In this document: positions 1 through 58,623 of the stretch, piece by piece
How the letters are laid out: each line of letters opens with the position of its first letter
Position numbering within the stretch: position 1 is the first letter of the stretch
Notes under the pieces: model-generated
Told to the model about the DNA's origin: nothing
The model's input: only the letters and a program-made list of their open reading frames with translations
The model's database searches: none
Source: a virus
Direction: 5' to 3' (one strand)
Virus record (IMG/VR): IMGVR_UViG_3300005471_000003
Span: 1 to 58,623 of that record
DNA length: 58,623 nt
Translations under genes and position numbers: made by a program

Positions 1-120
1 ACGCCATCGTCTGCGGTGGAATGTGCTACGGCTCAATCGTGGGCGGCTCTGCAACTCGCTTTCTGCCGGGGCGCGAAGTGGTCGGAAGCCTGAACAACGG
101 CGTGAACAACATCTTCTACC
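1..120. repeat. Terminal direct repeat copy 1, identical to 58504-58623; most likely the circularisation overlap of a complete phage contig
   Basis: Base-by-base comparison: acgccatcgtctgcggtgg...aacatcttctacc occurs at both ends. An ORF is continuous across the junction. Confidence 0.9.
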
Positions 121-458
121 ACGTCGAAAAGCGGAACGGCGAATACCCGCTGCGTAACTTCGCGGCGGCAGTTCTGAAACTCTACCGGCAGACCATCGAA
201 AGCGACTGGCTGACGGAATACGGTGACGCTGTGCTGTGGCACGAAACGCTCGTGGAACTACCGCGAACCGGCGAGTGCTACAAGCGCGACGGCTGGCAAC
301 TGGTAGGCCAGACGAAAGGCTACACCTGCAAGCGGACGGCAGGAAAAGGAACGGACTCGTGGAGTGGGCGGCGAGTCTGGGACACGAAAAACCTACGCCC
401 GAAACTCGTCTTTGTGCGCCGAATTACCAGCGACGCTCCTACGACTCAGAACGATTGA
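1..458 (+). CDS. C-terminal part of the junction-spanning DUF4338-like protein (continues from 58323-58623; about 212 aa in total)
   Basis: Same frame as track ORF 21..458. Motifs HYSQPLGFVGRNICYAIV (in the N-terminal part) and LWHETLVELPRTGECYKRDGWQLVGQTKGY resemble the HYL..G / ETFVD..GTCY.A.NW..G.T.G signature I recall for DUF4338 (DruA-type domain). Not checked by HMM. Confidence 0.55.
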   Translation, partial: AIVCGGMCYGSIVGGSATRFLPGREVVGSLNNGVNNIFYHVEKRNGEYPLRNFAAAVLKLYRQTIESDWLTEYGDAVLWHETLVELPRTGECYKRDGWQLVGQTKGYTCKRTAGKGTDSWSGRRVWDTKNLRPKLVFVRRITSDAPTTQND

Positions 459-560
459 GATCAGAGACAGCCGCCGACCAAACGCTTTGAAAGCCCTGCC
501 AACATCCAAAAACCTGATGCGTGAGAACTGCCCAGCGGGGCGGCTGTTCTCTGCATCGAA

Positions 561-791
561 TTGTTAGACATCAACACCATGAACAAAACATTCCCAGACC
601 AAATCTTCGTGAGCCAAGAACTCAAAGGCACAGATGAAGAATGGCTGCAAGTGAACAAGACCGCCGATGAAACCGCGAGCATCGGAGAAAAGAAGCGCGT
701 CGGTCGCTACGTGCTCCACGAAGTCCTGACGGTCGAAACCAAAGTCATCGCGTCCACTCACAGCCTGCCCGAATCCGGCAAGCGACGCTGA
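561..791 (+). CDS. hypothetical small protein
   Basis: 76-aa ORF in the co-oriented early block. Alternative start MNKTFPDQ at 579. No motif recognised. Confidence 0.4.
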   Translation: MLDINTMNKTFPDQIFVSQELKGTDEEWLQVNKTADETASIGEKKRVGRYVLHEVLTVETKVIASTHSLPESGKRR

Positions 792-800
792 TGTCTAACG

Positions 801-1136
801 ATGAATGGGCGATTCAACATCCGACACCATCAAACACAAATAATTGATACTGCAATGAAATGGACGGTCAATCATTCACGTAACGCAGTTGCAGCTAAAG
901 CCCGCAAGCGCATGACCGAACCTGACTTCAAAATCGAAGTCCAGCACCGTGAACGCTGCCGTCGCGCAAAGGCCAAGTGGAGACTTCAAATCCGCGATCT
1001 TGAACACGGCGATTCTCTGACACTGTTGCTCTACCAACTTCCTTGGCCTGCCAGATACGCTGGCTCAGACGGACGCCAGCATTCTGCCGCTGGTCTTGGC
1101 CGGTTCCTGGCAACACTTTTCACCCAAGCAGCATGA
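801..1136 (+). CDS. hypothetical basic protein
   Basis: 111-aa ORF, Arg/Lys-rich, co-oriented. No motif recognised. Confidence 0.35.
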   Translation: MNGRFNIRHHQTQIIDTAMKWTVNHSRNAVAAKARKRMTEPDFKIEVQHRERCRRAKAKWRLQIRDLEHGDSLTLLLYQLPWPARYAGSDGRQHSAAGLGRFLATLFTQAA

Positions 1137-1182
1137 CATTTCCTTTGCCTTCAGGTCGGTGACGAGGTAGAACGGTGGCGAC

Positions 1183-1211
1183 TTCACAAGAGTCGGTCGC
1201 AATCGTATAAT
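1183..1211 (+). promoter_or_regulatory. sigma70-like promoter candidate (TTCACA-17 nt-TATAAT)
   Basis: TTCACA at 1183-1188, a 17-nt spacer, TATAAT at 1206-1211, about 28 nt upstream of the GTG at 1239. Confidence 0.3.
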
Positions 1212-1238
1212 AACTTTGCCGTTGGTTTCGTTTGGCGC

Positions 1239-2267
1239 GTGCGCCTACTTGCCGAGCCATCTTGTGAACGGAACCAGCGGCGTTTTTCTGCCTATGAAGA
1301 AATGAAACAAGCCATTGAATCCTCCGACATCAAAGCTCTCCGCAAAGTTCTCAGTGAAATCAACATCAACATCAGTGCGATACGCAGCAACGCCAAAAAC
1401 TTCGTCAGTAACGCAATCGTCGCTGGTCAGTTGCTCGCGAAAATAAAAGAGGCGACGAAGTATGGCGATTGGAGAGGCTTCCTGGAATCCGTTGAACTCA
1501 CTCACAACACGGCTGCTCGTTACATGAGATTGTGGGAGCATCGAACCGCTATTGACCTGAAGACTGTAAAGTCTTTGTCGGATGCCGAAGCGATGATTGC
1601 GCAGCTCTGCGATTCAGTCTCAGAATTTCAAGGAATTGAAACACCTACCTCGCAAAATGAACCACTTACACATGAACAAACATCAGATTCAGAGACTCAA
1701 AAACGATCCGGTTTGGGGACCGACTCTGGCCATACTGGAACTGCTCGGCGGGAAGCCAAAGAAGCCGATCCAAAAGCCCGTCCGTCCGCGTTCGACGTTG
1801 ACGAAATACCGAGGGATAATTCACGGGCCTATTTGAGCGGACCAGCGAAGCCAGAAAAGAATGGTGCTCCAAAGCCGGATGTTCGATTGGACAAGGAAGG
1901 CAGGAAAATACCGGATGATGTTCTTCCGTTGTGGGATAAATCACTGGCCTTAGCGACTCATCTCCGGTCGATCATCAGCGAGGTCAAATGCACCTTGGAA
2001 AACGGGATTGAAAAGGATGATATTTTTGGAGAGCTGGCCAATCCGATTATCTCCGACCTTCGCTCTGTGCATTACACGCTTTCCCATCTCATTCCATACG
2101 CCCTTTGCCACAAATGCAGCGGCGTGAACTGGAAGCAGTGTCCGGTCTGTCATCATCGAGGGTTCTACTCGAAACTGTATTGGGATGGTCCGACCGTTGG
2201 AGAAGCAATGCGAACTGTAATCCGTAACGGAGTCAAATCACATGCAAGCCAGACCTTATCAGCGTGA
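1239..2267 (+). CDS. DUF3102-like phage protein with a C-terminal CxxC zinc-finger
   Basis: AGQLLAKIKEATKYGDWRGFLESVELTHNTAARYMRLWE resembles the DUF3102 core. C-terminal CHKCSGVNWKQCPVCHHRGF. Start is GTG 1239 or ATG 1302 (MKQAIESS). Confidence 0.55.
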   Translation: MRLLAEPSCERNQRRFSAYEEMKQAIESSDIKALRKVLSEININISAIRSNAKNFVSNAIVAGQLLAKIKEATKYGDWRGFLESVELTHNTAARYMRLWEHRTAIDLKTVKSLSDAEAMIAQLCDSVSEFQGIETPTSQNEPLTHEQTSDSETQKRSGLGTDSGHTGTARREAKEADPKARPSAFDVDEIPRDNSRAYLSGPAKPEKNGAPKPDVRLDKEGRKIPDDVLPLWDKSLALATHLRSIISEVKCTLENGIEKDDIFGELANPIISDLRSVHYTLSHLIPYALCHKCSGVNWKQCPVCHHRGFYSKLYWDGPTVGEAMRTVIRNGVKSHASQTLSA

Positions 2268-3891
2268 GGCAGTCGAGGCCGTGTTCACTGAATGGAACAC
2301 GGTGCGTAGAACATTGGGCGTTGCTCCAACCGGAGCAGGCAAAACCAACATAGCGTGCGATGTGATTCGCCGGATGCTTCCAAAGAGAAGTATTTTCTTG
2401 GCTCATAGAGTAGAACTAATCCGCCAGGCTGTTGACCGATTGGCGAGTTTTGGAATCGAATCTGAAATTGAGCAAGGAAGCCAGTTCGCCAGCGGATCGC
2501 TCTGGAATAATAAACCCGTCGTCGTCGCCACGCCTCAGACTCTATTTGCCAGAGACGGTGCCAGGTTGAGTCGCTTTGATCCTGACGAGTTCGGCTGTCT
2601 AATCATCGACGAAACGCACCATTACGTTGCTGATGCCTTCCGAAAGCCACTGGACCACTTCTGCCAAAACTCAGAACTGAAGGTGCTCGGACTAACGGCC
2701 ACGGCAGACCGCGCGGACGGCGAGGCTCTGAGTCAGATCATGGATTCAGTCGCGTTCAACATCGAGATTTGTTCTCTCATTGATGACGGCTGGCTGGTGC
2801 CGATTGAACAGCAGTTCGTGAAGATTGAGGGCTTAGACTTCTCCCATTGCAGGGTTAGAGACGGCGAGTTGAACGGACGCGATTTGGAAGAAGTGATGAA
2901 GATGGAGAAAAACCTTTTGGGCATCGGGGCGGCCAGCATTGATGTCATCGGCAATAAACGTGCAATCGTATTCTGTGCAGCAGTTAAACAAGCGGAGCGT
3001 CTCGCCGAGATTTTCAATCGACACAAACCAAACTGTGCTGATTGGATTTATGCGAAGACACCTCCAGACATTCGCAAGGAGAAGCTGGATAACTTCGCCA
3101 GTGGCAAAATCCAGATTCTAACGAATGTCGGAGTTTTGACCGAGGGCTATGACAACCCGGCAATCGAGGTCGTTGTCCAGGCGCGTCCAACCATGAGCCG
3201 AAGTCTTTACGCTCAAATGATTGGCCGAGGCATGAGGGCTTTGACGGGAGTTCTGTACGATGGTCTGACAACCGCCGATGAACGCAAGGCAGCAATCGCC
3301 GCCAGTCTGAAGCCTAGACTGTTGGTTCTGGACTTCGCTGGAAATAGCGGACGGCATAAACTCATCACAACTGCGGACATTCTTGGTGGTAAAGTTTCGG
3401 AGCAGGCAAGAGATAGGGCCATCGCAAGACTTCGTGAAACTGGCAAGGCAGTGAATGTGACCGAGGCAATGATGGAAGCCGAAGCACAGCTTCACCGTGA
3501 GCTTGAAGAATTCAAGAAACGCGATGCCGCAAAACGCGCCAATCTTACAGCCAAAGCTCAGATTGCTCTAACTTACGTTAATCCGTTTGAGGCGATTCAA
3601 AAGAACGCTGAGAAATGGAAAAGCTTCAAGCAACGGCATCCACTAAGCTCGAAACAGCGTCACATGATCCTGCGATTCGGCAAAGACCCTGACAGAATGA
3701 CAGTCGAGGAAGGAGCGCAATTCCTGAATTCTAAATTCGCAATGTCGGATGGACAACGGCGAGTTCTAATTCGCGCTGGATACAAACCCGAAGAAATCGA
3801 CGGCATAAAGAAATGGGAAGCAAGCAAGCTGATCGAAGGAGTAGCATCGAACCACTGGAAGCGACCGAAGCTCGAATCAGTGACGACTTAA
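2242..3891 (+). CDS. superfamily-2 DEAD/DExH-box helicase
   Basis: RPYQ near the N-terminus, Walker A APTGAGKT, DExH IIDETHH, motif III LTATADR, motif VI QMIGRGMR. Confidence 0.85.
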   Translation: MQARPYQREAVEAVFTEWNTVRRTLGVAPTGAGKTNIACDVIRRMLPKRSIFLAHRVELIRQAVDRLASFGIESEIEQGSQFASGSLWNNKPVVVATPQTLFARDGARLSRFDPDEFGCLIIDETHHYVADAFRKPLDHFCQNSELKVLGLTATADRADGEALSQIMDSVAFNIEICSLIDDGWLVPIEQQFVKIEGLDFSHCRVRDGELNGRDLEEVMKMEKNLLGIGAASIDVIGNKRAIVFCAAVKQAERLAEIFNRHKPNCADWIYAKTPPDIRKEKLDNFASGKIQILTNVGVLTEGYDNPAIEVVVQARPTMSRSLYAQMIGRGMRALTGVLYDGLTTADERKAAIAASLKPRLLVLDFAGNSGRHKLITTADILGGKVSEQARDRAIARLRETGKAVNVTEAMMEAEAQLHRELEEFKKRDAAKRANLTAKAQIALTYVNPFEAIQKNAEKWKSFKQRHPLSSKQRHMILRFGKDPDRMTVEEGAQFLNSKFAMSDGQRRVLIRAGYKPEEIDGIKKWEASKLIEGVASNHWKRPKLESVTT

Positions 3892-3921
3892 GAACATCAA
3901 CGACGTGCCGAGATTTTTATT

Positions 3922-4737
3922 ATGCCGTTTTTTGATGTCAAGGCAAAATGGACTCACGTTTCAAAAACGCAGCCTTGTCCGGTTTGCAAAAAGCCTGACT
4001 GGTGTGTCATCGGCGAACGCTGGATAAATTGCATGAGAGTGACCAGCGACAAGACGTGCAAGAACGGCGGATGGCTGCATCCAATCAACGGCGAATTCAA
4101 ACCTGTGCGGCCAATTGAACAATGGAAACCGTCATCACGACCGAACTTCACAAATCTAATGGAACGTTGGCAACTGGACACATTGCCGATGGCCGTCACG
4201 AAGTTCGCAGAAGAACTCGGTGTGCATCACACGGCGCTTTATGCTTTGGGCTGTGCGTGGTCACGGCTGCACATGGCCTGGGCGTTCCCTATGGTTGACG
4301 GGAACAGGAACATAATCGGCATCAGACTGCGGAACCATGAAGGCCGGAAATGGGCCGTGAAAGGCTCGCAGCAAGGTTTGTTTGTGCCGTCCAGCAAGCC
4401 GGATTCGATGGCGTTCGTGTGCGAAGGACCGACAGATGCCGCCGCCGCGTTGAGCTTGGGATTCTACGCGGTTGGCAGGCCATCCTGCTTGGGCGGGACT
4501 GAGCATTTGAAAACGCTATTCCGTAGTCGGCACGTTCAACGCGCGGTCCTGCTCGCCGACAACGACGAACCTGGTATCCGAGGTGCCGAACGATTGGCGG
4601 TTGAGATCGGGTTGCCGTGCGCGTTGCTGATTCTGCCGGCTAAAGACGTTAGAGCTTTTGTTCAGGCAGGCGGAACAAGACTGATGGTTGAGGCGATACT
4701 GCATGATACCATCTGGCGGCATCCTAAAAGACCATGA
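3922..4737 (+). CDS. DNA primase (zinc-binding N-terminus plus Toprim domain)
   Basis: CPVCKKPDWC zinc motif. Toprim signatures CEGPTDAAA and LLADNDEPGIRGAE. Confidence 0.75.
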   Translation: MPFFDVKAKWTHVSKTQPCPVCKKPDWCVIGERWINCMRVTSDKTCKNGGWLHPINGEFKPVRPIEQWKPSSRPNFTNLMERWQLDTLPMAVTKFAEELGVHHTALYALGCAWSRLHMAWAFPMVDGNRNIIGIRLRNHEGRKWAVKGSQQGLFVPSSKPDSMAFVCEGPTDAAAALSLGFYAVGRPSCLGGTEHLKTLFRSRHVQRAVLLADNDEPGIRGAERLAVEIGLPCALLILPAKDVRAFVQAGGTRLMVEAILHDTIWRHPKRP

Positions 4738-4925
4738 CCATCGAATCCCTTAACGCCGAGATTGCTGCTGCAACGAATGAGTTCATCCGGTTGAGTGGAC
4801 GTTTCTGGTATCGTTCGCTCAACCTGGAATCGCAAAAGCTATCCATCAAACAGGCCGAACGAATCGCGCGTCTGTATCGGTTCCGGTCGATGATCGTGGC
4901 GAAGGAATATGCGAAGCAATTATGA
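4734..4925 (+). CDS. hypothetical small protein
   Basis: 63-aa ORF with ATGA start/stop overlaps on both sides (translational coupling). Confidence 0.5.
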   Translation: MTIESLNAEIAAATNEFIRLSGRFWYRSLNLESQKLSIKQAERIARLYRFRSMIVAKEYAKQL

Positions 4926-5845
4926 GATTGAATTTAATTGGGTTGTCAGGCGGCAAAGACTCAACCGTCTTGGTTGGTTGGGCAATTCATGAAAGCGGCT
5001 ATCCTCTGGAGAGTTTGGTTTTCTGCTTCTGCGATACAGAAAACGAATACGACGAAGTGTATCAACAGATCAAAGATTTAGACGCCTATGTCCAGGCGCA
5101 TGGCTGCAAGCCTGTTGTTTATCTTCGCGCATCCGGTGCTTGGGTAGATAAGTTTTGGATGTTTCCTTTGTTTCTAGCCTTGTCCATTTGGAAGGGACGA
5201 TTCCCGTCAGCTAAAGCGAGATTCTGCACGCAATTTTTGAAGATCAAACCGACCGAGAAGTTCATCAAAGAATTGTTAGAGCAAGGCCATGAGATCGTGA
5301 GTCATTCAGGTGTCCGCGCTTCCGAATCAATCGAGCGGTCGATGATGGAAGAATGGGCCACGGATTTATTCGGATGCCGCACTCGTCGTCCATTGCTGAA
5401 ACTTTCGATTGATGAAGTATGGCAAAAACATCACCGCTATAAACTCCCAATTAATCCGCTTTACAGACTTGGGTGGAAACGTGTCGGCTGCCGATTATGC
5501 ATCATGTCAAACAAAGCTGATGTTCGACGGACTGTCAAAAATCGTCCTTGGGTGATTCAAATCTACAAAGTGTGGGAATTGGTTATTAGCGCACACCGGG
5601 TCGCTAGGGGGTCGATCACTGACTACTCGTCTTGGTTTCATCGCAAAACAGTTCCAGAATCCCAACGCTCCAGACTGGTGGACACCAGGCAAGGCAAAAT
5701 GAATGTTGCGACAATTGACGATGTTGCAAGATGGTCGTTAACGGTAAGAGGCGGAAATCAGAAGGGTTTCGATTTCATGTTTGAGGAAGAAAGTTTCAAC
5801 ATTGATGACGCTCACGCCCCATGCCAATCAGGATTCTGCGAATAA
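4922..5845 (+). CDS. PAPS-reductase-like PP-loop ATP pyrophosphatase, paralog 1
   Basis: N-terminal PP-loop LSGGKDSTVL. Cys motifs GCRLC and a C-terminal CQSGFC. By eye AT-richer than its neighbours. Confidence 0.8.
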   Translation: MRLNLIGLSGGKDSTVLVGWAIHESGYPLESLVFCFCDTENEYDEVYQQIKDLDAYVQAHGCKPVVYLRASGAWVDKFWMFPLFLALSIWKGRFPSAKARFCTQFLKIKPTEKFIKELLEQGHEIVSHSGVRASESIERSMMEEWATDLFGCRTRRPLLKLSIDEVWQKHHRYKLPINPLYRLGWKRVGCRLCIMSNKADVRRTVKNRPWVIQIYKVWELVISAHRVARGSITDYSSWFHRKTVPESQRSRLVDTRQGKMNVATIDDVARWSLTVRGGNQKGFDFMFEEESFNIDDAHAPCQSGFCE

Positions 5846-6058
5846 TATTCTCAACGACCTATCTCTCTGTCTGTTCAGGAATTGAAGCGGCGGATTGAGA
5901 GTGTCAGGCGAAAATAGTTTCAGAAATTTGTTGCGTTCGCGGCTTACATGGACAAAGGTTGAGAACACTAAATGCGAATTGCCGTCACAAAAGAGTGGAT
6001 GATTCGATTCAGGCGTGTTGATCCGGTCAACGGTTGTTGGAACTAGACGCGGGCAAAG

Positions 6059-6430
6059 ATGAAACACGGTTACTCTCAAATCGAAAGAGACGGCAAAGCG
6101 AAATACATCCATCGTTGGGCTTACGAATTGTGGATCGGCCCAATTCCAGACGGTCTAAATGTCCTTCACAGTTGCGATAATCCGTCTTGCTTTAATCCAG
6201 ACCACTTGTTCTGTGGCACACAAAAGGCGAACGTTGATGATGCGATGAGCAAAGGGCGCATGGTCATTCCTAGAGGGGAACAGAACGGAATGAGCAAATT
6301 GACAGCTAGAGACGTTAAAACGATTCGTGCATCGAACGAATCTAGCGCCGTTTTAGGAATGCAATTTGGATTGCATCGCCGAAGTATTTGGAGGATTCGC
6401 GCAAACAAAGGCTGGCAACACATCAACTAA
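6059..6430 (+). CDS. HNH (HNH_3-type) homing endonuclease
   Basis: GYSQIERDGKAKYIHRWAYELW...LHSCDNPSCFNPDHLFCGTQKANVDD, followed by an HTH-like tail. Confidence 0.8.
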   Translation: MKHGYSQIERDGKAKYIHRWAYELWIGPIPDGLNVLHSCDNPSCFNPDHLFCGTQKANVDDAMSKGRMVIPRGEQNGMSKLTARDVKTIRASNESSAVLGMQFGLHRRSIWRIRANKGWQHIN

Positions 6431-6435
6431 ATCAC

Positions 6436-6701
6436 ATGAGCAAAAATAAGGAAAGGGCTGTCTTAATAACTACTGAATTCAAAGGTGTTTTCTTCGGTTA
6501 CGCCGAAGAAACAAACGGCACCGGCGACACCATCAAACTCAAGCGTGCCAGGAATTGCATATACTGGCCGACATCGAACGAGGGTTTCATGGGCCTTGCA
6601 ACATACGGTCCGAAACAAGGAGCGCGAGTAGGACCGAGAGCGGACATCGAATTGAGGAAGGTCACAAGCGTTGTCGAGGTAACACCAGAGGCCGTCGAGA
6701 A

Positions 6702-6729
<28 letters not shown>
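6436..6729 (+). CDS. hypothetical protein
   Basis: ATG 6436 inside track ORF 6388..6729. 97 aa. No motif recognised. Confidence 0.5.
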
Positions 6730-7379
<650 letters not shown>

Positions 7380-7604
7380 ATGAATAATCTAATGCCATGT
7401 CCGAAGTGCGACGGCACAGGTTCAGTCATGGACCCGCGACTGATGGGTCTGCAAATGCGAACGGTCCGAGAAAAACGGCGCGTGTCAGTTCGTGAAATGG
7501 CGCGGCGCTTGGATTTGTCGGCACCTTACGTGAGCGATTTGGAACGTGGGCGAAGGTCGTTTAACGCAGACCTGATACGACGGTATAAAGAGGCGCTGAA
7601 ATGA
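7380..7604 (+). CDS. XRE-family HTH transcriptional regulator with an N-terminal CxxCxGxG zinc motif
   Basis: CPKCDGTGSV, then REKRRVSVREMARRLDLSAPYVSDLERGRRSF (HTH_3-like). Confidence 0.7.
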   Translation: MNNLMPCPKCDGTGSVMDPRLMGLQMRTVREKRRVSVREMARRLDLSAPYVSDLERGRRSFNADLIRRYKEALK

Positions 7605-8596
7605 ACACACCAACAACAGTTATTCATCACTCCGCAGATTATGATGGCATTTTCTGTCGCGAGATCGCTCGCAAGTTCCTTCCGGATGCAAAACTTGTCG
7701 GATGGGATTTTGCCGATACTCCACTGGAAATTCCTACAGGCCAAGTTTACGTGCTGGATTTGCCGGTTGATCGCGTGTTTGGCTTCAAATACGCAGCGAC
7801 GGATGTTGACGGTAAACCTCCGCAGCAGCCCGGAGGACTGGTTTGGATCGATCACCACAAATCATCAATCGACACACATCCAACGGCCATCCCCGGCTAT
7901 CGCATCGACGGCGTGGCCGCGTGCAGGCTGGCGTGGCAGTGGTTTGCCGGAGAACCGCCAAACTTTGCGAATCGTGGAGGCGACCAACGGACGATGCCGT
8001 CCAAGGAAGATTTCGTTGAACGCCGAGTCGCCGAGCCTTTGGCCGTGCGTCTCGCCGGCGAGTACGACATTTGGGACAAGCGCGATGAACGGGCTGATAT
8101 TTTCCAGTACGGCTTGCGCGCTCGCGATCTGACAGACTCTGATTGGCGCGATATGCTGAGCACGCGGAAGGCTACCATCGAGGAGATCGAATCTTTGATT
8201 AGCGTTGGCCATCAAAACATCCTCAATCCAGACGGTACCCACGTTCCAGCGACCGTCTGCCAATTGCTCGAAAGTGGTAAAGTACTGAAGTCGTACTCGG
8301 AGCGAACCGACGCGAGCATGATGAAGCGCAGTTTCCTGATCGAGTTTGAGGGACTGAAATTCCTGGCGCTGACAACGGCGCGTTGCAATTCACTGACGTT
8401 CGCGTCGAAGGATCTTCCTGAAACCGGCCATGAGGCTTTGATGGGATTTTATTTCGATGGCAAGAAATGGACGGTCTCGCTTTATCATGCGAAACACAGG
8501 ACAGATTTGGACTTGTCGAAAATCGCCGTCAAATATGGTGGAGGCGGACACCGTGGCGCTTGCGGTTTTCAAATCGAAAAGCTGCCATTCTTGTGA
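7601..8596 (+). CDS. DHH/DHHA1-family phosphoesterase (RecJ/NrnA-like)
   Basis: HHSADYDG (motif I/II-like), WIDHHKSS (DHH motif), C-terminal KYGGGGHRGACGF (the DHHA1 GGGH motif). Confidence 0.75.
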   Translation: MNTPTTVIHHSADYDGIFCREIARKFLPDAKLVGWDFADTPLEIPTGQVYVLDLPVDRVFGFKYAATDVDGKPPQQPGGLVWIDHHKSSIDTHPTAIPGYRIDGVAACRLAWQWFAGEPPNFANRGGDQRTMPSKEDFVERRVAEPLAVRLAGEYDIWDKRDERADIFQYGLRARDLTDSDWRDMLSTRKATIEEIESLISVGHQNILNPDGTHVPATVCQLLESGKVLKSYSERTDASMMKRSFLIEFEGLKFLALTTARCNSLTFASKDLPETGHEALMGFYFDGKKWTVSLYHAKHRTDLDLSKIAVKYGGGGHRGACGFQIEKLPFL

Positions 8597-8727
8597 CCCC
8601 ACCCGTCCAGTCAGACCGGCCCGTTCGTTACCCAGGAGAACGTAGCTTTTCGGCGGGCGATAGGGATAACGGACGGCGCGAAAGCGTGCGAGCCTCCCGA
8701 TGAACCGTCCGCCGATTTCAATGTGAT

Positions 8728-9201
8728 ATGAGCTGGACCGAATCTGATTTGCGATCTTACACGCAGCGCCGACTTGCATCAGAGCAACGGACAAGGGAGG
8801 CGATTCAGGCAGATGGCCTGCCGAAGTATGGCGGGACGTTCACGCGGATCGTCGAGAGCACGATTGCGCCGAAGCAACCCAAGACACGCGGCACACGATA
8901 TTCTTTGCCGGTTGTGTTGGCGTGGATGCGCGAGATGGGCATTCCTGAGCCAGTGTTTGAGTATCGTTTTTGTGAACGGATGTGGCGGTGGGACATCGCT
9001 TGGGTGCCGCAGAAGCTATCTTGCGAGGTGAACGGCGGCGTTTTCGTCCAGGGACGGCACAACAGAGGCGCTGCTTTGCTTGAGGAATACGCGAAGTTGT
9101 CCAGGGGCGCTGCGCTTGGATGGCGAGTGATCTTCACAACACCTGACCGGCTTATGACCCAGGCAACTGCCGAAACGATCCGACAGGCTTTGAGCGTATG
9201 A
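8728..9201 (+). CDS. putative PD-(D/E)XK-fold nuclease (Vsr/DUF559-like core)
   Basis: WRWDIAWVPQKLSCEVNGGVFVQGRHNRG...GWRVIFTTPDRL resembles the D...E-x-(D/N)G...GW-V-R pattern of Vsr-type nucleases. Tentative. Confidence 0.4.
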   Translation: MSWTESDLRSYTQRRLASEQRTREAIQADGLPKYGGTFTRIVESTIAPKQPKTRGTRYSLPVVLAWMREMGIPEPVFEYRFCERMWRWDIAWVPQKLSCEVNGGVFVQGRHNRGAALLEEYAKLSRGAALGWRVIFTTPDRLMTQATAETIRQALSV

Positions 9202-9500
9202 ACTATGGCATGACCAAGCCGTGCGATGCGTGCCCGTTCCTGAAGAAATTCAAGCACGCTTTCACGATGAAACGGCTACAAGAATTTGCTTCAAGCGCGT
9301 TTCACTGTCACAAGACCGGCACAACGCAAGAAGATGGCGAAGGAAGCGATGAGTTTGTCGCCAATGAAAACTCGTCATATTGCGCTGGGGCTTTGATTTT
9401 CTGCGAGAAACGCAATCAACCAAACCAGATGATGCGAATTGCTGAAAGAATTGGGCTATATCAGAGAGATAAGCTGGATATGAATGCGAAAGTGAGATGA
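9198..9500 (+). CDS. hypothetical Cys-containing protein
   Basis: 100-aa ORF with an ATGA overlap to the upstream gene. CDACPF...HCHKTG...YCAGALIFC. Confidence 0.5.
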   Translation: MNYGMTKPCDACPFLKKFKHAFTMKRLQEFASSAFHCHKTGTTQEDGEGSDEFVANENSSYCAGALIFCEKRNQPNQMMRIAERIGLYQRDKLDMNAKVR

Positions 9501-9504
9501 TGCA

Positions 9505-10110
9505 ATGACTGATTGGAAAACAATTCCATGTCGAATCTGGACTGGTGCTAAGTCCAAGGCAGGTTACGGACAAGTGCGTCGCAAAGGAATTTTGCTCTAC
9601 GTGCATCGTTTCGAATGGGAAAAGCATCATAGTCCGTTGGCTGATGGCGAATGCGTATGTCATCACTGCGATAATCCGTCGTGCTATGAAATATCGCACC
9701 TGTTCAAAGGGACACAGAAGGATAACGTGCAAGATGCCATCAGAAAAGGACGTTGGAAGAATCCTCCACGACGCAATCGATCAGCGTGTGAACGGGGTCA
9801 TGACTTTGTTCCAGGAAGTTTCCGATTACGATCTAAGCCAAATGGACAAATCGGTCGCGTTTGTATCGAATGCGTTCGGCTAAGGAATAAATCACGTCCA
9901 AATCGTGATAAAACATCAAACACTTATTACCTTCACAAGATCACGCGTGCTGACATAACGGTAATCATAGAGGCTCTTAGGGATGGAGAATCACAGCGAT
10001 CTCTTGCATCAAGATTCGCAGTCAACCAAGCTACAATAAGTCGAATAAAAAATGGCGGCTACAAAACATTCGACCGAACGAAACTCGATATGAAATCTCC
10101 TATTCGATGA
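9505..10110 (+). CDS. HNH (HNH_3-type) homing endonuclease with a C-terminal HTH
   Basis: GYGQVRRKGILLYVHRFEWEKH...CHHCDNPSCYEISHLFKGTQKDNVQDA. C-terminal SQRSLASRFAVNQATISRIKNG. Confidence 0.8.
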   Translation: MTDWKTIPCRIWTGAKSKAGYGQVRRKGILLYVHRFEWEKHHSPLADGECVCHHCDNPSCYEISHLFKGTQKDNVQDAIRKGRWKNPPRRNRSACERGHDFVPGSFRLRSKPNGQIGRVCIECVRLRNKSRPNRDKTSNTYYLHKITRADITVIIEALRDGESQRSLASRFAVNQATISRIKNGGYKTFDRTKLDMKSPIR

Positions 10111-10859
10111 ATATGAAGATTGAGTTATGCGCAGCAGGCCGACTGTTGTCGATTGACGATGGTCGAATCGTGATTGATCGGGAGACGGTTCTAAAGTTAC
10201 GCGATGCGATTGACAAGGTGCTGCCGCAAATGCCGTTTACAATGGCCAGCGCACCGCCCCCACCCACCCCGCCTGCTGACGCGGAGTCGCTGCGGGGGAC
10301 AGCGGCACGGAATATCGCTGGTAGCCTTGGTCGGTTTACGCCGGTTGGTGAGAGCTATATCCGCGCCGCCTGCGAAGCTCACGCCGAAGCCCACGCCGCC
10401 GCACTCGCGCAGGAGCTATTGGACACACGTGCCTGCTACACGCAAGCGTTTTCAGACCGCGAGCAACTCGCGCATGAGCGGGACCGTTGGAAGACCGCAT
10501 ACGCCGATAAATATACGGAAGTCGACCGGCTCACCGCTGAGCGGGACGACCTGTTAAAAGCGAACCATCTCTACAGACAAACCACTAACAACGCTGTTGC
10601 AACCGTCCAACGTATCGCCGCCGAGCGAGATGCCGCCGTTAAGCATTGCCAAATACTTAGCGACGGACGTGCTGAAGTGCTTGACAAAGTCGAACGCCTT
10701 ATCGCCGAACGGGACAAGGCGATTGCCGCGTTGCGTGCTATTCGTCCGCTAGTGCGGGAGGCATTGGGCGGCGAACAATATGACGGACCCCCACTCGAAG
10801 ACCTGCTCGCGCAGATCGACGCCGCCCTTGCGCCGACGCAGAAGGAGGAGAAACTGTGA
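10107..10859 (+). CDS. hypothetical coiled-coil protein
   Basis: 250-aa ORF with an ATGA overlap. Repeated ERD..L heptad-like segments. Confidence 0.55.
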   Translation: MNMKIELCAAGRLLSIDDGRIVIDRETVLKLRDAIDKVLPQMPFTMASAPPPPTPPADAESLRGTAARNIAGSLGRFTPVGESYIRAACEAHAEAHAAALAQELLDTRACYTQAFSDREQLAHERDRWKTAYADKYTEVDRLTAERDDLLKANHLYRQTTNNAVATVQRIAAERDAAVKHCQILSDGRAEVLDKVERLIAERDKAIAALRAIRPLVREALGGEQYDGPPLEDLLAQIDAALAPTQKEEKL

Positions 10860-11023
10860 GCAAGCTTTTACGCCGTGTCGTCTGCCGTCTGTTCCACAAA
10901 GCGCACTGGCACGAACAGGTCTATACCGATAGAGCGCGTTACTATCAGCGAACCGAGTGCTGGAAGTGCGGTATGGCGCAATCCGTCTACCGCGTGTGCA
11001 AAAGCGATCCCACAAAGCCATGA
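10856..11023 (+). CDS. hypothetical small Cys/His protein
   Basis: GTG 10856 overlaps the upstream stop (GTGA). 55 aa (VSKLLRRVVCRLFHKAHWHE...ECWKCG...). Below the size cut-off of the ORF track. Confidence 0.3.
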   Translation: MSKLLRRVVCRLFHKAHWHEQVYTDRARYYQRTECWKCGMAQSVYRVCKSDPTKP

Positions 11024-11828
11024 CCACCCCCCGCAAGCCCGCCAAGCGTGACGCCGCCATGCGAAAGGCGTTTGACCAAGCTCGAAATTGCAAGTTGACA
11101 AAGTGATGACCAGATTTCAAATTGGCGCTGTTCAACGGGCATGTGCCCATGACAACAGCGAATGCAAACGCGATTTAGATTCCAAGCTTCAGCGGTGCTA
11201 TGGCCCGTTGAACACTCGCCAAACATACGCTGTATGTGGCACCGTCAGCTTGAGGATCGCACCCAGCCAGTCTAACGACTGCGCTGGGGATTTTTCTCTG
11301 CACCGCCGAACCTGTTCGATACCGAGCACAGTAAAAGCAAGGTCTGTTTCATCCAGCGGTTTATTCATAACCGTGGGTCGCCTGCCGAAAGGCCAGGTAA
11401 ATGTCAGAGACAGAATGCCGTCGGCGACTGAGAAGTTGATCGCATGGGTTTACCTCTGGTTGCACCGCTTATTAGGACTCGTAATAAGGGGGTCAGGGGG
11501 TTTCTGCCTCCCCTCGGGGTCTGTATCCGATGCGGCTTGTTACTCCTTTCCATGCCCGTCCTAATCGTCAAGTCGGTTCATCGTATGGCCGCATGTTCCC
11601 TCATCTGGCGCACATTTGATCGACCGTTCGCGTCTGAATCTGATTACCAATCTATGATCGACGAAATAGCCGAAAAACTCGCTCAAAACAGACTCGTCAT
11701 AATGAGAAGAATCGGCGATGAAATTATTGTCACGTCGAGGAAATGAGGAGCGCCAGCGTTACCCACAAGGGCAGCAGAGCCGCATTTAAGCCAACCGTAG
11801 CTACACGCCCTGCCCGTGGCGCTCAAAG

Positions 11829-11990
11829 TCAGCGGTGCAAAGGAGGTCCGAACTGTGCCCATCCGAGCAACAAGAGTAACACTAGCAGCACAAGGTTTGG
11901 TGCGTGCGCCCGCCAGTTCGTACCATTTTGCCATGCGCCGAATACGACCCAAATCAACATGACGATCCAAAAAGCTAGGCCGATGTTCAT
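11829..11990 (-). CDS. small two-TM membrane protein (last gene of the minus-strand operon)
   Basis: ATG 11990 overlaps the upstream stop (ATGA). MNIGLAFWIVMLIWVVFGAW...LVLLVLLLLLGWAQF. Confidence 0.5.
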   Translation of the reverse strand: MNIGLAFWIVMLIWVVFGAWQNGTNWRAHAPNLVLLVLLLLLGWAQFGPPLHR

Positions 11991-12169
11991 GATTCCCCCT
12001 CGGGTTGCGCGTAAGGCCTGGCGAACACCGCTGCCTGACGCTTTTGAAAGTCCGCTTCCTGTTCCGGCGTCAGCTCTCCTCGAGCCTTTGCCAGCGCGAT
12101 CCACTGCGGTATCAGCCCAAGCAGCGCGTCTGCCACGCCGATGGCCGCTAAAATCTGGTCTGGGGTCAT
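11987..12169 (-). CDS. hypothetical small protein
   Basis: 60 aa, with ATGA coupling to both neighbours. Confidence 0.5.
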   Translation of the reverse strand: MTPDQILAAIGVADALLGLIPQWIALAKARGELTPEQEADFQKRQAAVFARPYAQPEGES

Positions 12170-12609
12170 GGTGCCTTTCGTGATGTGCTGGCTTCAGCCA
12201 GGTGGTATGCTGCGCTTTGCAGGGCTGTGCGCACTGCCGCCAGCGCCGCGTCCAGTTTACCCGTGTTCTCCGGCGTCCTAACGCTCTGATACGTGGCTGT
12301 CGCCTTAGTCAAATCATCCAGATAGCGCTTGCCGTTCTTGCGAATCTCCTCCGCGCTCTCGTGTATCTTCGGGTTGAGCGCACGCAGCGCCGCCTCATTC
12401 TCTCGCTCGACCTTCATAAAGGCGTCGAACACGCCTAGCGCCGATTCGCGCAGGTTCTGCGCCGTCACCACAACCGCGTCCGCCACGGCGTTGGTGTCGT
12501 AAGTGTTGCTCGATGGATTGTATTGGCCTTGGGCAGTCTTGCAGCCGCTGTTGCAGCCCGCCACAGCGAGTACCGCCGCGAGCATGACCGCGTTTAGTAG
12601 TCGTCTCAT
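12166..12609 (-). CDS. putative lipoprotein
   Basis: Signal peptide plus lipobox MRRLLNAVMLAAVLAVAGC. Helical mature part. Confidence 0.7.
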   Translation of the reverse strand: MRRLLNAVMLAAVLAVAGCNSGCKTAQGQYNPSSNTYDTNAVADAVVVTAQNLRESALGVFDAFMKVERENEAALRALNPKIHESAEEIRKNGKRYLDDLTKATATYQSVRTPENTGKLDAALAAVRTALQSAAYHLAEASTSRKAP

Positions 12610-12658
12610 ACTCGATTTCTACTTGCTTGGGCTAGGGTAGTCAACATAATCGCAGTGA

Positions 12659-12724
12659 GCACTCAGACGCGATCTGAGTGCCCGCCGCTAAACACAACAG
12701 TGAGTGACCACCGTTATGCCTAAA
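12659..12724 (+). promoter_or_regulatory. conserved leader copy A: hairpin + GCTAAACACAAC box + GTTATGCCT start context
   Basis: 9-bp stem gcactcaga/tctgagtgc (12659-12681), box at 12687-12698, ATG 12716. Near-identical to copy B at 20273-20311. Confidence 0.55.
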
Positions 12725-13390
12725 AGAAAACCTATCACACCCGGAACTCGCTTCACAAGGATTGTCGCAATTGGCCCGCACAAACGCATCGAGAAAGGAA
12801 ACCGTTGGCGCTGGCATGTTTTCTGCCGATGCGATTGCGGTAAAGAATTATGGATGGATGAAGACAGCCTTCGTTCAGGCAACTCAAAGTCATGCCAATG
12901 TATAAAGGTCATCAACATGAAAAAATTGGCAACGACACACGGACATTCTGCTGGAAGAAAAAGGACACAAGTCTATCAAGTGTGGGTTGGAATGCGCCAG
13001 AGATGCCGAGATTCTAAAGACAGATTCTGGCACCGTTACGGAGGTCGCAACATTACTGTCTGTGAACGCTGGCAGACGTTCGAGAATTTTGTGGAAGATA
13101 TGGGGCCAGGAAAGCGTGGTTGGACTATCGAAAGAGTGCAAAATGATTCCGGGTATTGTTTGCAAAATTGTGTGTGGGCACAGCTAATTCATCAGGCTCG
13201 CAATCGTTCAAACAACCGAATTGTTACCGTTGGAGGAAAAACTGGATGCGTGGCTGCATTGGCAGAACATTTCAAAATATCCAATGCTGTTGTCCGAAAC
13301 CGATTGCATTCGGGATGGAGTGTTGAAGACGCATTCTTTAAGCCGGTGCGAGCACGCGCTGGATTGCCTCAAGCAACTGATCTTTTGTAA
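12716..13390 (+). CDS. His-less HNH-like (homing-endonuclease-like) protein, paralog 1
   Basis: CRCDCGKE...SCQC, YGGRNITVCERWQTFENFVEDMG, ERVQNDSGYCLQNCVWAQ..QARN. Paralog of 20303-20926. The family is recalled from many phage and bacterial genomes and its function is unproven. Confidence 0.6.
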   Translation: MPKRKPITPGTRFTRIVAIGPHKRIEKGNRWRWHVFCRCDCGKELWMDEDSLRSGNSKSCQCIKVINMKKLATTHGHSAGRKRTQVYQVWVGMRQRCRDSKDRFWHRYGGRNITVCERWQTFENFVEDMGPGKRGWTIERVQNDSGYCLQNCVWAQLIHQARNRSNNRIVTVGGKTGCVAALAEHFKISNAVVRNRLHSGWSVEDAFFKPVRARAGLPQATDLL

Positions 13391-14840
13391 ACGGTTTAAA
13401 AATCATAGCCGCTGGTTCCGGCTCAATTGGTTCCTCAAACTCTCGCCCGGTAATGAAGATCGTTATAGGATGGAACCCCTGCGCGTGCAAATTACGCACT
13501 AATTCCCGACCGCAAAAAATTGGAAGCGCCAAATCGCTTATCAGCAAATCCACTTTCTCAGCAGACCTAAAGAAATTCAATGCTTCCGGCCCATTGCAAG
13601 CTGAGAGCACTTTGTAATTTGCTTGCTCAAGCATTTCAGTCATCAAACAGCGCAATCCTTCTTCATCATCCACGAGCACGATGACTTCACCGTTGCCTTT
13701 GAATTCGATCTTTGGCCGTTCGGCTTCCTGAACGAATATCGGCAAATAAATGTTGAACGTCGTGCCGTTTGATCCAGTCTCGACCGCGACAAAACCTCCG
13801 TGTGCTTCCAGAATCGGCTTCACCATAGCCAGTCCAAGTCCGGTGCCTTCGCTGCCTTTGGTCGTGAAATACGGTTCCCACACCTTGTCGATAATATCTT
13901 CAGGGATTCCAGGCCCTGAATCCCTGACTGATATGCACACATAATCTCCTGCCGGTTGTTGCAATGTTTTATTCTGAGCTTCGATGGAGAGTTTTCCGCC
14001 TCCCGGTTGCATGGCATATATCGCATTGATGGCCATGTTGACCAATAGCGTATTGATCTGCGTAGAGTCGCATTTGATGTTGGACGTGCCAACTTCGGTT
14101 CGGACGCTCAACTGGACATTGGATGCGCTCGCTTTGTAACGGATCATGTTTCCAACTTCTCCAAGCAAAGTATCCGGCGTAACATTCTTCAAAGCGACTC
14201 CGTTTGATCCTTTCGAGAACGTCATCATCTGCTGAACGAGTCCGGCACCTTTGTTCGCTGCGTTCCACATCGAATCGACGATATGTACGTCAGAGGGATT
14301 TACTCGACCCCTCAGAAGACCGATACCCATGACGACTGATGAAAGCGTATTGTTGATGTCGTGGCAAATTGCGGAAGTTAGTGCGCCAACGGCTTCGTGA
14401 CGCTGATTTCTCATGGCTTGAGCCTTCAGCCTTTCTACTTCCTTGGCTTGTCGATCCAACTCCTCCGCTTGTCTTGACTGACGATGCGCTTGCGTGATGG
14501 CCCTTGGCAAACCAATCAATGAGTCCTTGAGAAAGAACCTCGAAGCTCCTGCGTCACACGCGAGATCGGCTTCTCTTGGCCCCACACTTCCTGTCAGGAT
14601 TATAACGGGAGTAAACGGATGAAGACCGCGTGAAAGTCGAATGGCTTCTTGTCCGGTTATGTCTGGTAGCGCGAGATCAACGACGACGACATCAGTTTTT
14701 TCGTTCAGCAACTTTCTGAATTCCACACCGTTTACGGCCACATCCACAATTGCCACGCCGCGAAGCTCTCGCATCACGAGCATGGCATCGTTCCCGTCAT
14801 TTTCGAGGAGCACGACCTTGATCTTATCAGCCGCACTCAT
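13338..14840 (-). CDS. hybrid sensor histidine kinase (REC-HisKA-HATPase_c-REC)
   Basis: REC1 VVLLENDG...VVVVDLALPDITG. H-box SAICHDINNTLS. N-box LLVNMAINAIYAM. G1 VRDSGPGIP. G2 GTGLGLAMV. REC2 IVLVDDEEGL...LLISDLALP...KPF. Confidence 0.85.
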   Translation of the reverse strand: MSAADKIKVVLLENDGNDAMLVMRELRGVAIVDVAVNGVEFRKLLNEKTDVVVVDLALPDITGQEAIRLSRGLHPFTPVIILTGSVGPREADLACDAGASRFFLKDSLIGLPRAITQAHRQSRQAEELDRQAKEVERLKAQAMRNQRHEAVGALTSAICHDINNTLSSVVMGIGLLRGRVNPSDVHIVDSMWNAANKGAGLVQQMMTFSKGSNGVALKNVTPDTLLGEVGNMIRYKASASNVQLSVRTEVGTSNIKCDSTQINTLLVNMAINAIYAMQPGGGKLSIEAQNKTLQQPAGDYVCISVRDSGPGIPEDIIDKVWEPYFTTKGSEGTGLGLAMVKPILEAHGGFVAVETGSNGTTFNIYLPIFVQEAERPKIEFKGNGEVIVLVDDEEGLRCLMTEMLEQANYKVLSACNGPEALNFFRSAEKVDLLISDLALPIFCGRELVRNLHAQGFHPITIFITGREFEEPIEPEPAAMIFKPFTKDQLLEAIQRVLAPA

Positions 14841-15178
14841 GGTTGTGCTCCGAAGTCACGGCGTGTTTGTGCGCGTTCATCGGCCTGCTTGAGAAGAAGG
14901 TGCGCCGTCTCAGCCTTGCGCTCCTCATCGCGCTGATCCGCCCAACGACCGTATCCCCTGTTCATGTATGCCGCGATGTTGATGGCGATGCTGCCGAGGA
15001 TGCCCGCGATCAGGATGGCGAAATCGAACATATCCACTCCGCCCGGCGTGTGGCTTTTGGCCTGCATCTCCTTCAACGTGCTGACGAGGAATACGCTCAG
15101 GTTGCCCACCACAAACGACCCGCCCACCAGCACCACGGGCCAGTGCGTCGATTTACGGGTGAACTCGGTTTGCGCCAT
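14837..15178 (-). CDS. two-TM membrane protein with a charged C-terminus, translationally coupled to the kinase
   Basis: WPVVLVGGSFVVGNLSVFLV and FAILIAGILGSIAINIAAY, then RWADQRDEERKAE. ATGA overlap with the kinase start. Confidence 0.6.
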   Translation of the reverse strand: MAQTEFTRKSTHWPVVLVGGSFVVGNLSVFLVSTLKEMQAKSHTPGGVDMFDFAILIAGILGSIAINIAAYMNRGYGRWADQRDEERKAETAHLLLKQADERAQTRRDFGAQP

Positions 15179-15327
15179 TGCCTATAACTGTGACACGGCG
15201 CAAGATGGGTGCAACCCTAAGTCTCTGGAAATATGCGCCCACCTGCCTTGGCATGGAGCGTGCAGATGTGGAGCCTGCAACCGACCTAGCGCGGCTTGAA
15301 TCCCCGCGTTCTTCTAAGACACGCGGC

Positions 15328-15356
15328 GGCGGGCAAGTCTCGTCGCCGCGCCCGCC
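15328..15356 (-). terminator. GC-rich hairpin directly after the stop of 15357-15893
   Basis: 7-bp stem GGCGGGC/GCCCGCC with a 15-nt loop. No clear U-tract. Confidence 0.3.
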
Positions 15357-15893
15357 TTAGTAGCCAAGAATGCGCCTGCGTTCCCGTGTGTCTTCGCTCA
15401 CGAACTCGCCCGTCGTCCAGTCGGACAGCAGTTCTTCGACTCGGGCGCGTGTCTCAGGCGCAAGCAGCATCTTGTCGCGGTTCTTCGCATACCAATCGCA
15501 GACTTCGATCTTGCCTGTGATGGCACGCCCAGCTCCCACCCAGTCCGCCACCATCTCGCGAATGCACCGTTCAGGCATCGGCAGCGGTTTGTAGCGCGGC
15601 TCGTCGCTGTCCGTGATGAGACACCAGAATTGCCAATGGTGGTCGTTGACTTTCTGGTGATGGTTCCACGCGGCGTCGAACTCCATCTTATCGAAAGGAT
15701 CACGCATCTTCCAATCGCGCTTGGTGCCGTCGCGGTTGTAGAACGAGTTGGCGTAAGGCTCCCATTCGCACGGCAGGAACTTCGTCCAGTCGTGCTTGAT
15801 CGCACGCCACCAAAGGCCGTAACGCAAGCAGGCTTGTCCAACGTAGAGCTTGTGCCGAAGCACGTAGCGAAGGTATGCGAGATGGCGTTTCAT
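15357..15893 (-). CDS. DUF5662-like protein
   Basis: IKHDWTKFLPCEWEPYANSFY and WNHHQKVNDHHW resemble the HD.SKF...Y / HH motifs I recall for DUF5662. Confidence 0.5.
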   Translation of the reverse strand: MKRHLAYLRYVLRHKLYVGQACLRYGLWWRAIKHDWTKFLPCEWEPYANSFYNRDGTKRDWKMRDPFDKMEFDAAWNHHQKVNDHHWQFWCLITDSDEPRYKPLPMPERCIREMVADWVGAGRAITGKIEVCDWYAKNRDKMLLAPETRARVEELLSDWTTGEFVSEDTRERRRILGY

Positions 15894-16063
15894 GGGTGCT
15901 GCGGATGCGACGGTCCCGCGTAATGGTTCGGAAACCGTGTTGAGCCAATGCCATTGCTCTGCTCGCCTGGATGCGAACCCTTGCTGCGGTCCGGTCCAGC
16001 AACCACCGCCACGCTCGCCGCGAACAGTAGGAAAAGGGTAAATGCAGTCAGCTTCGTTTTCAT
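15890..16063 (-). CDS. small secreted protein
   Basis: 57 aa: MKTKLTAFTLFLLFAASVAVVAG signal-like N-terminus. ATGA overlaps at both ends. Below the track cut-off. Confidence 0.45.
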   Translation of the reverse strand: MKTKLTAFTLFLLFAASVAVVAGPDRSKGSHPGEQSNGIGSTRFPNHYAGPSHPQHP

Positions 16064-16359
16064 GCGAGCACTACGTCCGCAACCAACTTCCTTCCTCCGT
16101 TCTCGTCTTCAACAATCACGACGCCCGGAACGAACGTCAACGCTTCAGCAATATTTTCTCCCTGTTGAGTTGTTATCTGAACGACACAGCCAACGCCGTC
16201 GATCTGCATGGCTTTGGTAGATTTCATCCAGCCTTCTTCTTTACTGCTGGCTTTGCACAGCAACCGGAAAGTGTCTCCGTTGCCAACTACTTTTATGTCC
16301 GGCACGTTTTGGCGTGCTCCTGATACGTCCGAGTTATGTAGTGTTTTCATGGTCGCCAC
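16060..16359 (-). CDS. hypothetical protein
   Basis: 99-aa ORF, coupled to its neighbours. Confidence 0.55.
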   Translation of the reverse strand: MATMKTLHNSDVSGARQNVPDIKVVGNGDTFRLLCKASSKEEGWMKSTKAMQIDGVGCVVQITTQQGENIAEALTFVPGVVIVEDENGGRKLVADVVLA

Positions 16360-16991
16360 ACTATCTCACTCCACGCCGAACACAAGCCCGCCCTGCACGA
16401 CTTGAGTCGGTAGCGCGTCACCTTCTGTCGCGCGCGGTTGTCGGACCAGTGTTGAAGTCCTGGTGCCAAGACTGCCACCTGTTGGAAGCTGTCGCTTTCA
16501 ATGGCCCGTTCGATGACCGTTGATGCGGTCAAATCGCTCGACCAGCCTAGGTCTCTGCGGTGCCGTCCGAGATCGTTGAGTGTGATGCCCGTTGGCACTG
16601 GTATGTTCGTCACCGTGTTGCTCGGCGGCCCCTCCACACCGTTTGGCCCAATCGCCGTTACTCGCCACATCGTTATCTGCGTCATGGAAATGCCAGCAAC
16701 AGTCGCCGTCAGTGCCGTATGGTCCGAAATAGGGCTGAACCCCGACGTGCCCACCGCCTGATAAAGGCGGTAGCCGCTCGCGCCCGGCACCGTGTCCCAC
16801 TGCAACGTCACGTCTCCACAGAGCGCCGTCATCGGGCACCAGAGGATAAAAGCGGCCAATACGCAGCAGCGTGCGAAGCGCAACCGGCGTCGTTGGATCA
16901 GCACCGAATCCGTCCATGTCGAAGAACCTGAACTGGTGCTTGCCTCCAGCGTGCCTGACGATTGCATAAAGTTGTCTTCCACCGTTGCCAA
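16347..16991 (-). CDS. putative FN3-like domain protein (virion or surface associated)
   Basis: TLQWDTVPGASGYRLYQAVG...WRVTAIGPNGVEGPPSNTVT is fibronectin-III-like. Start uncertain. Confidence 0.45.
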   Translation of the reverse strand: MATVEDNFMQSSGTLEASTSSGSSTWTDSVLIQRRRLRFARCCVLAAFILWCPMTALCGDVTLQWDTVPGASGYRLYQAVGTSGFSPISDHTALTATVAGISMTQITMWRVTAIGPNGVEGPPSNTVTNIPVPTGITLNDLGRHRRDLGWSSDLTASTVIERAIESDSFQQVAVLAPGLQHWSDNRARQKVTRYRLKSCRAGLCSAWSEIVWRP

Positions 16992-17034
16992 CGAATAGAT
17001 ATGCGCCCGCGCGAAGTTTGTTCACGCCACCAAG

Positions 17035-17157
17035 CTACCACCATTTAACTAAGCCAAGGAGAGCAGAGACCGCACCCGCGAGAAGCAGCCCGATGCTGTT
17101 CGTGAGCGTCGATGTGATGACCAGCACGGCGGCCAACGTGAAGCAGATTGCTCTCAT
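17035..17157 (-). CDS. small hydrophobic membrane peptide
   Basis: 40 aa: MRAICFTLAAVLVITSTLTNSIGLLLAGAVSALLGLVKWW. ATGA-coupled to the upstream ORF. Confidence 0.4.
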   Translation of the reverse strand: MRAICFTLAAVLVITSTLTNSIGLLLAGAVSALLGLVKWW

Positions 17158-17318
17158 CGTCCGAGTTGGTCGATCAGCCTGCGTAGCGCATCGACGTGAC
17201 ACTGTTCGATGTCCGGCTCGTAGTGGCTGGTGCTAACGCACTCTTCAGACTTGCTTAGGAGCGATTTCAGTGCGTCCAAATCTTCCTCCGTAATAGTAAC
17301 TGTTTTCGGTTCGCCCAT
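17154..17318 (-). CDS. hypothetical small acidic protein
   Basis: 54 aa: MGEPKTVTITEEDLDALKSLL... Below the track cut-off. Confidence 0.4.
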   Translation of the reverse strand: MGEPKTVTITEEDLDALKSLLSKSEECVSTSHYEPDIEQCHVDALRRLIDQLGR

Positions 17319-17321
17319 AAA

Positions 17322-18980
17322 TTATCGTCCAAGTGCCGTTCGCAGCGTGGCGTAGCGGCTTGAGAAGTTGGCCGCGTCACCCGCCGTCAGGCCAAGCCCA
17401 ATCGAATACATCTCAAGGGTGCGCGCCGTGAAATACAGCGGGTTGCCGTTTTCGTTACCCGCGTGGACGAAGTTAATGAGCGCCGACCGGCTGCCAGCCG
17501 CGCCAGTTCCAGTGACTATCGACGAGCCGTCCTTGTAAATGGCGATGTTATTGGCCGCAATGCGGCTGCCGACATAGTGGCCAACATTGTTCGTGTCCGC
17601 CACTGAGATCAGGCCCGTGGTGCCGTTGTTACATGCGAAATAGGTGGTCGAACTGATGTTGATGGCGTATGTGGACGCCGCCGCAGTCGTGGTTCCAATG
17701 TTGACAATCGTCCCGCTGTCGGTCGTTCTCGCGTAGTAAGCTAAATGCAGATCGTTGTCACCCATCGGCCCGGCGTTCGATGCCAACCCGGTGCTGATGT
17801 ATTCGTCCGTGCCGTTGCCCGTCAGACCAGTCGCTTGATTGTAGTCTCCTGAATCGAAGTTGTTCAGCGTGTCCACCGCCGCTCCAGCCGTGTTCTTTAG
17901 CGGTGCCTTGAGCGCGTTCAAGTCGTCTCCAGCGTAGATGTTAAAACGCATGATCTTGTTCCAGACGCCGTCGCTCATCAACCCGCTGATGAACGTTTTC
18001 ACCGCGTTCGTCGTGCCCGCAATGGTCACGTCGCTGCTCTGGCCTTTGACTCGCGCAATCCAGTCGCCCAGCGCGGAGTTCGCATCGCTGCGTCCAAGCG
18101 CGGCCCGAAGCGTCGCATATCGGCTTGTGAAGTTCGCAACATCGGTCGGCGTCAAGCCGGTGCCGATGGAATACATCTCGATTAGCCGTGTTGTCGGCAA
18201 AGCCAGCGACCCGGTATCGTTCAACCCGTGAATGTAAAGCGTCTGCGATGTGCGAGTGCCGCCCGATGTCGCTATGCTGACAATCGACGTGCCGCTCAGA
18301 TACAGCGTCGATGAATTGGCTGCGGTCCGGCTTCCGATGTAATGGCCGTAGGAAACTGAGTCGCCGACAATGGCTCGTCCTTGGCCGACAGTTAGGTTGA
18401 GGCAGTCGAACGAAGACGCGATGTTGAAACCCGTCGTGATGCCCAAATGAGCCGATCCACCGCCTGATTGTGCTCCTAACGTTTGGCTGGCGTCAAAACT
18501 TGGAGCACCCACGAACACAGACAAGTGAATGTCGTTGTCGCCAAACGCTGCGTTATCAATGCCGACGCCTGTCGAGATATACTCGTCAACGCCATTGCCC
18601 TTTAATCCGAGGTCTTGCGCGTAGTCGCCAGCATCGAAATTGTTCAGAGTATCGGTCGCGGCACCAATGGTGTTAATGAGTGGCGCTTCAAGAGCGGCCA
18701 AGGTGTCTCCGGCATCAATGCTGTGCCGCTTGAGCTTGCTCCATACGCCGTCCGTCATCAGGCCGTCGATGTATTGGCCAACCGCAGTCTGTGTGCCGGG
18801 TATCGTCACATCACTTCCACGACCTTGAACGCGAGTCACCCAATCGTTGAGTGCTGATTGTGCGGCTGCGCTGATGCCAGACGCGGGCTTAAAGAAACCG
18901 AGAGGTATCGGAATGACTGCTCGTAGCGTGAGCAGCGCGCCAAGGAAGACAGCGCAGACGATGAATCGACGACGGTTCAT
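17322..18980 (-). CDS. tail-fibre/receptor-binding-like protein made of two tandem ~255-aa repeats
   Basis: Start at MNRRRFIVCAVFLGALL (18980, ATGA overlap with the upstream gene). Unit 1 (18090-18860) and unit 2 (17325-18083) align: DWVTRVQGRGSDVTIPGT/DWIARVKGQSSDVTIAGT...NFTSRYATLRAALGR/NFSSRYATLRTALGR. Confidence 0.6.
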   Translation of the reverse strand: MNRRRFIVCAVFLGALLTLRAVIPIPLGFFKPASGISAAAQSALNDWVTRVQGRGSDVTIPGTQTAVGQYIDGLMTDGVWSKLKRHSIDAGDTLAALEAPLINTIGAATDTLNNFDAGDYAQDLGLKGNGVDEYISTGVGIDNAAFGDNDIHLSVFVGAPSFDASQTLGAQSGGGSAHLGITTGFNIASSFDCLNLTVGQGRAIVGDSVSYGHYIGSRTAANSSTLYLSGTSIVSIATSGGTRTSQTLYIHGLNDTGSLALPTTRLIEMYSIGTGLTPTDVANFTSRYATLRAALGRSDANSALGDWIARVKGQSSDVTIAGTTNAVKTFISGLMSDGVWNKIMRFNIYAGDDLNALKAPLKNTAGAAVDTLNNFDSGDYNQATGLTGNGTDEYISTGLASNAGPMGDNDLHLAYYARTTDSGTIVNIGTTTAAASTYAINISSTTYFACNNGTTGLISVADTNNVGHYVGSRIAANNIAIYKDGSSIVTGTGAAGSRSALINFVHAGNENGNPLYFTARTLEMYSIGLGLTAGDAANFSSRYATLRTALGR

Positions 18981-19819
18981 TGTCCTGTCGCCGCGACCAC
19001 CCCATACGCCTTGGTCGCGGAAAATGGCGATGTGGCGAAGGTGAGAACGGTTACAGCATTGGCATTTGTGTTTAGGGCGACCACAGCATTGGTGCTCGTG
19101 CCACTTCCGGCCATCACCCATGAGCTATTGGTCAGGGTCAGGGAGAACCCTCCAGCGTTCTGCACATGCACCTGAATTGTCTGCGCATCGTTCGTGCCTG
19201 GTAGGTTGCTTGGCGCGACGAAAAACCCATTATTGGTCAGATTAAGTTTGAACATGCTCGCCGCGTTGAAGTCGATGCTGCTCACATTGCTACCGCTCAT
19301 GGTCAGCGTTGTCCAGGGCATCCGAACATACTGTGTCACGATGAGCGTGTTGTTTTTTCCGTTCACCGTGAAGATGTTCGACACCGTGAGATTGTTCTGC
19401 ACCGTCACGTTTGTCACTGTGATGTTCGATACGGTGAGATTGTTGACGATGTTGACGTTGGTCGAGATGATCGTGTTGTAGGTGTTGGTCGTGTCGCCTG
19501 ATGAGATGGACACGCCGTCCAGCAGCAGTGCGCCCCCAGCCGACACGCTCAACTTGTTCGTGCGTCCGCTTATCGACAATGGTCCCGGCATTACCATGTT
19601 CGTGCCCGTGATGCTGAATCCCGCTGTGTACTGGAACAGGCGGTCTGCGCCCGTGCCGTCCGGTAGCAGCACTGATATAGGATAGAGCGCCAGCGTGCTT
19701 TGCGCGAGAATATTGGGCGTCCTTGGCGCGGTGTTCGTCGTGGCCGCGTTTCGCAGGATGGGTTGCCCATGCGCCGTCCACATCAAGAGCAGCGCCAGCG
19801 TTAAGAGTAAGCGTTTCAT
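18977..19819 (-). CDS. secreted beta-helix-like fibre/adhesin protein
   Basis: Signal-like MKRLLLTLALLLMWTAHG. Repeats NVNIVNNLTVSNITVTNVTVQNNLTVSN. Confidence 0.55.
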   Translation of the reverse strand: MKRLLLTLALLLMWTAHGQPILRNAATTNTAPRTPNILAQSTLALYPISVLLPDGTGADRLFQYTAGFSITGTNMVMPGPLSISGRTNKLSVSAGGALLLDGVSISSGDTTNTYNTIISTNVNIVNNLTVSNITVTNVTVQNNLTVSNIFTVNGKNNTLIVTQYVRMPWTTLTMSGSNVSSIDFNAASMFKLNLTNNGFFVAPSNLPGTNDAQTIQVHVQNAGGFSLTLTNSSWVMAGSGTSTNAVVALNTNANAVTVLTFATSPFSATKAYGVVAATGQ

Positions 19820-19826
19820 GGTCGTG

Positions 19827-20207
19827 TTAGGCGATCAACTGCTGCCACGCTGAGCCGTCCCAAGCCCACAGTGATGGTGGCGCGTCTGTGTCGACGTAAA
19901 GGCCGCACGCTCCGCTGGGCGCTGCGCCAGGATCACCGGAGCCGCACGTCACACCGCCGCCTCCTGTGCTTCCGGCATCCACTATTTGTTGCAGCAACGC
20001 CAGCTCCAGTAGTTGCCACATACCAGGCGACAGGCATTGATAACACTTCGCCGCCTCCAAAAGTGCGTTTGTGGATGTGTCAGCCATAGGAGAAGATGCG
20101 AGAAGGATTTGTTTAAGTAGGCCCAGCTTCAATAACTGCCACAGACCGGGTGACAGACATTCGTAGCACTTCGTATCACTGAGCAGCGTGTTTGCGTCGG
20201 TTGCCAT
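19827..20207 (-). CDS. hypothetical protein with an internal duplication
   Basis: NTLLSDTKCYECLSPGLWQLLKLGLLKQIL and NALLEAAKCYQCLSPGMWQLLELALLQQIV. Start taken at M14 (20207). Confidence 0.5.
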   Translation of the reverse strand: MATDANTLLSDTKCYECLSPGLWQLLKLGLLKQILLASSPMADTSTNALLEAAKCYQCLSPGMWQLLELALLQQIVDAGSTGGGGVTCGSGDPGAAPSGACGLYVDTDAPPSLWAWDGSAWQQLIA

Positions 20208-20236
20208 TGACTTCAAGCTATGTTTTGATAGAATCG

Positions 20237-20311
20237 CAGCGAACATTCGGAAAGCGATTCCGGTTGTTCGCTGCTAAACAAAACAGTGAAGTGACCACCG
20301 TTATGCCTAGA
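20237..20311 (+). promoter_or_regulatory. conserved leader copy B: hairpin + GCTAAACAAAAC box + GTTATGCCT
   Basis: Stem cagcgaaca/tgttcgctg (20237-20273), box at 20273-20284, ATG 20303. Confidence 0.55.
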
Positions 20312-20926
20312 AAACATTCCTCTGTCGGCCTGCGCTTTGGAAGACTTTTCGTGAATGCCCAAATCGGAAGTTTTAGCGAATGCGCTTGTGACTGCGGAAA
20401 TGAAGTGCGTGTTAGAACAACTGATTTGATGGCCGGTCGAACCAAATCGTGTGGTTGTTTGCGAGCCGATGCCATTTCCAAAGCGAAAATGATTCACGGG
20501 CACAGCAACATGCGCGGGAAGAAACCAGCATCTAGAACTTACATATCTTGGCAACACATGATTCAACGATGCACAAATCCTAGGAACAAAAAGTACCCGG
20601 ACTATGGTGGACGAGGAATCACTGTCTGCGAGCGATGGAAAACATTCAGCAATTTCTTGGTTGATATGGGAGAGGCTCCATCCGGCAAAACGCTGGATCG
20701 TTGGCCAAATAATCAAGGGTCTTACGAACCTAGAAATTGCAGATGGGCAACACAAAAGGAGCAAAGCCGCAATAAACGCACAAATCGCATGGTAACGGTT
20801 CATGGAATTACGGCTTGCTTGGTCGAGTTGTGCGAGTTGTTTCATCTGAAATATGATTTGGTAAAAAGGCGACTCAATGACGGATGGACACCTGAAAGAG
20901 CACTACTGACGCCTGTAATCCGTTAA
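20303..20926 (+). CDS. His-less HNH-like (homing-endonuclease-like) protein, paralog 2
   Basis: MPRKHSS..CACDCGNE..SCGC, YGGRGITVCERWKTFSNFLVDMG, LDRWPNNQGSYEPRNCRWATQKEQSRN. Confidence 0.6.
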   Translation: MPRKHSSVGLRFGRLFVNAQIGSFSECACDCGNEVRVRTTDLMAGRTKSCGCLRADAISKAKMIHGHSNMRGKKPASRTYISWQHMIQRCTNPRNKKYPDYGGRGITVCERWKTFSNFLVDMGEAPSGKTLDRWPNNQGSYEPRNCRWATQKEQSRNKRTNRMVTVHGITACLVELCELFHLKYDLVKRRLNDGWTPERALLTPVIR

Positions 20927-21189
20927 TCATACATTGAATCAGGTTCTGCCTCTTGCGTTTCATCTGATTTATGAGCGTCCGGCCCTAAACAAACTAGGGT
21001 CAATTCCGAATCATGTGCTTCTTCAATCCTCACGCGATGCACGGTTCCAGGTGACAAATCGCCTTTGAACGATGCCTTGGGAGCCAAGAATGGTTCACCA
21101 ACGTTTTCAGTGTCGTCCTTGTCAGAATCTGGTTCATCACGAAACGCATTTTCCTGATCGAGGTCCGAGTCATAATAATCGTCAGGCAT
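20923..21189 (-). CDS. hypothetical acidic protein
   Basis: 88 aa, Asp/Glu-rich. Confidence 0.45.
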   Translation of the reverse strand: MPDDYYDSDLDQENAFRDEPDSDKDDTENVGEPFLAPKASFKGDLSPGTVHRVRIEEAHDSELTLVCLGPDAHKSDETQEAEPDSMYD

Positions 21190-21192
21190 AAA

Positions 21193-21729
21193 TCACTTTC
21201 CAGCGGCACGTCGCACCGCCATTTTCAGTTCCTTCAGTTTGTCCTTGGTGGCGACGACTCTGAGGTTCGACGGTCGGCAATCGCGTTGGTCTCCTGACCT
21301 GAACGCCACGAACCTATCCGACCTGCACTTGGCCGCATCTCTGTGAAGCCATCGAACTTCGCCTTTCTCATCGCGCCTGTAAAGGTGTCCGGTTCTGTTC
21401 GAGCGCCACTCAAATTTGCCAAGCTCCTCGAACTGTTGCGGCGTCACAATCACGTAGCATTCCGGCTTGTCTACCGCGATGATCCGTTTCAGGTTCTTGC
21501 CCTTGATCTCCTTTTCCACACGCACCGGAGATGACGGCCTGTCCAATCCTTCAGCCGTCTTCTGGATCGCTGGCAATGTGTCCTCTACTGTCTTCGGGAA
21601 CTCCACAGGCACAGTCTCGACCTTCGGCTTCTCCTCGCCCGGCGTCCAGCCGTTCACCTGATCTTTCTCTGCTGGTGGATTACGCCGCAGATCAACAAAG
21701 CCTTGGTCGTTTAGAACGAGACGGTTCAT
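21193..21729 (-). CDS. hypothetical protein, possibly a degenerate HNH-like domain
   Basis: RFVAFRSGDQRDCRPSNLRVV loosely resembles the NGD..DNR..NL part of HNH_3, but without the His. Confidence 0.4.
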   Translation of the reverse strand: MNRLVLNDQGFVDLRRNPPAEKDQVNGWTPGEEKPKVETVPVEFPKTVEDTLPAIQKTAEGLDRPSSPVRVEKEIKGKNLKRIIAVDKPECYVIVTPQQFEELGKFEWRSNRTGHLYRRDEKGEVRWLHRDAAKCRSDRFVAFRSGDQRDCRPSNLRVVATKDKLKELKMAVRRAAGK

Positions 21730-21767
21730 TTCAGCTTGATTTCACAGGGCATTTTGATAAGGTCGCA

Positions 21768-21834
21768 GCACTCGACCGGGTATGAACCGGCTGAGTGCCG
21801 CTAAACAAAACGAATGATTCTCGTTATGCCTGCC
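21768..21834 (+). promoter_or_regulatory. conserved leader copy C: hairpin + GCTAAACAAAAC box + GTTATGCCT (followed only by a 14-codon remnant ORF)
   Basis: Stem gcactcgaccgg/ccggctgagtgc (21768-21798), box at 21800-21811, ATG 21826 then a stop at 21868-21870. Confidence 0.5.
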
Positions 21835-21850
21835 AACACCTTTACTCCCT

Positions 21851-22090
21851 ATGCCGCAATCATTCGATAAGAAATTTACGGCGGTAGGCGTCACCAAAAA
21901 AGACGGCAAGGAAGGATTGGGCGAATTCGACATCGTTTTCATTAACGGCAAGCCTTACGCGATAATTGGTCCCGCATTTGGCGGGGCAGCCGTCGAGTTG
22001 AAACCACTTGACCCGTCTCGACTATTTGCCAAAGACGCCGGTCCTGATTTCTTTTACGTCCGCACTCTCGACCTCGACCATCACAATTAA
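21851..22090 (+). CDS. hypothetical protein
   Basis: 79-aa ORF downstream of leader C. No motif recognised. Confidence 0.4.
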   Translation: MPQSFDKKFTAVGVTKKDGKEGLGEFDIVFINGKPYAIIGPAFGGAAVELKPLDPSRLFAKDAGPDFFYVRTLDLDHHN

Positions 22091-22111
22091 CAGTGAAACG
22101 CAAGGAGTTCA

Positions 22112-22141
22112 TGCGAAAACAAACCGACTGTTATGCCTAAC
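22112..22141 (+). promoter_or_regulatory. conserved leader copy D (degenerate box GCGAAAACAAAC + GTTATGCCT)
   Basis: Box at 22112-22123, ATG 22133. No obvious hairpin. Confidence 0.4.
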
Positions 22142-22645
22142 CAACCTTCTCTCACCTTCTTGACGGAAACGCAACGACTGACTTTGGCCGCTAGATTCTG
22201 GACCAAGGTAAACAAATTCCCCGGAGAATGCTGGATGTGGACCGCAGCCCTCACGGGCACTGGAACCTGCTACGGATGCTTTCGCATAAACGGACGCACG
22301 TATCGAGCGCATCGCGTGTCGTGGGAACTGACAAAGGGTATGATTCCTGAAGGAATGGGAGTTCTTCACACTTGCGACCATCCTTGGTGCGTAAACCCTG
22401 ACCATCTGTTTATCGGAGATCAGCAGAAGAACCATGACGACAAGAAAGAGAAGGGTCGCACATCGCATCTGTTTGGCGAATCCAGCGGACGACATAAGCT
22501 CAAGGAGAAACAGGTGATTTGGATGCGTAGTGTGTACGTTCCGTTTCATCCTGAATTTGGAGCGCGTGCTTTGGCAAGGAGATTCAAAGTTTCTCACACT
22601 GCCGTTGAGCACGCGCTCCACGGAATTAACTGGCCTTACCTTTAG
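22133..22645 (+). CDS. HNH (HNH_3-type) homing endonuclease
   Basis: CWMWTAALTGTGTCYGCFRINGRTYRAHRVSWEL...LHTCDHPWCVNPDHLFIGDQQKNHDD. Confidence 0.8.
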   Translation: MPNQPSLTFLTETQRLTLAARFWTKVNKFPGECWMWTAALTGTGTCYGCFRINGRTYRAHRVSWELTKGMIPEGMGVLHTCDHPWCVNPDHLFIGDQQKNHDDKKEKGRTSHLFGESSGRHKLKEKQVIWMRSVYVPFHPEFGARALARRFKVSHTAVEHALHGINWPYL

Positions 22646-24102
22646 GTGTCTTCTGGAGCCTCTAAATCTCCATCGTCATTGGCACATACGTCGTTGCAGG
22701 ATTGATACGACTGCGCTGGGTAGCCGGGTGAGGTGTTGCAGGTGTTTATCTCGGGAACACAGAGCGGTTCGCGCTTGTTAAAGAAACACACCATGAACTC
22801 AGGATGCTGTGGACGAATCGCCTGCTTAAAGTCGGCAATAAATTGCCCCTTGTTCCTGCGTTTGTTTTCAATGACGTTTCCACTTGAGTCCGCACCCAAG
22901 TTGTCGAGAACAAATTGCCATCTTCCAGCCCAGTTGCGGCTTGAGAACGGCATTTCAGGGTTAATCGGTTTGCTGTCGAACATCAGGCATGTAATCCCCA
23001 TCTTATGCGTGATGAACGTGAAGGCGAACTGTGCGGTTTCGTAATACGGATTGTCCGCTGACCCTAGTCCAGGATCGCCGCCAGCGCCACTGGTGACTTC
23101 GTTGACGTATGGGAGCACGACTTGGTAACGGTAACGGTTCGCACCTACTCCACCGCCACGGTCGAGGACGAAGTTGAATCGAAGCTCGAACGGATCAACG
23201 CGCACCATGAAATTCCCAATCTGCCCGCTGAACCCGTAGCGCCAGTATTTGTCAGCAGCAGAGAACTGTTCAAAACGCCAGTTGCCTGAGAGCGATGGCG
23301 CACCAGAACCCCATCCGGTTGAGCCGCCCATGCGGTCGAGTTCCCAACACGTTTCCATGCTGGTGACGAGTTCGATGTATGGCGCGGTCTCCTGGAAAGG
23401 ATTCTTTCCGGCGTAACCAATACGCATGAGCGGGCTGAACTGCCGCTGGAGCATCTGCGGCACGAGCTTGAACACGTTCGCTGGGTTGCACGAGCAATCG
23501 AAGAAGATTTCTTCGTCACCGACCACGACGAACTCGCCTGTGAACGGTGTCATTGACCCGTTCGCCGTCAGCTTCTTGTCGGCATGAAGGAAAGTCCGCT
23601 TCCGCAAGAACGTCGATTGAATCGCGCTCGTCGCCGGCCTGAGAATGTCCGTGATGATCTGTTGAAACTGTTCCTCAGCATGGCTGACGTGCATCAACTG
23701 ATCGAAGCACAACAGCGGCGTGGCCCATGACTGTTCCTCAAGGTAGTAGGTGATCCGTTCCGATCCCCAACCGATGCAATGTTCGTCCTTGTCGCACGGC
23801 GTACCGATACACCCGGCATACTGCGTCCGCGTCCAGGTCTTCGTCGTGTTCGGCTGAACATTCTTGAACCGATCAAGGCGATGTTCGACGCCTGTGGCCG
23901 ACGGGAAAGTTCCGGTAGCGACATTGCCGATCCAGGTGTTATCAGTTGGCCTGATGTCGTAGACGATTAATTCGTCGTAGAAGGGCTCCTGATTTACGAG
24001 GAAGTTCGGAAAGCTGCAACAATTCTCGATCATATTAAATGTTCGGTTGCGAACCCGATTAACGCATCTAATCAACGTGCCGAAAGAACGTGAAAAGCGC
24101 AC
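22642..24102 (-). CDS. putative major capsid protein
   Basis: Called from position only (downstream of the portal and scaffold-like genes) and size. No motif recognised. Start is GTG 24102 or ATG 24033 (MIENCC). Confidence 0.5.
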   Translation of the reverse strand: MRFSRSFGTLIRCVNRVRNRTFNMIENCCSFPNFLVNQEPFYDELIVYDIRPTDNTWIGNVATGTFPSATGVEHRLDRFKNVQPNTTKTWTRTQYAGCIGTPCDKDEHCIGWGSERITYYLEEQSWATPLLCFDQLMHVSHAEEQFQQIITDILRPATSAIQSTFLRKRTFLHADKKLTANGSMTPFTGEFVVVGDEEIFFDCSCNPANVFKLVPQMLQRQFSPLMRIGYAGKNPFQETAPYIELVTSMETCWELDRMGGSTGWGSGAPSLSGNWRFEQFSAADKYWRYGFSGQIGNFMVRVDPFELRFNFVLDRGGGVGANRYRYQVVLPYVNEVTSGAGGDPGLGSADNPYYETAQFAFTFITHKMGITCLMFDSKPINPEMPFSSRNWAGRWQFVLDNLGADSSGNVIENKRRNKGQFIADFKQAIRPQHPEFMVCFFNKREPLCVPEINTCNTSPGYPAQSYQSCNDVCANDDGDLEAPEDT

Positions 24103-24248
24103 ATGCGCAACACTTCAATCGGGGGAGGTGTCAGAGGCGAGAAGCCTCAGAAGTCCGGCGTCTTGTCACCAACCGGATTCCCCTATTTCGGCACACGGGG
24201 GATAGAACTTTCGTGCAACGGCAAACTACGCTCCGATGTTGGAAAATG

Positions 24249-24848
24249 TCAACTAGCGAATCTGATGAATCTTTTGATAGCTGTGAAAATTTTTGCAGGC
24301 GTATGTTGGCATCTTTCTTTTGGTATCATTGGCCATTTGACCCCTTTCATCAGCCTGTCGAAGCATGAGTCGCAGAAATTCCACAAGACCGGAGGTTTTG
24401 CTGGTAGTCCGTAATATTCCAAAACGTTCCTAAGTTTCGTATCTGGATTTACCTTGTTACAAAGTCGGCAAGCCCTCTTTCTATGTCCAGATTTAATCAT
24501 CGGATGAGCTTTAGCCAATCCGATACCGTTCACTTTTCCTATCCATGTCTGTACCGCATCGACAGTATCATTGAACCTCCACTTGTCGTTGCTTCGAGAA
24601 TCCTGACCGATTTGCATTAGAGAATGAACAAAGTCATGGCAGAATCTACAAAGAATCCTCAAGTCCGTTGGTTTAGTTTCCCAGATGTTACCAGGATATG
24701 AAACGTGATGAGCGTCATTGTGAATAGACTTTTCTCCACAAATACAGCAATTGGCACCGCATTTGGCTAAGGCATCAGACCGTACTGTTTTCCACTCGTC
24801 CGATTTAAGAAACACGTTCCGGTAATACTCCTTGCCCTCGATACTCAT
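24249..24848 (-). CDS. HNH endonuclease (CxxC...HH...CxxCH type)
   Basis: CCICGEKSIHNDAHHVSY...LRILCRFCHDFVH. Start at MSIEGKE (24848). Inserted between the scaffold-like and capsid-like genes. Confidence 0.7.
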   Translation of the reverse strand: MSIEGKEYYRNVFLKSDEWKTVRSDALAKCGANCCICGEKSIHNDAHHVSYPGNIWETKPTDLRILCRFCHDFVHSLMQIGQDSRSNDKWRFNDTVDAVQTWIGKVNGIGLAKAHPMIKSGHRKRACRLCNKVNPDTKLRNVLEYYGLPAKPPVLWNFCDSCFDRLMKGVKWPMIPKERCQHTPAKIFTAIKRFIRFAS

Positions 24849-24984
24849 AGAAGAACTCCTCTCCCACTCGCCGGTTAGGTCCAACGCCTTGGCGGCAATC
24901 GGCAGCGAGCAGGAGAGAAAAGGTTGATGTAACATGCCCTAACAGCATGTCCGAATGCTACAGAACCGCGCTTAAAAGTCGAGG

Positions 24985-26301
24985 CTAAAAATACTGCGGA
25001 GCAGGCACACTGGCCGCCTGCATTCGTTGTCTTGCTCTCTCCATTGGCGTGCTGGCCTGTTGCGGTTTTCCGTTTGACCCACCGGACTGTCCGGCAGTCG
25101 GTTCACTCGCCTCGAATTGTTTCAGCTTGTCATCACGTTCTTTGATCTGCGCCTTGAGCCGCGAGTTCTCCAGCTTGAGTGTCGAGTAGGCGATTGACCT
25201 GTTGCGAACGGCGGCATGTGCTCGAACCAGTTTGGCGCGTTCTTCAGGCGTCAACCTCGGGTCAGTCGCGTTCTTCGAGAATGCCTCATCAGCGAGCGCC
25301 TTGGCCTTTTCCAGTTTGGCATTGTGTTCCGTGTCGCCCTCGCGCGGTTTCAAGTACTCCAGTTTCTCGCCGTCTTCACGATTGAACTTCTCCCACATCG
25401 ACGAGACTTCGGATTGAACGGACTTCATTTTCTCCGTCATCTGCGTCTGCCGTTCAGTGCCGGTCTTCCGGGCATCGTCCAGGGCTTTGTTCTGCGCATC
25501 GGCCAAGTCACGGATGCGTTGGCGATGCAGCATCACGTCATTGGCTGAGTCACCGAACATCTGGTTGGCCGTCTTGCGAGCATCCCCTAGCGGCATTCTG
25601 GCCAAAGCAAGCAGATCGTTTGCGGTGGCTTTGCGGGCGACCGAGCCATCTTCTGCGAGGACTTCCAACTCCCCCAGGTCTGACATCGCTTTGGTCCAGG
25701 CTTCTTCGTAAGGCTTTTGGTACTTCTCGGCGTATTCCTGACTTTTGGCATAGTTATGGTAGCGGATTTCTTCTTCGAGTTCCTTGTTCCGTTTGTCGAT
25801 GGCTTCGAGCCGTTCGATGTTTGGCAGTTTCTCCAGCTTTTCCTTGAGTTGATTGCGCTCCATCTCAATTGCCGCCGCGCGTTTCTCCCAATACTTCTTC
25901 AGCTTCCACGGGCCAGCTTGCGCAGGTGGTTTCGACGCCTTCAGTTCGTCCTCAGTAATTGCCTCGTCTTCCGGCTTTGGCGTATCAGTCGGTTTAGGCG
26001 TATCGACTGGCTTCGATGGCTCATCAGTCTCAAGAGGGTCAGTGTCCGGTGTTGGCGGATCATCGGTTGCCTTGGCTGGTGCTGGCTTGGGCGGTTCAGT
26101 CGGTTTCTTCTGCCTGACTGTCTCCATCGGATTCGGGTCGCTCAAGTCAGCCTCGACAGCCGTAGCAGCCATGCGTGCCCGCGCCCGCGCCATTGGTGTC
26201 TCGCCGTTGGGTGCGGCGAGTGCCTTTGGCGCAGGTGCGGGTGTCGGTGCGGGGGTCGGTGTTTGTGCGACGGGAGATGGGGCAGGAGGAGCAGCAGGCA
26301 T
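24985..26301 (-). CDS. putative scaffolding protein
   Basis: Pro/Ala-rich N-terminus, then long Lys/Glu-rich helical segments. Lies between the portal and capsid candidates. Confidence 0.45.
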   Translation of the reverse strand: MPAAPPAPSPVAQTPTPAPTPAPAPKALAAPNGETPMARARARMAATAVEADLSDPNPMETVRQKKPTEPPKPAPAKATDDPPTPDTDPLETDEPSKPVDTPKPTDTPKPEDEAITEDELKASKPPAQAGPWKLKKYWEKRAAAIEMERNQLKEKLEKLPNIERLEAIDKRNKELEEEIRYHNYAKSQEYAEKYQKPYEEAWTKAMSDLGELEVLAEDGSVARKATANDLLALARMPLGDARKTANQMFGDSANDVMLHRQRIRDLADAQNKALDDARKTGTERQTQMTEKMKSVQSEVSSMWEKFNREDGEKLEYLKPREGDTEHNAKLEKAKALADEAFSKNATDPRLTPEERAKLVRAHAAVRNRSIAYSTLKLENSRLKAQIKERDDKLKQFEASEPTAGQSGGSNGKPQQASTPMERARQRMQAASVPAPQYF

Positions 26302-26305
26302 AGTG

Positions 26306-26563
26306 TTATTTCAATTGGTGATCCAGATTGTGAGATGTTCTAGGAGCAATAGGTTTCGGTTTCTCAGGCAGTGCTTTCAGGATTTCAAGGAATCGTTGTG
26401 CGCCTCGAACGAAATCCAGTGTCGAATCCGGTTTAAGGTCTTCCATGAGCGACAACATCGCAAGCTCCGTCGCTCTCGTGAAGGCTTCGGAATCCACCAC
26501 GTCAAGGAACTGGCTGGCCAGCTTCTCTTGTTCAAGGAAACGTTGTTTCGGACTGGTATTCAC
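26306..26563 (-). CDS. hypothetical protein
   Basis: 85-aa ORF in the head-gene block. Confidence 0.5.
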   Translation of the reverse strand: MNTSPKQRFLEQEKLASQFLDVVDSEAFTRATELAMLSLMEDLKPDSTLDFVRGAQRFLEILKALPEKPKPIAPRTSHNLDHQLK

Positions 26564-26847
26564 TGGCCGTTTCCTTTCATAGCCTTGATGCGTTCGCGTT
26601 GTGCGAGCTTCGCGGCGACTTGGATTCGACTCATCTTCTTCACGCCTGACTCAAGTTCAGTTAGTGCCTGCGTTATCATGAACACCAATAACTTCTGAGC
26701 GTCCTCTGACAAATGGGTCACGTCATATGTGAGTCTCAAGAAAGTATGCACTTTATCTTCAGCAGGACGAACCGATAACACGCAACTATTCTGCGGCAAT
26801 GGCGGAAGTTCTGGAGGTTGCTCTTGAACGGAATCTATCATCGACAT
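26560..26847 (-). CDS. hypothetical protein
   Basis: 95-aa ORF with an ATGA overlap to the downstream gene. Confidence 0.5.
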   Translation of the reverse strand: MSMIDSVQEQPPELPPLPQNSCVLSVRPAEDKVHTFLRLTYDVTHLSEDAQKLLVFMITQALTELESGVKKMSRIQVAAKLAQRERIKAMKGNGQ

Positions 26848-27001
26848 TGACTTTTACTCCCCGTTTCGAGAGACTGCAAGCACATCGTTTTAGGCCGATG
26901 ATTTTGTTACAACAACTTTGCTCCTTCGCTCGTCTGGTGCGAGTCGCCAGATTCGCATGTCTAAACTTTCGGGTGGAGGAGCTTCTTGCACACATCCTGA
27001 C

Positions 27002-27625
27002 ATGAAAAACGCCACTCAAATTGGTGGATCGGTTCCAACAAACGGATCGCAAAGCATAATAGAATCAGAAATCCCGTTCACGGTTGAAGTCCGAATTCAA
27101 GGCACTGCGGACATTTTGTTTCATCGCTGGAACTGTGAAGCGGTTGAAGAAAAGGCACGGGCTAAAAAAGGGTCTTCAGCCAAGAAAACAGATGACTTGG
27201 AAAGCTACGTGTATCGCAACGAGAAAGGCGAAATTGCAATCCCAGGCGCATATCTTCGCGCTTCAATCATTGGTGCCGCCAAATTCCGGCAAGACCCACG
27301 TTCGCCAAGAAAGTCAGCACAAGATTTGTTTAAGGCTGGTATCGTCTCATTGACGCCTTTGGCACCCACCGGAGTCAAAGCGTGGGACTACGAACACAAG
27401 CAGCGAGTGACGATTCAACGAAGTGCCATCACAAGAACTTGGCCCGCGTTAAAGGCTGGGTGGGCTGCAACATTCCAAATGCTCTGTAATCTACCGGAAT
27501 ACATCAGTCCAGAGTTGTTGAATGAAGTGTGCTCCCAATCTGGAAAGCTGATTGGCATGGGAGATTTCCGACCAACTTATGGAAGATTTCAGATCGTGAG
27601 TTTCAGGCTCATTGATCTGGATTAA
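27002..27625 (+). CDS. hypothetical protein with RAMP-like motifs (tentative)
   Basis: EIAIPGAYLRASIIGAAKFR and C-terminal GKLIGMGDFRPTYGRFQIVSF. Start is ATG 27002 or 26957. Antisense to the surrounding head genes. Confidence 0.5.
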   Translation: MKNATQIGGSVPTNGSQSIIESEIPFTVEVRIQGTADILFHRWNCEAVEEKARAKKGSSAKKTDDLESYVYRNEKGEIAIPGAYLRASIIGAAKFRQDPRSPRKSAQDLFKAGIVSLTPLAPTGVKAWDYEHKQRVTIQRSAITRTWPALKAGWAATFQMLCNLPEYISPELLNEVCSQSGKLIGMGDFRPTYGRFQIVSFRLIDLD

Positions 27626-27640
27626 AACAAGACTCGCCGT

Positions 27641-27657
27641 GCAAGGTCGCGCCTTGT
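27641..27657. terminator. short hairpin between convergent genes (27625 / 27693)
   Basis: gcaagg-tcgcg-ccttgt, with one G:T pair. Weak. Confidence 0.2.
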
Positions 27658-27692
27658 CGTGTCAGGCCATGTTTAGCTAGGACAAACCGGGT

Positions 27693-30059
27693 CTATTCAG
27701 CGGGAGAGCCTTTGCTTTCCCGCTTTTTCTTTTCGACTTCAGCTTCTGCTCTTTCCCTGCGAATTGTTGCGGCAGTCCGAATGTCGGTAGCAGCGTCCTC
27801 GACCTGCTGCGATTGAATCTCGCGCTGCATCTCAAGAGCGTGTTCCTGATCTTTCCTTTGCTGCTCAAGCTCGAACTGCGCCTGGCGTTGCGCCGTGCGC
27901 TGGGCATGAGATTCTCTTGTGTTGGCCGCTTTTGCCTGCGCCTGAATAAGCATGGATTGAACTTTTGCTTTCGTTTCTTCTCCGATTCCTCCGTCTCCAT
28001 TCTGAGACTCCATCTTTTCCTGCAACCGTTGTGCGAAACCTTTGATAAAATTAGTCAATTTTCCGAGTGCGTCGGAGTATTGTTTGGCCCTTTCTGCCTG
28101 CACTTTATCCATCTCTAACTCAGCAATCAATTTACTGACATGCACCACTACGTTTTGCATTCCAGCCAGTTCTCCAACCGTTGTCATGCCTCCAGTTTGA
28201 TTGGCTCTGGCAACCACAAGACCAAGTTCTCCGATTAGAGTTTCGATTATATCAATCCGGTTGGAATCTCGTCTGAATTGGACTTCTCCACCACTCATCA
28301 AGCTGCCAAAACTAATCATGGCATCATGCTTGGCGTCGCTGATGTGTTGCGTTTCAGGCACTAAGGCGCGTGCTTTTGCGCTGTCATCCGTAATCGCCAA
28401 CACTGCGTCATGTAGAATGGTCTGTTGCGCTTCAGGTCCGAATGCCCCGCGCCATTCCATGAGTTGCTGTGCGATGGCCATTTCCAACGTCTTGTTGCCG
28501 CTGCCCATGACTCGTTCAGGTTCCAAATCCCACGCTTCAGGCACCAACATCTTCTCGGGAATGCCGCGCTTCAGACAACGCACACGAAACTCGCGCACGT
28601 CCGGGTCTCGACTGTTCGGGATGCAGAAGCGTCTGAAAATCTCTTGGTACTCGGCAAGCTGGTAACGATACGACTGTTGAAGGGCCGCGCTCACCAAAGT
28701 CATCATGGCATTGACTTCGGCTTGCACCTGGAACTTGGTCTTTTCTGTTCGGTCCCTGCTGAAGTTCTGGTTCTGAACGAAGCTACTGCTGTTGTCCTCG
28801 ATGATCCGCTGATATTGCACCATACCGGCCTCGATCAATTTCTCATTGGGTTGCCATCGCTCCCCTGGAGGAATGAACTGCACGCTTGGATCAATGATGC
28901 CGCGATTCACCAATGAGATTTTCAAAGCCCGTTCAGCATCATCGCGCGAGTTCACTCTAAAATATTGCATGAGCTGCTCGAACACTGCCTCAGCGAACGA
29001 ACATCGTAACCGATTCTGCAAATGGCAAGCGTCATACACCATCTGGCCAAGAGCACGAATCCCGTGATACTTGAACGGGGCTATGGGAGACAGGTCAGCG
29101 AACTGAAAGTGAATCATCTCAGACAGTTTAGTGGCATACACTCTATTGCCTGAGTTGTAGAGCCATTGGTTACGTCCGCCGACGATGTTCTTGTCCGGCA
29201 TGTTCTTTCGGTCTTGCTGCGCCAGACCAGCGTATGTGCTGTAACCACCCCACGCATCGAAGATCAAACGGCGTTTCCAACCCGCATCCTTGCTCTCGCA
29301 ATCGTAGAAGAAGAAATCAATGACGCTGATTGGTTGCACCATGTCGGAGGAGTAAAGGCCGGAATTCTCGATGATCCGTTGCGTCATCTTTTCCGGTGCC
29401 CAATACGCCGCCGACCATGTATTACCCATGAGCCGTTGCGTTTCTTTCTCAGCCCATTTGATTGCCTCCATGACAACCGGGACGTTCCATCCAGGATCAA
29501 CCTTCGGACCATGCGTCAGACGGTAAAGTTCTTCAGCGGTGTACTCCCGGCAGATAGCGAAGAAAGGAAGATTCTTGAACGTCAACAGTGTGTTGCTCGG
29601 TATCAGCACATCGACAATCGCAGTCGGGTCCGGGCACCACATCTGTTTAGTGTTCCAAACACCAATGCCTTTACCGTGCAAAACGTCTTGAGCGAACTTG
29701 GATCGTTGAAGTTCGTAATACTCCATTGACCGTTTCAGGATTCGATTGATCTCCTTCGTGACAGTTACTCCGCGATCCGTCCGTTTGTGGATAGGTCCAA
29801 GGTCAGTCCGACAAGTGAAAGCGTTTCCGGGTTTGAAGTGGCCTTGGTAAAGTTGCGCCCTTGCATCATGCGCGAGACGAGCGAGAGACAAGTCGTTTGA
29901 GTTGACTTGAATGCCAAGAGCTTCAGCTTCGGCTGCTGGGTATGGAGGGTAGCCAGCGGCGAGCTGGTCTATCTTGTTCCGGTTTTCGCTGCGCCCGAAT
30001 TCCACCAAACGCATAGCCCAAGCTATGTTCTCGACCGTGGCAGCATCTTCAAATCGCAT
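27693..30059 (-). CDS. putative portal protein
   Basis: 788 aa. Located downstream of the terminase and upstream of the scaffold/capsid candidates. Gln/Glu/Lys/Arg-rich C-terminal tail. No motif-level proof. Confidence 0.55.
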   Translation of the reverse strand: MRFEDAATVENIAWAMRLVEFGRSENRNKIDQLAAGYPPYPAAEAEALGIQVNSNDLSLARLAHDARAQLYQGHFKPGNAFTCRTDLGPIHKRTDRGVTVTKEINRILKRSMEYYELQRSKFAQDVLHGKGIGVWNTKQMWCPDPTAIVDVLIPSNTLLTFKNLPFFAICREYTAEELYRLTHGPKVDPGWNVPVVMEAIKWAEKETQRLMGNTWSAAYWAPEKMTQRIIENSGLYSSDMVQPISVIDFFFYDCESKDAGWKRRLIFDAWGGYSTYAGLAQQDRKNMPDKNIVGGRNQWLYNSGNRVYATKLSEMIHFQFADLSPIAPFKYHGIRALGQMVYDACHLQNRLRCSFAEAVFEQLMQYFRVNSRDDAERALKISLVNRGIIDPSVQFIPPGERWQPNEKLIEAGMVQYQRIIEDNSSSFVQNQNFSRDRTEKTKFQVQAEVNAMMTLVSAALQQSYRYQLAEYQEIFRRFCIPNSRDPDVREFRVRCLKRGIPEKMLVPEAWDLEPERVMGSGNKTLEMAIAQQLMEWRGAFGPEAQQTILHDAVLAITDDSAKARALVPETQHISDAKHDAMISFGSLMSGGEVQFRRDSNRIDIIETLIGELGLVVARANQTGGMTTVGELAGMQNVVVHVSKLIAELEMDKVQAERAKQYSDALGKLTNFIKGFAQRLQEKMESQNGDGGIGEETKAKVQSMLIQAQAKAANTRESHAQRTAQRQAQFELEQQRKDQEHALEMQREIQSQQVEDAATDIRTAATIRRERAEAEVEKKKRESKGSPAE

Positions 30060-30071
30060 TGAACAAGGCTT

Positions 30072-30878
30072 TTACGCCGTTTGAACAGGCTGCGCAAGGC
30101 TTGTTTGTGTCCGTTCATATTCCTCGATGAGTTTCGGGTCAATGCCACGAACGAACGGCCAGGTCAGAACCTCGGCATTATCAGGGCAACCTTCCCATTG
30201 GCTTGGAGGATGGAAAAAGTCTTGGCGCACAGTGCGGGCATTCGGAAATGGATTCCACGCGCGGCCTTTGAACATCTGACACAATTCATCATCCAACCAC
30301 GGCAACGACTCATCCTCACTTAAGTTCGGGCGTGTACGTTGATGCAGGAAACGAACAGCGGCGGCTGGTTTGTAGCCTATAAAATCGCCGTGGCGCTCAT
30401 ACCAAGTCGGTCCAAACACTTCTTCCGGTCTCGACAGGAATTCGATCAAGACGGCATTCCAATTAACGTTGCCAAGGAGATATTCGTAAGACAACAGCAT
30501 GAGCACATCCCAATCCCGACGATTTGCGAGATAAGCCATAAGCGCGGTCATCGCACATCCCATGTACTGCCAACCGTTTGAATGCGGTCGGTCGGCAGAA
30601 GCACCAGAATTTAGGACCAGCACGTCAGGCAATGCGTTCGCGGCGAAGGACGGATCCGACCATGTTCCACACGTCAGAATCAATTCAGCGCCTGGAAAGA
30701 AGCGCAGCATGTTGTCGCGCCATTGACATAATCCGAATCTGCCGCCGTACGCCGGATTGAGCGCAGGTTGGAAATTCGATGTCACGGTATCCAATGACCA
30801 CGGCGCGTTGCCGCTGTAACGGATGTCGAAGTCTTCTTGAGAATGCCAATAGGCGTTTGAGCAGCAAATCACGCGCAT
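30072..30878 (-). CDS. hypothetical protein (part of the glycosyltransferase cluster)
   Basis: Start at MRVICC (30878). No motif recognised. Confidence 0.5.
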   Translation of the reverse strand: MRVICCSNAYWHSQEDFDIRYSGNAPWSLDTVTSNFQPALNPAYGGRFGLCQWRDNMLRFFPGAELILTCGTWSDPSFAANALPDVLVLNSGASADRPHSNGWQYMGCAMTALMAYLANRRDWDVLMLLSYEYLLGNVNWNAVLIEFLSRPEEVFGPTWYERHGDFIGYKPAAAVRFLHQRTRPNLSEDESLPWLDDELCQMFKGRAWNPFPNARTVRQDFFHPPSQWEGCPDNAEVLTWPFVRGIDPKLIEEYERTQTSLAQPVQTA

Positions 30879-30879
30879 A

Positions 30880-31584
30880 TTATCTGATTCCAAAATTTGC
30901 AGGATTCACACCGCGTTGCTTCAAGAATGATTTGGCCAGCGTGAGGTTGTGTCGTTGACCTTCGAGTGTATAGCGGATACTTGGATTCTCCCAGCCGTTT
31001 GCGTGCTTTTCATGCAGGCAGATATTCTCCAGAGCTAACGGTTTGTTCGGATTGGTTTCCTCGATCAAATGCCGCATAACGCAATCCCACGCCTCTCGAC
31101 CGATCAGGAAATCTGGAAGCGCCTTCTTCCACTGCAACCACCAACGCACTCGGAAGAAGAACAGATCAGCGCCGGCATAATCAGTTCCCTCTTGGATTTC
31201 CTCTGTTGTGGGAGGTTTCGTTATCCGGTAATAGGCATCCTTCCTGAAGGCGTATCCAGCGTCATTTAGCTGTAGAGCAGCGACGATTCGCAGGCAGGCG
31301 TCTGGAGCCATGCAAAGGTCCGAGTTCGAGAAAACGATAATGTCCGTGACAACGCGTTGATTTGACGCACGATCAAACAGGTCATGTAAGAAAGGGAGGC
31401 GTTTATCGCCTTCATGGAGTAAGCGTGGGAGCGATTCATCTTCAATTGGAAACTCCAGCCACGGCTGTTTGGCCCAGGATGATTTCGCCACTGCTTCCCG
31501 GCGTTGTGTATCTCGGTCGATCAGATGCCGCTTTGACCAACAATGAATTACCATCAAGCCAAGATTGCAACACGCCAACCACAT
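30880..31584 (-). CDS. possible GT-A-type glycosyltransferase (tentative)
   Basis: DIIVFSNSDLCMAPDACLRIVAAL has a DxD-like context. Start is 31584 or 31554. Overlaps the 3' end of the upstream gene. Confidence 0.35.
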   Translation of the reverse strand: MWLACCNLGLMVIHCWSKRHLIDRDTQRREAVAKSSWAKQPWLEFPIEDESLPRLLHEGDKRLPFLHDLFDRASNQRVVTDIIVFSNSDLCMAPDACLRIVAALQLNDAGYAFRKDAYYRITKPPTTEEIQEGTDYAGADLFFFRVRWWLQWKKALPDFLIGREAWDCVMRHLIEETNPNKPLALENICLHEKHANGWENPSIRYTLEGQRHNLTLAKSFLKQRGVNPANFGIR

Positions 31585-32416
31585 CTTTCAAGCGCCTTGG
31601 AGTTTCGTTGTAACCGAAGTGCAACGCCACATTCCCGCGAGGCGTGCTCCCACACCAAGAATCTACCGTCATCCAGATCGTCGGCACTTTACTCGCGTGA
31701 GCAAGATGGGCTGTAGCTGTGTCTGAGGAAATCAATCCGGCAGCGACATCGTATGCGCCGAGCAAATCGAAAATACGGTGCGCTTTTATTTTGCCAAGAT
31801 CGCAGACGTGGAAGTGTCGAAACAGCGGCGAGATGGCTGAATACAATTCCGGCCAGAAACCATAGGGCGAGCTTATTCCTGTCACGTTGAACAGGAGCAA
31901 TGGTTTCTTGCGCATTGGCACAGGCCAAATCTGATTCAGTAAAGACGCTTCACGAACTGGATTTCTACGGTCGAACACGAGCGGAAGTCTGACCATTTCT
32001 TCTCTGGTGAATCCGCATCGTTCCCACATGCTCGCCATGAAGTTCGGCCACAACGCCAAGTTCACGCCCCAGTTATGGCCGAAGCATGTCAGGTTGAATT
32101 TACCGCGGTACTCATCTGGAATCGGGCACTTGCCGAGCCACCATTGAGGCAACACTGCGTTCTCTGAAAGTGCAGCAGCGATTAGACGCGCCTTTTCTAC
32201 GCCTTGCCACCAATGAAGGTTTTGTGGAATCGGATCGCAGTACGACACGCCTTCATAGATATTCGCATACTCGTTACTAACAATGATCCTTGGTTTCAGT
32301 CCTGTTCGACGATGGATCTCTCTAAAAGCCGGGAGCATCAAGATGGTGTCACCTGTCCTGCCGAGCAAAACTAGGACGGGAGCATCATGGGTCTCCAAGA
32401 ACCAGCATCGGTTCAT
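31442..32416 (-). CDS. glycosyltransferase family 9 (heptosyltransferase-like)
   Basis: N-terminal VLVLLGRTGDTILMLPAFREI and C-terminal GLISSDTATAHLAHASKVPTIWM match the GT9 ALGD...P and DSG..HLAAA..P patterns. ATG 32416 overlaps the upstream stop. Confidence 0.6.
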   Translation of the reverse strand: MNRCWFLETHDAPVLVLLGRTGDTILMLPAFREIHRRTGLKPRIIVSNEYANIYEGVSYCDPIPQNLHWWQGVEKARLIAAALSENAVLPQWWLGKCPIPDEYRGKFNLTCFGHNWGVNLALWPNFMASMWERCGFTREEMVRLPLVFDRRNPVREASLLNQIWPVPMRKKPLLLFNVTGISSPYGFWPELYSAISPLFRHFHVCDLGKIKAHRIFDLLGAYDVAAGLISSDTATAHLAHASKVPTIWMTVDSWCGSTPRGNVALHFGYNETPRRLKDVVGVLQSWLDGNSLLVKAASDRPRYTTPGSSGEIILGQTAVAGVSN

Positions 32417-33099
32417 ACGATTGCGGCAGGTATCCAGCAACTTTCGTGGAGCTTGGCAACTTGGTCTGACTTGATATGCTTCTTCAAAATATCATTGCGC
32501 ACAAAAATCTTCGCCCGGAGCGGGCATTCACAGGCTTGACACACACCGAGCTTGTCGTCGAGCGAGGTGGACACATCCATGTCTTTCAACATTCCCGCGA
32601 CAAGCATGAGTTCTCGGGCGGTTTCCTTGACGAAGTACTTTGTCAATCCCCCAGTCACGTCGTTTTTAGGACACGCGACGCAGACGGACGCACGGCGTTC
32701 CGCTTCCTCCTTCGCAATGACCTTTCCATCTGGCCCGAATAAATCCCGGTAGATAGCAAGAGCCGTCTTAATGTTGCCCACAGCATTTGCGGCGTTTCGG
32801 AGCTTGCCCATCAGTCCCGTTTTTTTTTGAACAGGTGATTCGCCTTCCAGGTCCACAAAGTTCAAGTAACCGGCTGCGACCATTCGATGCGCATTGTAGC
32901 GATCTATGTCATCGGCAACGTCGTCCGGGTCAAGGCTCCAACCGTTCTTTTCAACGAGAGCTGGATTACGTGACCGAAAGTCCAGTTCCTTGCGCACGAT
33001 TTCTGAAAACGACCCTTTCCAAGGCGCTGTTTGTCCGGCTTCAGGGTGGATCGCCTGGAACTCTCCCGGTATGAACTTGTCGCGTGATTTTAGTTTCAT
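32413..33099 (-). CDS. hypothetical Cys-motif protein
   Basis: Start at MKLKSRDK (33099) overlaps the terminase stop. CVACPKND...CQACECPL. Confidence 0.5.
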   Translation of the reverse strand: MKLKSRDKFIPGEFQAIHPEAGQTAPWKGSFSEIVRKELDFRSRNPALVEKNGWSLDPDDVADDIDRYNAHRMVAAGYLNFVDLEGESPVQKKTGLMGKLRNAANAVGNIKTALAIYRDLFGPDGKVIAKEEAERRASVCVACPKNDVTGGLTKYFVKETARELMLVAGMLKDMDVSTSLDDKLGVCQACECPLRAKIFVRNDILKKHIKSDQVAKLHESCWIPAAIV

Positions 33100-35984
33100 C
33101 AGTTCGAGTGCGTAAGCGTGTATGAGCGGCGAAGCGTCTGCGCTCGCCGACGCAAATCCATCTTCCAAGATGCGTCTTCCATTTCTTCTTCTTTTCCAGG
33201 CAATCTGGCAATCTGAAATCCTCGGCGTCGTGCGCCTTCCAATAGAATGACTCCGCAATCAGCCAGGTCTGGGCTTTCTCCAGTTCGTTCCTTCATCTCT
33301 GCCTTCGTCTCAATTTCTATCTTGGAATTCTGGACGTAATCCCACTCGCGCCGGCACAACTCAGCCGCCATATCCTGCGGCAACTGGCGCATCTGATCGC
33401 TGATAATGACCATGTGCATTGCGAACCAAAGCTCAGTCACGAACCGGCTGTAAAGCTCATCGCACCTCTGTAATCTTCGGGTCTTACGGTCTCCGTCCCA
33501 CATGAACGTGTCGTTCGATACAGGACGTTCCGTCGCTCTACCGCCGAACTCGACCGCCTCAACCTTGGGACTCCAAAGGCGAGCGAACGCCACGGCGAGA
33601 CTACCTCGACCGTCGAAGAAGAAGTTTTCAGGCGGCACATTGACGCTCTGCATGTAGTCCCGAACGAAGTTAGCAATCTGATCTTCCGGCAGAACGAATC
33701 TGTTTACCTTGACTGGCACAAGCACCAATGGATGACAGGCGACAACGACATGGCCGTTCACGTCTTTTCCAAATTCGATGTGACCAGCCACGCACCTGTC
33801 ACCGCCCATGCCACCGTAAGCAGCGTCGCAAGCGCCGATCTTGATTGTCGGTTCACCGAGCCACGTCACTTCTGAGAAGGCGTGATACGTCTCGCACATG
33901 GCCCGCGTCACGACTCGCCGCGCAACAGCACCTGGCCGTGGTTTACCGACGCACTGCATGAACCATTGCCATGAATCTTTGCCGTGCGTACGGCCGACAG
34001 CTTCAATCTTCTTCCGGCCAATCAGGTATTTGTAGCGTGTGGGTTGGTCAGGTGGATAATCGAAGTTAGGCGAGTCTCGACCGTCGAATGCGACGACTTG
34101 GGCGTTGTAAAACTTGGACCTCCAAACTTGGGTTTTTTCAGTATCGTGCCATGAATCCCATCCCTCTGCGGGTTCGGCAGCACGGCACAGGGTGTCGTCT
34201 AAGTCAAATGGATTGCCAGCGAGTATCCCCTTGAATGATCCTTCAGCTTTCCCGTAAAAATTGGAGTAGGCGTCAAGGAACACGCCCTCCATAGATTGAC
34301 AATTTTTCGCTACTAATCCGTTTACGCTGTAGCTGGAATGTCCTTCGACTTGGAGAGTATAGACTTCAACTCCTTGAGGACTTGTTCGGTATCTTTCAAA
34401 ATCCTCTTGTTGGAGAATCTCAACACTTGCCACCCAAGCCCCCGAAGAAAACGATCTTTTACACTGTCTCGCCTCTTGGTTATTTCTTGAGAATGGGAAG
34501 GACCATCGGCTTCGACCGCTATTTTCAGAGTTGGAAATGCCACGTCTATGCGATAACGGCCCATCGGGAAATTCCAATGACCTTCGGGAAATGCCTTCAA
34601 CAATACTTTTTCTGCTGCTGTAGCTCCCATCCGAAGATTGTATCGAACCGGCCAATCCCATCCTTTCTTTTTCATTGTCCGAGAAAGTTTCAATCTGTTG
34701 GCAGGATTCTTCATTGGATGATGAGCAATCATCTTTTGAAGTGTTTGGGGATTCTGAGAAGGATTGAACTTCTTCATGCGACGACTCAAGCGAACCCTCA
34801 AGTCGGGTTGTTCGATGTACCGTTTGAGATTCGCTTTGGAGATTTTTGCACCGCGTGATTTTGTGTAAATCTTGGAACGAATGTCCGATTGAGAAAGGTG
34901 CCATTTCCCGGCGCAACTCATTGAACAAAATACGTGAAGTGTGCGCTCCGGGTGAAACCTGGACTGGCGTTGGCCGCGAGAAGGATGGAAACGTTTTCCG
35001 CAGTTGGTGCATTGCCGAGTCACTGATTCTACACGGCATTTCATGGAGCAAAATTTCTGGCTTGTGTGCGGATTGTGCATTGGCGTTCCGCAAACTGTGC
35101 ATGGTCTCATAAGCAGAGAGCATATAATGACAGCTCGCCAACTTACAAGCTTCAATCCAGCCATGTTGAGTAAACAAAGGATGATTACCTGTGCAAACAA
35201 TTTCTCTGCCATCTGTGGTATTGATCCGATAAAGGGAAGTGGCTGGTCGGTGCATAGTGCCGATTACCCGATGCGGACCATCTGCCGAAATTACTTCATC
35301 GCCTGCACGAATCGTCTCAATCGCACGCGAACCAGTAGGCGTGTCCACCATTGTTCCAGCAGGGAAACACTCGTCACCGCAATGTCCCAGTCGACCGCCT
35401 GCCTGTGGTTTTATTCCAGTGTAGCTTCCTAATCCCGTCCAAACATTTCCGCGCTTACATGGAATAAACACTACCCCTCTGGTCAAAAGCCGACCCTCAC
35501 TGTTATCGGTGCAAGTGGCATCCGTTGTGATTACGTGGGCTGATTCCAATACCGTTCCAGGCAAATTTCTGTGGAGTTCGCGAGCGCGATTGAATTGCTG
35601 TTTTATTACGCCCCAAATCCTTAGTTCTGCCCCACGTAATTCGGTGGATGATACCATCCAAAGAGCTTTATCCGGTCGTGCCCACCAATCTACGAGGACG
35701 AATTTTGCCATCGACCAAGTTTTATTGGCGTCGGAGCAGCCCATGAAAACAGTCACCTCATTCTCAACCATCGCTCTGAGCGCCAAATCTGACCATCTAT
35801 GATGATCGTCAGTTGGCCATAGAATAGACTGCGCCTCCCTGTAATGATCGAACAGGTTTAGGTTATGCTGTTTCCTCCACTCATCTGTCTGCGCGATTAT
35901 CTCGAACTCGACGGCCAGAGGTGAAGTGTTCGATGTCCATTGCAGGCCGTACTTGACGAAGAATGGCGGGCGATTGGTGGCCAT
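33099..35984 (-). CDS. terL: terminase large subunit precursor, interrupted by an intein
   Basis: Walker A-like GCSDANKT and Walker B GRLGHCGDE. Nuclease-domain motifs IGACDAAYGG and ESPDLADCGVILLEGARRRG in the C-extein. Intein at residues 206-561. Confidence 0.8.
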   Translation of the reverse strand: MATNRPPFFVKYGLQWTSNTSPLAVEFEIIAQTDEWRKQHNLNLFDHYREAQSILWPTDDHHRWSDLALRAMVENEVTVFMGCSDANKTWSMAKFVLVDWWARPDKALWMVSSTELRGAELRIWGVIKQQFNRARELHRNLPGTVLESAHVITTDATCTDNSEGRLLTRGVVFIPCKRGNVWTGLGSYTGIKPQAGGRLGHCGDECFPAGTMVDTPTGSRAIETIRAGDEVISADGPHRVIGTMHRPATSLYRINTTDGREIVCTGNHPLFTQHGWIEACKLASCHYMLSAYETMHSLRNANAQSAHKPEILLHEMPCRISDSAMHQLRKTFPSFSRPTPVQVSPGAHTSRILFNELRREMAPFSIGHSFQDLHKITRCKNLQSESQTVHRTTRLEGSLESSHEEVQSFSESPNTSKDDCSSSNEESCQQIETFSDNEKERMGLAGSIQSSDGSYSSRKSIVEGISRRSLEFPDGPLSHRRGISNSENSGRSRWSFPFSRNNQEARQCKRSFSSGAWVASVEILQQEDFERYRTSPQGVEVYTLQVEGHSSYSVNGLVAKNCQSMEGVFLDAYSNFYGKAEGSFKGILAGNPFDLDDTLCRAAEPAEGWDSWHDTEKTQVWRSKFYNAQVVAFDGRDSPNFDYPPDQPTRYKYLIGRKKIEAVGRTHGKDSWQWFMQCVGKPRPGAVARRVVTRAMCETYHAFSEVTWLGEPTIKIGACDAAYGGMGGDRCVAGHIEFGKDVNGHVVVACHPLVLVPVKVNRFVLPEDQIANFVRDYMQSVNVPPENFFFDGRGSLAVAFARLWSPKVEAVEFGGRATERPVSNDTFMWDGDRKTRRLQRCDELYSRFVTELWFAMHMVIISDQMRQLPQDMAAELCRREWDYVQNSKIEIETKAEMKERTGESPDLADCGVILLEGARRRGFQIARLPGKEEEMEDASWKMDLRRRAQTLRRSYTLTHSN
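34302..35369 (-). mobile_element. class-1 intein (356 codons) inserted after the terminase Walker B
   Basis: Starts CFPAGTMVD, block B CTGNHPLF. Ends EGHSSYSVNGLVAKN, followed by Cys+1 (CQSMEG). The central ~245 codons are Ser/Arg/Glu-rich low complexity. Confidence 0.8.
34322..35110 (-). CDS. nested free-standing homing endonuclease (zinc ribbons + NP repeats + DUF559/Vsr-type nuclease) in the +1 frame of the intein
   Basis: MRPCTVCGTPM..FCSMKC, CTNCGKRF..FCSMSC, KKFNPSQNP/HHPMKNPANR, YRIDVAFPTLKIAVEADGPSH...RRDSVKDRFLRGLGWQVLRF. The track ORF 34322..35212 is open further upstream. Confidence 0.7.
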   Translation of the reverse strand: MRPCTVCGTPMHNPHTSQKFCSMKCRVESVTRQCTNCGKRFHPSRGQRQSRFHPERTLHVFCSMSCAGKWHLSQSDIRSKIYTKSRGAKISKANLKRYIEQPDLRVRLSRRMKKFNPSQNPQTLQKMIAHHPMKNPANRLKLSRTMKKKGWDWPVRYNLRMGATAAEKVLLKAFPEGHWNFPMGRYRIDVAFPTLKIAVEADGPSHSQEITKRRDSVKDRFLRGLGWQVLRFSNKRILKDTEQVLKELKSILSKSKDIPATA

Positions 35985-38900
35985 TTATTTGAGTGACCCA
36001 CCGATTAGCTTGTAGAAATCCAGAAGCGTATCCTCTTTTTCCTTCTGCGCCTGAAGATACAGTTCGGCATCCTTTTTCGTGAAGGTCGATGCCCATGCCT
36101 TTTCCAAGTCCTGAGATCCAGTATAAGGATGTTCCAAATACTGCGTCATGGCTTTCTCGACTTGGCTGGTTGTGCGGGTCTTCAACAAGTCATCCAGAAT
36201 CTTCCGTGCGTCCTTGTATTTACCGATGTTTAGCGCGGTTCTGAGCTTCAAATACGACGGTTCATCTGTTGGGATGATTTCAACAATCGGCATCAGACCT
36301 TGTTTCTCCCGCCATTCATGCGCTTTCCTGGCAACATCGTTCACTCTCATGTCGCGTCTGTTGGCGAATCCCATTGATGTGCCCAGCGATTCAAGCAACG
36401 TCCTATCCCGCTCGTTCAATCCTCCAAGACCAATCGGTTGCCATGCCTGTGCGATGCGTTGGAATTTCTTCTCGAAACTAAGTTTGGCTCCAGTCCGTTC
36501 ATCTCTACCGAATAGGAAATCTGTTACCGGCCTCGAATACGCCGGACTCAGACGCACATAAGTAAATTGGCCTGGGTTCTCCACTGCATGTGCCAAGTCA
36601 CCCACAACAGAGCGCATACCGACCCAATGATATTTCCCTTTTGAATCCTTAACCTTCACTTCAAACATGTGGCGATTATCGTCCGCTTCAGCGTTGCCGT
36701 GCGTCAGCCAGTTGCCGAGACGCGCTCCGAAATACAACGTGCCAAGCATGGTCGCAATTGCCAGTCGTTCTTCGTCACCGTACCGGCTGAAGAACTTAGA
36801 GGCGAACCGCAGTCTGGCTTCTCCGAAATCTGGCGCAAGAAACACAAGTCTGAGCATCCGTTGTAACTGAGGATCGCGACCTGCCTTTCCAAGGAACATC
36901 TGGTTAAGTTCACCAAACGCGCTGTTCGATGCGTCTCCGATGCGAGCGGCCAGATCGTTCTCTGTAAGCCGACCTGCTCGCAGTCCTCTGCCTGTCGCAC
37001 TGAGAGGCGACCTCGCCCGAGCCATTGCGTTCTCGAACGTGTTTAGCTTCAGTCTCGGGATGTACTGATGAAACATGAAATCCGAGAATGCACTGATGAA
37101 CCGGCCGTACAGCGGGATTTTCTTCAGCAACGGTCCAGTGATGCCTTCCTCGAACACACTCAACTCAGCGGGACTCGGAGCGAGTTTCAGGTGGCCTTTT
37201 TCGATGGCGAACCGTGTGGCAGGCGATTCAAAATCTATCGGTGACCATTTGAACGGGTTCGTCCAGTGAAACGCCGCGTGCGTGCCGACGTGGACGATAT
37301 GAAACGTAGATGGCAACAGACCGAGCTTGAAAGTCTTGGCTGTTGACCCCACGGCAAGCGCACCGCGCATCAAACGACCGGCTGTCAGGCGCGATTTCTC
37401 CATGAACCGAGAGAGTGTTTCGTGGAATTCAGGATGAACAACCATGTCACCGCGCATCATCACGTTCCGGCCTTCAGGCGTGTTGGTCAGCCATTTCCAG
37501 CCTTGCAACGCCGGATGATTGATTGCCAGGTAATCTGATATTTCTTTTGCCTGTGTCTTAGGCGTGATGAGCACTGGACTGTCAGCAGCCGTTCTGTCTG
37601 GAATGACTGACCCACCACGAACATCAACAGCAGGCCGTCCGTCACTGGCTTTCAATTCGGACAGTGCTTTGATGAAAGTTCGGCTCGCTATCGCTCGGTC
37701 CATTGCGAAGTTGTAGAATGGAACCACCTTCGCAGGATCAAGAATCGGTTTCTTGCCTTCGAGTATCCCTTCGATCAACGACGGAATCTTTCGCTCGCGT
37801 GCAAACTGAAAGTAAGTATTTACTCGCCCGGTTGCGATGGCTCCACGCAACGAGTCTGGCATGTTGGATTCTTTCTTCCAGACGTGCGTGTAGTAATCCT
37901 TCAACCCTTCCTCGAACAAATCAGCACCAACAGCGTCCTGCTCACGAATGCCGAAGTACTGTTTCAACTGCTCTGAAAAGGCTCGCAGTTCAAGCGACGG
38001 ATCAAGCGCACGTTCCAATGCCGCCCTGACATTTTTTGGTGTATCAGACGGCAGAAGGGCCAGAGCATCTTTAATGACCTGGCGCACCTCAGCGGGTGTG
38101 GCGAGTGCATCTGGATTTACCGCAAGTCTGTTCGGGTCTTTGCTGGCTATACGCGCCGAATCAATGAGGATCGCGGCAGCTTCACGATCCGTCACGTCTT
38201 TCATCTGGCGCAGGATGGCTTCACCGGCACGTTTCGATGCTGCGCTCGAATACTGAATCGCGTAATCGTATTCGCCTAATCGACTGTCCAAGTCAGATGC
38301 CTTACGAATGCCTTCCCACCAATGTTTCGCTGTGACACCGGCATTCGCCATTCTGCCAACTGCCTTCGTCCATAGATCGCCTTTCTTCGACCACGCATCG
38401 GCGATTCGTTCGCCAAGAGCAAGACGCTGTTTGGTTCCGACTTTTGGAGTGGCATTAAGTTGATCGGTCAACTGTTGGATGGGCGGATACTTCGGAGCAC
38501 CTGCTGTCTTGGCACCTGGCCCTTCGCCAAACGCAGGAGGTTCTTCACGAAGCTCTGACCCTGAACTTCGGAGCAATTGTTCAACTGGCATCGTTCGTTC
38601 AAGTTCGTCAAGATGCCCTCGAAACTCAGCCATGCGCCCAATCAATTCCGATTTGGCACGTGGAATGTCAGGATGATCGTCGCTACTACTTATCAATCTG
38701 GCCAACAAATCCCGTATGCGAGAGCGTTCTGCGGCGGCTTGTTCAGCTAGAAATTTAGCGTGGGGAGGATATTTTACACCACTCTTGTCGATCTCCTTGA
38801 AATAATCCCGCCACGCATCAAGCCGTGCAGTTTCAGCGTCGAAAACTTTGTTGACCTGTTGATCTGTAAGACTGCGCCAATCCAGTCCGCTCTCTCGACG

Positions 38901-40823
38901 CGGCAAATCCCGCATCAATGCTCTTTGAGCTTCGGTGGCGGTGCCGATTCGTTGTATGGCGCTGGTGAAGCCTGCAAGATCAACGATTTTGCTTGGCTGC
39001 TTTCCTTCAGAAGCAGGCTCCCGTCCGGCAGTTCCTCCAGGCTGCTCCCGTCCTTGAATTTTTGAACTTGGTTCTTCACGCAGTTCGGATGGTGGCACAA
39101 TCGACTCTTTTTGACCAGCCAATTCAGGTGCGGGCGCAGGCGCGGCGGGCTGCGCTGCGGTTGGCCCTGCTGATTCCGCGAACTGCTTAGCCAGCGCCTC
39201 CGTCTTGAAATTGCCCATGACAAGCCCCTGCTCATCGCTCACCGCCCACAGTCTGTTGACGCGATCCCACTGCACCCAGCGCCGACCTTGCGCTGTCGTC
39301 GCCACCCAGAAGTGAGGTTTGCCGCCCGCTGTGGCGGAGGGCACCTTGCGCCACTGGTTTAAGCCTTCAGGCAAAGCTGGCGCGGTCCCTGTGGGCATTA
39401 CTTCAACGGGCTGCGCTGCGGGCGCTTCCTCTGCGCGTGCGGCGGCTTGCTCCTCGGCGCTCAGTGCGGCGGGGTCTCGTGCCCGTTCAATCTGCACCGG
39501 ACGAGGTTGCTCCTCGCCAAAGTAATACCGCGCCATCTCCGGTGCGTCCGCGCCGTAAACAGCCTGCAACTCGCCTGCGATCTGCGCTTTGATGGTGTCG
39601 AGTGGGACGCCTTGTTCTTTGGCTGCTTTGCCAATCTTCTGCATGGCCTGTTCAGCAGCGGTCTTCATCGCTGGGTCGCGTGCGGCGCGACGGATTAGAC
39701 GGACAAGAGCGGGAACGGGCGACGACCCGGCAACATCGCTCACGTCTATGTCAGCGACGGCCTTTGCAATGTCTTCGGCGACGAGTTGAGCTTCGCCTTC
39801 CGGTCCTTCTGGCAACGCTCTAACGCGCTGCATCTCAGCGTCTTCTCGGGTCAATGGAACTTTGGAGACTTCTTGTGCTTGTTCGCCTGCTCGAACTCCC
39901 TCAGGACTCGGCGTGGTGGGCAGGACTTGTTCGCCTTCGACGGTTGGTGGGCGCACATTCGGAAGAAGTTCGCCTGTTTCTGACTTTTGTACGGCACTTG
40001 GCACCTCCTGTTGTTTGGGTTGTTCTGTTCTTATCTCAGTAACTGTTGATGGCACCTCGATGTCTTCACGCAATGCTCTGATCGAACGCGAGAATTTTGG
40101 TGCCTGACCGTGCAAGAACGGTCCAGCGACCATTGGCGCATTCACCGCCAAATCGCCAACAGCTTCGTAGTAACCAGCTCTGTCGCCTTCCTCGCGTGCT
40201 TTCTGGATTCGTCGAATGGATTCCAAGGTTCCTTCAGTGCCCATTGCAGCCCAAGCAGGCAACATGATTTGCGGTGCCACTGGTGTTGCAGCAAGACCAA
40301 CTATTCCTCCGGGCGTAGCGACGGCTTCAACTAATTTCTCAGCACTTTTACCCACACCACTGCGAACGGGATGTTGCACGCTGAATACGTGTTCCTTGAG
40401 CTTTCGGCGTTCGATCTGTTCGGGAGTTTCTTCGACAGAAGGTGGAACTACAATCGGAGTCAATGGAGCTGGCATCGGTTCTTCCGGTGCCTTGATCTTA
40501 TTGAACCATTCCAATCCTTTCCCAATCAGACCGCCTATTGTCGGTTCTGGAACTCGCTCGTTCCAACGTGGATCAATTCTCTGAAGCGCAATGTTGATTG
40601 CCTGCTGTTCTTCAGGCGTTGTCGGAACTGGCTCGCGAAGCTGCTCCGGTGGGCGTTGCTGAAAAACAATCGGTTGCGACTCTAAAGTGGCGTGCTCAGT
40701 AAAATCCGGCAGGTCTTCTACGGCAACAGCATCACCGGAGAAGTCTGGCAGCGTGTCATTGACATCTTCAGGCACGATTACTTTTTCTGAAGCAGTTTGC
40801 CGTCTTTTGGATTCACGAACCAC
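35985..40823 (-). CDS. very large virion-associated protein (function unknown)
   Basis: 1612-aa ORF immediately upstream of terL. The N-terminal ~600 aa are Pro/Ala/Glu-rich; the rest is non-repetitive. Alternative GTG start at 40775 would avoid the overlap with the upstream gene. Confidence 0.65.
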   Translation of the reverse strand: MVRESKRRQTASEKVIVPEDVNDTLPDFSGDAVAVEDLPDFTEHATLESQPIVFQQRPPEQLREPVPTTPEEQQAINIALQRIDPRWNERVPEPTIGGLIGKGLEWFNKIKAPEEPMPAPLTPIVVPPSVEETPEQIERRKLKEHVFSVQHPVRSGVGKSAEKLVEAVATPGGIVGLAATPVAPQIMLPAWAAMGTEGTLESIRRIQKAREEGDRAGYYEAVGDLAVNAPMVAGPFLHGQAPKFSRSIRALREDIEVPSTVTEIRTEQPKQQEVPSAVQKSETGELLPNVRPPTVEGEQVLPTTPSPEGVRAGEQAQEVSKVPLTREDAEMQRVRALPEGPEGEAQLVAEDIAKAVADIDVSDVAGSSPVPALVRLIRRAARDPAMKTAAEQAMQKIGKAAKEQGVPLDTIKAQIAGELQAVYGADAPEMARYYFGEEQPRPVQIERARDPAALSAEEQAAARAEEAPAAQPVEVMPTGTAPALPEGLNQWRKVPSATAGGKPHFWVATTAQGRRWVQWDRVNRLWAVSDEQGLVMGNFKTEALAKQFAESAGPTAAQPAAPAPAPELAGQKESIVPPSELREEPSSKIQGREQPGGTAGREPASEGKQPSKIVDLAGFTSAIQRIGTATEAQRALMRDLPRRESGLDWRSLTDQQVNKVFDAETARLDAWRDYFKEIDKSGVKYPPHAKFLAEQAAAERSRIRDLLARLISSSDDHPDIPRAKSELIGRMAEFRGHLDELERTMPVEQLLRSSGSELREEPPAFGEGPGAKTAGAPKYPPIQQLTDQLNATPKVGTKQRLALGERIADAWSKKGDLWTKAVGRMANAGVTAKHWWEGIRKASDLDSRLGEYDYAIQYSSAASKRAGEAILRQMKDVTDREAAAILIDSARIASKDPNRLAVNPDALATPAEVRQVIKDALALLPSDTPKNVRAALERALDPSLELRAFSEQLKQYFGIREQDAVGADLFEEGLKDYYTHVWKKESNMPDSLRGAIATGRVNTYFQFARERKIPSLIEGILEGKKPILDPAKVVPFYNFAMDRAIASRTFIKALSELKASDGRPAVDVRGGSVIPDRTAADSPVLITPKTQAKEISDYLAINHPALQGWKWLTNTPEGRNVMMRGDMVVHPEFHETLSRFMEKSRLTAGRLMRGALAVGSTAKTFKLGLLPSTFHIVHVGTHAAFHWTNPFKWSPIDFESPATRFAIEKGHLKLAPSPAELSVFEEGITGPLLKKIPLYGRFISAFSDFMFHQYIPRLKLNTFENAMARARSPLSATGRGLRAGRLTENDLAARIGDASNSAFGELNQMFLGKAGRDPQLQRMLRLVFLAPDFGEARLRFASKFFSRYGDEERLAIATMLGTLYFGARLGNWLTHGNAEADDNRHMFEVKVKDSKGKYHWVGMRSVVGDLAHAVENPGQFTYVRLSPAYSRPVTDFLFGRDERTGAKLSFEKKFQRIAQAWQPIGLGGLNERDRTLLESLGTSMGFANRRDMRVNDVARKAHEWREKQGLMPIVEIIPTDEPSYLKLRTALNIGKYKDARKILDDLLKTRTTSQVEKAMTQYLEHPYTGSQDLEKAWASTFTKKDAELYLQAQKEKEDTLLDFYKLIGGSLK

Positions 40824-41812
40824 ATCTTAGACGGTATCGACTGGAATTGTTCAGGTGTGGTCGGTCTGGCCGGATCTTCCTTAGTTCCTTGACCTGGCAC
40901 AGCGACTTTCTTGGCGGGCGCAGGAGCGGGAGGAGCCACACCTTCCAGCTTGGATAGTTCAGCGTCGATTGCGGTGGCTTTATCCTGCTTTTCGGAGATG
41001 TATTTCTCGTTCTCAGGTCCGCCTGCTTTCACGCGCATTTCCCACGCGAGACCTTTCATCTGTTCAGTCAGCATGTCGCGTTGTTTGCGAAGATCAGCCG
41101 CGCGTAATCTTTGTTGGTCACTCAGCTTACCTTCAGGCGGTGTTCTGTTAATGATCGTTCCGGTGCTCGGTCCTGTTGGTGCTCGGTAGCCCAATATATT
41201 TCCATCAGGATCAGTGATCGCTTCGGCCTTTGTTCCCAATGGCGGTTTGGGCATTGCCGATGCAGGAACAAAGTGCGGTGTCCCGCGAGCGTCCACATAA
41301 GCGTCTGGCATACCCGGATTCTTTAGAACAGTTGGAGGCGCGACTGGAGCCGTCGCCCTTAACGCACCACTGAACCCGCTTCCCAGTCCCATCGGATGTC
41401 TCTTAACAGCTTCGTGGATCGGGACACCGTTTTGGATGTCTCGTTCCAACCCCATCATGTCGATTGAACGTTTGGCGATTTCAATGTCCTTCGTGCTTTT
41501 GGCGACTCGGCTCATCTGCTCGAACATCTGCGCGTCGAGTGCGGCGTTCTGAGCGGCAGCGCGAGCGGCTTTTGCCTGTTGATCGAAAGCGTCGAGACGC
41601 GCGGTGAAGGCTTGTTGTTCAGGAAATGTCCACGACTGCTTTGGTAGAGCCGTGACGGGTTGACCAGCGCTAATCTGGTTACTCGCAGCTTCGATGGTGC
41701 TCCAAGGTGTTGACGGAGGAAATGGAGACGCTGGTGCCTGAGACATCGACTCAGGCATCTGGACTGGTGACGAGTCCAAAGCGATTGAATCCTGTTCAGT
41801 GTCGTAGGCCAT
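40778..41812 (-). CDS. hypothetical structural-module protein
   Basis: 344-aa ORF, co-oriented and tightly packed. Confidence 0.55.
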   Translation of the reverse strand: MAYDTEQDSIALDSSPVQMPESMSQAPASPFPPSTPWSTIEAASNQISAGQPVTALPKQSWTFPEQQAFTARLDAFDQQAKAARAAAQNAALDAQMFEQMSRVAKSTKDIEIAKRSIDMMGLERDIQNGVPIHEAVKRHPMGLGSGFSGALRATAPVAPPTVLKNPGMPDAYVDARGTPHFVPASAMPKPPLGTKAEAITDPDGNILGYRAPTGPSTGTIINRTPPEGKLSDQQRLRAADLRKQRDMLTEQMKGLAWEMRVKAGGPENEKYISEKQDKATAIDAELSKLEGVAPPAPAPAKKVAVPGQGTKEDPARPTTPEQFQSIPSKMWFVNPKDGKLLQKK

Positions 41813-42450
41813 TATTCGTAAAAGTCTCCGAAATAACCGTCGTCGTAACCTGTGTCGTCGCCTGTGCCGAAACCTCCACCACTAATGCCAAGTTCAGCAA
41901 GCATGTCGTCGAGAGTTGGACTGCTAGAATCGTAACCGCCCGAAAGAATCCCACCGCCTGAACCTGACGAGTCCGGGCGCGTGCCTCGATAAGCTGTGTC
42001 CGGCGCTGGTCCCCAAGGACTGTTCATAAATCCAGCCCAAGGGGTGCTGACCTGTGGAGAACTGCTTGGATGGCTACTACCACCGCCACGCTGTACGCCC
42101 CCGGTGCCGTAGTGCAATTTGGCGATTTCGCGCTGATTCTCCAACCCTTCCGATTGCAGGTTAAGGCCAGCGGACTGGTAGGGCGTGATTTGATATGGGA
42201 GAGTGCGAGAGGCATCACCACTCAGAAGGCTATTGGCAAGCGCAAGGCGTTGAAGGTAATTCTGCTCAGACATGCGAACGGCGGTACTGTCGCCCGCAGG
42301 TGAACCATAAATACCACGACCTGCGGACACTTCCGCGCTTTGACGGGCTATATCCGGCACCAACCCCGGTGTGATTAGGTCTTTGACAACCGGATCAAAC
42401 AGACTGTAGGGAGGTGCTGTAGCGGTAGGTTTGTACTTTGGCATAATCAT
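41812..42450 (-). CDS. hypothetical structural-module protein
   Basis: 212-aa ORF with a Gly/Ser/Asp-rich C-terminus. Confidence 0.55.
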   Translation of the reverse strand: MIMPKYKPTATAPPYSLFDPVVKDLITPGLVPDIARQSAEVSAGRGIYGSPAGDSTAVRMSEQNYLQRLALANSLLSGDASRTLPYQITPYQSAGLNLQSEGLENQREIAKLHYGTGGVQRGGGSSHPSSSPQVSTPWAGFMNSPWGPAPDTAYRGTRPDSSGSGGGILSGGYDSSSPTLDDMLAELGISGGGFGTGDDTGYDDGYFGDFYE

Positions 42451-43490
42451 CCAGTGCCGATGCTCGTGAATCTCGCCCCACCAAACGGGCTGAAACTTAC
42501 AGCAGGCTCAAGGCTTCCTTGTTCATGGACGCTCTGGCCCTGCAAAAGTCGAATCGCCGCGCGATGGTGGTAATCCGCCATTCCCTTTGAACTGGGTTGA
42601 TCTATCTCCATATACCTTCCGGCTTGGCATTCGTTGATGACGGCTTCCAAAGATGGAATCACCAACCAATCAGTTGTCACGTTTACTGGCACGAATGCGA
42701 GCTGGCATAGAGCGGTGATTTGGACTGTGCCTGCCGTGATAGACGGAGGATTGCAACAGGACGTTGGGACACCACCAACATAATATCGCCTGTAACTTGC
42801 CGTGGTCTCTCCGGGCTGCATCGTCAGAACCAATCGTTGATCTCCAGTTCCGGTGTCCACTTCATAGAAACTGACCGGACCAAGTGTGATGTCTTTCTGA
42901 ATCCCGGTGACTTTGTTTACCGTTGCGGGTGAATCAACGAACGGAGCGGTGAGCGTCAGGAAATCGCCCAAGACCTGCACGGTTCCATCCAGCGAGTAGC
43001 GCGGTTGATTGTTTCCGTCGAGTGACTGGAGCAGAACGCGCTTACCCTCATCAGCACTGTCACTCAGATAGACACGAATCTTTTTGTCTGGCGGCAAGAT
43101 GTCAGAGAACAACGGGAATTTGCCACGGTCATACGCTCGCAACGGAGCACAACGATTCGCATTACACGTTGCTTTCGGCCAGCGACCGAATCCCCAGCGG
43201 AGATATTCAAAGAACTGGTTCGAGATTGGAATTGGTGCTGTGCAAAGGTCTATGGATTGAATCCTTGAGACGTTGAACGGCGTCGTGATGAACGGATCGT
43301 CTTGTGTGATGTCGAACGCAATCTCTGTCCAAGTCCCGATCCAACCTGAGTCGCCAACCTCACGAGCGAACAGCAAACGTTCACTCGCCGCATTGACTGC
43401 GGCAGCACATCCAGCCGTATCGGTAGAACAAAGACCAAGGGCTTGCGGGCCGCGTGACGCCATGAAAGCGCCCAAAGTAGGGAGCACCAT
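42447..43490 (-). CDS. hypothetical structural-module protein
   Basis: 347-aa ORF with an ATGA overlap to the downstream gene. Confidence 0.55.
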   Translation of the reverse strand: MVLPTLGAFMASRGPQALGLCSTDTAGCAAAVNAASERLLFAREVGDSGWIGTWTEIAFDITQDDPFITTPFNVSRIQSIDLCTAPIPISNQFFEYLRWGFGRWPKATCNANRCAPLRAYDRGKFPLFSDILPPDKKIRVYLSDSADEGKRVLLQSLDGNNQPRYSLDGTVQVLGDFLTLTAPFVDSPATVNKVTGIQKDITLGPVSFYEVDTGTGDQRLVLTMQPGETTASYRRYYVGGVPTSCCNPPSITAGTVQITALCQLAFVPVNVTTDWLVIPSLEAVINECQAGRYMEIDQPSSKGMADYHHRAAIRLLQGQSVHEQGSLEPAVSFSPFGGARFTSIGTG

Positions 43491-43545
43491 GAATCAAGCT
43501 ATCGCGCTTTGTGGCAGAAATGACAAGCGCGAACTTGGACTCAGG

Positions 43546-44670
43546 TCAAGGTGAGTAGGCTTCGAGTGTGAGCGTGGGTGGTCCAGTGCAACTGAAGTCC
43601 GGGTCGCGTGTGAACGTAATTCCCAACGGCGATACGGACACAGGTGACGTATAGAACGCCATAGTGCCGTTGACCGTGCTGAAATTCAGCACCCATCTGC
43701 CAGGGGGACTTTCGTAATCCAGACTGAAAAAAGGCAACTGCCCGTCGGCAGTAGCCAAAGCGTCGTACGTGACACATGGATTTCCGCCAATCTGATACTT
43801 GTTCGGAAAAGTCCCATCCCAAGTGACTAGCACGGCAGCATCGCATGGGTTGGCCTCGAACGGCGGTGGAAATGTGCCAGCAACCCAATCCAGCGCATTG
43901 AATGACGCAACACGCAGGCGACATGCACCGGGATCAAGGCACCAGTCTGTCGTTACTCCGCATGAGCCGTTGACCGTAATCGAGAAAGCACGTTCGCATG
44001 TGGATGTGGGCGTCGTTAGGCGGACAGTGAATCCGTAGCTGGCTGCGGTCGTCGGCGTGCCGGTGATGAATCCACTAGAGGCATCGAGCACAAGTCCGGG
44101 CGGCAGCGATCCAGCGACTATACTGAACGTTGGTGTGTGCGTGCCACCGAAGGTGACTATCTGCGCGGAGTAAGGAGCATCGACGTTGCCCGCCGTGAGC
44201 GGTGATGTGGTAAGAAAGCAGATTAGCAGGTCATCGGCCTGCTGACATGCGAGTGATTCGGCGCGTGCATTGGCGTCTGCCTGCCATGCCGATACGACAG
44301 TGCCGGGAGCGACAATGGCCGTCTGCGGACAGGTGGTGTCAGGGCACTCGGCGTCGCAGGTGGCTTGGCTGTTTCCGAATCGTTGGCGAGAAGAAGACCA
44401 CAGCGGGTTGCCGTCGTCAGGAGCACCGTCGAGAGAGCATTCGATAGCGGCTCGGGCGGCGCACAGATCGGCGTCCTCTTGCGAATCAGTAGACTCGCAA
44501 AATCCAAAACAGAACGGCGCGAAGAATGTTCCGTGCGTTGGCGGCTGGCCATAGTGCCCGTAGAACACCTGCTGGTCTGGATCTTCGCTGGAGTAGTTGG
44601 ACACGGGGTCCAAGGTGCAGTCGCAGCCTCGAATGACTTTCTCGCATGGAATGGAAATAGGCGTTGCCAT
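43546..44670 (-). CDS. Cys-rich structural protein with a putative Ig-like (He_PIG-type) segment
   Basis: SLPPGLVLDASSGFITGTPTTAASYGFTVRLT is the typical 'putative Ig domain' pattern. Confidence 0.55.
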   Translation of the reverse strand: MATPISIPCEKVIRGCDCTLDPVSNYSSEDPDQQVFYGHYGQPPTHGTFFAPFCFGFCESTDSQEDADLCAARAAIECSLDGAPDDGNPLWSSSRQRFGNSQATCDAECPDTTCPQTAIVAPGTVVSAWQADANARAESLACQQADDLLICFLTTSPLTAGNVDAPYSAQIVTFGGTHTPTFSIVAGSLPPGLVLDASSGFITGTPTTAASYGFTVRLTTPTSTCERAFSITVNGSCGVTTDWCLDPGACRLRVASFNALDWVAGTFPPPFEANPCDAAVLVTWDGTFPNKYQIGGNPCVTYDALATADGQLPFFSLDYESPPGRWVLNFSTVNGTMAFYTSPVSVSPLGITFTRDPDFSCTGPPTLTLEAYSP

Positions 44671-44673
44671 ACA

Positions 44674-46491
44674 TCAACACACCGTTCCTGAATAAGGTCC
44701 GCGCTGACGAGGTATGCCGTAAACGCGGCATGAATTGATTTCGCAATAGCCACGAAACGTCAGCCTGCACTGGAATTGATACGCGATGTTGCTCGGCCTG
44801 CCACTGGCAGAGATGCAAACTGGCGGCGGTTTGGGCACCAGCATTGTGGATCGAAACGACTGGCAAAATACCTCCACCGGGTATCCGCTTTCGGCGCATG
44901 GATCATCAGTGAGTTCAGTGCAGTCCTTGGCGGAACATACCTTCCACGAACGCCACGGCAACCAACACGGGAAATGATCTGGTCTGTACTCCAGCTTGAA
45001 TTCGACCGTCCCCAATAGCTTGCTCATCTCGAATTCAACGGCATCCAGTTCGTGAAGCTGGTTTTGATTGCCCCATGTATAGGCCGGAAATTCTATCTGC
45101 GTCTGAATTCCGTTGCCGTTGTCGTAGCGCGAATCGTTTGTTAGTTCCCAAATCTCAATCGCGTTGTTTGATTCGCTCCACACGACAGCAAAAGCGCGTT
45201 CGCGACCGCCGAAGTCGCCACTGAGCAATTGCAGGACGAGAAGTCCTTGGGCGCTGCCTTCCCATGCCGGTGGCTGGCGCTCCGTCATTGTCGCGATAAG
45301 GTCGAAGTCCAGAGGCAAGATCGACTGGCAAGCGACTCCCACCGGAGTTTGTTGCGGACGAGTTGCCTGAAGCAGACGATTGTCGAACTGGCAACCGGAA
45401 CAATAACGAAGTAAAGACCTGTCATTGAATGCAATAATTCGGTTCTCCTGCCGACTGAGAGGAACTTGACCCCATTGCGTGAAGTTGCGAACAGCCATAG
45501 TCAGAGAGCGAATGTCGCCGTTCGGTGGCGCGTTAAAGAACAAATCTCCATTGACGGAGACAACGGATCGCTCGGCGTAAGTGCCACCAGCAGTCAGAAC
45601 TACTTTCTGCAATGGCATCAAATCCAGTGTTGCCTTGGTCCAGTCATCCCGTGTGATAGGCGCGACACAGGCATAAACAGCCTTGCGTGTGAACACGAAC
45701 ATCTGCGATTCACCAAGTTGAGTGTCCAGGTTTGAACTGTGTTTGAGAGCGCGAATGTTCCCGGCGCTGGTCGGCACACTGAAGCCGTCGCCCGCTGCGG
45801 CCACAGGATTCTCAGTGCAGTGCAGAGTCGCGTCGCGATAGCTGAATGGCGCAGTGCCACTGGACTGATTCTGGTTGATGTCACCGGCAATGTAACGCTG
45901 GCCGATGGCATACCATAGCCGTTGCTGCGCGAAATCCATCGCGGTCGCTGGCGGGATTTCGTTTGTCGGATCAGCAATGCCAACGAACCCGTTTGAACGA
46001 CGCATACCAACCAAGGCCGAGCCATCATCCCAAAAGAAGATTGGTTTGGTAACGTTATCACCAGCCTGCCAGACAAGGAACAATCCTGCCGCTTCAGCGA
46101 AGTACGCTTGCGGTTCTGTTGGCGGCATGGTCAACCCGGGACCGAATAGCGCGGACAAGTCTTGAACGCTATTGTCTGTATCGACGCGGGCACGCCACAA
46201 TGAACCACCGATTGAGAGGACGATGTATGGATCGCCGAAGTCTCGCTCAAGCATGAACGCACCCTGAAACTGAGCGAGCGGCCATGCTGCATCCTGCACG
46301 ACCGGATTCCATCCGGTGCGTTGTGTGATGCCACCACCTCGAACTGTACCGTTGACCAGCCACGCTAAACCGTTTCTAGGGATGCCGGTGGGGAGTTGTT
46401 GAGAGGCGATTGTGCGAACTCGATCACCGAACACGCCAGCTTCAAATGAGAATTGACCATCAACATCTCTGAGATTTGAGTCATTGGCCAT
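44674..46491 (-). CDS. large tail/structural protein (function unknown)
   Basis: 605-aa ORF in the tail-gene block. Confidence 0.6.
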   Translation of the reverse strand: MANDSNLRDVDGQFSFEAGVFGDRVRTIASQQLPTGIPRNGLAWLVNGTVRGGGITQRTGWNPVVQDAAWPLAQFQGAFMLERDFGDPYIVLSIGGSLWRARVDTDNSVQDLSALFGPGLTMPPTEPQAYFAEAAGLFLVWQAGDNVTKPIFFWDDGSALVGMRRSNGFVGIADPTNEIPPATAMDFAQQRLWYAIGQRYIAGDINQNQSSGTAPFSYRDATLHCTENPVAAAGDGFSVPTSAGNIRALKHSSNLDTQLGESQMFVFTRKAVYACVAPITRDDWTKATLDLMPLQKVVLTAGGTYAERSVVSVNGDLFFNAPPNGDIRSLTMAVRNFTQWGQVPLSRQENRIIAFNDRSLLRYCSGCQFDNRLLQATRPQQTPVGVACQSILPLDFDLIATMTERQPPAWEGSAQGLLVLQLLSGDFGGRERAFAVVWSESNNAIEIWELTNDSRYDNGNGIQTQIEFPAYTWGNQNQLHELDAVEFEMSKLLGTVEFKLEYRPDHFPCWLPWRSWKVCSAKDCTELTDDPCAESGYPVEVFCQSFRSTMLVPKPPPVCISASGRPSNIAYQFQCRLTFRGYCEINSCRVYGIPRQRGPYSGTVC

Positions 46492-46509
46492 CGGCGCAAC
46501 ATTAGCGTC

Positions 46510-46716
46510 TCACGGCTCCTTTGCAATCGTCATTGCTGATCGGAGCTTTTCGCACCACAGCGACACGGCTTGGGCGGCGGGCAGTCCCGCACTCTTGAGC
46601 GTCACGTCAAGGCAGGACATGAGAGCGTCAGCATCAGATTTGGTGAACTTCAGCGTGTATTCCTGATCTCCGTTCGTTGATTCTGTCTTCGGCAGGCGTG
46701 ATTCGGAAGTCTTCAT
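46510..46716 (-). CDS. hypothetical small protein
   Basis: 68-aa ORF. Confidence 0.45.
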   Translation of the reverse strand: MKTSESRLPKTESTNGDQEYTLKFTKSDADALMSCLDVTLKSAGLPAAQAVSLWCEKLRSAMTIAKEP

Positions 46717-46877
46717 TGAGGTTCATGCTGCGGTTCGGTCTGGCCGTCGATCACGTTGAAGAACGCCTTGCAGACCTGGCAACGAACACGTAGCGAGGCG
46801 AATGTTTTGCCGTCGCGCACGACTATCTTGGGTTCGACGACGAGGACGGGATGCGGACATGTAGCGGGATCGGTCAT
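46713..46877 (-). CDS. hypothetical small Cys protein
   Basis: 54 aa: MTDPATCPHP...RCQVCKAFF. ATGA overlaps at both ends. Below the track cut-off. Confidence 0.4.
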   Translation of the reverse strand: MTDPATCPHPVLVVEPKIVVRDGKTFASLRVRCQVCKAFFNVIDGQTEPQHEPQ

Positions 46878-47137
46878 ACCAGGCTGATTGCAACATACCC
46901 GATTACACCTGTCACGCCCGGCAAATTGAGCGTGAACCCGTTTGCGGTTAGAGCCGATGCGGTGAAGCTACCGAGCAAGCCATTGGGCGCTAGGATCACG
47001 ACGTAGGAGGCGCTGGGCATCGGCGTGGAGAAGGTTACGGCTTTGGTCAGGTCGGTGACTTGGACAGAAACGGTGCCAGCGCGAACTGTCACGCCGCCTG
47101 TGTCGCTGCTTGATAGAATGGAGCCGTGTGTTGCCAT
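46874..47137 (-). CDS. small fibre-associated/structural protein
   Basis: 87-aa ORF, Ser/Thr/Val-rich with a beta-like composition. Confidence 0.5.
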   Translation of the reverse strand: MATHGSILSSSDTGGVTVRAGTVSVQVTDLTKAVTFSTPMPSASYVVILAPNGLLGSFTASALTANGFTLNLPGVTGVIGYVAISLV

Positions 47138-47391
47138 TAGCCGGTGGTCATGGTTTCCAGAAGTTCAGAGCGGTGCTTGTCCAAATACCGAACGGCTTCC
47201 AGCAAACGGCCAACGCTGTGCCTAAACTTTCCAATTCCCAGATTGCAACTTCCGCACAACAGACCTCTAACCTCTCCGGTCTCTGCATCGTGATCGACTG
47301 CGAGTTTGCGCCCGCTGCTGCACGGAGCACAGAATTTGGCATTGGTAAGACGCTCAAAAACAGAGCCGCATCTTTGGCATGGAATTGTCAC
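47137..47391 (-). CDS. recombination endonuclease VII family protein
   Basis: CQRCG...CAPC...LAVDHDAETGEVRGLLCGSCNLGIGKF...YL, the Endo VII signature. Confidence 0.8.
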   Translation of the reverse strand: MTIPCQRCGSVFERLTNAKFCAPCSSGRKLAVDHDAETGEVRGLLCGSCNLGIGKFRHSVGRLLEAVRYLDKHRSELLETMTTG

Positions 47392-47397
47392 GCCTGA

Positions 47398-48042
47398 CTA
47401 TCCCAGAAGCCCAACCAATTTCAAATCGGAAATCAGGGCTGCCACCACCTGGGCCAGCTCATTGAGCGTTGTTGCGTTCGCATCATAGGTACGATCCGGC
47501 GTACTGTTCGTCACCGTATAAGCTGAGCTCTTTCCCGTAGCCGCGCTACCATTGAACCCAACGCCCGTTGCGTTGACCTGCATATTCGTCCACGTCCACG
47601 CAGTCGTGAAGTCCAGAGCTAACGTCCGGTCTGCAGACAGGTCGCCACCACCTGTAATCGGCGCAGTAGTGTTGATCGTCCTGCTCGAACTCACCTTCGC
47701 GGCAAATGTCGTGAAATCTGTGGCGCTTAAGTAGCCGTTCACCGCTCCTGTAGCGGCTGGGATAGACACTGCGTTAACGGCCCTGGACAACGGAGCATTG
47801 AACGTCAGAACGCTTTCCTTGGCTGAGAACGAAACGAAATCCGCCGCGCTCAAATACCCGTCAACAACAGCCGTTGCTTGCGGAATAGACAGCGTTCGAT
47901 CAGCGGACAAGTCCCCTCCACCAACCAATGGAGCCGTCGTGCTGATAAGTCGTGTCGAAGGCACCCCTCCCGCCGTGATGCCGAGTTTGTCCTGACACCG
48001 TGACAAGTTCCAAACAACCAATTGTCCACCGTCGAGGATCAC
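47398..48042 (-). CDS. tail fibre protein with GGGDLSADRTL / GYLSA.DF repeats
   Basis: TTAPLVGGGDLSADRTLSIPQATAVVDGYLSAADFVSFSAK and NTTAPITGGGDLSADRTLAL, NGYLSATDFTTFAAK. Confidence 0.65.
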   Translation of the reverse strand: MILDGGQLVVWNLSRCQDKLGITAGGVPSTRLISTTAPLVGGGDLSADRTLSIPQATAVVDGYLSAADFVSFSAKESVLTFNAPLSRAVNAVSIPAATGAVNGYLSATDFTTFAAKVSSSRTINTTAPITGGGDLSADRTLALDFTTAWTWTNMQVNATGVGFNGSAATGKSSAYTVTNSTPDRTYDANATTLNELAQVVAALISDLKLVGLLG

Positions 48043-48061
48043 AAGCCGACTTTATCCATCC

Positions 48062-48265
48062 TCACGCCTCGTCCGCAATCCCCTTTATCGCTATCAACAC
48101 AAGACACACCGGAATAATCGGATACCCGCTGAACACCCAAAACAATCCCACCACCACTCCAACCGCAACAATCGCCATGTATCCCAATTGCAGCCACTCC
48201 TTCCATGTCATCTGATGTTTCGGGCAGGTGTTCCAGATCAGTTTAGCTCTCGGTTCGATTTTCAT
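48062..48265 (-). CDS. small two-TM membrane protein (holin-like topology)
   Basis: LGYMAIVAVGVVVGLFWVF and YPIIPVCLVLIAIKGI. Confidence 0.5.
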   Translation of the reverse strand: MKIEPRAKLIWNTCPKHQMTWKEWLQLGYMAIVAVGVVVGLFWVFSGYPIIPVCLVLIAIKGIADEA

Positions 48266-48765
48266 AAAATCCCTTCGTCATCTCGTTGTCTCCTTACTTC
48301 TGCCTCGGCCAATTCCGCTTCAATGGTGTTCGCATGTTCCGTGTGCGTCTTGGCGTTCGCCCGATGCACCCTCGCCAAATCCTCCTGATTGTTCACAGGC
48401 ACCTTCGCCCGGTTCTCCCTGGCCCATCTAGCCTTCCTCGCCTTCTCAGCGACCTCCTGCGCCATCTTCCGGTAATACGCCCCATTCAACACCAACCACC
48501 CATCGTCCACCTTTTGAATCCGCCTCCCATCATGCGGCTGTGGTTCCAACCGCTTCTTGTCTGGACTGCTCAATACCTTCAACGCCTTGATGACTTCTTC
48601 CTCGGTCTTCCGACTCCATTTCGAGATGTTATACGCACTCCCCCTGACCACATGATCCGCGTCCTTCTTCGCCAGCATCGTCAAGAACACCTTAACCACG
48701 TAGTCCGGTTCATCCCACAATGACGAGTCCACTATCCTCTGAAACAAGGGGGCGAAGGTGTCCAT
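48262..48765 (-). CDS. conserved phage protein, probable winged-helix DNA-binding fold
   Basis: MDTFAPLFQRIVDSSLWDEPDYVVKVFLTMLAKKDADHVVRGS... is recalled as a common prophage family. Function unproven. Track start is GTG 48771. Confidence 0.5.
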   Translation of the reverse strand: MDTFAPLFQRIVDSSLWDEPDYVVKVFLTMLAKKDADHVVRGSAYNISKWSRKTEEEVIKALKVLSSPDKKRLEPQPHDGRRIQKVDDGWLVLNGAYYRKMAQEVAEKARKARWARENRAKVPVNNQEDLARVHRANAKTHTEHANTIEAELAEAEVRRQRDDEGIL

Positions 48766-48780
48766 CCACACACTAAATCA

Positions 48781-48830
48781 CCATAGACGCTTGTTGTCAA
48801 GTGTAGCGTGTGTAGCGAAACCGTAGACGC
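48781..48830. repeat. cluster of GTAG(A)CG short repeats upstream of 48765
   Basis: ccatagacgc (48781-48790), gtgtagcg x2 in tandem (48801-48816), ccgtagacgc (48821-48830). Confidence 0.6.
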
Positions 48831-49100
48831 ATACAAATACAATATAAGGGATGGGTGAGTTCAAGAGCGTGTTCCGTGTGGAACTTGTCACGCTTGATTG
48901 TATGACCAGTGAGGTGGTGTTTCGTTATGAAAACCGTGTTCCAACAAAGAACCCCCCTTATTATGCCGCGTACTCATGCGAATCCCCCTCCCGGTGGCAC
49001 CCAACCCCACGGGTCTGGAAAGAAAGAGATTCCTTGAAGATTTTTCGTCTCTGAACCGACTCTATGGACGGCCAAACTATCCCGTCGGTATTTCCTGAGA

Positions 49101-49451
49101 TCAGGTTTGGTCCGGTGGTTCAGGTGCTTGAGGTTTAGGAGGAGAATAGAGGCCGGACTGGCGGGATTGGGAGCGTTGTGGCTTGGCTGAAGGGCGTAGA
49201 GAGCCAGGTAGAGGGCGACCCCGAGCGATCCTGATACGATCACAGGCTGCCTCCCATCCTTTAACGAGAGAGGTTGCAGCAACAGCAATGCTACAGCGGA
49301 CCTTAACGTCTTCTGGGGGTTCAACGGCAAGGAGAGCAAGGGCTTGAGTGGCTAAGGCGTCACGGAGCAAGTACGCTTGGGTGAGGCCGCGAGAGTTGCC
49401 CACACGGCGGTCGATTGGTACGGTTGATTGGACTGGTTGACTCATGGGCAT
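49101..49451 (-). CDS. hypothetical protein
   Basis: Start at MPMSQPV (49451 or 49445) inside track ORF 49101..49487. Confidence 0.4.
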   Translation of the reverse strand: MPMSQPVQSTVPIDRRVGNSRGLTQAYLLRDALATQALALLAVEPPEDVKVRCSIAVAATSLVKGWEAACDRIRIARGRPLPGSLRPSAKPQRSQSRQSGLYSPPKPQAPEPPDQT

Positions 49452-49537
49452 GGGTGAATACGCCCGAAGTAATGGACTAGCAAGCAAAGAAAAGGCCCGC
49501 GCTGAGGTTATCAGGCGGGCTGTGTGGGTTGAGTTGG

Positions 49538-49702
49538 TTAGCGGTTAAAGCGGTCGATGATACAGGCGATGGCGGAGAGGGAGAGGATGATTAGGAGAGC
49601 GAACAGCCAAGCGGCGAGGAGTTGGGCAGGCGAGCCGGTGATGTGGACAATTTCGAGGAGGATGACGAGGGCAATGGTTACGATGGTAGCGAGAGCGTTC
49701 AT
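49538..49702 (-). CDS. small two-TM membrane protein
   Basis: 54 aa: MNALATIVTIALVILLEIVHITGSPAQLLAAWLFALLIILSLSAIACIIDRFNR. ATGA overlap with the upstream ORF. Below the track cut-off. Confidence 0.4.
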   Translation of the reverse strand: MNALATIVTIALVILLEIVHITGSPAQLLAAWLFALLIILSLSAIACIIDRFNR

Positions 49703-49896
49703 AGGGAGGCTTTGGAGATAGCGGTGAGCAGATCATCCAACCATGCTGGTTCCTGGGAGGTACCGGCAGTATCGCGTGTGGCTGCGGCAATGGTTTTGCA
49801 AACGACCAGCAAATCAGGCGCAGCGGCAATGAGTTTAGCGTGGGCCAGTGATTGATCTTTGGAGAAAGACACGCCGAGTTTGATTGGGTCAATCAT
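49699..49896 (-). CDS. hypothetical small protein
   Basis: 65-aa ORF, coupled to its neighbours. Confidence 0.45.
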   Translation of the reverse strand: MIDPIKLGVSFSKDQSLAHAKLIAAAPDLLVVCKTIAAATRDTAGTSQEPAWLDDLLTAISKASL

Positions 49897-50150
49897 ACGC
49901 CACCAGCCTTTGCGGTTTGCTTGTAAACACGCGCAACTTCACCCGTGGCTAACCTTGCGACACCGAGGAGTTTAGTCGGTGGTGCGAAGCCAGGCATCGG
50001 TTGAAATGCCGGCCCGAGCCTGGATTTGATTTCATCGAGAGTGGTTTTCTCGCACCCAGCGCGTTGTCCAGCCCCGTCGAACCATTGAATTGATACGTTC
50101 ATATTGAATAACCCGCCGTTGCCACCGCAATGTGGGCATTTAGATTTCAC
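49893..50150 (-). CDS. hypothetical small protein with a CPHCGG motif
   Basis: GTG 50150 overlaps the upstream stop (GTGA), in the frame of track ORF 49893..50180. Confidence 0.4.
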   Translation of the reverse strand: MKSKCPHCGGNGGLFNMNVSIQWFDGAGQRAGCEKTTLDEIKSRLGPAFQPMPGFAPPTKLLGVARLATGEVARVYKQTAKAGGV

Positions 50151-50395
50151 AGGGCGGCGGTCCAGTTGTCCTGCACCCACTGGTCGATCTCGTCGATCAC
50201 GGTGGAGTCCGGCCCGGTTGTGGGAGTCGGTGCACCGATTTCCTCAGTCCTGCGGACGGTGATGTCTGGGAATTGAGTCTCGATCATTTTCTGGATTCCG
50301 TCCGCGATTTTGACGGCCTGCTCGCGGGTGCAGTCCGAGCCGTAGTTGGATTCATCGTTCCCCACACAGACCGTGTATTCGTTGTAGTTCGTCAT
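50147..50395 (-). CDS. hypothetical acidic protein (first gene of the leftward unit)
   Basis: 82-aa ORF. Confidence 0.5.
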   Translation of the reverse strand: MTNYNEYTVCVGNDESNYGSDCTREQAVKIADGIQKMIETQFPDITVRRTEEIGAPTPTTGPDSTVIDEIDQWVQDNWTAAL

Positions 50396-50530
50396 TTGTT
50401 TTTTCAGTTTCCGGACTGATACGCAAATTCCGTGGCCGCTTTCATCAGCGATGCCTCGGCAGCCATGAGGTTTTCGCGGTCATCCGGGCGGTTTGTTCCC
50501 AAGGCTTCATTGCCCTGGTGCGCTCAAGAT

Positions 50531-50546
50531 AACCTAGCGTTCGGTT
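50531..50546. promoter_or_regulatory. operator-like box 1 (AACCTAGCGTTCGGTT)
   Basis: One of three copies of AACC(G/T)AGCGTTCG(G/C)T with partial dyad symmetry, in the divergent control region. Confidence 0.45.
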
Positions 50547-50583
50547 ATTGCAAATCCTTTTTGAAAGTATTTTCGTTGCCTGC

Positions 50584-50599
50584 AACCGAGCGTTCGCTT
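50584..50599. promoter_or_regulatory. operator-like box 2 (AACCGAGCGTTCGCTT)
   Basis: Second copy. Preceded by gaaagtattttcgttgcctgc, which resembles the sequence before box 3. Confidence 0.45.
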
Positions 50600-50612
50600 A
50601 TAGTGCGCGGTG

Positions 50613-50750
50613 ATGAAACGCAAGAATCCCGCTGCTGTCGCTCTCGGCAAGATCAAGAGCGAAGCCAAGACCCGCGCGGCCCAGGCTAACGGCAAACTCG
50701 GCGGTCGCCCAAAAGGAACACGCAACCGCAAGCTCGCAATCGCCGCCTGA
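50613..50750 (+). CDS. small basic protein flanked by the operator-like boxes
   Basis: 45 aa: MKRKNPAAVALGKIKSEAKTRAAQANGKLGGRPKGTRNRKLAIAA. Below the track cut-off. Confidence 0.4.
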   Translation: MKRKNPAAVALGKIKSEAKTRAAQANGKLGGRPKGTRNRKLAIAA

Positions 50751-50777
50751 AAATACTTTGCGATTTCTGTTGCAGAT

Positions 50778-50793
50778 AACCGAGCGTTCGGTA
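50778..50793. promoter_or_regulatory. operator-like box 3 (AACCGAGCGTTCGGTA)
   Basis: Third copy, preceded by gaaaatactttgcgatttctgttgcag. Confidence 0.45.
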
Positions 50794-50919
50794 TCTTCAT
50801 ATCAGGTATAAAACATGCGCTGGAACCGATCAACCTTTGCCTTCCCCGCCGCCAATTCGCTTTGGCTCGGGCGCATATATCCCGTTACCAGGCGGGGGAG
50901 GCACTAATTCAGTAATTCT

Positions 50920-51060
50920 ATGAACCCCCTCCCCGGAACCGACACGCTGCCTCCCGGCGTTCTACCATCCGACTTGGACCGTGAGGAACGCGACGACGAC
51001 ACGTATTGGGAATCACTTTGGAACCATGCTGAACGATACGCAGAGGAGAATGAGCGATGA
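50920..51060 (+). CDS. small acidic protein
   Basis: 46 aa: MNPLPGTDTLPPGVLPSDLDREERDDDTYWESLWNHAERYAEENER. GGGGGAGG lies about 19 nt upstream. ATGA overlap with the next gene. Confidence 0.35.
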   Translation: MNPLPGTDTLPPGVLPSDLDREERDDDTYWESLWNHAERYAEENER

Positions 51061-51302
51061 AACCCATCACTTACATTGAACGGCTCGGCATCCTGCGGGC
51101 GCAAGAGGCCGTTAAGCGAATCGTCTCGGAATGCCCGGACTGTCTCACCGGGCCGGCGCTTGTCGCCGCTTTGTGTGCGTTGCTTCAGTCCGAGAATGAC
51201 CATGCCAACCTGGGCGCTGTTGGGATTGCGGGGGCTGCCCTGGCCATGCTCGTCGAGCATGAGCGGGAACAGCGTAACGGCGAAAGGACTGTTGTCGCAT
51301 GA
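51057..51302 (+). CDS. hypothetical protein
   Basis: 81-aa ORF. Confidence 0.5.
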   Translation: MKPITYIERLGILRAQEAVKRIVSECPDCLTGPALVAALCALLQSENDHANLGAVGIAGAALAMLVEHEREQRNGERTVVA

Positions 51303-51472
51303 CCACCACCGAATATGACGCCCTGCTGGATCGCGAGAACGCGCTGTGGAAAGAGCTGCTCGCCTTGGAACGCGCGGTCAAAGCGAAGGATGCCGAGTGG
51401 GAGGCTGCGGCTGAGGCCATCCACACGGAGAACAAACTACGGGAGAACACAGAACGGAGTGTCAGCGTATGA
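51299..51472 (+). CDS. hypothetical small coiled-coil protein
   Basis: 57 aa: MTTTEYDALLDRENALWKELLALERAV... ATGA overlaps at both ends. Confidence 0.4.
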   Translation: MTTTEYDALLDRENALWKELLALERAVKAKDAEWEAAAEAIHTENKLRENTERSVSV

Positions 51473-51819
51473 AACACAGTGAAAAGCAGATTGGAATTGG
51501 AATTGAAACTGAAACGCTCTCTGATGGCAGCAAGGTTTACAACCTGATTATCGGCGGCGAATCATTCCCGTGTCTTTCAGAGAAACACGCGCTTGAAGCA
51601 TACGAAACAATCTCCAATGCACTGGAAGACGTAGCGTTGCTGCTGACTGAGCGGGATTGTTTGACTGAGAGACTAAGACAGACGCCGACGGTCAGAGAGA
51701 TCGTAGGTGAGTTGCGCGAGATTGCCGATTGCCTGAACGATCACAGAAACCATAGCCGCCGCAATCTCGGACGGGAACACTTGAACGCATTGCTGAGACG
51801 GTTGGATGTCGAAAGTTGA
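51469..51819 (+). CDS. hypothetical protein
   Basis: 116-aa ORF. Confidence 0.5.
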   Translation: MKHSEKQIGIGIETETLSDGSKVYNLIIGGESFPCLSEKHALEAYETISNALEDVALLLTERDCLTERLRQTPTVREIVGELREIADCLNDHRNHSRRNLGREHLNALLRRLDVES

Positions 51820-51938
51820 TATGACCGCGATTCATAAAGGTCATCCATACACCGAAGAAAATACACGCATCACCTATGGTCGGAGGCGTTGTCGGCTTTG
51901 CATCAGAACGGCCAGAAAACTCTATAGGGCAAGTAAAC

Positions 51939-54107
51939 ATGAATGACACAATAGACGTTCACACTGAAGCCGTAACGGTCAGGTCTCAGAACTTTGCAGT
52001 AAGCGAAGCGTTGGGAGTCGATCAGATACTTGCTCAGGTAAGGCTTATTCAGAACGTAATGAGCAAAGTGATGGTTGAGAATGAACACTATGGGCGTATT
52101 CCCGGGTGCGGCGAGAAGAAAACCCTTCTCCAACCGGGTGCTCAAAAGCTGACGATGACATTCCGGTTGGCCCCCGAGTATCAGATTCAGGAATCGAACC
52201 TCGAACGAGGTCACAAAGAATACCGAGTGATTTGCACGCTCAAGAGCATTCAGAGCGGATCATTCGTTGGGCAAGGTGTCGGATGCTGTTCGACCCTCGA
52301 AAGCAAGTATCGGTGGCGTTCTGCCAATCGTAGATGTCCGAAGTGCGGCAAGGAAACGATTATCAAAGGAAAGGCTGAATACGGCGGTGGCTGGCTTTGC
52401 TTCGGCAAGAAAGGCGGATGTGGTTTTAAGTGGCCTGATGGCGCGGTTGAGATCGAAAGCCAATCAGAAGCGAAGGTCGAGAACGACAACCCGGCGGACC
52501 ATTTCAACTGCGTTACGCCAGACACAAGGGTTCTGACTCACGACTTACAGTGGGTTCCCGCTGGCGAGATTGAATCAGGCGACATGCTTATAGGTATCGA
52601 AGAAAACGCCAGCGATCCTTTTGGACGACACATGGCTATCGGCGAGGCCACTGTCCACGGAAGGAAGATAGATCAGTTGTATGAAGTGGCATTTGAAGAT
52701 GGAAGAATAGTTCGATGTAACGGCGAACATCGGTGGCTCGTAAAAAAAGTCGGACTGAAAGGGTCAGAGTGGGTTTCCACTGAGGATATTCATAAAGAGA
52801 TTGCAGAGCGGCAAGGGCGTCCGCGTCACTGGTCGGTTATGAGCCTGTGTCAGCCGTGGCAAGAAGATGCAAGCAAAGAGGCTGGCTATGTTGCTGGTTT
52901 ATTGGATGCAGACGGCAGTTTGGGAACAACTCAGATAGTTGTCATGTTTGCTCAACAGGAAAACATCGTCTTAAGCAGGATTGAAACTTTTTTTAGGGAG
53001 CGCGGGTTCGCAACCGGCAAGGACGTGGTTAAGGGCGACGCTGCTTTAGAGAAGTGCTTCTCTAAGAAACATGTTTTCCAACTGAGGATTCGCGGAGGAT
53101 TGGCGGAACAGATTAGAGCACTTGGCAGCATTCGCCCGCCGCGCCTATTGGAGCGATGGCTAACATTGATTGACATATCAAAACGAAGGTTGGAAGCACG
53201 ATATTGCCCAACTGCCGCCCCTGTGCGTATCGCCTCGGTAACTGACATTGGAGAAGGCGAGATTGTATTGCTCGGAACATCTTGCCTTACATATTTTGCG
53301 GAGGGCTTCGCGTGCCACAACACGGTCCTGAAGATGGCGAAGAAACGGGCTTTCGTTGACGCCACAATCACAGCTACAGCGGCAAGCGACATATTCACCC
53401 AGGACATTGCTGATGATGAAACCGATGTCCAAGAAGATCATCCGGATACCCCAAAGCAGACAGGCACCGCGAAGCGCGACGGCGCGGCCACAACCACGCC
53501 GTCCGCATTGCCAGAACCAACCGAAGCGCAACGCTGGAAATGGGTCTCGTTGCTAAAACCACTTGGCCAGTATGCACTTGACTACTGCTATGAGCGTGGA
53601 TGGCTTCAACCACCGAGCGAAAACGACCCAGGCGAACTTATCGAGGCGTTACCGTTAACATGCGTGCCGAAGACCAAGCGGAACGCAGACGCGATTCTGG
53701 CTGAGATTCAAAGGCGCATGGATGGCGACGTTGGACCGTCAGAAGATGCTTCTGGAAAGTTACTTGCGAGTAAAACTCAAGGAATAGACGTTTCCCGCCA
53801 TCCGAGCGGAGACCAAAAGTCGCTAGAATCGAATCGTGGAGAGGAATTAGGCCATCCTGATGCAAGCCTTGAGTCAGAGCCAGAAATTGTCGGGACGCTG
53901 GAGCAGGTGTCCGAAAAGTCAGGAACATCAAAGAAGGGCAAGTGGACGCTTTACGGCGTTCGCGTTGGGCAGGATTTCTGGGCCAATACCTTTGACCGGA
54001 CCACGGGCGAACTGGCTAAGAAGCTCAAGGGCGAGATGGTCCGCGTCAGCTACCGGGAAGGAGAGCGAGGCAATGAACTTTTAGCGTTAGAGAAATTGAA
54101 GGACTGA
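51939..54107 (+). CDS. putative recombination/single-strand-annealing protein precursor with a zinc ribbon, interrupted by an intein
   Basis: HYGRIPGCGEKKTLLQPGAQKLTMTF and NTVLKMAKKRAFVDATITATAASDIFTQD are reminiscent of RecT-like recombinases (tentative). CPKCG...CFGKKGGCGFKW. Adjacent to a DEDD exonuclease. Start at ATG 51939 inside the track ORF. Confidence 0.55.
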   Translation: MNDTIDVHTEAVTVRSQNFAVSEALGVDQILAQVRLIQNVMSKVMVENEHYGRIPGCGEKKTLLQPGAQKLTMTFRLAPEYQIQESNLERGHKEYRVICTLKSIQSGSFVGQGVGCCSTLESKYRWRSANRRCPKCGKETIIKGKAEYGGGWLCFGKKGGCGFKWPDGAVEIESQSEAKVENDNPADHFNCVTPDTRVLTHDLQWVPAGEIESGDMLIGIEENASDPFGRHMAIGEATVHGRKIDQLYEVAFEDGRIVRCNGEHRWLVKKVGLKGSEWVSTEDIHKEIAERQGRPRHWSVMSLCQPWQEDASKEAGYVAGLLDADGSLGTTQIVVMFAQQENIVLSRIETFFRERGFATGKDVVKGDAALEKCFSKKHVFQLRIRGGLAEQIRALGSIRPPRLLERWLTLIDISKRRLEARYCPTAAPVRIASVTDIGEGEIVLLGTSCLTYFAEGFACHNTVLKMAKKRAFVDATITATAASDIFTQDIADDETDVQEDHPDTPKQTGTAKRDGAATTTPSALPEPTEAQRWKWVSLLKPLGQYALDYCYERGWLQPPSENDPGELIEALPLTCVPKTKRNADAILAEIQRRMDGDVGPSEDASGKLLASKTQGIDVSRHPSGDQKSLESNRGEELGHPDASLESEPEIVGTLEQVSEKSGTSKKGKWTLYGVRVGQDFWANTFDRTTGELAKKLKGEMVRVSYREGERGNELLALEKLKD
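52509..53321 (+). mobile_element. intein (271 codons) with a LAGLIDADG-type endonuclease motif
   Basis: Starts CVTPDTRVL, block B RCNGEHRWL, LAGLIDADG motif YVAGLLDADGSL. Ends FAEGFACHN, followed by Thr+1. Confidence 0.85.
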
Positions 54108-54295
54108 AAGGACAAAATGAAAGTAGAAACATACGAATGCGAAGAACTGAAAAGTTCTGAAGCGGAGTTGCCCGCATCTTTTCTATCCGAACACGATGCA
54201 CGCTTGCAAAATACGCGAGTTCAGAAACGAGCAAGACATCCGCTGTCGCATGGAGCTTTGCCCGTTTTTAGAGGCGCAATGTCCGACAGAAAACC

Positions 54296-54769
54296 GTGAA
54301 AGACGCTAGTTGCATTTGCTGGAAAGAGCCAGGAACACATAGTTGTCCAGTATGCTCTCACTTAAATAATAATCGTCTGTTGAAAAGAAAGCGTTTAACC
54401 CAATGCCCGCATTGCGGATCAAAGCGATATACATGGGTACAAAAAAGGAGTGAAATAAATCGGAAAGCGTCTTGCTTAGTTTGCGGTAGAATCTTTGGAA
54501 AACGAGATTTTCGCCGTACAGATTCAAAATGGGTTGGAATCATTTTAGATAGTAATGATAAAGTAATCTGGGTAGGTCGTCCGTCGTGTGATGAACAATC
54601 ATGCCGCAAACGAACTTCAAAACGAGGCGAGGACATAGCCCAACGAACTCTCCGAGCAACGTTCTATTTGGTCGTACCATCGGAATGTCGTGTGATGTAT
54701 CTAGCCAAGATGAAAGCGAATCAAAATGACCAAAGAATATTTAGGCGACAGCGTTTACGTCGAGGTTGA
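54296..54769 (+). CDS. multi-CxxC zinc-ribbon protein in an AT-rich island
   Basis: CICW...CPVCSH, CPHCGSKRY, CLVCGRIF. The region looks AT-richer by eye than its flanks. Confidence 0.45.
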   Translation: MKDASCICWKEPGTHSCPVCSHLNNNRLLKRKRLTQCPHCGSKRYTWVQKRSEINRKASCLVCGRIFGKRDFRRTDSKWVGIILDSNDKVIWVGRPSCDEQSCRKRTSKRGEDIAQRTLRATFYLVVPSECRVMYLAKMKANQNDQRIFRRQRLRRG

Positions 54770-54950
54770 GCACGGCATGTTCAAGCTCACGACCGAGAAC
54801 GGCTATGGAGCAACGAATACGATTTGCTTGGAGCCTGCGGTTTATGATGCGCTCGTGGCCTACGCAAATCGGGCCTTCGAGTTCTACAAAGCTCAACGAG
54901 CGATGCCGCAAGCCGAATACAACGTGGAATCAACCGAGCCACCAGCATGA
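54726..54950 (+). CDS. hypothetical protein
   Basis: 74-aa ORF. Confidence 0.5.
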   Translation: MTKEYLGDSVYVEVEHGMFKLTTENGYGATNTICLEPAVYDALVAYANRAFEFYKAQRAMPQAEYNVESTEPPA

Positions 54951-55648
54951 GAGCGCGAGGTGGATCACAATCCAGCATCGCAAACCGTGCCGTGCGCTTA
55001 TCACATGGCCAAACCATGAGCCTCTATTTCGACATCGAAACCGCCGCCCTGTCAGAATCCGAACTCCAAGCCATCATGCCGGAGTTTGAAGCGCCGGCGA
55101 ATTACCGCGATGAAGCGAAGATCAAAGCTGCTATTGAAGAAAAGCGCAAGGCATGGCTGGAAGATGCCGCGCTCGATCCATTGACAGGTCGTGTGTTGTG
55201 CATCGGGCTGCTCCTGGGTGACAAGTTCACGGTGTTGGACAATCCAAGCGAGGCGCTTTTGCTTAGTGAATTTTGGGGTCGGTGCGTCATACCTGGCCGG
55301 CGAATGATTGGGTTTAATGTCTGCCAGTTTGATCTTCGGTTTTTACTGGCTCGCGCTTGGAAGCATGGCCTGAACCCGCAACACGTTCGGAAAGGCCGAT
55401 ACTGGTCTGATGACTTTGTGGACTTGCGCGACGTGTGGCAATGTGGCGATAGACAAGCGCACGGTTCACTGGACTCCATCGCGAAACATTTCGGAGTGGG
55501 CCAGAAAACCGGGAACGGCAAAGACTTTGCAAAACTTTGTGAGACTGACCGCGAAAAGGCTCTTGAATATCTCAGGAACGATTTGATGCTGACGAAGGCC
55601 ATCGCCGAGCGCATGGGCATTGTAACTGTGGAGGAAGATAATTTGTGA
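54947..55648 (+). CDS. DEDD-type 3'-5' exonuclease (PolB-exonuclease-like)
   Basis: ExoI YFDIETAAL, ExoII IGFNVCQFDLRFLL, ExoIII EYLRNDLMLT. Alternative start at 55017 (MSLYFDIET). Confidence 0.7.
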   Translation: MRARGGSQSSIANRAVRLSHGQTMSLYFDIETAALSESELQAIMPEFEAPANYRDEAKIKAAIEEKRKAWLEDAALDPLTGRVLCIGLLLGDKFTVLDNPSEALLLSEFWGRCVIPGRRMIGFNVCQFDLRFLLARAWKHGLNPQHVRKGRYWSDDFVDLRDVWQCGDRQAHGSLDSIAKHFGVGQKTGNGKDFAKLCETDREKALEYLRNDLMLTKAIAERMGIVTVEEDNL

Positions 55649-55781
55649 ACATCCAATACAGCGAAGAACAAATAGAGCTTGTGAAAGCAAAGCAAAGTGA
55701 GATTCACGAGCAAACCGTCGTGGAAAGACCAAGAAGCAGCTAACGACCAAGCTCAGGCGCGGCGGGCAAACCTCTGACGAT

Positions 55782-55967
55782 ATGAAGCCGGACGAACAGA
55801 ATCAAAACGAAGGCAAGCCGTTGCCTGCAGCGCGTGGTTCGGCGGCAAATGCGGCTCGCCGAAGGAGAATCCGAAGTCGTGCACTCGAACTGCTGGCTGT
55901 GGCCGGATACATCCCCAAGCCGAGGCTTCGGCAGGCCATGAGAATTGCAGCCCGATGTGAAGACTGA
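55782..55967 (+). CDS. hypothetical small basic protein
   Basis: 61-aa ORF preceded by the repeated element CAAGCTCA...AACCTCTGACGATATG. Confidence 0.35.
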   Translation: MKPDEQNQNEGKPLPAARGSAANAARRRRIRSRALELLAVAGYIPKPRLRQAMRIAARCED

Positions 55968-56008
55968 CAGCCGCCGAACGACCGAACTGAGCCACCGGCG
56001 AGCAAACC

Positions 56009-56266
56009 ATGAGCATACCCCAACCCAACGGCAAACCACCAGGCGCGTCCCGGTTGGCTCGAGTGAGCTTGTTCTGTCGCTTCGTCGCCAAAGTGAAAAT
56101 CATTGCGCGTCCTTGGGCCTGTCCGCACTCCCATACTTTTCATGTGCCGCTGCCCAAACAGACGCAGTGGTATAGCTTCGGGAAACCAATGGGACCGCAT
56201 GACAGTCTTGAACTGGTCGGCTGCTACGTGTGCGGGAAGGTCTGGTGCCGCGACTGGAAATCGTGA
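56009..56266 (+). CDS. hypothetical Cys/His protein
   Basis: 85-aa ORF: CPHSH...CYVCGKVWC. Confidence 0.35.
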   Translation: MSIPQPNGKPPGASRLARVSLFCRFVAKVKIIARPWACPHSHTFHVPLPKQTQWYSFGKPMGPHDSLELVGCYVCGKVWCRDWKS

Positions 56267-56379
56267 GCACGTGGAAAAGCGACAGAACGCAAAGCTGAGA
56301 GACGCCGGGGAGAGCGGCGTCGAACAACACTGAAACGCAATCCCGGCGTTCTCTCCAGCGCCGGGTTAGGAATCCGATT

Positions 56380-56757
56380 ATGGCAAAACTGACAATCAAC
56401 ATCGCATCCGTGAAAGTGATGCGCTCACACGACTACTGTCACTTCGAGGTGAATCTCGCGGCCAATGTGGACTGCCCGCCAGACTCTCCCGAATGGTTTC
56501 AACAGGTGGACAACCTGAGAAAGAACGCGGCGCGTCTGGCAGACAAGGCCGTCGCGCAATACAAGGTCGCCAAGGCCGCACACCAAGCCGAGGAAAGCTC
56601 GTGGGACTCCATGCGCTACGCGGCGGAAAACGCGGAGAGAACGCCGGAGGCTGAACGCACGCCGGAAGAGAAGGCAGCAATCAAGGCACTGGCCGATGCT
56701 CGGTTCGCGCAACGGCACTACGACTACCAGGATGACTGGGATGACCAAGATTCCTAA
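56380..56757 (+). CDS. hypothetical protein
   Basis: 125-aa ORF preceded by the hairpin cccggcg...cgccggg (56342-56365). Confidence 0.5.
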   Translation: MAKLTINIASVKVMRSHDYCHFEVNLAANVDCPPDSPEWFQQVDNLRKNAARLADKAVAQYKVAKAAHQAEESSWDSMRYAAENAERTPEAERTPEEKAAIKALADARFAQRHYDYQDDWDDQDS

Positions 56758-56784
56758 CGCAGACTTCAGCGATCCGCGCCGGGC

Positions 56785-57720
56785 GTGACGCTGTGCGACA
56801 CCGAAAACTTTATGACACCAACGACAATCGAAACGGAGAAAGATGGCGCGGATTCGCTGCAAGGATTGGTTCTCCATCGTCAAATTCAAGAAATCGCAAA
56901 GAAATGTGTCCCCACTTCTTTCGACTTCGGGGACGCGCTCAAACCTGACTACGTGGTGAAATGCTCCTACGGCAACGACTCAATCGCGCTGCTGCAATGG
57001 ATGCACGAATACAACCAAAAGCATCCGCTCGGCAAAGTGGTCGTGCTCTACAACAACACCGGATGGGCAACGAAGTGGTGGCCTGCTCGCGTGGCGAACG
57101 GTGAAAAGCTCGTCCGGTCAATGGGCTTCCTGACATCAAACACTGACTGCCTCGGCATGGAAGAAATGATAATGCAGCACGGTGGCTGGCCTGACCAAAT
57201 GCGGAAATTCTGCACGGAAGAACTCAAAATAATCCCGACTCTGAACTGGCTGCGACTGCACGACCCGGAAGGCAAAGCGGAAATGGTCTGCGGTGTGCGC
57301 CGTGAAGAAAGCGACCGCCGCGCAAGCTGGCCTGAATACGTCGAGAACGGGATAGACGAAGGCCGCTCAATGTGGAGTCCGCTGGTGCTGGTGACTGAGC
57401 AAGAGCGCAACGAGCTAATCCGCCGCGCCGGATGGCAACCACTGCCGCACCGCTCGCGGGAGTGCCGCTGCATCAATGCAAACTCCGCCGACCTGAAAAC
57501 GTGGTCTGAAGATGACGTGTCCGATGTGGAGAAAATCGAGGCGCGACTGGCGGCGAAATATCCCGGCAAGGTCAAATTCATGTTCCATCCGAAGGCGAAG
57601 CGCGGCAACCCCGAAGGTATCCGTGCGGTAATCGAATGGGCAAAAACGGTGAAACCAAAGAAAAACGATGAATACGAAAAACCTGATGGCGGCTGCGACT
57701 CCGGCTATTGCACGGGGTGA
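56785..57720 (+). CDS. PAPS-reductase-like PP-loop ATP pyrophosphatase, paralog 2
   Basis: PP-loop variant CSYGNDSIALLQW. Cys motifs ECRC and a C-terminal CDSGYC (paralog 1 has CQSGFC). Alternative start at ATG 56812. Confidence 0.75.
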   Translation: MTLCDTENFMTPTTIETEKDGADSLQGLVLHRQIQEIAKKCVPTSFDFGDALKPDYVVKCSYGNDSIALLQWMHEYNQKHPLGKVVVLYNNTGWATKWWPARVANGEKLVRSMGFLTSNTDCLGMEEMIMQHGGWPDQMRKFCTEELKIIPTLNWLRLHDPEGKAEMVCGVRREESDRRASWPEYVENGIDEGRSMWSPLVLVTEQERNELIRRAGWQPLPHRSRECRCINANSADLKTWSEDDVSDVEKIEARLAAKYPGKVKFMFHPKAKRGNPEGIRAVIEWAKTVKPKKNDEYEKPDGGCDSGYCTG

Positions 57721-57970
57721 GATGGAGAACGACCAAGCTCACGCATGAGTGCCGCCTCACTGACAACCGAATTGCCCGAACCGCTCGCGCGGCACTCATT
57801 GCGTGCAGCGCCGGGTTCTGTGGCGAACGTCCATTTCTCAAGTGCGACCGATCAAGCTCACCGACCGCCAACCTCTGACGTATGAAAGAGAAAACTCCAA
57901 GGCCCAACCGAGACGCAATTGGCGGTTCGGTGCAGCGCTTGGTTCGGCGAATCAAACAACCGCAACCGAA

Positions 57971-58321
57971 ATGAGCGACATCCCTGAGAAACTGCATCCA
58001 GCGATGCACGCAAGCGCACCTCCGGGACACAAGTGCTCCGACTGCTCCATTGACCGCGAACCATGTCCAGACTGTTACATGGCATGGTGGAAGCTAAAGC
58101 ATCCGCATCATGTCAGGCGTGAATTTAACCGCGTCGGACACCCAGAGCTTCCAACAAAACCAGATGTGCTCGAAATTGCCCGTTGGCTCCGCGATAAGGC
58201 CGTCTGGGAAGAACTCCAGCAGCACGGTCGCGAGATGGATGCTCGCGCATGGGCAGCAACGTGCCTGAAAACCGCAGCAGAAGATCTTGAACGAACGCAT
58301 CCAAATTCGCCGAACGACTGA
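57971..58321 (+). CDS. hypothetical Cys/His protein
   Basis: MSDIPEKLHP...HKCSDCSIDREPCPDCY. ATG 57971 overlaps the stop of a 30-codon upstream ORF (57882-57974). Confidence 0.45.
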   Translation: MSDIPEKLHPAMHASAPPGHKCSDCSIDREPCPDCYMAWWKLKHPHHVRREFNRVGHPELPTKPDVLEIARWLRDKAVWEELQQHGREMDARAWAATCLKTAAEDLERTHPNSPND

Positions 58322-58322
58322 G

Positions 58323-58623
58323 ATGAGAGACGGCGCGACCATGACGTTTGGATTCGAGAGAGACGCAATCGCGCCGTTCTCTCCATCGAATGGTTCTGCG
58401 TCGTTGTCTCTCGTGCCCGTGAAAAGAAGTGACGAAGAAATGCTCCGCAATATGCAAATCCACTACTCGCAACCGCTCGGATTCGTGGGCAGGAATATCT
58501 GCTACGCCATCGTCTGCGGTGGAATGTGCTACGGCTCAATCGTGGGCGGCTCTGCAACTCGCTTTCTGCCGGGGCGCGAAGTGGTCGGAAGCCTGAACAA
58601 CGGCGTGAACAACATCTTCTACC
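58323..58623 (+). CDS. N-terminal part of the junction-spanning DUF4338-like protein (continues at 121-458 of the circular molecule)
   Basis: ATG 58323 (or 58341), in frame with track ORF 21..458 through the 120-nt overlap. Confidence 0.55.
   Translation, partial: MRDGATMTFGFERDAIAPFSPSNGSASLSLVPVKRSDEEMLRNMQIHYSQPLGFVGRNICYAIVCGGMCYGSIVGGSATRFLPGREVVGSLNNGVNNIFY
58504..58623. repeat. Terminal direct repeat copy 2 (identical to 1-120)
   Basis: Exact 120-nt match to the window start. Confidence 0.9.

Follow-up and report, generated by a model that had tools for sequence, protein, structure and literature searches.

The large terminase subunit gene (terL) of an uncultured virus (IMG/VR record IMGVR_UViG_3300005471_000003; the window is the whole stretch analyzed, 58,623 nucleotides) is interrupted by an intein, and between the two halves of its splicing domain the +1 frame of the same strand holds an open reading frame (ORF) with a nuclease signature. 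This raises the question of whether a homing-endonuclease gene is genuinely overprinted on an intein that is still translated, or whether an artefact, a silent relic, or a frameshifted fusion accounts for the layout.

The terL gene and its intein

The terL precursor ORF, comprising N-extein, intein, and C-extein, was confirmed in the ORF list at 33099..35984 on the minus strand (961 aa), with the intein directly behind the Walker B Asp-Glu, as a sequence-only reading of the window had placed it. The N-extein (35370..35984, minus; 205 aa) has the Walker B sequence ...GRLGHCGDE at its C-terminal end, and the C-extein (33099..34301, minus; 400 aa) begins with Cys+1 followed by QSMEG... and contains the TerL nuclease domain. 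Sequence profiles alone recognized TerL weakly (phrog_2, E 1.3e-4; Terminase_6N, E 0.015-0.05), and sequence searches gave no Pfam match above cut-off, no PDB match by profile, and no INPHARED match. The AF2 model of an intein-less homolog (P0002; pLDDT 86.7) had large terminases as its top Foldseek matches, including Sf6 gp2 (4IEI, E 3e-15), HK97, D6E, and T4 gp17, and its nuclease-domain part matched the TerL domains of Sf6, E217, and P74-26. The predicted fold thus settled the host protein as TerL.

We identified a class-1 intein of 356 aa at 34302..35369 (minus), starting at the TGT codon 35369-35367 (CFPAGTMVD) and ending with Lys-Asn at the AAT codon 34304-34302 (..GLVAKN), with TGT (Cys+1) as the next codon. 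Frame 0, the terL and intein frame, scored above cut-off for Hint_2 (35.2 bits; cut-off 28.4), PT-HINT (33.3; 27.7), and TIGR01445 intein_Nterm (27.6; 24.5), and slightly under it for PF14890 Intein_splicing (33.6; 35.8). The Cys1 nucleophile and the TxxH of block B (CTGNH, residues 59-63) were both present, and the C-terminal ..SYSVNGLVAKN followed by C supplied the Asn and Cys+1; start, block B, and end all read as first described. The penultimate residue is Lys instead of His, and relatives have AN, KN, SN, or RN; a penultimate His is usual in inteins, not obligatory. With these residues, profile scores above cut-off, and an in-frame insertion relative to intein-less homologs, the element looks like a functional Hint intein, and splicing is predicted from its signatures.

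The N-terminal Hint lobe, residues 1 to ~89 (35103..35369, minus; Pfam/TIGRFAM stretch 1-97), was modeled by AF2 with pLDDT 70-83 over residues 1-60 and is kept in 80 loci. The C-terminal lobe with blocks F/G (34302..34445, minus; GAWVASVEIL...VYTLQVEGHSSYSVNGLVAKN) had pLDDT 65-76 over residues 310-345; the Intein_splicing match ends at residue 356, and W312, V313, H344, Y347, and N356 were invariant in alignment A1. The linker between them, residues ~90-308 (34446..35102, minus), had been described as Ser/Arg/Glu-rich without a recognizable domain. This was borne out by its composition (S 39, R 20, and E 19 among 211 residues), by profile searches in which the ~215 middle residues matched no family, and by an AF2 model, based on an 11-sequence alignment, with pLDDT <50 for residues 89-308 and the Hint fold around an unstructured linker. 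Amino-acid divergence was 0.81 in the linker (intein frame) vs 0.64 in the nuclease frame. In our reading, the linker is structureless and kept only free of stops.

The overlapping nuclease gene

Profile searches run separately on each frame found Hint families in frame 0 and DUF559 in frame +1; the remaining frame on this strand is riddled with stops across the locus. The homing-endonuclease gene (34322..35110, minus) encodes 262 aa plus stop, from ATG 35110 to TAA 34324-34322, and has homologs at the same +1 position relative to Hint. The earlier assignment to a DUF559/Vsr-type nuclease was upheld by matches to DUF559 (PF04480; E 1e-15, 58 bits, cut-off 20.6) and PDB 3HRL (E 4.8e-9; 1.7e-12 with profile), and all 38 +1 ORFs of alignment A2 matched DUF559. 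The nuclease domain, defined by the Pfam stretch, the 3HRL alignment, and invariant A2 columns, spans residues 161-251 (34358..34630, minus). Its catalytic set comprises D189, D202, H206, and D215, invariant in A2, with E200 and K218 in at least 90% of sequences. PDB 3R3P (I-Bth0305I) aligned to the correct region at a non-significant E of 0.28. The two zinc ribbons noticed from the sequence (34913..35101, minus; CTVCG..FCSMKC and CTNCG..FCSMSC) gave weak zf-FCS, eL24, and MYM zinc-ribbon matches, and their cysteines are conserved in A2 (C34 and C37 invariant, C66 almost so). The window copy retains the full set of catalytic and zinc-binding residues. The tentative NUMOD3-like repeats fared less well, with no match to NUMOD3 (PF07460) at E ≤0.1 for the window ORF or ≤0.01 for the 38 members; the family alignment motif 'NPM...E.R.K.S..LK..GH.P' resembles NUMOD3 at motif level only.

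The claim that this ORF occupies the endonuclease slot as a separate, out-of-frame gene between the lobes held, except that over its last ~40 codons the same DNA also encodes Hint blocks F/G. In this truly dual-coded stretch of 121 nt (34325..34445, minus), the frame translations show GLGWQVLRFSN... of the nuclease C-terminus encoded over GAWVASVEIL... of the Hint C-lobe. Third-codon-position diversity falls there from 0.65 to 0.45; conservation extends to both frames, with amino-acid divergence of 0.565 and 0.623.

The overlap bears on whether two compensating indels, arising in sequencing or assembly, disguise an ordinary in-frame endonuclease domain. One metagenomic contig alone leaves room for such indels, and a related locus, L082 (P0176), does have one frameshift. 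Against this, the 121 nt serve the DUF559 domain in one frame and the Hint C-lobe in another, and a single frame cannot encode both. JGI, ENA, and Logan assemblies contained the identical 961-aa protein on a total of 6 contigs, and the same +1 offset recurred in 54 other unique loci. Moreover, the stop avoidance described below would be absent were frame 0 never read. The paired-indel explanation is therefore scarcely credible.

Selection, expression, and mobility

The 54 other unique loci with this layout comprise TerL and helicase genes on viral contigs and in metagenome-assembled genomes (MAGs). They were retrieved via CFPAGT-type patterns, and a constant +1 offset accordingly describes this clade only. 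The intein frame contained 0 stops in 55 loci, window included, and in the viral-contig scan the nuclease ORF lay at Hint +1, with the intein frame spanning it, in 53/53 same-strand loci. The genome_contigs scan used an 11-sequence subset of the 38-sequence alignment as query; MAG contigs of Kiritimatiellia, Rhizomicrobium, Clostridia, and Dehalococcoidia had the same architecture, as did a helicase on a Logan contig. No true in-frame fusion was found among relatives: P0176, the only candidate Hint-DUF559 fusion among 83 database homologs, was rejected, its L082 DNA having a single frameshift with Hint-C in a third frame. Endonuclease forms seen at such inteins were sense +1 DUF559, sense +2 HNH, and antisense Vsr or HNH.

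A terL-frame stop requires a nuclease codon ending in T followed by a codon starting with AA, AG, or GA. At the 67 such risky junctions in the window, T preceded in 0/67 cases vs 66/195 elsewhere, and the pattern was family-wide (54 unique loci), with T at 0/2582 risky junctions vs 1589/7310 elsewhere. When the nuclease ORF was resampled synonymously, either with the codon usage of the window or by permuting its own codons, the mean was 12.7-14.5 terL-frame stops, and 0 of 20,000 trials were stop-free; the analytic probability of no terL-frame stop is ~5e-7. The sequence-only estimate of 1e-5 for both frames staying open by chance was thus conservative, and its proposal that selection keeps the terL frame translatable agrees with the junction counts. 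Because a third-position T-to-C change is always synonymous, the layout comes without amino-acid cost to the nuclease.

In related pairs, the nuclease frame had pN 0.19-0.38 and pS 0.63-0.90; these bases read in the intein frame gave pN 0.33-0.49, greater than pS 0.25-0.44, with an apparent dN/dS of 1.1-1.95. These values describe relatives, the best intein identity to the window copy being 38%. Diversity by codon position was 0.51/0.47/0.65. The data support purifying selection on the nuclease frame and selection that keeps the terL frame open.

The closest TerL relatives (P0002-P0006, 82-88% identity) have no intein and read GDE then TQSME, so the empty sites to be looked for in related terL genes do occur; the empty site was also aligned at the DNA level. 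Mini-inteins occupy the same site in P0061 and P0088, internally deleted nuclease remnants occur in L102 and L104, and a free-standing nuclease homolog adjoins an intact helicase. These decayed versions would suit a +1 ORF that is the silent relic of a free-standing endonuclease gene in a mini-intein, unexpressed and vertically inherited, as would the lack of a detected translation signal at the nuclease start and the lack of a close donor intein (best identity 38%). Yet the window copy keeps all catalytic and zinc-binding residues, pN in the family ORF is well below pS, 262 unexpressed codons would gather stops, and TerL homologs as close as 82-88% without the intein argue for recent gain or loss. 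A silent relic is, on this evidence, improbable.

How the nuclease is translated is a further point. An ATG directly follows Hint-N in 48/54 loci, and homologs called as separate proteins begin at the same Met. The start was assigned by homology, as the open +1 frame of the window already begins at 35212, inside Hint-N and 34 codons ahead of ATG 35110. No Shine-Dalgarno motif, promoter, or significant RNA structure was found upstream of ATG 35110; neither the scan for promoters and terminators nor RNA folding around the nuclease start gave a signal exceeding shuffled controls (fold z = -0.95). Both the open upstream frame and the missing Shine-Dalgarno motif would fit programmed +1 ribosomal frameshifting, which would yield an N-extein-HintN-nuclease fusion with no internal initiation. 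However, 25/48 loci have a +1-frame stop ≤10 codons upstream of the ATG, so close that no shift could fit in between; neither a slippery motif nor a stimulatory structure was found, and the shared Met start of the separately called homologs also speaks for initiation there. We regard frameshifting as even less probable than a silent relic. Shine-Dalgarno motifs are absent from the other genes in the window too.

The locus is very probably a mobile bicistronic intein, which combines a cis-splicing TerL precursor with a separately initiated +1 nuclease. In this arrangement, terL would be translated straight through into the 961-aa precursor, and the Hint N-lobe (1 to ~89) and C-lobe (~309-356) would associate around the ~215-residue linker, which would need only the absence of stops. 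Class-1 splicing (Cys1, TxxH, C-terminal Asn, Cys+1) would join ...GDE to CQSME... and restore the Walker B region of the packaging ATPase. Ribosomes starting independently at ATG 35110 would produce a free-standing 262-aa endonuclease made up of two zinc ribbons, a linker module, and a DUF559/Vsr-like catalytic domain. On co-infection with an intein-less relative, this enzyme would be expected to cleave the intein-free terL allele close to its Walker B codons, and recombinational repair would then copy the intein and the nuclease gene jointly.

Wider meaning and relation to known systems

Across many environments, the data show a whole clade of Walker-B-targeting inteins, in terminases and helicases of phages, whose homing enzyme is encoded in an overlapping frame. 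The window may represent a large, old, unrecognized clade of "bicistronic" inteins directed at the Walker B site of ATPases (TerL, SF2 helicases) from phages and prophages, in which the endonuclease is never fused in frame and is always translated from an overlapping ORF. For the +1 DUF559 form, this would imply that Hint blocks F/G and the C-terminal end of the nuclease have co-evolved on shared nucleotides, which makes intein and nuclease physically inseparable. We consider the chances of this proposal about even. Under it, overprinting, not domain fusion, would be the rule in a major group of environmental inteins, and synonymous T-to-C changes alone could connect fractured genes (split inteins) with contiguous inteins by a viable path. 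The layout also touches the model of "splicing domain first, endonuclease invades later" and the link between contiguous and split inteins. Gene callers, which annotate a single ORF in any given stretch, overlook the nuclease gene, so that the intein passes for "decaying" or for one with an unknown domain. The locus is further a clean case of overprinting, with one frame selected only to be stop-free, the other paying zero amino-acid cost, and 121 nt truly dual-coded. In practical terms, a Hint domain is predicted to tolerate a disordered insert of >200 residues, and the nuclease is a candidate site-specific enzyme from a poorly characterized family.

The sequence-only reading knew of no intein organized this way. 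The principle is known: out-of-frame or antisense endonuclease genes in inteins go back to Gorbalenya 1998, as cited in Gosselin 2025 and Phillips 2026. What appears unreported is the variant in which a contiguous intein carries a DUF559 gene at +1 on the sense strand. The locus combines an other-frame ORF between the lobes, an open intein frame, and, in relatives, purifying selection on the endonuclease frame only. Gosselin, Arsenault & Gogarten (bioRxiv 10.1101/2025.01.02.630785) described non-canonical actinobacteriophage inteins with antisense LAGLIDADG, antisense VSR-like, and frame-3 endonuclease-VII-like genes, with other VSR-like genes known from split inteins only, and proposed that a free-standing endonuclease gene invaded the intein. 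Those inteins are likewise contiguous, many of them in the terminase large subunit, with the endonuclease in another frame or strand between the lobes and an unstructured in-frame middle. Here, in contrast, a sense-strand DUF559/Vsr-like gene at +1 runs with its 3' end into the splicing domain (theirs "typically lie outside"), and the host belongs to an uncultured, non-actinophage lineage with no INPHARED match.

The cyanobacterial dnaX intein of Phillips, DeSimone & Gogarten (bioRxiv 10.64898/2026.09.14.751524) shares the low omega in the endonuclease frame, the inflated dN/dS in the intein frame, the disordered linker, and the coexistence of full, mini, and empty alleles, although its endonuclease is a LAGLIDADG enzyme in a frame labelled "+2 ORF" and its host gene is cellular, not phage. 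The fractured genes of Dassa et al. 2009 (PMC2677866) also have a sense-strand Vsr-superfamily gene between intein halves, in hosts that include terminase and helicases, and a 3' overlap of the endonuclease gene with the intein C-part of 6-69 bp, compared with 121 nt here. There the host gene is in two ORFs and trans-splices, whereas here the intein frame is open and cis splicing is predicted. A fractured gene (split intein) was rejected for our locus, which consists of one uninterrupted ORF of 961 codons; in 53/53 same-strand loci, frame 0 runs across the nuclease ORF. Like I-Bth0305I and the EDxHD enzymes (Taylor et al. 2011, PMC3239194; PDB 3R3P), the nuclease has a Vsr-like core with an E, D, H, D set and N-terminal modular DNA-binding elements, but its clear match is DUF559 (3HRL), and I-Bth0305I is encoded in a group I intron. 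The ShiLan HNH insertion in phage methylases (Arsenault et al. 2025, PMC11855218) similarly carries an endonuclease ORF in an alternative frame of an insert that is stop-free in the host frame; unlike the terL intein, it has no splicing domain, its insert remains in the host protein, and its nuclease is HNH.

The interrupted terminase gene and its host genome

We identified the large terminase gene, terL, at 33099-35984 on the minus strand (961 codons), interrupted by an intein at 34302-35369 (minus) that follows GRLGHCGDE, begins with CFPAGTMVD, contains CTGNHPLF, and ends with SYSVNGLVAKN ahead of a Cys. Insertion is immediately C-terminal to the Walker B Asp-Glu. The sequence-only reading had placed a Walker B intein here, with which both the boundaries and the profile search agree, Hint_2, PT-HINT, and TIGR01445 exceeding their own cut-offs in frame 0. 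Its claim that the middle of the intein frame holds no recognizable domain was likewise borne out, with zero family matches over ~215 residues in that search. The AF2 model of the intein frame, built on an alignment of only 11 sequences, had pLDDT values of 70-83 for residues 1-60, 65-76 for residues 310-345, and <50 for residues 89-308. Sequence profiles of the host protein were by themselves weak for TerL, and no INPHARED phage matched it. Foldseek with the AF2 model of an intein-less homolog, P0002 (pLDDT 86.7), ranked large terminases on top, with Sf6 gp2 first (E 3e-15), followed by HK97, D6E, and T4 gp17, and this comparison identifies the host protein as TerL.

The window ends (1-120 and 58504-58623) are an exact 120-bp direct repeat, so the genome is complete; its unit is 58,503 bp, and it is either terminally redundant or was assembled as a circle. 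The TerL lineage was unmatched among 50,697 deposited phage genomes, and no tRNA genes were identified in the window. A 500-aa ORF (13338-14840, minus) with HATPase_c (E 1e-20) and response-regulator receiver (E 4e-27) domains is a putative hybrid histidine kinase, an unusual phage cargo. An intein-free ResIII/DEAD/Helicase_C helicase is encoded at 2242-3891 (plus), and similar helicases host inteins of the same clade at their Walker B site on other contigs such as L083. No Pfam match was obtained for the 1612-aa ORF that lies upstream of terL (35985-40823) or for 5 further tested ORFs of 438-788 aa.

A nuclease gene in the +1 frame of the intein

The +1 frame of the intein DNA contains a 262-aa ORF running from ATG 35110 to TAA 34322 (minus). 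As claimed from the sequence, it has a DUF559/Vsr-type signature, matching DUF559 in Pfam (E 1e-15; 58 bits vs a cut-off of 20.6) and the solved DUF559 structure 3HRL (E 4.8e-9); stops abound in the third frame of the same strand. Because DUF559 extends to nuclease residue ~251 in the Pfam and 3HRL alignments and the Hint C-lobe begins at intein residue ~309, 121 nt (34325-34445) are common to both domains, with GLGWQVLRF of the nuclease and GAWVASVEIL of the C-lobe encoded by the same bases in different frames. No single frame can encode both domains over these 121 nt, and paired indels are therefore ruled out as the source of the layout. The identical 961-aa protein is carried by 6 contigs from JGI, ENA, and Logan assemblies.

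To create a terL-frame stop, a nuclease codon must have T as its last base and be followed by a codon starting with AA, AG, or GA. T precedes 0 of the 67 risky junctions of this kind in the window, vs a terminal T in 66 of the other 195 codons. Synonymous resampling of the nuclease ORF produced a mean of 12.7-14.5 terL-frame stops, with none of 20,000 trials free of stops, and the analytic probability of no stop is ~5e-7. We conclude that selection maintains the open terL frame, and the claim that the double openness exceeds chance holds. Since a T-to-C change at the third codon position is always synonymous, stop avoidance would require no amino-acid change in the nuclease. The finding is real and under selection, and the interpretation in the sequence-only reading is correct.

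Scanning viral contigs with the intein alignment yielded 80 loci, or 81 with L081, a Logan contig that carries the window's copy, and a homolog of the window nuclease was identified in 58 of them at 24-36% identity. All 53 same-strand homologs lie in the +1 frame relative to Hint and are spanned by an open intein-frame ORF. Of the 2582 risky junctions in 54 unique loci, 0 have a preceding T, vs 1589 of 7310 elsewhere. DUF559 was matched in all 38 aligned +1 ORFs, in which C34, C37, D189, D202, G203, H206, and D215 are invariant and E200 and K218 nearly so. The hosts are P-loop ATPases interrupted after the Walker B DE, namely TerL (GDE/CQ, the slash marking the insertion site) and SF2 helicases (DE/CHH). 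MAG contigs of Kiritimatiellia, Rhizomicrobium, Clostridia, and Dehalococcoidia share this layout. The main value added here is the evidence that the layout is conserved throughout a large, diverse clade.

Over 158 linker columns, nucleotide diversity at nuclease codon positions 1, 2, and 3 was 0.51, 0.47, and 0.65; variation thus peaks at the nuclease third position, which is the intein frame's first. Amino-acid divergence over 158 linker columns was 0.64 in the nuclease frame vs 0.81 in the intein frame. In 10 related pairs (pairwise Nei-Gojobori), the nuclease frame had pN of 0.19-0.38 and pS of 0.63-0.90, and the same bases read in the intein frame had pN (0.33-0.49) above pS (0.25-0.44), with an apparent dN/dS of 1.1-1.95. 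In the final 38 codons of the nuclease, which overlie the Hint C-lobe, third-position diversity drops to 0.45 with conservation in both frames, demonstrating true dual coding.

The nuclease could be reached by frameshifting from the intein frame or by internal initiation. In 48 of 54 loci, an ATG is present immediately past Hint-N, at about intein codon 87; 25 of these 48 have a +1-frame stop at most 10 codons upstream of it, and homologs annotated as proteins in their own right begin at the same position. Together, these features speak for internal initiation rather than frameshifting. The window's ATG falls within TAT-GAG (Tyr-Glu) of the Hint strand HYMLSAYE, and neither a Shine-Dalgarno motif nor a promoter nor significant RNA structure was found upstream of it; Shine-Dalgarno motifs are generally absent at other gene starts of the window too. 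The stop codon lies within GTA-AAC (Val-Asn) of block G, and across the family the nuclease stops 8-26 nt ahead of the splice junction at all loci except 2. We infer that the intein splices, that the +1 ORF is translated, and which site its product cleaves.

Empty sites, decay, and possible origin

The nearest TerL homologs, ~600 aa long and 82-88% identical, are empty at this site and read GHCGDE/TQSME; in L087, an intein-less terL allele, the empty site reads GGGCATTGTGGGGACGAA joined directly to ACGCAATCAATGGAG. Remoter homologs carry inteins of 300-407 aa at the Walker B site and 2 other sites, with Hint domains as their sole annotation, and mini-inteins were identified in P0061 and P0088. 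A free-standing nuclease homolog, P0135, occupies 4001-4618 of L084 with no Hint domain nearby, its end overlapping the first 4 nt of an intact DEAD/ResIII helicase gene, and genes of its type are a possible donor of the intein-borne nuclease. Only an internally deleted nuclease remnant is left in a Myxococcota MAG (L102, 500-1500) and an Acidobacteriota MAG chromosome (L104, 1900-3100), and in L082 (779-2386) a single frameshift joins helicase-HintN to the nuclease, with Hint-C in the third frame; these 3 loci are decay products. No true in-frame Hint-DUF559 fusion or split version was found among the loci scanned and the nuclease homologs. Together with the empty and mini-intein alleles, these observations fit a path in which a free-standing endonuclease gene would invade a mini-intein and the combined unit would then spread and at times decay.

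Comparison with described inteins

Other out-of-frame layouts were also identified. The TerL relative P0007 (88% identical; L086) lacks the Walker B intein and has 2 others: one at the Walker A site, holding an antisense ORF (943-1683, minus), and one close to the C-terminus, holding a +2-frame ORF (3449-4087, plus). Both ORFs have HNH motifs by eye. CFPAGT-type inteins of L011 (2976-3899), L014 (3255-3950), and L048 (3249-3875) have a +2-frame HNH_3 with zinc ribbons (Pfam E 6e-13 to 8e-16), and L068 has a 364-aa +1 ORF with an HNH-like motif and no Pfam match. In the same Hint clade, antisense DUF559/Vsr-like ORFs with 4-6 zinc ribbons, across which the intein frame is open, were identified in L024 (3229-4068), L028 (3235-4002), L037 (936-1784), L040, and L065 (all minus), the layout reported by Gosselin et al. 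in actinophages.

Gosselin et al. 2025 (bioRxiv 10.1101/2025.01.02.630785) described inteins, many of them within TerL, with antisense LAGLIDADG, antisense VSR-like, or frame-3 EndoVII-like genes, and stated that VSR-like endonucleases had otherwise been known only from split inteins. Dassa et al. 2009 (PMC2677866) placed Vsr-like endonuclease genes between split-intein halves, terminase included, with 3' overlaps of 6-69 bp. Antisense or out-of-frame endonuclease genes in contiguous inteins go back to Gorbalenya 1998, as cited in Gosselin 2025 and Phillips 2026. Our literature searches found neither a sense-strand +1 DUF559 gene in a contiguous intein nor its overlap with blocks F/G. The earlier view of the organization as undescribed thus stands for this variant and not for the principle. 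The dnaX intein of Phillips et al. 2026 (bioRxiv 10.64898/2026.09.14.751524), with its '+2 ORF' LAGLIDADG gene, has the same dN/dS signature as the present family.
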